From NCBI GenBank assembly GCA_904063045.1, contig CAJFCJ010000097.1, forward strand, positions 1 through 42,537: DNA of 42,537 bases. The letters run 5' to 3'. A program made the translations under genes and the position numbers. The notes under the pieces are model-generated. The model was not told where the DNA came from and did no database searches. It worked only from the letters and a program-made list of their open reading frames with translations. This DNA is from Dimorphilus gyrociliatus (lineage: Eukaryota; Animalia; Annelida). Positions 1-42,537 of this stretch are shown here, piece by piece (the stretch's first letter is position 1; every line of letters starts with the position of its first letter).

Positions 1-273
1 TTGTCAGGTGTTGTGTATCTTCAAATGCAAATTCTATATAGTAGAATGCCAAGTCACCTTGTACATATTTATATCAATCAACACTTTACTGAACCAGCAC
101 TACCCGGCGGTCAAGCTGATTGATCTACTCATCAGACAATTCAGTTGCTTTGAATGTTACTAAATATATTTACCTAAGTTTCAAAGTTTCAAAAGTAAAG
201 TTTCAAAAGAAAATTTGTCAATCATTGTGTGTTATTAAGTAATTCTGATTATAGAGATATTGTATCAGATAGT

Positions 274-545
274 TGTACAGGAAGTTTTGATATATTTTAT
301 GCTTGAACTATGTTATTATATTGTAGTTATATCTCTGAAAACCTATGTAAGAAAATGCAATAATATTTGGCCAAACTTGTATCTTAGTTACTGATCCTAA
401 ATTTTCATCTTTCATGATCAATCAAGGCTTGGCAAAGTTATAACTCAACTAGTCTTCCTAAAGGTACCTCCATCTAATCACCTAAGAAGATGATATGGTT
501 TCAACCTCTACAAGGAGCAAGCCTTCTACTCCTCAACATTCAAAG
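274..545 (-). repeat. Copy of the ~560-bp TGTAC...GTACA solo-LTR-like family (internally deleted, inverted relative to the 25220-25780 copy)
   Basis: It starts TGTAC at 274. Blocks such as ttttatgcttgaactat, ttggccaaac, aagg(c/t)ttgg(c/a)aagttataa and caacctctac...cctcaacatt match the reverse complement of 25220-25780 and the 7038-7289 copy (aligned by eye). Confidence 0.7.
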
Positions 546-912
546 GCGCAAATTTTTAAACAATTCAGACTAAAAGTATTTTTTATACAAAGAACAGTGA
601 CATCTGAATAGTCTCTGGTCAGTTTTGTAGAACTTCTTGTGCTGACCACTTTTGATTAAACTTGCACTTTTTGGTTATTTATAATTCCAATTTCATTGTT
701 ATTTTATGCTGAATGTTTCTGTACAATTTAAAAAGCTTTATAGTGGCTCCATCAGTTGTTGGGAAATATATTATTTTCTACCAAATAAAAAAATCTTATA
801 AAATTCTATGCTTTAATACACTAATGCTGAACTTGAGTACATTTGCACCCTTTTTTTCTTTATTATAATTATGGATTCTTTTATAAAATAGTTTGGTTGA
901 TAATATATATGT

Positions 913-1535
913 ATAAAGTGGACGACAGGAGTATATGGACACCATACATTTTGATAGGCCAACTTTTAATTAACAGTTAAAATTGTAAGTAGAGGGAGCT
1001 GATAAGACAAAATTTCAAGTATAAAAGAGTCAGACAAAGAACTGATCTCACCTCCAAAGATTGCAGACAAAGAAAAGAATACTGCCTCAAAATTATTAGC
1101 TAAAATCTAGACTGGTCTAGGGTTATTTTTACTGATTAGGCTAGATTTTTGATAAGTGGACCTGACGACTTTAGGAATTGGACCAGCAATAGAGAAAAGG
1201 GCTTCAGGGTGACAAAAAATATGGCGAGAGATGGAGTATTGGTGTGGGGGTTGATAACCTCTGATGGTGTATTCAAAGTCTGGAGGATGAGGAGAAGGCT
1301 GAATGCTGAAAACTACAGCTCCTTCACTGTGGAAGATGTTCTGCCTGTGATAGAAGAAATTGAGGCAAAAATGGGCAGGCAGTACATCTTCCAGCAGGAC
1401 AATGCTGGCTGTCACACCACAAGGAAAACAAAAAGAGCATTTTAAAACAACAATATCACACCCATTGATTGGCCAGCAAGGAGCCCCAATCTGAGTCCAA
1501 TAGAGAACATGTGGCACCTGACCAAGACAATGTAA
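913..1535 (+). mobile_element. Tc1-family (DD34E) transposon remnant, internally deleted, pseudogenised transposase
   Basis: The translation reads DWSRVIFTD*ARF...VLVWG...FQQDNAGCH...F*NNNITPIDWPARSPNLSPIENMW, with 34 residues between the second D and the E and in-frame stops. A Tc1-like 5' end (aagtggacgacaggagtatatggacacc) lies at about 913-942, and the HTH region is missing. Confidence 0.9.
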
Positions 1536-1575
1536 CAATTGTGATTCAAAAATTTATGGAAGGCAAACATATTTC

Positions 1576-1782
1576 GGATGCAACAGAAAATGCCCGCAAA
1601 TCAGTCCTTTTACCCTAACCCTAACCCAGCCCTTGGCTGTATCTAACTTTTTCCATTACCCCTAACCCTTAGAGGAGACCCGCCTAAGTACAAATCAGTT
1701 GCTATTTTCTTCTTCCTAACCATTTCTTAATCCAAAATCTAGTCTTGAAATTTCTCATTTGTGAACATTTTCTGTCAACCCC
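1576..1782. mobile_element. MULE-type MITE (~207 bp) containing telomere-like CCCTAA repeats
   Basis: Imperfect TIRs are ggatgcaacagaaaatgcccgcaaat and atttgtgaacattttctgtcaacccc. The flanks are an 8/9-bp direct repeat, acatattt(c/g), at 1567-1575 and 1783-1791. The interior has taccctaaccctaaccc, and a second copy lies at 18055-18256. Confidence 0.85.
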
Positions 1783-2327
1783 ACATATTTGACATGCTGC
1801 CTTTGTGTGAATCTTATCCATAAAAAATGTACAGGTATATTAGTTTTTAATTATGTTTTAGATAACTATATTTTGTTAACATATTCACACAGAAACACCT
1901 AGCATACCAGTTTGCACAACATGCCACAAAAGAAAATGTGCTGTTAGCCTTAAGAAGTTAACCAATATGGAAATTGACCAGTACCAAAAGAATAATAAGA
2001 GCTTAAATGATAACAGAAGTGATCCTGCTAAATTTAAGGATTCAACTTGTATCTGTTAGCTGTGTTATATTTTCCACTTTGTTGAAAGTTTATGAAATTG
2101 TAATTGATCCTCTTTCATGAAAAAGTTAAAATATGTATAGTTCTCAGTTAAAACACTCAAACTTTTATTAACTAATTGAAAAAAGAAACTACATAATTAA
2201 ATATTTGAACAGATCTGTATAAATGGAATAATATAAATAATATTTGAGTATGAAAATTGTATGTGTAGTATTTCTCTTGCAAACTTTATTACAGATACTA
2301 ACTAGAAAGTCAAGATTTGAAGTGCAA

Positions 2328-3308
2328 ATGGATTATCTATTTCAAATTATCCTCCTTTTACAATTAGTTAAAGACCAAAAATTTGAAGCTGTTTTTAAAA
2401 GCTGTAGTCAGGCACTAATTGCCAACGATCTCTTAAATTCCACTTTTAAAATTCAACCTATTGATAATGGTCGAAAATTTGATATTAAATGTTATTTTAG
2501 CGAAAAAAATGAATTTATTTCAGAAATTGATAATGATGTTGACCAAAATAAAGTTTTAAGGGCTCCACTACAATCTAAGAAATTTATCACTACAAATATA
2601 AAATATCAAGATATGACAAATTCAGAATTGGAATCAATACTCAACTTGTCTGGCCTTTGTTCACAGAATATGCAACTCGTGGCTCAAAATTCTCAAGCCA
2701 AATTTTTGATGTTTGAATTTTTTGATGGTACAAATTATACATTAAGTAATTTTGAAGATGGTATATGCAAATGTTTAATATCAAAGGTATGTTTAGAAAA
2801 TAATGACAAAGGCAAAGTCTGTACTGACACTGGCACTCAAATACATAATCAAGTCTATAATTTGAAAGGTGAAATTTCTGTTGTACCTAATCGCTTGCCA
2901 TTAATTAAAACTGTATATGGAGATATTGATGATCCAATTGAATTCGCAAAGCATGTTATAAATCCATTAGTATGTGTTTCATCTGTTGTAAAAGTCTCAT
3001 TACCTAGTGGATGCTTTGGTAATTTATTACCTTTACATGATAATGATTTAAGCACTTGTGTTACTTTTAAAATAACAAGTGTTACACTGGAAATATCATT
3101 TTTTAAACAGTTTAAGATCCATTCAAAATTAGAAAGTTTACTCAGTATAGTTTCTTATCTCAAGACAGAGGATAGTGGCATCATTAGAATGTGCAATGAA
3201 ATTGAAAAGCATAATTTTGAATGTGAATTTTATTCAAGAAAAATTCTAATTTTTATTCAAAGTTTATCAGAAAGCGCAATTCAATTATGTGAAATTGAAC
3301 CATACTGA
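2328..3308 (+). CDS. Intronless secreted protein with a Caspr/neurexin-IV-type fibrinogen-like domain and a probable C-terminal F-type-lectin/discoidin-like domain (326 aa)
   Basis: The ATG at 2328 begins a hydrophobic signal-like segment (MDYLFQIILLLQLV), and a possible UTR-intron acceptor ttattacag ends at 2294. The pattern KSC...FKIQP...FDIKC...IKY...ELESILNLSGLCSQ...CKC...C...LP...YGD...INPLVC follows the Caspr fibrinogen-like domain. The C-terminal QLCEIEPY resembles the LCEVEVY end of fucolectin/FTP domains. Confidence 0.7.
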   Translation: MDYLFQIILLLQLVKDQKFEAVFKSCSQALIANDLLNSTFKIQPIDNGRKFDIKCYFSEKNEFISEIDNDVDQNKVLRAPLQSKKFITTNIKYQDMTNSELESILNLSGLCSQNMQLVAQNSQAKFLMFEFFDGTNYTLSNFEDGICKCLISKVCLENNDKGKVCTDTGTQIHNQVYNLKGEISVVPNRLPLIKTVYGDIDDPIEFAKHVINPLVCVSSVVKVSLPSGCFGNLLPLHDNDLSTCVTFKITSVTLEISFFKQFKIHSKLESLLSIVSYLKTEDSGIIRMCNEIEKHNFECEFYSRKILIFIQSLSESAIQLCEIEPY

Positions 3309-3847
3309 CTTTTGTTTATAAACAATAGTTTGTCAAAGGTTAAAATCTTAATATCTATTTTATTGTTTCTGAATGTTTAATGTGGAAATACTTAATTAAT
3401 TGGATGAATATTTGAATGACTTTTTTTAAATACATTAATACAAGTACGTAATAAAACTGTTCAAGTTTCATTTAAGAAAAATTTCCAATTTTTTAACATT
3501 CAAATTGAATAATTTTTTTTTCAAAAAAACAAACTCTAATTCATAATTTCCTTCTTTAAAGTTGTTATGTTAAATGAATAATCAAAATAAAACATATTTA
3601 TTAAATAATATACAAACTTGCTTTCTATTGGAAGAAGATTTTGGTCAGATATCTTCCAGTATCCGTCTTAATCTTGCAGATCATAGAAATTTAATATCAA
3701 ATATTGGATATGATTACATTTCTGCTCTGGCATATTATATACTAGGTCAGGTTTTCTCTGGTCTTTGGATATCCTGGGGGGGAATACAGCAAACCAAAAT
3801 AATATCAAAACGTTGCGAATCATGGGTTCGCAACACCATGATGTGGT

Positions 3848-4180
3848 ATAAAGTAAAGGCCTAATATATCCGGACACTGTAAATAATGATAGGCCAAATT
3901 TTAAAACACCTCAAAAATGTTATCATTGTTTAAAGTTGATTTTTTTGTCTAAGTTAAGATGATTATATAGAATCTATTTTACCTACATGACATAATTTTT
4001 ATATCATTTATTTCATTATGGCATGGGATAAAGAGGTTAGGAACCTGGTAATTCAGAAATGCAAATAATAAGGAAAAGTAAGGGAAACAGCAAGGGCTTT
4101 GGGAATGGCATCATCTACAGTAAGTGATATTTTAAGATATAAGCCACCCAAACAAAAGAATAGGGGTCGTCCAAAGATTT
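3848..4180 (+). mobile_element. Tc1 5' fragment (terminal region plus decayed HTH)
   Basis: From 4018 it reads MAWDKEVRNLVIQKCK**GKVRETARALGMASSTVSDILRY...RGRPK (HTH plus GRPK motif). The upstream ggacac...tgataggccaa resembles the 5' end of the 913 Tc1. Confidence 0.7.
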
Positions 4181-4199
4181 AAATTTAAATTTATCCCTC

Positions 4200-4470
4200 T
4201 TATTTGTGAAGAATTTTCAACACTTTTCCCAAATAGATAGTTTTTTTTCATCTAAATTACAACAGCTAAAATTGAACTTCTCCAAAGTATCCATTGATTG
4301 TAGAAATACATAGCAAATAGTCCAAAATTCATCAGAACCTTTAAGGAGAAAAAACTCTACATGTCCAGAAATGCTTATTGACTTAATATTCTTACTTGTT
4401 TTAAGTATTTGAATGCATTTTTCCATTAGGGTACAGTTACCAAGTTTGGTTAGAAAAATCAAAATCCAAC
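4200..4470 (-). pseudogene. Fragment of the local NLR-type 57-aa LRR module
   Basis: LGNC...ILKTSKNIKSISISG...FWTICYVFLQSMDTLEKFNFSCCNLDEKK follows the consensus of the LRR units at 28402-30111 and in the NLR. It covers roughly one unit, with no start or context. Confidence 0.7.
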
Positions 4471-4599
4471 TTCTTTATCTCTAATTTGTCAATATTTTTT
4501 TATGTTTTCTATAGTATAATTTAAATCAGTGTTACAAGAAAAGTAAAGTAAACAGTGCTAAAAACTAACACTTTAAACTTCAAAAATCACACATTATGG

Positions 4600-7036
4600 A
4601 TGATAAATGGAACAACAAAGTTGCAGTAGTTGAGAAACATTCATTTCAGATCTTTCAAAACTTTCCCAAGCTTTAAAAATTTTTTTTGAAAATGCTGATA
4701 AGTTTTTCTCTGATTTCTGCAGATTTTCTTTTCAGATAGAAGCTTTTCAAAGACATTGATTAGATCTGCTTCATGTTTCAACTTTTGAACAATTGTGTAG
4801 AATGATGTTCTATTCCCAAAAGATGAGTTAAAATTTTTGGTGGAAGCCTTCCAGATCATTGTTTGTGCAAATTGCTCTTTTGAAACATGACTTAGCTGAT
4901 GGAGGCCAAATTGTACTATCAATCTATGTATTTTGAAAGTAAGAAATCAGTTGAGATGACTCATTACATTCTTGCAGATAATCTTTCATACTTTCAAATT
5001 GATGTTTGATGTGATCTGACGGTAGAAATGGTAGAGAGAGGAGTAGTCTCATTGCAAACCATTCTCTTGTGCAATTTTTATATTGTGATTGATGTCCAAG
5101 CTCCTATTATCAATAAATGATTGAATGAAAACTATTAAAAAATTATAAAAAACTTTTTATTTATGCATTACCCCAATCTTTCTGTAAATTGCTTGACACC
5201 AGTGAAAAAGACATCCAATTATGTTAACATCACGTGCTAATTCACTCATAGTTCTCCATGCACTCTCTTTAAAATCTAGCATTACAGTTTTTGGTTGAAA
5301 TCCATTAGTCAGTTTAAAAACAGCCTATAAAATATTAACAGTATTTAAAGAAATACCTATTGAATTTATGTTATTTACCTTGAATATAATTTTATAGCTG
5401 ATTTTTTCTTGGATGAGCAGAATGCAAATAAGAGAGGGACTTGTTTCAATTCTGAATCTTTTTTAGAAATCCATGAATGGATCATTTGCAGGTTTGAATG
5501 CTCCATCAAGGAACCAAATATTTGTTGATTGTAAAAGATTAAGTTGATGGTCTGTTGCAAATATTACTACTCTTGTTTGCTATTCCAAAATATCCACTTT
5601 CAAGAAGTTTTGTGATAAGAACATTTGCTTTATAATAAATCTTAAACCAGTAGGCTCCTCTGGTCTATTTTTTCTTTCGTGATAGTTAACAACTTCAATG
5701 CAAGATTTTATTGATGGTAAAGATTCATTTTTGTTTAATTCAATTAGAGTTTCCTCTGCAATGCTTCTCCCATTTTGATGAACATTAACTTTGCCTTTCT
5801 CCCTGACATTCTTTTTCAAAAGAAGTTTATTTTCAATGTCTTTAACAGGACTGTGAAAGTGCTCAGCTTTAGATAATCTATAGGAGTAATTCAATTCAGT
5901 AATTGCAGCTTTGCACTTTTGCTTCTTTGTTCTTACACCACAAGTCCAGTATGTTGTTTCACCACAATTACACTTTAATGTATACCAATATCCATTATGT
6001 ATCAACACATTTTTCCCTTTAGCACTTGCCTTTTCCAGAATTTTGAATGGCTCAATTTCATACACATGCTTTTTTCAAATACTTGATCATTTTCAGTTGA
6101 AATTTCCACTTCATTGCAAAAGTCAGGTACTGTTTCTGGAATTTCTGTTGACACTGCAAATTCACTAGAAAAATCTGGAATATGTTCTTCCTCATTAACC
6201 ATTTCATCTGCTTTCCTGTGCTCTTGATAAACTCCAAAATGAAAGGAAAAATTAATATCAGATGGTTTTGGAGAAGTAAATTTGTCATTAATGTCTTCCT
6301 CTTGAGGTGCATTTTGTGATGGTGGCATTATCATTTGCATAGCACTACTTTCATTCAATTCATTCTGCTGAGTTTTTTTGAATTTGCATCTATTCAGTTG
6401 TATAATAATTTCTTTATTGTTTATTTCTTTGCATTGAGTGCAATATTTTCCTATTTAAAAAGTAATATTTAAAATGTAAAACTGAAATTATTTAAAGAGT
6501 CTGACCTTCAATACATTTGACATGGAATATGTATTTGCATAGTACACATTTCATTTTCTTTTCCTTTCCATGAAAGTGTTTGTTACAACATGCTGCCATT
6601 TTGAATCCTGATGTAATGCCACATTTAAAAACATTCATTTAATTCAAAACTTGCTACTTTTTACATGGCAAATAATAATAATACATTATGATAAATAAAG
6701 ATAAATAATACTTACAATAATTACACATATATGACACCAGTTTTAAACCAGTTTCAATGAATTTTCCTTAAAGGTAAACAGCTTAAAAAAACAGGAAGTA
6801 GATGTAACTAGAAAAGAAAACTGGTATAAAATGAATATTTTTCTTATACTTTTAAGATATCTCACTAATCCTATATCAATTAATTTTTAAGTATTTTGTT
6901 GTAAATATTTTTTTTGGTTTATGTTAAGAACATTCTTTCTATTAAAGTTGTGCACATTTGCTATTTCAGCTGTGGACATTTTCCATTTTACTTGTGGACA
7001 TTTTTCATATTTGTGTGGACGTTTTCCATGACCCCC
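4600..7036 (-). mobile_element. Mutator-like (MULE) element, decayed: PHD-like + FLYWCH + MULE DDE transposase, with its 5' terminus preserved
   Basis: The terminus is GGGGTCATGGAAAACGTCCAC with tandem aaaatgtccac subterminal repeats (6945-7036). FLYWCH: NGYWY...YWTC...C.A...HFH (about 5860-6060). Core: KQVPLLF, VMLDFKES...GCLFHWCQAIYRKI (about 5160-5300), and TNNDLEGFH...LLSEKKICRNQRKTY (about 4650-4880). A Cys/His PHD-like stretch lies at about 6420-6640. There are many frameshifts and the 3' TIR was not found. Confidence 0.9.
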
Positions 7037-7037
7037 C

Positions 7038-7289
7038 TCGGAAGATAACCTGGAAACAACCTCTACTGTAGCCATCTATCTATTCCTCAACATTGGAAGA
7101 CAGTTTGGTAATTTGGCAACCTGCTTTTATGAACTATGTACTCTGCTATTGAACTCTCAAATTGCTACTTCCTTAAGTATTATTTTTTTGAATCAACCAT
7201 TTTAATTTAAACATTTGTATAAAGGTTTGAGTAGAACCAGTATTGTTGTAACTTGCAAATGCATAAGTCGGCGAGGCAAGAGCAATACA
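7038..7289 (-). repeat. Half copy of the TGTAC...GTACA solo-LTR-like family
   Basis: It is closely similar to the reverse complement of 25220-25460 and ends at the same terminus (TGTA(T/C)TGCTC). It is cut on the other side by the MULE terminus at 7036. Confidence 0.85.
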
Positions 7290-7379
7290 CTTGGATCTTT
7301 TTCCATCCATGTTTCCAAACAAATACCAGATAAAAGATCTTTTTCTGTAACATAGTAATACTGTTGGAATATCATATGT

Positions 7380-7790
7380 TGGATTTTCTAGTAGAGTATA
7401 AAGAGGGTGATTTGTTGATATAACTCATCAGCTCCATCAAGAAGGACGACAAGATCATTTCTCTTTTCAACAAAAAAAGATTCTACTATGTTTTCAGTGA
7501 CACATGGAATATTTTTGAAATTTTGTTCAATTATTTTTTGATAGGTGTTTGAATGTTTTTTAACCTTTCTTAAAATGATAAATAAGCAGAATTTTTGAGA
7601 ATCAATAATGCAGTGGATATTTGCCCATTTGTAAGGTAGATATTTGCCTTATACACTTTTGCCTATTCCAGGTTTTCCTTGTATTGAAACCTTTTTGCAG
7701 TCTGAATAAAATATAAAAGTGGCCAATGTTGATTAAATTTTCAGAGGATAGTTCATTCTGTATTAAAAAAGTTTATATTTTTGTTTGTTT
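7380..7790 (-). pseudogene. NACHT-domain (NLR) pseudogene fragment, paralogous to 19027-22653
   Basis: It reads KKVSIQGKPGIGKSV*GKYLPYKWAN...FCLFIILRKV...IIEQNFKNI...LVVLLDGADE. This matches the Walker A and Walker B context of the intact NLR, with a stop and frameshifts. Confidence 0.85.
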
Positions 7791-8769
7791 ATTGTTTGTT
7801 CTAGTCTTGGAGAAAGAGAATATAGGAGAAATCAATACATTTATATGACAACAAGTGGTAGAACAATCACCCTTCCTCCATTTCGTAATCAGGTAAGTAT
7901 AGACCAGATAGAGTTGCAATTGCTCTAAAGTAATCTTTATTTATAAATTATCACTAAAATGGAGGAAAAGTTTTTGATAGGTTTGCATTTTTCCCACTTT
8001 CATTGCATTACCCTAATCCTAACCCATCAGTGATGGGTGTTTTCGCTGGATAAGGAAAGTGCTTCAACATTATATTTTGAAGCTAAACTGATGGTTAAGA
8101 AGTAAAAAACTCAAAGAAGTTTGTCAACTGCTGGATTGAAGTTGGAGTATAAATTCAAAAGATGACAGATTTTTTGAAAGTATTGGAAAGGATCATCTTT
8201 AAAAAAGAAAATTTCCTGTCAACAGTATTCTCTTTTAAATGTGACTAGATATAGCAGAAGATTAGATTGATATCACATTTAATTAAGTTGGAATGAACAG
8301 TTGGTTCCCAAAATCTACTGTGATTCTTGAAATGTGAGAATTCTGTTTCTCTTTTTTGACAAAACCTCCTCACAATTTGCCCAATTGAATAAATATCTTC
8401 CTTTTCTTTTTTTGTGTCTAAAAATATAGGCAATTTTGATTTTATGAAATATTTTTTACTTTTTTCCTAAAATAAATAGATTGATTAATGAATTAATGTA
8501 ATAATTAATAAAAGCTCATTAACATTAAATATTTTTTTTTTAAAAGTAGGTCATTTTTAAAGGTAAGTAAAGCATTATGTAATTGAAAAATTTGTGTAGT
8601 AATATCGTTAATCATTCTTAAAAATTTCCAGTCTTTATAAAAGTCTTTTGCTGTATTGTCAATTTCTTTGGAAAATTCAATTGGAAGTGTATCAAAGGAA
8701 ATAGTTTCACCATTTCCTAAAATATTCAACACTAGAAAAAAAATGGATAAGGGAAAGATATTTTAAAAA

Positions 8770-10389
8770 GTTACACGTCAAAAAAATAATATTTTCTTGA
8801 TTTTTTCTCTTTCTGTACTTAAAGAATGACAATGAAGGATATTATTATATTTAGTAATATTCTTCTTATCATTATAGAGAGAAAATATACATTTTTCATT
8901 TCAAATCTCTGAATTATTGATATTTTAATGTGGTAGGCCTATTTTCTATGGGAGCATAAGTATTTGTTACAATCACAAAAATTACTCTAAAAGAATATTA
9001 AAAGTATTTTTTTGTTCTTATTTTGACTGTTATTTACAGGATATTATATTTTTTAATGCCTTAATATTTTGTGTGCATACCCTTAGCTTCTACAACTGCC
9101 CTAAGCCTTCTTTCCATTGTCTCATATAAGAATTGAATTTCCAATTCTGAAATTTTATAAAATTCCTCTCTGAACATCTCCCACAGCTCATCCTTGTTTC
9201 TTGGCTTATGTGCCATTAAACGTTTTTTGCATATGCCCCATATTTGCTCAATTATGTTCAGGTCTGGGCTGTTTGCTGGCCATGGATCCAGTGTTTCTAC
9301 TCCCTTTCTCTCGAGGTACGCTTTTGTTCTGGCTGCTGTATGACAGCTAGCCCCATCCTGCTGGAAAATTTCCCTCTCCTATAATTTGGGACAACATGAC
9401 TGCTCAAAATTTTGACATAATCCAAAGCTGTCATGCAATTAGACACTAAAGCTAGGCCCCTATCTCCATTGAACTTAATGTAGCCAAACACCATTATATT
9501 CCCTCCCCCAAATTTTACTGTTTTTGTGGTATATTTGGGGTCATTCCGTTTATCCAGTGGCCTCCTAACAAACTCCCTTCTCCTAGGATGCAGCTCAACC
9601 TTTGATTCATCAGAAAAAATTACTTTTTTCCAATTTTCAATCCCCCAGTTTTCTCTCTCTCTACAGAACTCTTTCCTACTTATTATCTGCCTCTTAGATA
9701 AAGCAGGTTTTTTGGCTGCAATTCTCCCATTTAAGTTATTTTTTCATAGTACCTGCTTCACTCTTGTTAGAGAAAGAGATATTGGTATACCAGAATAATA
9801 TAATACCTGATGGGCCGTCCACTTGGGGTTTGATTTAGATGCCCTGGTTATTTGCTTTTCCATCTTTGGTGTCACTTTTTTTGGTCTACCACTTCTTTGC
9901 TTATCTTTTATCGTTTTTAGCTCTTTAAATTTATTTTTTATATTTTGTACAGTAGTTGGACTACATTTAAAAAGCTTTGCCACTTTTCAAATGGACATTT
10001 CTGGTCTTTGAAGACAATTTAAGATAGAAATTCTTGTTGCTTCAGATAGCTTCACCATTTTTATTTTAAATTTGTCAACTGTTAGATTACACATGCTCAA
10101 ACACATAAATGACCTTAAAATCTGGTTAAAAGTGACACTACTCAATGATCAGGGTAAATTTTTTGAACATAACTGATGCTTGTGCTTTTCCATAAATAGG
10201 CCTATCACATTAAAGTGATCATATTTCTGAGATTTTAAATTAAAAACATATATTTTCTTTCTATAATGATAAGAAGAATATTATTAAATATAATAATATC
10301 CTTCATTTTCATTCTTTAGGCGCGGAAAGAGAAAAAATCAAGAAAATATTATTTTTTTGAGGTGTAACAGTGACTTACCGCCAGTACTG
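8770..10389 (-). mobile_element. Near-full-length Tc1-family element with ~180-200 bp TIRs; transposase pseudogene at 9061-10058
   Basis: TIR 8770-8951 matches the reverse complement of 10190-10369. The right end is CAGTACTGG flanked by TA (10390-10391), and about 20 bp of the left terminus is lost. The protein reads MVKLSE...HTH...RSGRPK...WKKVIFSDE...QQDGASCH...WPANSPDLNIIEQIW...GMHTKY*, with stops and frameshifts. Confidence 0.93.
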
Positions 10390-11264
10390 TATATATTTTT
10401 TGAACAGAAGAGCTCATCACTACCATATTTACAATTGACTATTTATAATTGACTATTCCATTACATATATATTTTGTAGGAATAAGTTGTTTTTGCATTC
10501 TACACTTAAACAGCCATTTTATATTCTTTTCATCTAAAAAAAATGTTTATTCTTTTTAACAATTTCTTTGTTTTTCTTTTACATTCATCACAAAATAATT
10601 CATCATCATTTGTTATACAATGATTTACACCATCACAAACTAGGTCAAGGGGAATACAAAAATTTTCTGAATGACATTTAAATTCTTCATGATGACAAAC
10701 AACATCTTTACTTCGACAAGAGTAAAATTGATGAAAAGGAAAATAAGGGTTTTTATCAGTTTTTCCCAAGTATGTATAATTCCTATAGCACTCTCTAAAG
10801 TTTTAAAGTTTATCTTTGTTCTCATTCTCAATTTCATTAGAACAGGTTTGAGGAAGTTCATCTTCACCTCCTAAACAATCAATTTCATAGTTGCAGTATT
10901 GAAATTTAGGAATACATTTTTCATTACATTGAAATTGAGTATCGCCTCTGCAATCTGTAGTTATTGAAGTTGTTTTTTTGTATTTTCTTTGTTATATATT
11001 ATTATTACTTTGGGAATATTTTGAATCAATGGCATAAGATGAGTCACAATTTTCATCACTTTTATCCAAACAATTTCTATTATTATCACATATTAGATCT
11101 TTATTGATACATTCTTTGTTTGCGCATTGTCTTGAAGATAAAGGGAGAATGTTAATTGGAGAGAAATATATTTTTTGTTATATTGTACTTTTCATTTTCA
11201 TAGTTGCAAAGTTTTCTCACTTGAATGATCTATGTTGAATACCTTAATAAAGTATATTTACTGC

Positions 11265-11615
11265 TGTACTTTGTTGTATTGTAATTGTAGGAAGTCCTAG
11301 CTCGTCACTATCAAATTTGTCCTCTCCAATCATTTACCAATGTGCCAAAGTACTGGTCCAAATAGAACCTTTCAAGTTCGTCCACAAGTAGTCTTAATAA
11401 ATGTAATTCCAGTAAAAATTAACCAACAAACACCAGTATTTCATTCAAAGAATATGTATTTGAGTAAATGAGTTTCTAGTTCTAAACAAGCAAGTTTGAA
11501 CAACCAGCTGATGGTTAGAAAACTGAACTCACTACTGTTAAATTCGTAGGGTTTATATACTTTTCCAATAGTTCACAGTTCACAGATAAAAATATTCACA
11601 CAAACAAATGTAACA
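11265..11615. repeat. Second dispersed repeat family (TGTAC...GTAACA), with partial inverted copies at ~14775-14960 and 22744-22819
   Basis: 11410-11585 aligns to the reverse complement of about 14775-14960. 11265-11341 aligns to the reverse complement of 22744-22819, with the same boundary ...CAACAAAGTACA. The class is uncertain (LTR-like or Penelope pLTR). Confidence 0.65.
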
Positions 11616-14439
11616 ATTTGGATAAAGGGAAAGTTCAAATATACTTCCATGTTTGTTACTTTTTCTTTATCTTGGAGAACTTTTGCTCCCTATTTTAGTA
11701 GGTCAGAAAGTTGCCTAAGATGTAACAATTATTAATAGAAGTTGGATTGATTCCAAAACACAAAAATAGGAAAAGGTCAACTTGATGCCGTTTTAATATA
11801 CAACAAATTATTAATAATAATTGTTTGTGTAAGATAATATGTTTCTGTGTAAAGGACTGGTAGGATAAAAGTATTAAACTTAATCATCCAATATAGTATT
11901 GTGCATACAATACTGTTGAAAAGTGACAATAATCTAAAAGCTCCAAATATAAATAGAATAGTGGAAGATATAATTAATATTCATTAAATATGATGTGTAT
12001 AATAATTTGGGTTAACATCTAAGTTGTAAAATACTTTTACAACTTGGTTTAAATAGTGTATGTTGTAGTTTTAGGTGTGTAGAGTACTCTATAATACTCT
12101 TTCAATATTGCTTTCCATTGATGAATGAAATGTAACAATTTGGGTGTATTGTGTGAGTTTGTGAGCCTGGTTACGAGCTTATGTGTTTAGTACCTACAAA
12201 CTGCCTAAATGTGTACAACTGCAAAACTCTTTATCAGATCCATCTGGACAATCCTGATGAAAATCACACACCAAAGTATATCTAATTGTCATATCTGATG
12301 TGAAACAATTAAATGTATTTTCCATATAATTTCTACAATCTTTTTCATCTTCTCCTAGTGAACAATCCCATATACCAGCATACTGATAAACAATATTGAT
12401 ATATATTTGACTAGTTTCACATAGGAAAATATTGTATTGAGTGTATTTAATAGATTTTTTCAAATATAATGTATTGGTATTAATCTTGTTGGAATCTAAT
12501 TTCAGATTATAAAAAGAATACAAATTTAAAAAAAAAAGAAATATTTTTATACAAATAATTTTTTGGCAAATGAAATAATTTTGTCTTCTTTTACAACTAA
12601 CTCTTCTACTTTTCCAACCTAATAACAGTTTGCACAGTTTGCCTTTTTAAAATTGTTAATATTTTAATAAAAATGTAAATTAATACTCACTGTAATCATA
12701 TTTATAAAATTCTACTGAAAATTCCACTAGATATGTATCTAAAATCTGAATTAGGTCATCATTATATAATGTAATATTTTTGTTTTTCTAATTCCGTACT
12801 AAAGATATTTCAGTACAATCTCCTTTATAATTATTATTATTTATAATTGCATTCCAAACGTTTGAATAAGTCATTTCTTGTAGTTCAATGCTATCAAAAT
12901 CTATATTAATTCCATAGCCTGAAAGACTTTGGGCCTGAAAAATAACACAATTTAAATTTACTATCTATTTTCAATAAAATACCTTGTGATCAGAAGGAAT
13001 GTATGATCTATTTTCATAATTGAACAAATAACATATTGATTTATATTCATAATAATTCATCCCAGAGCAATTTAAACTTTTTTTCATTATATTTGTGCAA
13101 ACTAAATCAAAGTTTAAAACACGATATTTTCTGTGGCAATTATTTTTTGTTTATCAATTTTTTTTTTTTTTTTAAATTGTAAACAAATCAAGTATACTCT
13201 GATTCCATAATTTCGGAATCTGTTAGATTTTTTGAAGTTCTTTTTCATTTTCTTTTTCAGAGATTTCAAATTTGTCATGTTTTGTATAAGCAATATCTGT
13301 ATAGTTAAATCCAAAATTTTCACAAATAATCTTATGCTCGTGTTGGTGAATAAATGGAATAGTTTGCCATCTATCATTCCATCTACCATTGGTATATTTC
13401 TGAAAATTGCCCCTTACACCAGGTAGATTATGCTTTATCCATGGTAAAATAAAAAAATCCTTTGTTTTAAATCTGAACTTTTTGTCTTGAAAGTTTCATG
13501 AAATAACAAAATAATTTTGACTTTCATAATCTGTTTAATTGTTTTTTTTTTTTTTTCACCTTTGACACATGGAACAATTAATAGAGATATATTTTGTCCT
13601 ATATCTTCATTGTAATGGCAATTAAATAATTGAAATTCACTTGTTGAACAATACTACATTGGTTGCTAAATTATAGAAAAGTCATATTTATACATATGTA
13701 ATTTTTTATAAAGCCTCAATATTTTCTCTCATCTCTATACATACAACTTGTTTTATTGTTTAGTAAAAGCATGATTTGAAAGAGTAGATCATATTAAAAT
13801 TATCACACAATGTTTTACAAAAATATTGTAAATTTTCAATTTGTTTAAAAATTAGTGGATTAACACCAAATGTTTTTGTAAATACAAAATATTCTGATTT
13901 TATACTAAACATATTTAAATATGCAAATGTTCTATTCATATTTTTTCTTGATATTTCAAAATTAACATCTAAAATAAATTCAAAATTCATAAATTAATTT
14001 TGAAATAAAATCAACAAAAAAACCAAAGAAAAGTTACCTTGAAAATTTGTAAATTTGCATAATTGTTTTACATTTGTTTCATTCTCAATATATATAATTT
14101 TTTTGATTTCTAAGTTTTTAATCAAAATTATGTTTTATATAAATTCTTCATGCTCTGAACAAAATATGATTGATATATTAGCAGATAAATTTGAATGGAA
14201 TGTTATTTCTTTTTATACTTTAATCAATTTTCTAAGGAAATATAATTTTCTAATTTTATATTCTAAAGCTTAAAAAGTGTTGTATTGATTATGTTTCATA
14301 CACTTCTAAAATTACAGTTTGAAATAAATTGAATAAAAATTTTCCTAATCATATAAATTAAGATGCAAAAAAAGTACTTTTCTAGCTATAGAATATGATA
14401 TTCAAAACAATGTAAAAATTGATGACGTTTCCATTATAC

Positions 14440-14660
14440 TTAGCCTTAGGTGTAAGATCAACTCTTTGTCTTATCCTTTTGTACTTATAATTTTGTCTCT
14501 TCAGCTCCCTCTGATTGGTTTTGAGGCTCACATTTACTTCTAACTCTTTTAAGACCTTTCCTGCTGTCAGCCTTTCCTTATTTTCATTGAAAAGTCTATT
14601 GATTTAATAATTTGATCAGGAATGAAAGGTAAAGCCATTATTTTCCTTTAATACAACCAA
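14440..14660 (-). mobile_element. Small composite remnant: Tc1 fragment fused to a short MULE transposase fragment
   Basis: At about 14440-14590, RLTAGKVLKELEVNVSLKTNQRELKRQNYKYKRIRQRVDLTPK is homologous in DNA to 985-1060 (agagggagctga.agacaaaatt). At about 14590-14660, RKIMALPFIPDQII resembles the MULE ALPF motif also seen near 26950. Confidence 0.6.
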
Positions 14661-14774
14661 AATGCAGGCTTCACTCAAGTAATACTCAAGTAATTAACTA
14701 TTATTGTTAAAGTAGAACATAGAACTGGACATTGTAAAATGCCTATGTTTTCATGATTGCTTGACTTATAACAA

Positions 14775-14960
14775 AGGAATTTGTGAACCATCAACCTTTG
14801 AAAGAGTATATAAACCATACCAAATCAACAGTTTATAGTTCAGTTCTCTAACCATTGGCTGGTTGTTTAAACTTTCTTGTTTAGAACTAGAAACTCATTT
14901 ACTCAATACATATTCTTTGCACGAAATACTGATATTTTGTTGATCAATTTTTACAATACC
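14775..14960. repeat. Inverted partial copy of the 11265-11615 repeat
   Basis: agttcagttctctaaccattggctggttgtttaaactttcttgtttagaactagaaactcatttactc is the reverse complement of about 11440-11530. Confidence 0.8.
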
Positions 14961-14999
14961 AAAGTGTTTTCCAAGTTGATAATACAAATTATGAAAAAA

Positions 15000-15450
15000 C
15001 TTTTTCACTCTTTTGCAATGTTTACCATGTTGTCTTACCTGGCTTGGTTTTGTTTTAGTGAAGTGATTGCTTGTTGTATTTTTGAGTCTTGATAAACGAT
15101 ATCTTTCTCTATCTTATGATGATATATTCTAGCTAGCCTAGCAATTTCTAATTCTGGTTTAGAAAGGTTGTTATTGATTTTTAATTGCATTGATTTTGCA
15201 GATACAATGCGAAATTTATATCCTTTTTCTAAAAAGTACACATATCTTTTGTCTTTCATTGTTTGGGTTCTTACAGGGCTTAATGGGTTGTGAGTTGTTT
15301 TGTAGAATAGCTTGTTTGTGTTGCACTTATTGTAGGTGACTTGTTTCAAATTAACTTGCTGTAAAACATGAGTAACAACTTTGTGTAGAAAAACTCTTAA
15401 GGGTATATCCTTGTAGTTAATTTTTCTTGCCTATGTTGCCAATATGCTTT
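15000..15450 (-). mobile_element. Possible highly decayed retroelement (Penelope-like thumb/linker) remnant
   Basis: The motifs LFYKTTH and FLEKGY...IYHH loosely resemble PLE LYxKPT and FxxRGY...TYH. The resemblance is weak and no catalytic motifs are present. Confidence 0.25.
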
Positions 15451-15548
15451 ACCAATTTACAATATTGTTGTGAATTCTTCAATTACTGTTGTTCTTGTCC
15501 ATTTCTAATATTGTCATTTATTTTCATTAACTACCAGAAATCATTGTA

Positions 15549-15690
15549 AATCTCCCAACTTATTACATAATGTTGAATTTTAATGATAGGATTGTTATTT
15601 TTTTGACAATCCTTAAAGTAACCTTATAACCACTGTCTAAAGCCCTTTTGAAGAAAGATGTTTGAGAATAATGAGTAAAACCACAACAAA
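15549..15690. repeat. Deleted duplicate of the 5' region of the LRR-only gene
   Basis: aatctcccaacttattacat (15549-15568) is identical to 29991-30010. It is joined directly to ataatgttgaat...ttttgacaatcc..aagtaaccttataaccactgt, which matches 30182-30290. Confidence 0.8.
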
Positions 15691-15840
15691 ACTTTTTGAT
15701 ATGATAGTATACATTTTAATGTTTTAATATTTTAAACAATCCTTCTGACATTTATAATCAGGGGATGTTTTGTTCAGGTGTTTGGCATTAAGACAACATA
15801 TAATTGGTATTTATATTAAATTACAAAAGTACTAGGCCAA

Positions 15841-17634
15841 ATGACACTCCTTTGGATCAGACCTGAAATTAATAGGAAACATACAAAAAAATGGTATTGT
15901 AAACCATTCATTCAATACAGTATTGAACAAAGTCTGGTTTTTTATTATTTTAAACATAGCATGTTATATAATCAAGGGAAATTATTTAGTTGGTTATTCA
16001 TTTGGTTTAACCATGTAATACATGGTTATAGTACAATTGTTATGCTTGTTAAGAAAAGTCCATTTATCAAAATGGCTTCATATACAATTGGCTTTTTATT
16101 GTTTTATATAGGATTTAATAATTTTTTAACACATGTTTTGAAAATAGAGAATTTGGAAAAATTATCTGACGATGAGAGGATTTTTCCATTGAAAAATATT
16201 ATTTTTATTATTGGATTTTGCCAAATTATAGTTGCAAGTATTGAAAAAATAGAATTTAGATTTCCTATTGAAATTCCTTCAGAATATTTTTTTGTATCAA
16301 CACTATTATATTTATTAAGGAATTGTTCAATACATTCAAATGATCAACTTATAGTCAATATTTATGGTAAAGTAATAACAATTGATTATATCCTACTAAT
16401 CATACATAATTTATATTTTATGAATAAGAAACAATTCTTTTATGGTGGAAAACTGGGACAATTCTTGTCTATGATACAATTTATAACATATCTTTTTTTG
16501 TTAATTTTTCAAATACCATTGTTAGTAGTAATTGGAATTATGAATTTAAATTATGAAATATTATTTACTTTTGTATTGAAAACTGATAGTTTCTCAATTT
16601 TTTATGAATGGTATTTCTATATTAAATCTATATATTTTGATGGAAAAGAATTGAAATATAAATTAAATTTACTTAATAAGATTTTAAGTGTTTATAATAT
16701 GAGAATTGATGATGATGATGATGATAAATCATTTCCAAATGTTATAAAATCGTTTATAAATGATATTAGTATTAATGAATTATGTTCAATTTATAATAAA
16801 TGTGAAAATATGTCAATTGATGAATTTAAGATGGAAATTGAGAAAATTGTTGAAAGGTTATTTGAGTTTAAAACTGAATCAAGTATATTTGGTATGAATA
16901 AGAAATTGGATACTGAAGAATATGTTAAAAAGTGTAACTATTGCAATCAATCTATTACTTTCTTCGATTCGGTTCAAATGGAATTTGAACATTATTCCTG
17001 CCTGAAATGTTGGAGAAAACTTATATCGAAAGGTAAAGGTCGAAGAGGTCGAACAACTTTATCATGTTTCGTTTGCTATAAGAAAGGTCAATCTTCTAAA
17101 CTAATTGAATTGTTTACTCAACATTTTTCATGTCAAAATTGCCTAAAATATTTAGCATCCTATAAATATTTTCCATGTTATTGTTGCGGAATACCAAATT
17201 ATATAATAAGATTTCAAGATGGAAATGAACAAATCAGAACTTTTTATAGTTTATTTCTTAAATTTAAAATAGATATTTTACCAGAACAATTAATGAAATC
17301 AATTATATTTGATTTTACTGAAAAAGAATTACAATCACTTTCTAACAATCCAAACCAAGAATCTACTGAAAAATTTAAAAAACAAATTTGGAGAAATGTT
17401 AAAATGGAACTTTTATGGGAAGTTCCTTATTACAGTGACCAAGATTTTATATCTATTCAAGCATTATTTCAAGAATTAAAAATGGATATTTTACCTGAAA
17501 ATGAAATGAAAACATTGGCTACTCTATTCTCCAAACTATTTTGGAAACTTATAAATGATGATTTAACAAGAGACCTTACTATTCCAATTTTTAAACGGGT
17601 TGTACAAGAAAATTCTTCTCATACTCGCCAATAA
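15841..17634 (+). CDS. Intronless multi-pass membrane protein with a Cys/His-rich tandem RING-like region (597 aa); function unknown
   Basis: It is a long clean ORF. About 5 hydrophobic segments lie in residues ~80-240. The Cys-rich region is CNYC-x13-FEHYSCLKC-x18-CFVC-x12-FTQHFSCQNC-x11-CYCC, and the C-terminus has a short internal repeat (KIDILPEQLMK / KMDILPENEMK). The start codon is uncertain. Confidence 0.7.
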   Translation: MTLLWIRPEINRKHTKKWYCKPFIQYSIEQSLVFYYFKHSMLYNQGKLFSWLFIWFNHVIHGYSTIVMLVKKSPFIKMASYTIGFLLFYIGFNNFLTHVLKIENLEKLSDDERIFPLKNIIFIIGFCQIIVASIEKIEFRFPIEIPSEYFFVSTLLYLLRNCSIHSNDQLIVNIYGKVITIDYILLIIHNLYFMNKKQFFYGGKLGQFLSMIQFITYLFLLIFQIPLLVVIGIMNLNYEILFTFVLKTDSFSIFYEWYFYIKSIYFDGKELKYKLNLLNKILSVYNMRIDDDDDDKSFPNVIKSFINDISINELCSIYNKCENMSIDEFKMEIEKIVERLFEFKTESSIFGMNKKLDTEEYVKKCNYCNQSITFFDSVQMEFEHYSCLKCWRKLISKGKGRRGRTTLSCFVCYKKGQSSKLIELFTQHFSCQNCLKYLASYKYFPCYCCGIPNYIIRFQDGNEQIRTFYSLFLKFKIDILPEQLMKSIIFDFTEKELQSLSNNPNQESTEKFKKQIWRNVKMELLWEVPYYSDQDFISIQALFQELKMDILPENEMKTLATLFSKLFWKLINDDLTRDLTIPIFKRVVQENSSHTRQ

Positions 17635-17834
17635 GATGGAACAGTTGTAAATGCCCAAGTTGACAGTATTTAATCATCTTTATGAAAGAGTTTGTAAGAT
17701 TTATTAAAAGGAACTTGAAAGAAAAACCATCGTTTAGACTGATTCGTTCACATTATTTTCTTATAGCTTGTTGTTCAAAATTAATGAAATATAGTTGAGA
17801 ATATTGCGAATGTGGTAATTAGTATTTAAATCTC

Positions 17835-18040
17835 TTATTGCTGAAAACACCCACTGTACTTATTGAAAAAGCTCACTTTGTTTATTGAAAATGCCTGAAC
17901 AACACATTGTATGCTTGCAATGTTGTGTGTCAGTGAGTGTGTCTTAGGATGTGTGTGTGGCAGGCCGAATAATGGCGAATTTGATGGTGGATCTGGATTA
18001 TTTGAATGATTGATATTATAAAGGCATAAATAATACAAAC
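17835..18040 (-). mobile_element. Possible Penelope-like RT fragment
   Basis: PLFGLPHTHPKTHSLTHNIASIQC resembles PLE RT LYGLPKxHK...PLRPIIAS. It is short and degenerate. Confidence 0.4.
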
Positions 18041-18054
18041 CCTCAATGCACTTG

Positions 18055-18256
18055 GGATGCGACAGAAAACGTCCACAAATTAGTGCTTTTACCCTAACCC
18101 TAACCCAGCCCTTAGCTGTATCTAACCTTTTCCATTAGCCCTAACCCTTAGAGGAGACCCGCCTAAGTACAAATCAATTGCTGTCTTCTTCTGCCTAACC
18201 ATTTTCTCAATCCAAATTTTTGTCTTGAAATTTCTCATTTGTGGACATTTTTCAAC
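18055..18256. mobile_element. Second copy of the telomere-motif MULE-type MITE
   Basis: It is nearly co-linear with 1576-1782 (ggatgcgacagaaaacgtccacaaat...taccctaaccctaacccagccc...agaggagacccgcctaagtacaaatca...atttgtggacatttt). The right terminus is damaged. Confidence 0.85.
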
Positions 18257-19026
18257 ATTTGTTATTGAAAAGGATATAACAGCTTTGATATGCATCTTTT
18301 GCTGTGTTTTTTATACCTTTATTAATTGCATAGTGGCACCATCTGTTATGGTTGAAAAATGTATTTGGTGCGAAATGGAAGTATTTCTAAAGCTCAATTA
18401 TATATCTAAAGTCTAAAAATCATTATGTTATTATTTCTAAGTGAAAAAATATAATTTATAACCATTTTCTTTTAATTTATGGTTTTTCTGGTGAGTCACA
18501 ACTAGATCAATACTGCTTCTCTATCCATAAAATATAGCAGACGAGTTTATTTGTACAGGTGTGCTGCATAGTATTAGTGCTGTTCTGTATAATAATAGTT
18601 TCATACTACTGGCCTCTATCGCTTAAAATTCCAAAAAAAGAAAGTAAGTGAATTTTTAAATGTTCTTTTATCATTTCTTATCTAGTCATTAATATTGTGT
18701 GTAAAATTTCTTGCGCATTTTAAGAATCATCATTACATTGAGAGATTGTTTAGTAGGAATCAATTTTGTGAAAACTCTAATTTAAGAAATTATCATTCAG
18801 CCTATAAGAGGCCATAACTGTTCTTTATAATCTCTTGCGTGGTTTTTAAGAATTTGCAAGTTACAACAGTACTGGTTCTCCTTGACCTTTGAACAAAGTG
18901 TTTGAAAAGCAGCAATATAAAAGTTCAAGAATTTTTAAGTAATCCAATTATGCAGTTATAAGACAAAAGACATTTTTTTTGTACAGATACCAAGATTCCA
19001 AAGGTTCTTGAAGATCATTAATCAAA

Positions 19027-22000
19027 ATGAATTCTCGGGATTGGCTATGTTTCAATTATTATATTCCAAATATTTTAATGTTATTAAACGAAACATATAA
19101 TTTTAAGAAAATTTGCATAAATTTAGTTTCAAAACAATTCATTCAAATAGAAAAGGCTAAAATTCTGGAAGAGCAGTATAAGGCAGAGAAAACTGCAGCT
19201 ACTAAAGATATAATCAAAATACTGAATGCCGGTACGTTAAAAGATGTTATTGAAATTTTAAGGGACTTGGACAACAAGTTGGCAAAATATTTAAGTGATC
19301 AAGAATTTGTATGGAAAAGGTTAATCTCTGATACAAAAGAAGAGAGGAAAAAAGATTTCACAACAATAAAACTTTTACCATTTAATAAAACTAAACAAGT
19401 TAAATTAACTGATATTTTAACAGATATTAAAATATCAAACATTTTTGAAAAACATATCTCTGACTCAGAACTTGTGAATACAGAAATTTATTATGAAAAT
19501 TTCTATGAAATATTTTATACAGATTTCAATAAGATTTTAATTCAAGGAGAACCTGGGATAGGAAAAAGTGTCCATATGAAACATTTACTCTATATGTGGG
19601 CAAATGAAAGATGGATTGCTGACCAGGAAAAATTGTGTATATTCATTATCCTCAGAAATGTGAATGGAAACAGATCAATTTATGAAGAGATATATAGACA
19701 AAATTTCAAAAATATTAATTATATAAATGAACATATTATTGAATTATTTTTTAAAGAAAAGCAAAAAGACATCATATTATTTTTAGATGGAGCAGATGAG
19801 TTTCATCATCCAACACATAAATTTAATGATATTATTGAAGGGGCAAACTGTAATATTCCAACTGCTATTTGGACAAGAAATTGGAAAGGTGAGGAAATCA
19901 TAACTACTTGTGATTATGCATTTGAATTAACAGGTTGGGGAAATGTACAAATAAAACAATTTTTTCAAAAATGTTTTCTCACTAATTCTAATAAAAAAGG
20001 GATTGAATTTCTGGAAAATGTCAAAAAACATCCAAAAATACAAAATCTATGTCAAGTACCACTTTTAGCAATGATTCTTTTTTTTATTTGGGAGGAAAAA
20101 GGTGACTTTTTAAACAAAACTCTTTTTCAAATATATGAAGATTTTGTTTGTATAATTCAAGAGAAAAATCTAGAAACCATTAATAACAATGATGTTGACA
20201 TGGAAGACATATATAAATCATGTTTTTTTAATCTTTCAACAAGTAAAATTATCCTTGACTTTTATACAGACAAAAATACAATCATGTATACAAGTTTAAA
20301 GGGAATTTTTGATGTCATTCCTGCTAAATTCAAGAAAAATGAATTACAATTCTATCATTTATCATTTCAAGAATACTTTTCAGCTAAATATCTGATAAAA
20401 GAGTTTAAGAATAAATCCAAAAAAACAATTTGGACATTGACAACTTTGTTGGATAAAGAAAAAACTTTGGATGAATTATTTAAAGAAAATAACAATATCA
20501 GGACATATAATACTTTAGATTTTGTTCAACAATATTCAAAATCAATATTTCAAAATATTCTTCTCTCATCTCAATTTGCTCAACAATTGTTCGATTGCAG
20601 TGAAACTGTACAAAATTATTTATCAAATGGTTTGGAAAGCAACCAAGAGATTAATTTAAAAAATGAAGATTTAAATGATACTATAGTTGGATTATTAATA
20701 GAAATCAATGGAAGTTGTTTATTGAATATTTCTATTCAGAACACCAAGATAAATATTACTTTTCTACTGAAACAACTTGCTTTGTACTCTCCATTGCTGG
20801 AAAAAATTGAAATAGAGAATAAAGATTTTTATTTTTCCTATCAAATGATATTTGAAGAACTGCTACCATTGATTACATCAACTAGGATTACATATTTTAT
20901 TGTCCATGATATTGAAGTTTTGGTTAGAAAAAGGAATAATAATAATAATTGTGTACCATCAAAAGAGCAAATTGAGAAATTAGAGATTTCAAATAATGAA
21001 TACAACACTGAGTGGTTGATTGAAGTTACATTTGGAAATGACCAATTCACTAGTTTAACTGATATATCATACAATTCTGAAATTTTTTACCAAAGAGCAC
21101 CATTAACATTTATTGAAAAACAAGAGTCTCTTCATGAGATTATTCTTCAGAATAAACTACTCTCTGGAAATGAAATGGAAGATCTTTTTAATATTTTAAA
21201 ATTTAAAAGGGAGCATCACAAATTTAATAAAATAGTGATACAAAATAGCTCAATAATAAATCTAAATAACCAATTTTTTAGAGAGTGTTACATTTATATA
21301 TCCAATAATTTAACAAATCAGCTACCATTCCATTCATATGATGATGACATTATGACACCAAATATTATTCAGATTAAACTTTTCAATGAAAAACTGAAAA
21401 TTTGTCTAAATTCTACAGAGGCAAATAAGAGAGTTGATGAAAAAGAGCTGATCGAATTGAATAAAAATACTATTGAATGTTTATACAACGCCTTGAAAGA
21501 GAAATTTGTTAACATGCTTTATTTTCCAATTGAATTAAATAATTTAAAATATAATACCAGTTATAGAGATATATTGACGGATCTCTTTGAAATATTGTGC
21601 CAAACACTGGAGATATTTAATATTGAACACCACACAGAGTTTGAAAATGAGCAAGGAACAATATCTCAACTTTTAACAAAATGTACCAATATAAAAACTC
21701 TATTATTTGAAAGTTATATCAAAGCTAACATTTATTTCAATTTCACATCATTTAAAGATACATTGAGAAATATCATCATTGTGGATTGCAAATTAAATAT
21801 TCAAGATTCAAAAACATTGGGTGAAAACTTACAAAAATGCTCTTTTTTAAGATATGTCAACCTATCAAAAAATAAAGATATGGGGAATGGCTTCAAAGTA
21901 ATATGTGATGGACTGAAATCTTCTTCAAAATGCTTGAAAATAATTAAACTTGGCTGCTGTGATTTTAATGATGAACTAGCTAAATGTCTAGGAGAAACAC

Positions 22001-22653
22001 TTAAACAGTGTTCAGCACTAGAAAATATTGATTTCTCAACCAATCAGCATATGGGGAATGGCTTTAAGGTGATATGTGATGGACTCAAATACTCTTCAAA
22101 CTCTTTAAAAAACATTGATTTTTCACACTGTGATTTAAATGATGAACAAGCTAAATGTCTAGGAGAAACATTTAAACTGTGTTCAGCACTAGAAAATATT
22201 CATTTGAAAGGCAATGAGAATATGGGCAATAGCTTTAAAGTGATATGTGATGGATTCAAATCTTCTAGCAGATTGCTGAAAGAAATTGATTTTAGTTTTT
22301 GCAATTTGCAAGAACAGCAAAAACAATATCTAGAGTATTGCTGTTCATTGAAAAAAATCAATTTATCTAATAATCCTGATATAGCAGTTACCTCTAAATT
22401 TAAAGAAAATAACAGTTCAGTTAATGGAGAAAGAGATGCTTATCATTCGATAAAAGAAAGTCTTCAGTGCAAAATTTGTCTTGGTAAAATGGCAAATATT
22501 TTATTATTACCATGTAATCATGTCGTTTCGTGTAAACAATGTCTTTTAAGTTTACAGAGCGCAGACTGTCCCCTATGTAGACAAAATATTAGGGGCTATG
22601 TGGTAATAATATCAGATTTAGACAATTTTGATATAAATTTTGAACAAGATTAA
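19027..22653 (+). CDS. Intronless NLR-like protein: putative death-fold N-terminus, NACHT, RI-like LRRs, C-terminal IAP-type RING (1208 aa)
   Basis: Walker A is GEPGIGKS, Walker B is ILFLDGADE, and the PLL and winged-helix FYHLSFQEYFSA motifs are present. There are about 3.5 57-aa LRR units (MGNGFKVICDGLKSSS...). The C3HC4 RING is CKIC...LPCNH...CKQC...CPLCR...I (about 22468-22608). The ~95-aa helical N-terminus is only CARD/death-like by pattern. Confidence 0.93.
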   Translation: MNSRDWLCFNYYIPNILMLLNETYNFKKICINLVSKQFIQIEKAKILEEQYKAEKTAATKDIIKILNAGTLKDVIEILRDLDNKLAKYLSDQEFVWKRLISDTKEERKKDFTTIKLLPFNKTKQVKLTDILTDIKISNIFEKHISDSELVNTEIYYENFYEIFYTDFNKILIQGEPGIGKSVHMKHLLYMWANERWIADQEKLCIFIILRNVNGNRSIYEEIYRQNFKNINYINEHIIELFFKEKQKDIILFLDGADEFHHPTHKFNDIIEGANCNIPTAIWTRNWKGEEIITTCDYAFELTGWGNVQIKQFFQKCFLTNSNKKGIEFLENVKKHPKIQNLCQVPLLAMILFFIWEEKGDFLNKTLFQIYEDFVCIIQEKNLETINNNDVDMEDIYKSCFFNLSTSKIILDFYTDKNTIMYTSLKGIFDVIPAKFKKNELQFYHLSFQEYFSAKYLIKEFKNKSKKTIWTLTTLLDKEKTLDELFKENNNIRTYNTLDFVQQYSKSIFQNILLSSQFAQQLFDCSETVQNYLSNGLESNQEINLKNEDLNDTIVGLLIEINGSCLLNISIQNTKINITFLLKQLALYSPLLEKIEIENKDFYFSYQMIFEELLPLITSTRITYFIVHDIEVLVRKRNNNNNCVPSKEQIEKLEISNNEYNTEWLIEVTFGNDQFTSLTDISYNSEIFYQRAPLTFIEKQESLHEIILQNKLLSGNEMEDLFNILKFKREHHKFNKIVIQNSSIINLNNQFFRECYIYISNNLTNQLPFHSYDDDIMTPNIIQIKLFNEKLKICLNSTEANKRVDEKELIELNKNTIECLYNALKEKFVNMLYFPIELNNLKYNTSYRDILTDLFEILCQTLEIFNIEHHTEFENEQGTISQLLTKCTNIKTLLFESYIKANIYFNFTSFKDTLRNIIIVDCKLNIQDSKTLGENLQKCSFLRYVNLSKNKDMGNGFKVICDGLKSSSKCLKIIKLGCCDFNDELAKCLGETLKQCSALENIDFSTNQHMGNGFKVICDGLKYSSNSLKNIDFSHCDLNDEQAKCLGETFKLCSALENIHLKGNENMGNSFKVICDGFKSSSRLLKEIDFSFCNLQEQQKQYLEYCCSLKKINLSNNPDIAVTSKFKENNSSVNGERDAYHSIKESLQCKICLGKMANILLLPCNHVVSCKQCLLSLQSADCPLCRQNIRGYVVIISDLDNFDINFEQD

Positions 22654-22994
22654 TGTGCACTTAGAAATATCAACATAATAATATTTAGACTTTAGATATT
22701 ATAGAACTTTAGAAAGGCTTTTATTTAGTAGAAATAGAGCCAGATTGGTAAATGATTGGAAAGGACAAATATTATATAATTAAATAGAAATTCCTACAAT
22801 TACAATACAACAAAGTACAATTAATTAAAATAAAGGATGAAATCTTCAAACATATGCATAAATGGTCAATGGAAACTGAGGTGGATACTACTTTTTATTT
22901 GACAAAACCTTAATGGCTAATGATCTTTGGTTATAAATTATTTAATCTAATGTTCAACTATTCAGCAATGATTTTACTTTCTTAACTAAAAATA

Positions 22995-23114
22995 CAGTGG
23001 TGAAAGAAATTTTTGTTTGATGGAATATTTTTTTAAAACAAGGCCATTGATTACCCTTCAACATAGCCCTTACAAAAAAATATTCCATCGAACGAAAAAT
23101 TTCTTTCACCACTG
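22995..23114. mobile_element. 120-bp Tc1/mariner-type MITE
   Basis: The ~40-bp TIR CAGTGGTGAAAGAAATTTTT(C)GTT(T/C)GATGGAATATTTTTT is near perfect and is flanked by TA on both sides. Confidence 0.92.
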
Positions 23115-23695
23115 TATATACTATGTTACTGATTCTACTGGAATGTTGAACTTCAAACAGTAAAATTGGATTAACAACTCAATTTATTCTATTCATGTGT
23201 GTCTATTACCTTCAAAACGAAATTCTTTCTTTAGATATTTTCTCAAATTATTAAAAAAAACTTTTTAATTTAGTATCTCAAAGTTTATCCTATAAAACTG
23301 GAAATTAAGTGACAGTAATAAACTACCTTTACAATAATGTTAGTTGAGTGACCATTTCTGGAAATTTTTTACATACTTATGTTGTCTGTTCTTAATTTGA
23401 ATTTTTGCCAACAAAGAAGATACCAATAATCTTTCAAGCCACATAAATAATTAAAGGCAGACTTTTACATTATGCATTACAATATTTGTGCACTTTGTGT
23501 ATTTGAGAACTTGTGAAATAATAAATGACTTTTTGTTTGAATAGATTAGGGTTAGATCTTGGGATTATGATTTGCCAATCAGGGACTGACTAACAAACCC
23601 TTAGTGCACTCACACTGTAAGCCTAGACAAAATGTATCCTGGACAGATTGTCTCTTGAGCTAGAGAAGTGATATAATTTCTTTATTGTACTAAAT

Positions 23696-23775
23696 GGGGT
23701 CAGGACATTTTGGCCCAGGACATTTCGGTCCGGGACAGTTCTGCCCACTTTTGGACATTTCGGCCCATTCTAAGG
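23696..23775 (+). mobile_element. MULE-type terminal region with tandem GGACATTT(C/T)GGNCC repeats
   Basis: It begins GGGGTCA like the 7036 MULE terminus, followed by four ggaca(t/g)tt...gNcc units. A partner TIR was not identified. Confidence 0.65.
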
Positions 23776-23814
23776 CAATCATACCAAAGGCCTTGTGTCT
23801 CACTTAAAGATAGG

Positions 23815-24050
23815 TTTAGTACATATTAATTGATAAATCTATTGTTTCTATTGTGGAACAATGTTTTAGTAAATTTCCAATATCTCGACATTGTTCTCTC
23901 TGTAACTTACAATATATGAATTGAATATTTTTCAAGGTATTTGATGACATTTTCAGTCCTTCACAAATAAGTGATATTCCTTTGTTCATTTTACGATTCT
24001 CTGATAAATCCTTTGCTTCTATTGTGGAAGAATGCTTTAGTAAATTTCAA
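23815..24050 (-). pseudogene. Fragment of the NLR-type LRR module
   Basis: DLSENRKMNKGISLICEGLKMSSNTLKNIQFIYCKLQREQCRDIGNLLKHCSTIETIDLSIN* is a little over one 57-aa unit of the local LRR family. Confidence 0.85.
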
Positions 24051-24308
24051 AGCAAATTAAATGTTTCAGTTCATTTTTAAGTAAAATATAGAGTATAACA
24101 ATTATACTATAATAATACAATAAAAATTTAGCATAGTGTGCCTGAGTGAATAATGCAGAAAAAGTACTGTTGTTAATTATAATTGGGCATGCTGGAAAAC
24201 TAGTGGCTATTGTCATAGACTACAGTAGTCAGGTTTAACTTAAAATTTAATTGGAAAAATGTTGGAAAAGTATTTCAGGGTTACATTTAGGTTTAGAGAA
24301 GATATGAA

Positions 24309-26480
24309 CTAGATACTGAGATCTGAAATAATTTTGCCTTGTGTGGTGATGAAGCTCTTGAGCTCAGCCCAATCACCATTATACAATAGCTGGATCAATG
24401 TGCTGAGGGCCTTTACCTCAATATTGGAAACTATTGACATCATCATTATTGGCATGAAAAACATGTTCCTGTATGCACACCTTCTGACATGTGTAATCAG
24501 AGCACTTCTTTTGTCATTCTCCAAATTAACCTTGTTCATAGTGTAGCTGTACATTTTTGGAAGGCATGTTGAGGTAAAGCTAGTTAGAGCTTGATTACAG
24601 TGCTGGGACAGTACAATGAAGAACATATGATCTGATTTGCAGCCCAACTGGCCTTCAATATTTCTTGTGATTGTGCTATCCTCCATAATGTAAGGAGAGA
24701 GTTTACATCTGCTACTATTGCACTTCTTTGTTGGCATGATAGGTAGTTATCCTTAAATTTTTATACTATGATCTTCCATATGTTTGTAGAGAGGTCTATC
24801 CACTTTGTTTTGAAAGCCAAGTTGTGTTCCCCATCTGCTTTTTATGCTGTCTGTTGTCATCCCTATATATGAGATATTGCATATTGAGCACTGTAGGATG
24901 GAGACCACTCCTGCTATGTTGCAAAATATTTTATTGTTGAGAACCCAGTAATTTATTCCATAGAGATCCTCTATTTGCTGTTGCGTGTTTAGTCTTCTAC
25001 ATGTGTCACATTTGGTGTTGTGGCATTTCTGTACTTTGTTGTTCTTTTCGTTAGAGCTGATCTTCCATTTTCTAATGGTGTTTCTCAACATGGTATATGT
25101 GTATCCATTGTCTTTGTTGATTTCTATAAGTTTCTTGAATTGCTTGATTGCTGTGGATGGTTTCTTACAATTTCTCATATATCTTGTTAATTGGCTGAAT
25201 AGGATCCCTTTGAAGGTGTTGTACTGCTCCTGCTTGGCAAATTTATGCATTTGCAAGTTATAACAATACTGGTTCTACTTGAACCTTTAAACAAATGTCT
25301 AAATTCAAAATAATAATACTTAAGGAAATAGCAATATGAGAGTTCAATAGCAGAGTCGATAGTTCTTACTAACAGGTTGCCAAATTACCAAACTGTCTTC
25401 CAATGTTCAGCAGTAGATGGATGGCTCCAGTGGAGGTTGTTTCCAGGTTATCTTCCCAGGTCCTTGGGTCCAGATAGGAATGCTTAGAATGAAAATAATG
25501 AGGTTTTGTATACTTTGAGGTTTGCCTCTGATATCCAATAATCACTTTACAGTTGCCCGAATGTGTAGTTCATATTTATGTTTAGTAACAGGATGTTAAG
25601 AAGGTTAATTGAATTATAACTTGGCCAAACCTTAACTGGTAATTAAAGATGAGCCTTCAAGTTGACTAATCAGACTTGTGTTTGGCCAATGTTGTAGCGT
25701 TTTCTTGTGTAGGTTTTAAGAGGTACAAATATAAGTTGCATTAAATAATATAGTTCAAGCATAAAACCAAAGTTGTACCATGTGTTTGGGATGATTTGAA
25801 TCACTGTTTAGTAAAGTTCTTGAGTCAGTGTCCTTGAAGTGTGTTTTCCATGTCAACTCATTATTTTCAATAGTCATATCTGTGGCCAAGAAGGTAAAAT
25901 GATTTTGGGTTGTATGACCAAGTGAGTTTGATATTCTCATTACTAGCTACTTTATATAAGTCTGAACCCAAATAGCTGACCACTGGTCTTTCTTTCGGTA
26001 TCCTATCTGAAATTCTCTAGTTTTGCTTATATTTGTGTATTATGGTTAATATAGAGAAGATTCTGTTCCCATCATTGTTCTCAGGAGCTATGTCTGTGGC
26101 TGTGTTTCTGTTAATGCATTTCATCCTAGTTAGATGAATTACTATTTAATTGATTCTAGGCCAATGTTGTGTGCTGATTCTACCTGACACAGGTTTGTAT
26201 GTGACGTTGTCAATTAGTTGAACCAGTGCTTCATATGTGTAATCTTTCTTGTCCATTATGAGAATTCTTCTCCCTTTATCTGCTGGTTTAATTATGATTT
26301 CTGGGTGTTGTGGTAGGAGGTTTTTGACTAATTGCATGTCCCTCCTGCTTTGTATGCTTTGGGTGTTGTGAATTGGTTTACCAATAATAGAGTAAATTTT
26401 ATCCAGTATGTTTTTTGTTTCAGGAATATGGCTTTAAGATATATAGTTTAATCCTCTCATTAGATTAGTTATAGTAGGTT
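24309..26480 (-). mobile_element. Penelope-like retroelement, decayed: RT core deleted, two GIY-YIG-like C-terminal domains, interrupted by a ~560-bp insertion
   Basis: It reads IIIKPADKG..ILIMDKKDY (26146-26337), then RPVVSYLGS (about 25990), then KTHFKDTDSRTLLNSDSNHPKH joined to TFKGILFSQLTRY...NGY across the insert. EN1 is CHNTKCDTC...CSICNISYIGMT...KSR, and EN2 is CNSSRCKLSP...GCKSDH...QHC. The QxGxxMG and YxDD motifs are absent. Confidence 0.9.
25220..25780 (+). mobile_element. Full ~560-bp solo-LTR-like insertion (TGTAC...GTAC(C)A) inside the Penelope ORF
   Basis: Removing it, with a 3-bp TGT duplication, restores the in-frame H-P-K-H-T-F-K-G-I of the PLE. Related copies lie at 274-545, 7038-7289 and 30850-31133. 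Confidence 0.8.
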
Positions 26481-26809
26481 GTTATATAACAGCTTGTCAT
26501 TTTTTTAAAGGGTTTTTTCTCTATTTTGGAGTGCCTTCCCTGTTGAGACTTTTAAGCCACTTGATTGTATACTCCAACATATCAGTGTAGTGTAGTGTAG
26601 TGATTTCCTTATTGTGCCAAGTCTAAGCATAACCTAGACCTTTTTCTATAATGTTCAGTTTAACTTTCATAAAAAATGCATTTCAAGTAATATTCACATT
26701 TATTATTGTAGCATTCCTATTTATTTCTATATATTTGCAGTGTCTGATATATATTAATGTTCCACCTATACTGATATCTATAAAAAGAATTGCTTTGTCT
26801 CATTAAATA

Positions 26810-27570
26810 GAAGTACGTGCTCCAGACCTACTTTTGTTGAAGATAACTCTTTTACTGGAGAAAAAAAGATAAAAAATACAAGAACTAGGTTATAGTTCTC
26901 TTTATAAGAAGAAAGAAGATGAGTATCTGATAATGAAGAAAATACTGGCATAACCATTCATAAAAACTGATTTCATCCCTGCTACCTTTGATATTCTGAG
27001 AAAACACAGCATCTGAGAAAAAATTCCTCAGTAATCTAATTGACTATGTGGATAAGCAATGGATTTTTAGAGATTTCTTTGTTCCAAGTACTTAGTCAGT
27101 GTATAGAGAAACAATTAGAACTAACAATGACTTAAAAGGTTGGCATAATAGGTTGAATAGAATATCTGCTAAAGGCTCCTTCTACTTATTGATAGATGAG
27201 TTAAAAAGAGAGTCAGGTTTGATTAATCTGTACAAAAAACTTTTGAGTGATGGAAAAGTCTGCAGGCTTCAAAAGAAATGTTATAAGAGAATTGAAAGTG
27301 ATATTTTCAAATATTGTGATGAATTTGATGTTGCTTAAATAACAGCATTACAACTATTGAATAACATATCTAACATATATTGTGGCTCTTAATTTTACTT
27401 TAATTATCCTTCAATTTTTTTTCTATTTTAATAACTAGACTTTGCATTTCATTTTTTTTTGAATACATTTTCTATACTTATTAAATATTTTTCACAATCA
27501 TAAATAATACAAAGACATTTTTAATTAACTCAAGGAAAGATTTGTTCAAGGAACATTTTGTCCAGCATTC
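26810..27570 (+). mobile_element. MULE transposase C-terminal remnant with a probable right terminal repeat
   Basis: ELGYSSLY...KKILA*PF...LIDYVDKQW...SVYRETIRTNNDLKGWHNRLN...LLSDGKVCRLQKKCY is paralogous to 4650-4880. Tandem tcaaggaa...ttgt(cc)agcattc at about 27529-27570 looks terminal. Confidence 0.85.
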
Positions 27571-27999
27571 TAAGATATGCAGTTTATCAAAAAGAAGCTT
27601 TTGCTTTTTATTGGTCAAACAGCAATTGGAGTCTGTTTTACATTTTTTGGTAAGTAATGATTGTTTTCAAGTGAATAGTATAAAAATATTTAACTAGGTT
27701 TCCTCTTTTTTATTTATTGTTTTATCTTTTGCAACTAATATTTACTATAACAATCCAAATTGGGTTCATTTGAGTCAAAATTGCAGTTCTTATGTACAAT
27801 GCTATATTAGACATGAAATTCAAGTATCATGTTCCTCACCAAATGTTTATGATCATGTAAGAGAAAGTGTGGTGGGTGAGTTTACTCGTTAGATGTAACC
27901 CTAACAGTAAAATCGTAATGTCTTGCTACAGTTTTCAGGCTTGTCTTCATCCTTGTGGGCAAACAGAAATTTCCGAACACTGTTCAATGGCTATTATCC

Positions 28000-28380
28000 C
28001 AATGTTTGAGAGCATCATTCTTAAACAATCTTTCTGTTTCATAGATATGTATAACCTTCAGTAGTTATTCATCTTTATATGTTTTGTCCTTGTGGTTTAA
28101 TGCACACATGAATTATTTATCAGAGTGTCTGTTAGTGTTCTTATACAAGTCCATCAGACACCACTCAAAGTTCCTCTGAGCAGTTGACCAGTTCACTTGA
28201 TCCCATATCGAGACACCAACAAGACTAAGAGACTTGTGTTCCATACATCAGTTTGTGTATCATGGTTTACAGAGCAAGAGTCCCTGAATCATTCTTGCAT
28301 TATATAATCTTCAGCATTCATGCTTATCATACATTCATATCACTACCACCACCCCTACTTACAATACACAAAAAGTCTTT
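28000..28380 (-). mobile_element. Possible decayed LINE AP-endonuclease fragment
   Basis: RGGG... and LSLVGVSIWDQVNWST...FEWCLMD loosely resemble the GGGV and GDFNxPxIDW motifs. There are many stops. Confidence 0.3.
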
Positions 28381-28401
28381 TGTAACATTCAGTTTTTTTT
28401 G

Positions 28402-30111
28402 TCACACACCATCATAAATTATTCTTTCTATTATAAAACAATTTTTAATTAAAATTTCCAGTCTTTTAATTTGTTCTGTAGACAATTTACAATCAGAAAA
28501 GTCAAGACACTTTAAAGTATGTGATGACTTTTGTAATCCTTCACAAATATCAAAAAAAGCATTTTTCATATTCTGATTGCCAGCTAATGTTATTGTTTTT
28601 AGTTTAAAGCAATTTTTTAACAGACTTCCTAATCTTTTTGTTTCTATTATATCAAAATTACAATTAAAAAAATCAAGATTTTTTAAAGATTGTGATGACT
28701 GTTGAAGTCCTTCACAAATGACAAAAAATCCATTTTCTATCATATCATTTTTACCTAATACTATTGTTTCTAGTTTACAACACTTTTTAAGTAGATTTCC
28801 CAAAATTTTACATTGCGCAATATCCAAATCACATCCAAACATATCAAGACTGTTTAAAGTGTTGGATGACTTTTTAAGTTCATTGCAAATGACATAAAAT
28901 CCATTTCCCATTGAGTAATTTAAACCTAAATTAACCATTTCGATTTTGCAGCAATTCTTAAAGAGATTTCCCAACATTTCACTTTGTTCTGTATTCAAAT
29001 TGCAATCATTCAAATCAAAATTATTAAAACTGTCTGATGATTTTCCAAGTCCCTCGCAAATATGGAAAAATCCATCTCTCATATTCTGATTCCGCCTTAA
29101 ACTTAGTGTCTCTATTTTAGAACAATTTTTCAAAAGATTTCCCAAATTTTTAGCTTGTTCTCTATTCAAATCACAATTTGAAAAATCAAGATTTTGTAAA
29201 ATATCTGACGATTTTAAAAGTCCTTCACATATGTCAAAAAATCCATTCTCCATATTTTCATTTTCATTTAGAATTATACTATTCACTTTAGAGCAAATTT
29301 TAAGAAAATTTCCCACCATTTCAGCTTGTGTTTTATTCAAATTACAGTAAGATAAGTCAAGACTCTCTAATGTGTTTGATGATTGTTGAAGTCCTATACA
29401 TATCTCCAAAAATCCTTGTTCCATATTGGTATTCCCACTTAAATTTATTGTTTCTAATTTTGAGCACATTTTAAGCAAACACCCCAACTTTTCAGCTTGT
29501 TTTCTATTCAAATTACAATCAGACATATCAAGACTATTTAAAGTATTTGAGGATGTTTCAAGTCCTTCACAAATATCATAAAATCCATTTTCCAACATTG
29601 TATTTCCCCATAAATTTATTGTTTCTATATTAGAACAATTTTTAAGAAGATTTCCTAATTGTCTTATTTGTGCTCTCTCTAAATTACATCCAAGTAAATC
29701 TAGAGTATTTAAAGTGTTTGATGACTTTTCAAGTCCTTTACAAATATCATAAAATCCATTTCCCATAAATTGATTTCTCCATAGAATTATTCTTTCTACG
29801 TTGGAACAATTGTTAAGAAGATTTCCCAAAACTTTAGCTTGTTCACTTTTCAAATTACAATCAGAAAAGTCAAGAATCTCTAAATTGTTTGATGATTTTT
29901 CAAGTCCTTCACAAATATTATAAAATCCATTTCCCATTGTTTTATTGCCTTGTAAAATTACTGTTTCTATCTTAGAGCAGTTTTTAAGTGAATCTCCCAA
30001 CTTATTACATTCTAGGCCACCTAAACGACAAAAAGAAAATTCAATGCTTTTTAAAGTATTTGATGATTTTTCAATTCCTTCACATATATCAGAAAATAAT
30101 CCATTTGCCAT
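28402..30111 (-). CDS. LRR-only ORF (569 aa): ten tandem 57-aa ribonuclease-inhibitor-like units (171-bp DNA repeat, ~20 LRRs); possibly the 3' part of a truncated NLR
   Basis: The unit consensus is MxNGFxxICEGLxxSSNTLxxLDxSxCNLxxxQxxxLGNLLKNCSKIETIxLxxNxx, in lengths 58 + 8x57 + 55 = 569. There are in-frame stops immediately upstream, no signal peptide and no NACHT nearby. Confidence 0.85.
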   Translation of the reverse strand: MANGLFSDICEGIEKSSNTLKSIEFSFCRLGGLECNKLGDSLKNCSKIETVILQGNKTMGNGFYNICEGLEKSSNNLEILDFSDCNLKSEQAKVLGNLLNNCSNVERIILWRNQFMGNGFYDICKGLEKSSNTLNTLDLLGCNLERAQIRQLGNLLKNCSNIETINLWGNTMLENGFYDICEGLETSSNTLNSLDMSDCNLNRKQAEKLGCLLKMCSKLETINLSGNTNMEQGFLEICIGLQQSSNTLESLDLSYCNLNKTQAEMVGNFLKICSKVNSIILNENENMENGFFDICEGLLKSSDILQNLDFSNCDLNREQAKNLGNLLKNCSKIETLSLRRNQNMRDGFFHICEGLGKSSDSFNNFDLNDCNLNTEQSEMLGNLFKNCCKIEMVNLGLNYSMGNGFYVICNELKKSSNTLNSLDMFGCDLDIAQCKILGNLLKKCCKLETIVLGKNDMIENGFFVICEGLQQSSQSLKNLDFFNCNFDIIETKRLGSLLKNCFKLKTITLAGNQNMKNAFFDICEGLQKSSHTLKCLDFSDCKLSTEQIKRLEILIKNCFIIERIIYDGV

Positions 30112-30309
30112 GTTGTTAAATCCTACTTAACACATTTAATTAATTGTGAAAGTCTTTTAGTATTTGAACATAACAATGTATATAATGTTGAATCTTTTTG
30201 ACAATCCCTGAAGTAACCTTATAACCACTGTTTAAAACCATTTAATTAAGACAGATGTTCAAGAATGATGGTTAAAACCACAGTTAAAACCACTACAAAA
30301 ATATAAGTA

Positions 30310-30700
30310 GCTTTTCAAAAAGATCTCTCACAATCAATTAGCATTTTGTGTGGTCTATATCCATCCAAATTTCTAAAATAATCTCAAAATGGAGAACAAT
30401 TAATTGTTTTCAACATTAAAAAGCAGATATCTGAACTTGAAAGATTTTCTTATATATCCTATTATTATTAATTAAGAAAGGAAAGATTAATGGTACTTGT
30501 TTCATCTTTGCTTTTTAATTTTTGACAAATGCATCTATTGATACCAGTTGATAGAAAGGATCCCTCACGACCTTGAAATCTTAGATTTTGATAGAATTTC
30601 TAATTGCCTTGCTGTTGCAAAATTTGATATTTGATTGCTTTTCTCTCTGAAATTTTCTACAAGAAATTTGTCTGAAATGTCTATGGTTGATTATAATATT
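30310..30700 (-). mobile_element. MULE transposase core fragment
   Basis: It reads FATARQLEILSKSKI/FKVVRDPFYQLVSIDAFVKN*KAKMKQVPLIF...IYKKIFQ...RPHKMLIDCERS. The DGT codons of the first catalytic D are deleted. It is paralogous to 5200-5560. Confidence 0.85.
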
Positions 30701-30849
30701 AAAATCTTTGCACTCTTTTAAACTGAGTGTATATTCTATCTATCTCTACCAGTGATATTTTAAAAGATTTAGAGATCAAACTGATTTTAAAACTTAAATA
30801 TTTTATAGGATGGATTGCTTAAAATGAAATGAAAATCCTTGTAATTCCA

Positions 30850-31133
30850 ATCCAGTTTAAGGTAGGATAGTTGGTATGAAACAGTGAGGATTTATATACT
30901 TGAGGGTTTGTCTTTAGTATCCAATCACCACTTTACAGTTGGCAAACTCTCTAGCTTATATTTATCTTTAGAAACAGTATGTTACTAAGTTGAACACTTG
31001 GAGAAACTAATTAAATCATAGCTTGGCCAAACCTTAGACAAGCTAATCAATCACAACTTGGCCTAACCTTAAGCATGGCCAGCCAAGGTCTGTGTTTGGC
31101 CAAATATAATTGTATTTCTGGATAAGTTGTACA
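30850..31133 (+). repeat. Diverged right-half copy of the TGTAC...GTACA solo-LTR-like family
   Basis: tgagg.ttt.tatactt.gagg.tttg...atccaat.a.cactttacagtt and cttggccaaacctta match 25500-25700, and it ends aagttgtaca at 31133. Confidence 0.7.
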
Positions 31134-31556
31134 GTAATACAACAACACAGACTGAACTGATATATATATATAAAGAATAGGGAGTAGGAAAAATTTAAGT
31201 GTTGAACTTCCTTCTGGAAAATTTCCTAAAATTCTTCTTTAAACACCTCCCACAACTTATCTCTATTTCTAAGTTGTCATATATTTGTGTTCAATCTTTA
31301 TTTATCCTATTGATATTACACTTGATTGATGTATAGACTCATTAACTCTAATTGAAATTAGCTCAGTTAACTGTCAATTATGCTTTTGTACTAAATGTTT
31401 GACTTTTTTCACTACTAAGCAATATTGTATACACAATACTATTACATATCTCATAACATTTGTGTACATTTTTCCATAAATGTTCTATTTTAGACTTCCA
31501 AAAGAATTTATTGAAGAAGAGCAATATAATAAATTATAAAGATACTTTGAAAATCT

Positions 31557-32720
31557 TTATAAGCATTTTCTATGTACAATGGTTGACTCACATTCGTCAT
31601 AATCACTGCGACTGATCCACATTTCTTTGAAAGTAGACAAAGATGCAATACTGGAAACTCCAATCCATACAGTATGTTTCCTTTCAGGCGGAGCAATGAC
31701 TTTAATAGTCATTAAACTTTCGGCTAAATCTGTTACTTCTTTATGGATTCTTTCAGAAATGCCTTCAAACATATGGTGCTACCTCAACTCAATTCAATGT
31801 TATCATATAATGTCTTTCTGTAGATAAAAGCCAAATGAATTGTTTATTAAGCTTTTTCAAAAATAGAAAAAAGAAATCACCTAATGTCAACATCACATTT
31901 CATTATGGAATTGTGAAGTGCTTCATGAATACCAGAAGCTTTCAATCCTAGAAGGGAAGGTTTGAATAGGGTTTCGGTACACCGAAATCTTTCATTTCCA
32001 ATTTTCATTACTTGTCCATTAGGCAATTTGTATGTCTTTTCAATCGATGAAGAGTTAGCACCACTTTGCATATCTTCATCAAAATCAATTGATACAAAGC
32101 CTAATTTTTCTTTAAGGTCATTTACAGTTTCTCTCTCAGCTGAAGAGTAACCCCTTTCAGCAAGAATTTTCGTTAAGTAGCCAGTCAAATCCATACCAGC
32201 AACATCAAGACGTAAAATGGCATGTTGAAGGGCCTACCCTTCCCAGACTGGAACAACATGAGAAACACCATAGCCAGAATCCAAATTTATGCCACTTGTT
32301 TTCCCTGAAGCATACAAGGAAAGAACAGATTGGTTGCCTTACATACATAAAGTTGGTCTTGAATGTTTCAAACATTATCTGCAAAAAGGTGAGAAGGAAA
32401 ATCTATTATTAAATGGCAAATAGTAGTCAGACAGTTTTGTTGAAATACTATGTCAGCAGAACATTGAGTCTGAAACCTAGCAATTTTAAAAAAATAATCA
32501 GCCTTCTTCAAGGTTTGTACCTATCTTCTACTAAATATTTATTTGGTATTATCTTACTTTTGTCATTTTTTCACGATTGGCTTTTGGGTTCAATGGGCAT
32601 TCTGTCAGCAGAAAGGGATACTAGAGATATCGTCCCTAATCATTCAAGCAAATCTCTTTCTGTCCCCTTGACCAGTGTAGTCGATGGTCATAACAACTAG
32701 GTTTGGCAATGTGCCAAACT
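31557..32720 (-). pseudogene. Unprocessed actin pseudogene
   Basis: It reads LLTECPLNPKANREKMTK, intron 32379-32557, IMFETF...[47 protein letters not shown]...KCDVDIR, intron 31818-31880, ...[15 protein letters not shown]...IVHRKC. It carries premature stops, frameshifts and a 5' deletion. Confidence 0.93.
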
Positions 32721-33033
32721 TACATTAAGTTGCTATTTCACTGAGCTACATTTTGATTTTTTTAAATAAAAATAAAGATAGACTGAAGCACTAAATCAAT
32801 ATTAAAGTCTCTTTAATTATGTTTTATTGGATTTTCTTTTAGTTATTGTTAAATGCTGAATATATTGAATAATATAATCCCAAGTATAACAGACACCTTG
32901 ACAACTAGAAAAACTTATTGTAACTTGAATAGTAATTTTCTTCCTTCTTCTTTAAAGTGGAATTCCTATATGTAGCACTATAATCAATCACGAAACAAAC
33001 ACTAACCGATTACAGTTGAATTTAAAATTTAAC

Positions 33034-36000
33034 ATGGCATCATTTTACTCTTCTGTTATCATTTTATTAATGACTATACAGTTGACAAGTTGCCTGGATT
33101 ATGATGAAACATTTAATGGTAAAGCTTTGACTATTCCTTCAGGATATCATAGAATTACAGGTGCTATTGTAAAACCATCATCACTGACTGTTGAACCAGG
33201 AGCACATATTACATTTTCTTCTCAATTCAATAAAATTATAATAGAAAATGGCGATGTGAAAATGAATGGATTAGAAAATCAACAAATTCGTATGAATGTT
33301 GAAGAAACACCAATAAAAGATGATTTTATTTTTGATTTTTCTGGAAACAGTAAGTAAAAAGTTAACATTGTTTTTTATTTCTTAACAAAATATTTAAAAT
33401 CAGAGGTTTTTCGGTTAAAATTCAAAGTTAATGATGAATACCTACTTCTATGCCATACTTTGAGCTTAAGACAAAGAGTAATACAAGTAATATTCCATTA
33501 CTAATAACTAAAAATGCTGGAAAGATTACAATTTAATTTTCATTTTTGTTTTCTTAGCTTGTAAAGAATGCTCTTGGAGTTAAATCTCTCATTGCGTATC
33601 ATTCAAATGCAATAGGAACTTGCCAAGAAATTCAATGTTCTACCAGTACAGTTGATATCAGGAATTGTAGGAGATATATAAGTAAAATTTTATTTAATTG
33701 AATGAATCAAACAATCAATTAAATCCATCAATCTCAACAGCAAATGCTCAAGTTAAGAGTCTTATCGTATTAAATTTCCAGCCAATTAACGATGGATTAA
33801 ACAACGGAATTCTGGTAAGAAATTCAAATAATGTGGCTATATCGAATGTAGAAAGTGAAAAGGCAGCATTCATCTTTGAAGATTCAAATATTGACCTATT
33901 TAGGTATGTATTATCAATTTAGTGAGCGAAAATATAGGTTATTGGGGTTTTTTTGTTTTTTTTCTTATACAGTAATATACAAATTCGAAATTCAACATCT
34001 AGAGATGCTGTTACAATGATAAATGATAAAAAGTCATATAATTACAATCTAAATTCAATTACACTGGAAAATAATTGGCAGGGTGTTTATATTCAATCCA
34101 AAAATAGATTTATGATTAACAATATAAAAACAGAAAGTATGAATTACCTAAATAAATAGATAACAAATTATCTTATCTCATATAACAGATAATAAGATTT
34201 CTATCATAAGAGTTGAAGAGCCACCTTCATCATTGATATACTCAGATGTATATATAGAAGATTTAACATGCAATATTTGCAATGACACTGTTCTCTCATA
34301 TCCAATCCATTCAAGGTCATATACTACAAAGCAGATAAGTAAAGTATGAAAAAGTTTTGAATAGATTTTTTTCTTAAAATAATAAAACTATAAAAAAAAA
34401 TATTTTTCAAGACGTTTATTGCTCGAGAAAATGAAGTTTTGGATATTCGATATCTTTGCTTCAATTCGGAAACTGAATGCAAAATTTATGATGGAAATGA
34501 ATTACTTTTTCGCAATATGAGATCATCATGTAAATCATTTATATCTCATAGTCGAAATGTTACACTTCAATGTACAATAACGCAAACATACTCGACCTTG
34601 AGAATCAATTCAATTTGGCAAGGTTTGCCATTATTTAATATATATTTATGAATACTACTCTTGTAAACATTGTGTTTCTTCATCATCTCTAATTTAGATA
34701 AAGACATCAGCATAATTTCTAATCTTCATTCATCTTTTGATCAGGGTACTCCTATAGCATTGTACTCTTCTCAAAACTTTAAGTTAGACAATATGAGATT
34801 GAGGAATTGCTTCATCAATGTCAAAATGCTATTTAGAACATTTACAATTGAATCCAGTTACTTTGAAGAATCCAGAATACAAATAACATCTTCTCAGTCA
34901 GCACCAACAAATTATAAAATTTCAATACGAAATAATACATTTTATTCAAAGAGTTCACAATATTCGTCTATATACAATACTGGTCTTCTCAAGATATCAA
35001 CAAGAGCTGAAATTGTGAATAATACATTTTTAGAAGTATGTTTTCTTTTTTTTTTTGGGTTTTTTATATTAATTATTAAATATTTTTATAACTCAGAAAC
35101 ATCACCTGCAAATATCTGGGATTGGAACTCATTTAAAAATTGAGAATAATTATTTGTCTAAAATAACCCTATCAATTAGTGATATCTATTTTACTGAGAT
35201 AAGAAATAATGAGTTTAATACTCATTATAATGGATATAATCATTTTATGAACATTTATACAAGCGATATAAAAAGAGGAAGTTATCTAATTGAATGTAAT
35301 AAAATAATTAATATATCTACAAGATTCCTAAGGTTTTATGAGCCTAGTGACCTACATTCGTATTTGGTTATCAGAAATAATACATTCATAAATGGCAATT
35401 ATGATACATTAACATCTTCAAGATCTGAGTTAATTGCAATATCTAACGTATTCAGATCTCAAGATATCTCTTTAAATTATCATTTATTTACTGATAATAA
35501 ATTTTTGAATATAAATCTTTGGTCATTTTTGACTGTTAATAATTTGCATTTGCAATTAATTTTGAATAATAATCAATTCATTAATTGTTCAGCAATAAGG
35601 AGTTTTATAAGAATTAATGATCAGCTGAGATATCTGAAAAATCAAATTGGAACAGTGAGTGTAAAAAATAATATTATTCAAAATTCTACTGCAATGAATG
35701 CTTTTGAAATTGTTGTTGGTAATTCAAATCTTAATTTTACTAATAATCTAGTTCAAAATTGTCAAATATATGGTGCAGTAGTGCAATTTAGATTTCTCCA
35801 TTCTGTTGATACATATCATCATATCATTGATAATCATTTTTTAAATAATATTGTCCATTCTACATTTAAACTGGGAGGAGAAATATTTCCATTGATATCA
35901 AGGAATATTATTGATAATGAAATGAGTATTTATGAGATTGAATGCAATTTTCTTTGTGGAACAAACAATGCTGATCATAATTGTCAATTGAATATGACTT

Positions 36001-39000
36001 ATAATTATATCAACACCAAAAATCCTTATACAAAACTATATGATAGAAATGAAAATGGTCTATTGGTAAAAGTTTTATTATCTCCAAGCTATTCGGATCC
36101 AGAATTGACAACTCTTAAGTATTTTGAAGAAGAAGAAAAAAATTCCAATATTCTTTGTGGATATCTTAATGGAAATCAAGAGTTGAGTGGCAATATTCTC
36201 ATTAAAGATACAACAGTAATTAATGGAGATTTAACAATATTACGTCACAATACCTTAATGATGTTTAATGCTGGAAAACAATTAATAATAACTGGATCTC
36301 TTTTCATTGATAATTCCAATGCAGAAATGGTTTATTTTAGTACTGTGAAACAGGAAAAAACAAAGTATATTCTAGATTCTAATGGCAACTTAAAAATTTC
36401 CGAGAATGATGAATTGAGAAATGTTAAATTCAATTTAACAGCAACAGCAATTAGTAATCAACAACTTTTTCATTTAAATAAAATGGTTTGTCAACATTTC
36501 AATCAACTCATAGATCCAGGCAAGTATACAATGGGATAATATATTTCAATCAATCAATCAATCAATCATAAGTATTAAACTGCCTGAATTACAGAATCAA
36601 GGCCATATGTAAGAACAAACACTGCTCTAACAACTGAATGGATACTTGATTGTTATAATGTTACACAATTAGCTCAGTGTAAAAATGTTTCCCAATCAAA
36701 TGCAGAAGTAATAATTACCTTTAGCTGCTCAACTTTAAAATTAAATGCAGCTATAGTAAGTTTAGAGGGCGCTACAAGCTATATAAAGAATAGTGTCTTC
36801 AATGGAGTTACTCTAAGTTTAATGTCTGCACAGGAAATCTTTGTAACAGAGTCCTATTTCTCATCATCTCAAATTGGTTTACAAATTGGTTCATTTAATA
36901 AACTTGACAATCTAGTGATATCCAATGTTTTGATAGAATCTATAAAAGAGGCTGGACTTGATTTAATTGGTTTATTCCATAGAATTTCAATTGAAAATAG
37001 CAGATTTAATGAAAATTTAAATTCAATTAAATTAACACAATTGAATTATCAACTCAAAATTGAAAAACTCCCTGTTGAATATTCAATCTATTCTCCAATT
37101 ACTTTTTGTACAATTGGAAAAGTTTTTCATTTGAAACATAAAATGCTATGGTTTGATTCTAATTGGTTTGACTTTTTTCGGGATGGATGCACTGCAAGTT
37201 TAATAATTCCATATGGTTTTATTTTTAAAATAAAGGTGTTATACGGATATATTTCAAATCAAGATATACAAATTTTCCCAAAGAATGGATCACCTTATTA
37301 TCTTCACTATTATAATCAAGTAAATATGAAAAAACTTGTAAACTATAACTTGAATACAAATTATACTTTTTTTGAACAGGATGAAATGTACATATATGAA
37401 AATGACATGAGAATACAATTGAATGGATATTATTACCCTCAACGAATGAAGATTCTCTTCTCTTTCATTGAAAGACCAGGTTCAGTTAATTTTATAATTG
37501 GAATGAAATAGGCTGATTTTTTTTTTTAATTCAGTAACCCTATGTACATTTGAGAAAAGTATATGTGATTGGATAATAAAATATTCGGCATCCAACTATT
37601 TACGAATCAATTTAAAAGAGACAAATTGTTTTGGAAGTCACAATAGAGTTCCACAGTTTTTTCAACATGCCATACTCTTCAAACATACATGCTGCCCAAT
37701 TCACACAGCTACTATTGTTCACAAAAAGCTTACCTATAACAAAAATTTCTGTTTTTTTCGATATTATTTTAATGGAAATGTGGCTTCAATGCAAATTATA
37801 GTTAAAAATAGTATAACACAATATGTTCAGCATGTTCCTGAAAGAATTACTCATTGGGGATTGGTAGATATTCCTATTCATAAAATGAGATATACAGAAT
37901 TTTCAATTGAAATTACAATTAATTTTGACGACTGTTTTGTATTTGCAAATCCAGAATTCGTTTATTGTGACAATGTTGACTACAGCATGGAATATCATAC
38001 TTCAAATAATTCATTTACTAAAGGTAAGGGTACTGATTTGAAGATTAATTATCAAACTTTGCAACATAAAAGTCATTTTCATTTTGAAAATTTAAATTTC
38101 TTATCAAACAAAAACTCTATAGACATTAAAACTAAACGCTCAACAATTTATATGAAAAATTTAAGCGTTAAAAATTCAATAAATACTGCAATAAATCTGC
38201 AATATTCACAAAATTTTTATATGATTGATGACAATTTGAAAGTATCATTAATTCAAAGTATTTTCTACAAAAATATTAATGGCACTTATCTCTTTCAAGT
38301 TGATAATATCAACAAACATGACCTTGGAATTTTTGTTAAGAAATCTATTTTTGAAAAATGTTCTAGTAATCTTCATTTAATAAAGATAACTAATGCTCAT
38401 TTGGATATGGATAAAAGTACATTATACAGAAATTATGCAAAAAAAGATTTACTCTTTCATTCATTAAGTGGAAATAATGGAATATTGACAATTACTCATA
38501 GTGTATTCAATGAAAATAGCATTTTGGAGAAGAAAGAATCAAAGATTATTTCTACATCTGCTCAAAGTATTAAAATTACTCAAAATGTTTTTAATGATGA
38601 TAAAGCTACTTTTCAAGTTGCTTGTCTTAATTTTTCAACTGCATCTTATTTAAATGATTGCACTAGAAATTGGTGGGGAAACACTGATTTATCAAATATA
38701 CATTTAAGAATTTATGATGGAAGACATGTTTCTAATCTAAAAAATCTTGATTATTCTAAAAGTCTTATCAATATCCCTGAAAATAATTACATCAGTTCAT
38801 TTTGTGGTTTAAATGGATGGAAAGATATTGAAAATTCTTGCTATTACTTTCATTTTGGACCATTAAACTATCAGAATGCTTCTCGATACTGTATCAATCA
38901 ATTTTCATATCTTTTATCAAAGCATCAATTAGAAATGAATGATGACATTAGACAAATACTTTCATATAGAGATTTCAATAATCAATTAAAGAGTACTGAT

Positions 39001-42000
39001 GTATGGGTATTAACAAATTCTCAACAGTTACAACAACAATCCAAAAATCATCATCCTTTTAAAAATGATATTATAAAACCTTTTGTTTGTAGGGAATTTA
39101 ATACATTTGCTTGTGTTAACAACTGTTTTAAAAATGGAATTTGTTTTAATGGAATATGCATTTGTGATTCTGGTTGGACTAAAATTGATTGTTCTCAATT
39201 TACATGTAAAAGTGTTGGATATTGTAGCAATCATGGCACATGTGTTGGTCCTAATTTTTGTCAATGTGATGCAGGATGGTATGGTAGAAGATGTTCAATA
39301 TCAAAATGTCCACGATATACAACTTGTAAACAATGCACACAAAAGGATGGTTGTGGATGGTGTGATACTACTCAAAGATGTATGCCCGGAACACCAAGTT
39401 TACCTTATAGATCATGTCCTGACTGGTTTTATTGGAATTGTCTAAGTGTAAAACCAAACTCTTGCTCCAATCAAATATTATCATTCAATTGTGAAAAACA
39501 TTATTGTTCTAATACTGCTGAAAAGGTATGTCAACAATGTATTGACATTCTGAATTGTTATCAAAGAACAAAGACTGGATGTAGAATTTGGAATGAACAG
39601 AAATGTCAAGATGGTTTTCCACATCCAGACTTGACCTCTGAGCAAAGATTTAATGACATTCAATTCAAAGACAACATTATTCAAATTCCAGATTCTTCAA
39701 CATTATATCAATGTGAAAATGATGAGAGATTTCACGATGATTTAAACAATGAACATGAAATATTTATAATAGAAGGAAGAAATAATACAGTCAACACTCC
39801 TGGAAATATTATAATAAGTAGAAAAAATATTGGAGTTCATCATAAGATCTTGAATAGTATGAAAGTTTTATCCAATTTTGAAATAATGGTTGTACATGAA
39901 ATAAATCCATTAGATATATTTAAATATGCTCACTTGAAAACAAATGGTAAATTTGATAATATTAAGGATGATAATATTATGAACTTGGCTCCATCCAGTG
40001 ATGAATTGTCAAGATTTCTTCAAAATTCAAATCAGCAGAGGAAGATAATTGATGATGATAAGGAAATTAATATAAAATGTTTAGGAGAGGAGTATCAGTA
40101 CAAAGGTCAATCTGTTTGGTCTTATCATATTATTCAAAAACAATTAAATCAATATGATAAAAAAGATATTGTCATTGTCAAAAATACTTTGGGTTTCCTT
40201 GAAAAAGTTACCAGCTCTTTTCAAACAATTGATAAAGATGTGTTCATAAAATCAACATTATTAGACTGTTCAAGTCATAATTTAAAAAATGAAGAATTTG
40301 ACAAAATACCAATTTATTCACCTCAATTATACTGTAGAGGAGAAAATATTCATCAGAGTCTATACTACTCACAAACTGATGATATTGTTGACATTGATAA
40401 AATCATTATTGGCCGGAAAGCATCTACTTCACTTGGTTATGTAATAAACACAAAGTCTTTGTTGAATGATTGGATAATGATAGAACTAATCAATTTAGGA
40501 TCATTGAACAATCTTATGGATGGCACTGATGTAAATTATAATGAGATTATAAAAAAAACTAATTCATTTGCAACAAATTCTGAAAAACTAGAACTTGCAA
40601 TTCAAGAGAATTTACCATCAGTTAAACTAAATGTAAGTACTTGATGAAATTACAAAAGATCAATAATAAAGAAAAATAGCTAACAAGTCTTTTAAATGTT
40701 CTTTTTTATCAGAATGAAAGGGCTAAGGTTTCAATTGTATCAAAGCATGCTTCTGCAATTCAAACAACATTGGAATTAAAAGTTTTTCCTCATTATGGTA
40801 TTAAATATTTAAAGACTTCTATGAATATAAATCATGATATTCACATCAATTATGATATTTCTGTTGAAAAAAAAACACCAATATTTGAGTATGAGCCTTT
40901 ACTTTTGAAAAAAGGAGGAAATTATCAATTTAGATTTGATATTAATGGTTTTAATTTTCTTGGAATAGTATCTACATCAGAGTTATCAATTGGATCATTA
41001 ACTCTTCAATCAAGAGAAAATTTTGTCTTTCAGTCTAATAACTGTGTACTTTCAAGTGTATCATATTGTTCCCTTTTGTTCCATGACAAAACTAAATTAG
41101 ACAATCATAGGACAAGAACTGAAAAGAAAAAGAATAATTGTAAATCAGCATTGAATGGAATAGGATATGGAAAAGTAACTATCCCATTTAGGTCTATTTT
41201 TTCTCTAAAATGGCCCCTTTATAAAAATCAGAAAAAATCTAAAATATTTAATGAAAACTTGAAATATTTTAGTAGAAAAGGTTCATGGAAATCTGTAAAT
41301 AACTGGCTTGCAAGTATAGTATCAAAATAATTATTATGAATATTTTACCTATAATTAATATTATGTAAACAGGTATAAACTTTCCAAAAATTTCTACAAG
41401 AACAAGCAATCAACTATTTATGAACATGGTCATAAATAAAGAAATAGAAATCAAGACAGGATACTCTGATGGAAACATTTGTTATGACACAAAAGCAAAT
41501 ACTGGTAGTGTTGTTTTGAGAGATGTCACAATTAGAGGGAAAATAGGATATTCTATTTTTGAAAAAGATATATTTTGTATCAATTGCATGAAAAAAGATT
41601 TTGTTCTATTTAGGTTGATTTTTTTGACATTACACTATTATATAAAAATGATTTTAAACATTTACAAAATTTCAGTCAATGTGGCAGTTATGAACGTAGA
41701 TTTAGAAGAAAGTATGACATTTGTAAATGTGGTCAATATGGAAATGACATCACAAATGGACTCTATAATAAGAAAAATAAACAATGTATGTGCCCTTGTA
41801 GATGTGAAAATGGAAAAAGGGAACATAGCTATATGTTTGAATCTGGAACTTGCCTATGTTGTCCTGATGGATCTGCAAAAAGTATTTCTGATATACATAC
41901 CTCTTGTCCGTGTACATGTCCTGATGGAACCTTATCAAGACTGATATTTGGGTTGTGTTCTTGCCAACCATGTCCAAAATGTTCCATAGATGGAGCTGAA

Positions 42001-42537
42001 AAAAGGTTGCCATCTGGTGAATGTATTTGTAGAAATCAATGTGGTATAAACAGTATCTGTGTACCTGAAAGGGAAGGAAAAGAGTGTGAACAACCAGTTT
42101 GCAGTCCTTCAAAAAATTGCAACAACCATGGTATTTGTAAGCCAGTTAGCAATTGTAAAGCAATATGCCAATGTTTTAGGCAATGGATGGGCATTGCCTG
42201 TGAAATTCGTAATCCAAGAGTAGCTTGGGGTGATCCCCATTTAGAAACACTAGATGGTAGAGCATTTGATTACTTTGGTATTGGTCAATTTTGGGGTTGT
42301 ATTTCACCATCCCTATCATATCAATATCGATTCTATGCTTATAAAACAACATCATTTATTGGAGCAATTGCTATTAAAATTGGAAATTCATCTATTTTAA
42401 CAGTGACTACTAAATTAAATGTTACAGCTGATGATTTTCCTTCTCTTAGATTGGATGGATCTCTTATTGACAACTTGAAAAGTAATCATTCATATAAGTT
42501 TGATAATGATACAATTCGTATAGACATTTCACCCAAG
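33034..42537 (+). CDS. Large secreted/extracellular mosaic protein, 3'-incomplete: signal peptide, parallel beta-helix-like repeats, two SRCR-like, CUB-like, MAM, C-type lectin, EGFs, PSI, Cys-rich/EGF, vWD
   Basis: The phase-consistent exon model is 33034-33349, 33404-33486, 33558-33681, 33741-33903, 33973-34136, 34189-34343, 34412-34622, 34698-35035, 35097-36519, 36595-37479, 37535-40632, 40713-41313, 41373-41613, 41676->42537. Motifs are LTVEPGAHITF (bark-beetle-like N-terminus), CTFEKSICDW (MAM), CGLNGWKDIENSCYYF (CTL), CFKNGICFNGICICDSGWTKIDC (EGF), CKQCTQKDGCGWC (PSI) and AWGDPHLETLDG (vWD). Confidence 0.88.

Follow-up and report, generated by a model that had tools for sequence, protein, structure and literature searches.

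The 42,537-nt stretch of Dimorphilus gyrociliatus DNA analysed here (hereafter the window) carries on its forward strand an intact ORF that begins with ATG and encodes 1208 aa followed by a stop codon, uninterrupted by introns. Because GC content of the window is only ~28%, a 3.6-kb open frame is far longer than chance would produce. An in-frame TGA (19009-19011) lies shortly 5' of the ATG, the open frame amounting to 1213 aa compared with 1208 aa for the ORF. The predicted protein resembles a NOD-like receptor (NLR) with a RING at its extreme C terminus, and the features of the locus are collected in Table 1.

Table 1. Features of the NLR-RING locus, in positions of the window
Feature	Position	Strand	Basis or remarks
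5' UTR exon 1	18477..18643	+	3' end set by splice joint; 5' end uncertain
5' UTR exon 2	18725..18922	+	Flanked by introns 18644-18724 (81 nt) and 18923-18986 (64 nt)
Start of exon 3, final 40 nt of the 5' UTR	18987..19026	+	X1 and X2 contigs begin exactly at 18987
Complete CDS, no intron	19027..22653	+	ORF call, Pfam, contigs
Predicted CARD-like death fold, residues 1-92; six helices, helix 1 broken	19027..19302	+	AF2 and VIA-align
Pre-NACHT linker, residues 93-169 (VWK..L..DTKEERRKDF..LLPF), conserved	19303..19533	+	Paralogue alignment
NACHT NTPase with helical/winged-helix extension, residues 170 to ~548	19534..20670	+	Pfam, motifs
Middle region, residues 549-904	20671..21738	+	No Pfam family; kept in close paralogues, colinear alignment
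Ribonuclease-inhibitor (RI)-like LRRs, residues ~905-1119	21739..22383	+	Pfam LRR_6, repeat cores, AF2
Fusion junction and flexible linker, residues 1120-1129	22384..22413	+	AF2, match to neighbour's intron, contigs
IAP-type RING module, residues 1130-1208: pre-RING helix, C3HC4 core (22468-22578), tail IRGYVVIISDLDNFDINFEQD	22414..22650	+	
3' flank outside the protein, ~165 nt absent from the neighbouring RING copy	22655..22819	+	Contig ends, comparison with neighbour

Gene structure and transcription

Two introns interrupt the 5' UTR. The first joint (18643>18725, GT..AG) was present in an X1 contig and the second (18922>18987, GT..AG) in contigs of both X1 and X2; GTAAGT stands at 18644, X1 depth starts in the bin 18477-18653, and the acceptor and polypyrimidine tracts can be read in the sequence. 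Since these spliced exons lead into the ORF, transcription of the gene is the simplest reading. The GT..AG joints of the 5' UTR were confined to two transcriptome-sized runs (X1 and X2), whose RNA nature is deduced from the joints themselves, the kinds of the runs not being on record. The ORF had been described as single-exon in a preliminary description of this DNA, which is correct for the coding part but not for the gene.

The junction between LRRs and RING sits between two repeated sequence families, where assemblers err, and an assembly chimera or two genes taken for one could in principle account for the fusion. Contigs from X1 (22148-22711) and X2 (22149-22716), however, run without a single difference through the junction and on past the stop codon, as does an X4 contig (22232-22515) across the junction; together the three represent two studies, and neither a stop nor a frame change occurs at the junction. 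The artefact explanation is largely refuted by these RNA-like contigs, which bear out the contiguity that had been proposed, and we regard its probability as close to negligible. Among the contigs aligned, none joined the 5' UTR to the RING in one piece.

Domains of the predicted protein

An AF2 model of the N terminus, built from an alignment of 16 paralogues, had pLDDT values of 90-97 for residues 1-90. In a wide search with VIA-align, this model matched the Apaf-1 CARD with a Z score of 10.4 (rmsd 2.3, 85 residues aligned), and almost all of the top 30 fold matches were CARDs, including those of CED-3/CED-4, caspase-9, caspase-1, NLRC4, NOD1, and cIAP1. CARDs also ranked at the top of a Foldseek search, for which the query carried a disordered tail, with E-values of 0.6 or worse and none significant. 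The Pfam scan matched no family in this region, and the assignment was made by fold: as modelled, the N terminus is a CARD-like death fold. The pre-NACHT linker that follows was modelled with low confidence (pLDDT 42-59).

The NACHT domain was recognized by Pfam over residues 170-265 (E 5.7e-9 to 8.6e-10; 36.4-39.1 bits, cut-off 26.7). Walker A (GEPGIGKS, 19546-19569, residues 174-181) and Walker B (ILFLDGADE, 19774-19800, residues 250-258) are intact, a WTR motif is located at 19870-19878, and there is a weak match to NLRC4_HD2 at residues 444-489. In the C-terminal piece, LRR_6 was matched with an E-value of 2.3e-6 (27.7 bits, cut-off 23.4). Approximately seven RI-like repeats are arranged in 57-residue double units, with cores at residues 938, 995, 1052, and 1105, and AF2 models them as a confident solenoid (pLDDT 92-98). 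The last unit is shortened and breaks off after ...INLSNNPDI; it is followed by a linker of ~12 residues (1118-1129) with pLDDT below 50.

The RING was matched to zf-C3HC4_3 at residues 1145-1189 when the whole protein was scanned (E 3.4e-13, 49.6 bits) and again when the RING was scanned by itself (E 7.9e-15, 54.8 bits; cut-off 27 in both cases). The C3HC4 motif CKIC...LPCNH...CKQC...CPLCR is complete (residues 1148-1184), with all eight zinc ligands present (C1148, C1151, C1163, H1165, C1169, C1172, C1181, and C1184), and AF2 modelled the module at pLDDT 76-88. Its nearest solved structures are cIAP2 (E 2.9e-11), cIAP1, and XIAP (range 2.9e-11 to 1e-7), and, of 1.84 billion representatives, BIR-RING IAPs gave the best long matches. 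CKIC, CPLC, and R1185 align with CKVC, CPIC, and R of cIAP2, and the Ile, Pro, and Arg also match cIAP1; we take the hydrophobic residue after Cys1, the Pro of CPxC, and the Arg after the last Cys to be E2 contact or activation residues. Four claims of the preliminary description therefore stand: the likely death-fold N terminus (pLDDT above 90), the order NACHT, LRRs, RING within the ORF (all three Pfam families above cut-off), the complete C3HC4 motif, and the IAP type of the RING. The Pfam scan found no BIR domain in the protein, BIR loci being located at other places in the genome; because it has no BIR domain, the protein is, on its predicted domain content, not an IAP.

The overall plan recalls NOD1/NOD2 and NLRC4, which have in common with the Dimorphilus protein an N-terminal CARD-type fold, a NACHT with Walker A/B, and C-terminal RI-like LRRs. 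Identity to these proteins is very low, the CARD is undetectable by Pfam, and a RING has been added after the LRRs; no orthology is implied. From cIAP1, cIAP2, and XIAP (BIRC2/3/4), with which it shares the RING, the pre-RING helix, and an I-(K/R)-G-x-V segment after the last Cys, the protein differs in having an NLR core, no BIR, and a tail 13 residues longer (SDLDNFDINFEQD). A CARD is likewise paired with a C-terminal RING in cIAP1.

That animal NLRs normally end in their sensor repeats, as the preliminary description put it, is an overstatement. NLRP1 carries FIIND-CARD. Teleost NLR-C proteins have a C-terminal B30.2 domain after the repeats (PMC12436146). These NLR-C/NLR-B30.2 proteins and NLRP1 resemble the Dimorphilus protein in having an extra domain after the LRRs and in belonging to expanded lineage-specific families, but their extra domain is B30.2/PRY-SPRY or FIIND-CARD, whereas here it is a RING, and Pfam gave no match to SPRY or PRY in the window protein. 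The fused form is expanded in fish (NLR-C), whereas in Dimorphilus it is a single gene.

Origin of the RING and its genomic context

At least 88 NACHT paralogue matches were found in the D. gyrociliatus genome (identity 75-28%), and the window gene alone among them has a RING. Its closest paralogues are 60-64% identical over residues 1-1120 and then continue with more LRRs in place of the RING, homology stopping at approximately residues 1116-1125. A NACHT fragment also lies at 7415-7714 of the window.

The RING part belongs to a family of terminal exons with ~65 matches in the genome. The hallmark of this family, the tail IRGYVxIKSDLDNLNLxF behind a RING and 45-70% identity across ~80 residues, is present in the window gene, and the best family match is 70% identical in amino acids (C97:46249-46431). 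At the DNA level, a copy 24 kb downstream (C97:46254-46427 and 47385-47458), which is split by an insertion, shares 86-91% identity with the RING part. Given this identity and the size of the terminal-exon family, the sequence comparison indicates that the fusion is a capture of a multicopy IAP-derived RING terminal exon by an NLR gene, the parent family of the exon resting on two examples. The linker DNA gave a colinear weak match to the intron end of the neighbouring copy, equalled in 27 of 2000 shuffles; in that copy an intron end and acceptor stand before the RING exon, and the linker probably retains a remnant of both that is now read through. Beyond the stop codon, homology with the neighbour picks up again at 22820-22857. 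Loose contig ends were seen at 22654-22660, 22786-22790, and 22816-22822, and a very high-copy repeat (depth bin 22725-22901, summed contig depth up to 81,873 in X4) partly overlaps the 22655-22819 segment and extends beyond 22819.

When the 88 NACHT matches were crossed with the 65 RING matches, the window gene was the sole pair within 10 kb on the same strand; in the next-nearest pair, on C100, the RING lies 10.5 kb past the end of the ORF. The idea that RING exons are the usual 3' ends of other NLR genes was rejected on this cross-tabulation, and they are not the rule at the ends of LRR-only genes, for which inspection by eye gave one possible case (C105). An upstream ORF of 597 aa (15841-17634) was considered as the original host of the RING exon and dismissed, since its few paralogues, on C90, C77, C206, and C43, are not beside RING exons. 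An apparent RING in a 1145-aa frame (C196:11517-11660) was discarded, because near-identical ORFs of ~1080-1095 aa occur there in three frames and were taken as a run of N. On C226 (4447-6903, minus strand), a RING and NLR-type LRR share a single open frame of 841 aa that has no NACHT, in the order RING then LRR.

Word searches did not find the protein in public protein sets (14 matches, mostly Dimorphilus itself) and did not return the other close paralogues or any long protein (664-2114 aa) carrying this RING module. The public genome annotation omits the window gene and at least its closest paralogue. Literature searches for a NACHT + RING architecture returned nothing relevant, an Atlas search with the LRR and RING part gave weak leads only (at most 0.77), and a language-model search placed NLRC4 clusters first (0.93). 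In these searches, the NACHT-LRR-RING arrangement was found in one gene of this genome and nowhere else, and it appears to be a variant of the animal NLR architecture. With one such gene in the genome and none found elsewhere, any selection for the fusion would be conjectural.

Between the RING and its broken neighbour, dN/dS is 0.57 over 78 codons with a dS of ~0.23, which indicates mild constraint only. These values are consistent with a young neutral chimera, in which the NLR part works like its paralogues and the in-frame RING is a recent passenger without a selected role. Such a history would also fit a sole NACHT-RING gene that is missing from public protein sets, in surroundings where broken copies and insertions abound (the split neighbouring RING, the NACHT fragment, and the repeat past the stop). 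We give it real weight but think it unlikely: the zinc ligands, the residues of E2-contact type, and the tail motif of the RING family are all kept, the ORF has stayed intact over 3.6 kb at 28% GC, and the gene is transcribed with a spliced UTR. The independent recurrence of a RING with NLR-type LRR on C226 argues against pure accident.

Possible roles of the terminal RING

The reading that we favour, at a confidence a little short of even, is that the locus encodes a transcribed, lineage-specific NLR (CARD-like, NACHT, LRR, RING) that arose by exon capture and acts as an oligomerisation-switched ligase. A member of the large family of single-exon NLRs, one with its LRR array shortened, was joined in frame to a copy of the RING terminal exon. 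The LRR and NACHT would keep the protein inactive until nucleotide-dependent oligomerisation is triggered by a ligand or danger signal. That oligomerisation would gather the CARD-like domains, which could recruit CARD partners, and would also gather the RINGs, each on ~12 flexible residues. IAP-type RINGs are activated by dimerisation, and, as they work as dimers, this proximity would be expected to switch on E2~ubiquitin discharge. The sensor might then ubiquitinate itself, its bound ligand, or the partners it has recruited. Signalling by vertebrate NOD1 and NOD2 requires that XIAP and cIAP1/2 first ubiquitinate the adaptor (the NOD-RIPK2-XIAP/cIAP link); the net effect here would be to place the NLR-to-IAP/XIAP step of NOD signalling within one polypeptide. 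That the RING acts as an E3, and that this is coupled to oligomerisation of the NLR, we infer by analogy. In IAPs, dimerisation and contact with E2~Ub involve the extreme C terminus; the tail of the Dimorphilus RING extends 13 residues past the end point of IAP RINGs, an observation counted against the mechanism. A RING homodimer prediction scored 0.27, compared with a mark of 0.32, and speaks neither for nor against a dimer.

A broader proposition, possible but doubtful, is that the protein represents an animal "sensor-ligase" in which NLR oligomerisation dimerises the receptor's own RINGs, turning sensing into a ubiquitin signal without a separate XIAP- or cIAP-like partner, and that the gene is a Rosetta-stone record of coupling between NLRs and IAP-type ligases in spiralians. 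A CARD-like domain, a NACHT-LRR switch, and an IAP-type RING are combined in one polypeptide, whereas vertebrates use separate ligases. An active RING would make the protein a minimal natural model of receptor oligomerisation switching on a dimeric RING, and would supply evolutionary evidence, independent of vertebrates, that NLRs and IAPs are linked. The locus also offers a clean, datable case of a fast-evolving immune-receptor family gaining an output domain by way of a proliferating terminal exon.

Ligase activity could instead be guided by the LRRs in the style of LRSAM1, with the LRRs binding a microbial or host protein, the RING ubiquitinating the bound target, and the NACHT serving mainly as a scaffold. 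LRSAM1 recognises bacteria through its LRRs and ubiquitinates through its RING. It likewise ends in a zf-C3HC4_3 RING preceded by LRRs, but it has no NACHT or CARD, its LRRs are of another type, and its SAM and coiled-coil regions were not found in the Dimorphilus protein. The AF2 model, in which the RING adjoins the C terminus of the LRRs, and the NACHT-free frame on C226 both agree with such a role; we nevertheless consider it highly improbable, since the order on C226 is the reverse of that in the window gene and the intact Walker A/B suggest a working switch. It is, moreover, compatible with the oligomerisation-switched ligase.

Alternatively, the RING could be an integrated decoy that mimics the ~65 RING loci, such that a pathogen effector attacking those RINGs would set off the receptor, in the way of plant NLR-IDs and NLRP1 of mammals. 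Pathogens classically target IAPs; the RING family is IAP-like, the domain comes from a large family in the same genome (~65 host copies), and it is placed at the receptor end on a flexible linker. A pure bait, however, would have no need of the catalytic-type residues, all of which are retained, no effector is known, and the fusion is a single copy rather than one of a series of NLR-IDs; we therefore judge a decoy role, which is hypothetical here, to be rather improbable. Plant NLR-IDs are comparable as NLRs with an acquired domain, common in host proteins, at the receptor end, but they belong to another kingdom and are built on NB-ARC, whereas the Dimorphilus protein is built on NACHT.

Gene structure and transcription

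The NLR-RING gene is an uninterrupted ORF of 1208 aa (window 19027-22653, +). Chance stops are common at the G+C content of the window sequence (~28%), so the open frame is taken as non-accidental. Pfam and direct motif reading bear out the preliminary description of a single ORF with NACHT motifs, RI-like LRRs, and a complete C3HC4 RING. The NLR-RING protein has the testable features of NLR membership and would work like a CARD-NACHT-LRR receptor.

Features of the NLR-RING gene and protein, its paralogues, and related RING exons (residues, NLR-RING protein numbering; splice joints, window positions; C-numbered entries, contigs of the same assembly)
Feature	Position	Strand	Evidence
Splice joint, GT..AG	18643>18725		X1 contigs
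Splice joint, GT..AG	18922>18987		X1 and X2 contigs
NACHT	residues 170-265		Pfam, E 5.7e-9, above cut-off
Walker A GEPGIGKS	residues 174-181		direct reading
Walker B ILFLDGADE	residues 250-258		direct reading
LRR_6, RI-type	C-terminal quarter		Pfam, E 2.3e-6, piece scanned alone
LRR cores (n=4, 57-residue spacing)	residues 938, 995, 1052, 1105		direct reading
LRR solenoid	to ~residue 1112		AF2 of residues 880-1208, pLDDT 92-98
Disordered stretch	residues 1118-1129		AF2, pLDDT <50
Long pre-RING helix	residues 1129-1146		AF2
zf-C3HC4_3	residues 1145-1189		Pfam, E 3.4e-13 whole protein; 7.9e-15 alone
RING zinc ligands, 8/8	C1148, C1151, C1163, H1165, C1169, C1172, C1181, C1184		direct reading
Folded RING			AF2, pLDDT 76-88
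Closest NLR paralogue	C112:63094-67344	+	
Close NLR paralogue	C100:95261-99559	-	
Close NLR paralogue	C305:10629-15098	+	
Close NLR paralogue	C95:57569-62767	-	
Close NLR paralogue	on C77		
RING exon examples	C100:121466-121717; C66:55513-55773; C153:11417-11656; C91:26109-26360		

Contigs from four public sequencing runs were placed on window 18300-23600. Two of these runs, X1 (2017, study P1) and X2 (2020, study P2), are transcriptome-sized; both contain spliced contigs and an exact contig start at 18987. The contigs of a third run, X4, are genome-sized and continuous across 18300-19566. In the sequence itself, a GTAAGT donor is read at 18644 and acceptors with a polypyrimidine tract and AG at 18724 and 18986; the ATG at 19027 is preceded by an in-frame TGA (19009-19011). 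As the public records do not state the kind of these runs, the origin of X1 and X2 is deduced from the splice joints; the two are most simply read as RNA-derived, in which case two short introns (81 and 64 nt) interrupt the 5'UTR and the coding sequence occupies a single exon. Run contigs give neither strand nor expression level, and no single contig from the four runs joined the 5'UTR to the RING.

The LRR-RING junction was crossed with 0 differences by contigs of X1 (22148-22711), X2 (22149-22716), and X4 (22232-22515), and those of X1 and X2 also crossed the stop codon. This excludes an assembly chimera at the junction, a doubt raised in the preliminary description; transcripts ending before the RING, its second doubt, were not seen, as no joint among the contigs of the four runs in 18300-23600 skipped the RING or ended before it. 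That the fusion is an artefact is extremely improbable.

Predicted N-terminal fold and tethered RING

Residues 1-158 had no Pfam match. In an AF2 model built from an alignment of 16 paralogues, residues 1-90 were predicted at pLDDT 90-97, and the N terminus forms six helices, the first of which is broken. Foldseek ranked CARDs at the top for this model, without significance. An exhaustive VIA-align search placed the Apaf-1 CARD first (Z 10.4, rmsd 2.3, 85 residues), followed by the CARDs of CED-3/CED-4, MDA5, caspase-9, caspase-1, Dark/Dronc, NLRC4, cIAP1, and NOD1 and then by other death-fold domains. By score alone, a Z of ~10 is below the safe level for a helical bundle; we accept residues 1-90 as a predicted CARD-like death fold because nearly all entries in the list are CARDs or other death folds, which supports on fold evidence the N terminus initially proposed.

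At the other end, the modeled solenoid, disordered stretch, and folded RING indicate that the RING forms its own domain, joined to the LRRs by a short flexible linker. The solved structures that best match its sequence are cIAP2 (E 2.9e-11), cIAP1, XIAP, and BIRC7, with alignment from the pre-RING helix to I-R-G-Y-V past the last Cys. In a search of 1.84 billion representatives with the last 87 residues, BIR-RING IAPs were the best long matches, among them an abalone BIRC7-like protein. On both counts, the earlier designation as an IAP-style RING is correct; the NLR-RING protein is not itself an IAP, having no BIR domain. The RING also retains Ile directly after Cys1, Pro in CPLC, and Arg directly after the final Cys. 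Its tail runs 13 residues past the end point of IAP RINGs and could alter dimer geometry. MAFFT paired SDLDNLNLNF, the acidic RING-family tail, with the NLR LRR core CSALENIDFS (A3, columns 300-340), a likeness that may be chance.

Paralogues and origin of the fusion

At least 88 genome matches to the NACHT region were found, many inside long single open frames. Five close paralogues (on C112, C100, C305, C95, and C77) are 54-64% identical and colinear from residue 1 to ~1116-1125; beyond this point they add further 57-residue LRR units and then end without a RING. Four of them (all but that on C77) are single open frames of 1417-1733 aa, and several stop abruptly inside an LRR unit. In a cross-tabulation of all NACHT and RING matches, the NLR-RING gene was the sole NACHT with a same-strand RING within 10 kb downstream.

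In a word search of 5.8 billion proteins, the close relatives were only NACHT proteins of Dimorphilus gyrociliatus at 33-38% identity, with nothing above 38%, and none of the eight database relatives had a RING. Contig C38 of the same 77.9-Mb assembly encodes one of these relatives, DgyrCDS14440, at 100% identity, which identifies the genome as D. gyrociliatus. The four single-frame paralogues were absent from the word-search results, and neither the NLR-RING protein nor its closest paralogue had an exact sequence among ~15 billion public proteins. In the sense of exact look-up and word search, the NLR-RING gene is unannotated.

The RING belongs both to Pfam zf-C3HC4_3 and to a Dimorphilus-specific exon family. 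Elsewhere in the genome, ~65 matches to the last 87 residues were found, mostly on small contigs and mostly in 85-140-aa open frames that start behind a polypyrimidine tract and share the tail IRGYVxIKSDLDNLNLxF, which marks them as a multicopy family of terminal exons. Few members of this family appear in public protein sets. With ~65 other loci carrying the domain, the fused RING might be an integrated decoy of it, which we consider unlikely.

The best RING match lies 24 kb downstream of the NLR-RING gene on the same strand (C97:46249-47458, 4 kb past the window end; 70% amino-acid identity). Nucleotide identity is 86% between window 22416-22589 and C97:46254-46427 and 91% between window 22581-22654 and C97:47385-47458. 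This neighbouring copy is split after CPLCRQN by a ~957 bp insertion flanked by a 9-bp duplication, ACAAAATAT. Weak colinear similarity (score reached by 27/2000 shuffles) continues ~34 nt further upstream into the end of its intron and its acceptor, TTTCAG|TG compared with TTTAAAG in the window. The junction (residues 1120-1129) is disordered linker in the AF2 model. The picture from these alignments is of an NLR copy, its LRR array cut short, whose frame appears to continue across what was once the end of an intron and into a captured RING exon. For the pair of RING copies, dS is ~0.23 and dN/dS 0.57 (small sample); the former indicates that the capture is not brand new, and constraint on the copies is only mild in this small sample. 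The fusion might also be a neutral young chimera, which is somewhat unlikely. Just past the stop codon is a very high-copy short repeat (window 22725-22901, +; summed contig depth up to ~82,000 in the DNA run); its bin only partly overlaps a stretch of ~165 nt (22655-22819) missing from the flank of the neighbouring copy.

Parent genes of the RING exons were examined at two loci. A long frame 0.8 kb upstream of the neighbouring copy carries teneurin-type EGF and cadherin domains; its end, a hydrophobic segment and then RAKKGKG, resembles a membrane anchor. On C100, a PAN domain is found among the frames upstream of the RING exon. These features suggest that at both loci the RING exon is the cytoplasmic tail of a surface protein. 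Pairing of NLR-type LRRs with a RING recurs in the genome: in an 841-aa open frame (C226:4447-6903, -), a zf-C3HC4_3 RING precedes NLR-type LRRs. Six RING matches cluster at C5:2539428-2589449; their frames measure 359-550 aa, and 494-550 aa in five cases.

Possible activity and comparison with other NLRs

The protein contains all domains for a switchable NLR plus an IAP-type RING that is structurally plausible and has its zinc ligands intact. Dimerization of IAP, MDM2, and RNF4-type RINGs activates E2~ubiquitin. From established knowledge of NLRs and RINGs, we tentatively favor oligomerization-driven RING activation: NACHT oligomerization would cluster the CARD-like domains and tethered RINGs, RING dimerization would activate E2~ubiquitin, and ubiquitin would then be passed to the receptor itself, to CARD partners it recruits, or to a ligand bound by the LRRs. 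A ligase that selects substrates through its LRRs, as LRSAM1 does, is compatible with such activation but, as an explanation of its own, quite improbable.

The initial premise that animal NLRs end in their sensor repeats is too absolute. NLRP1 also has an extra domain after its LRRs, but this is a FIIND-CARD rather than the RING of the NLR-RING protein. The extra domain after the LRRs of teleost NLR-C proteins is B30.2, again not a RING (PMC12436146). Extra domains at this position are therefore already known in animals; a RING there was not found in our protein or literature searches. No long protein with this RING module appeared in the word search, and no NACHT was present in the best 150 of 3225 RING matches. 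The NLR repertoire papers and other literature searched likewise described no RING after NLR LRRs; such an arrangement may be rare in Metazoa.

ORFs are sparse in the window, which gave no tRNA or Rfam match; EGF, cadherin, and PSI domains among the neighbours of the gene mark the window as animal DNA. The same cluster contains a pseudogene remnant, a NACHT fragment (window 7415-7714, -) that runs from Walker A to Walker B, shares 53% identity with the NLR, and is interrupted by an internal stop. An intact 569-aa ORF (28402-30111, -) is built entirely of ~10 RI-like LRR units of 57 residues, 35-42% identical to the LRRs of the NLR-RING protein, with no NACHT; such LRR-only frames are numerous in the genome (141 matches). 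From 34670 to 42537 (+), and on to C97:45424, a very large gene or run of long exons encodes teneurin-type EGF, PSI, and cadherin domains and ends in a transmembrane-like segment.
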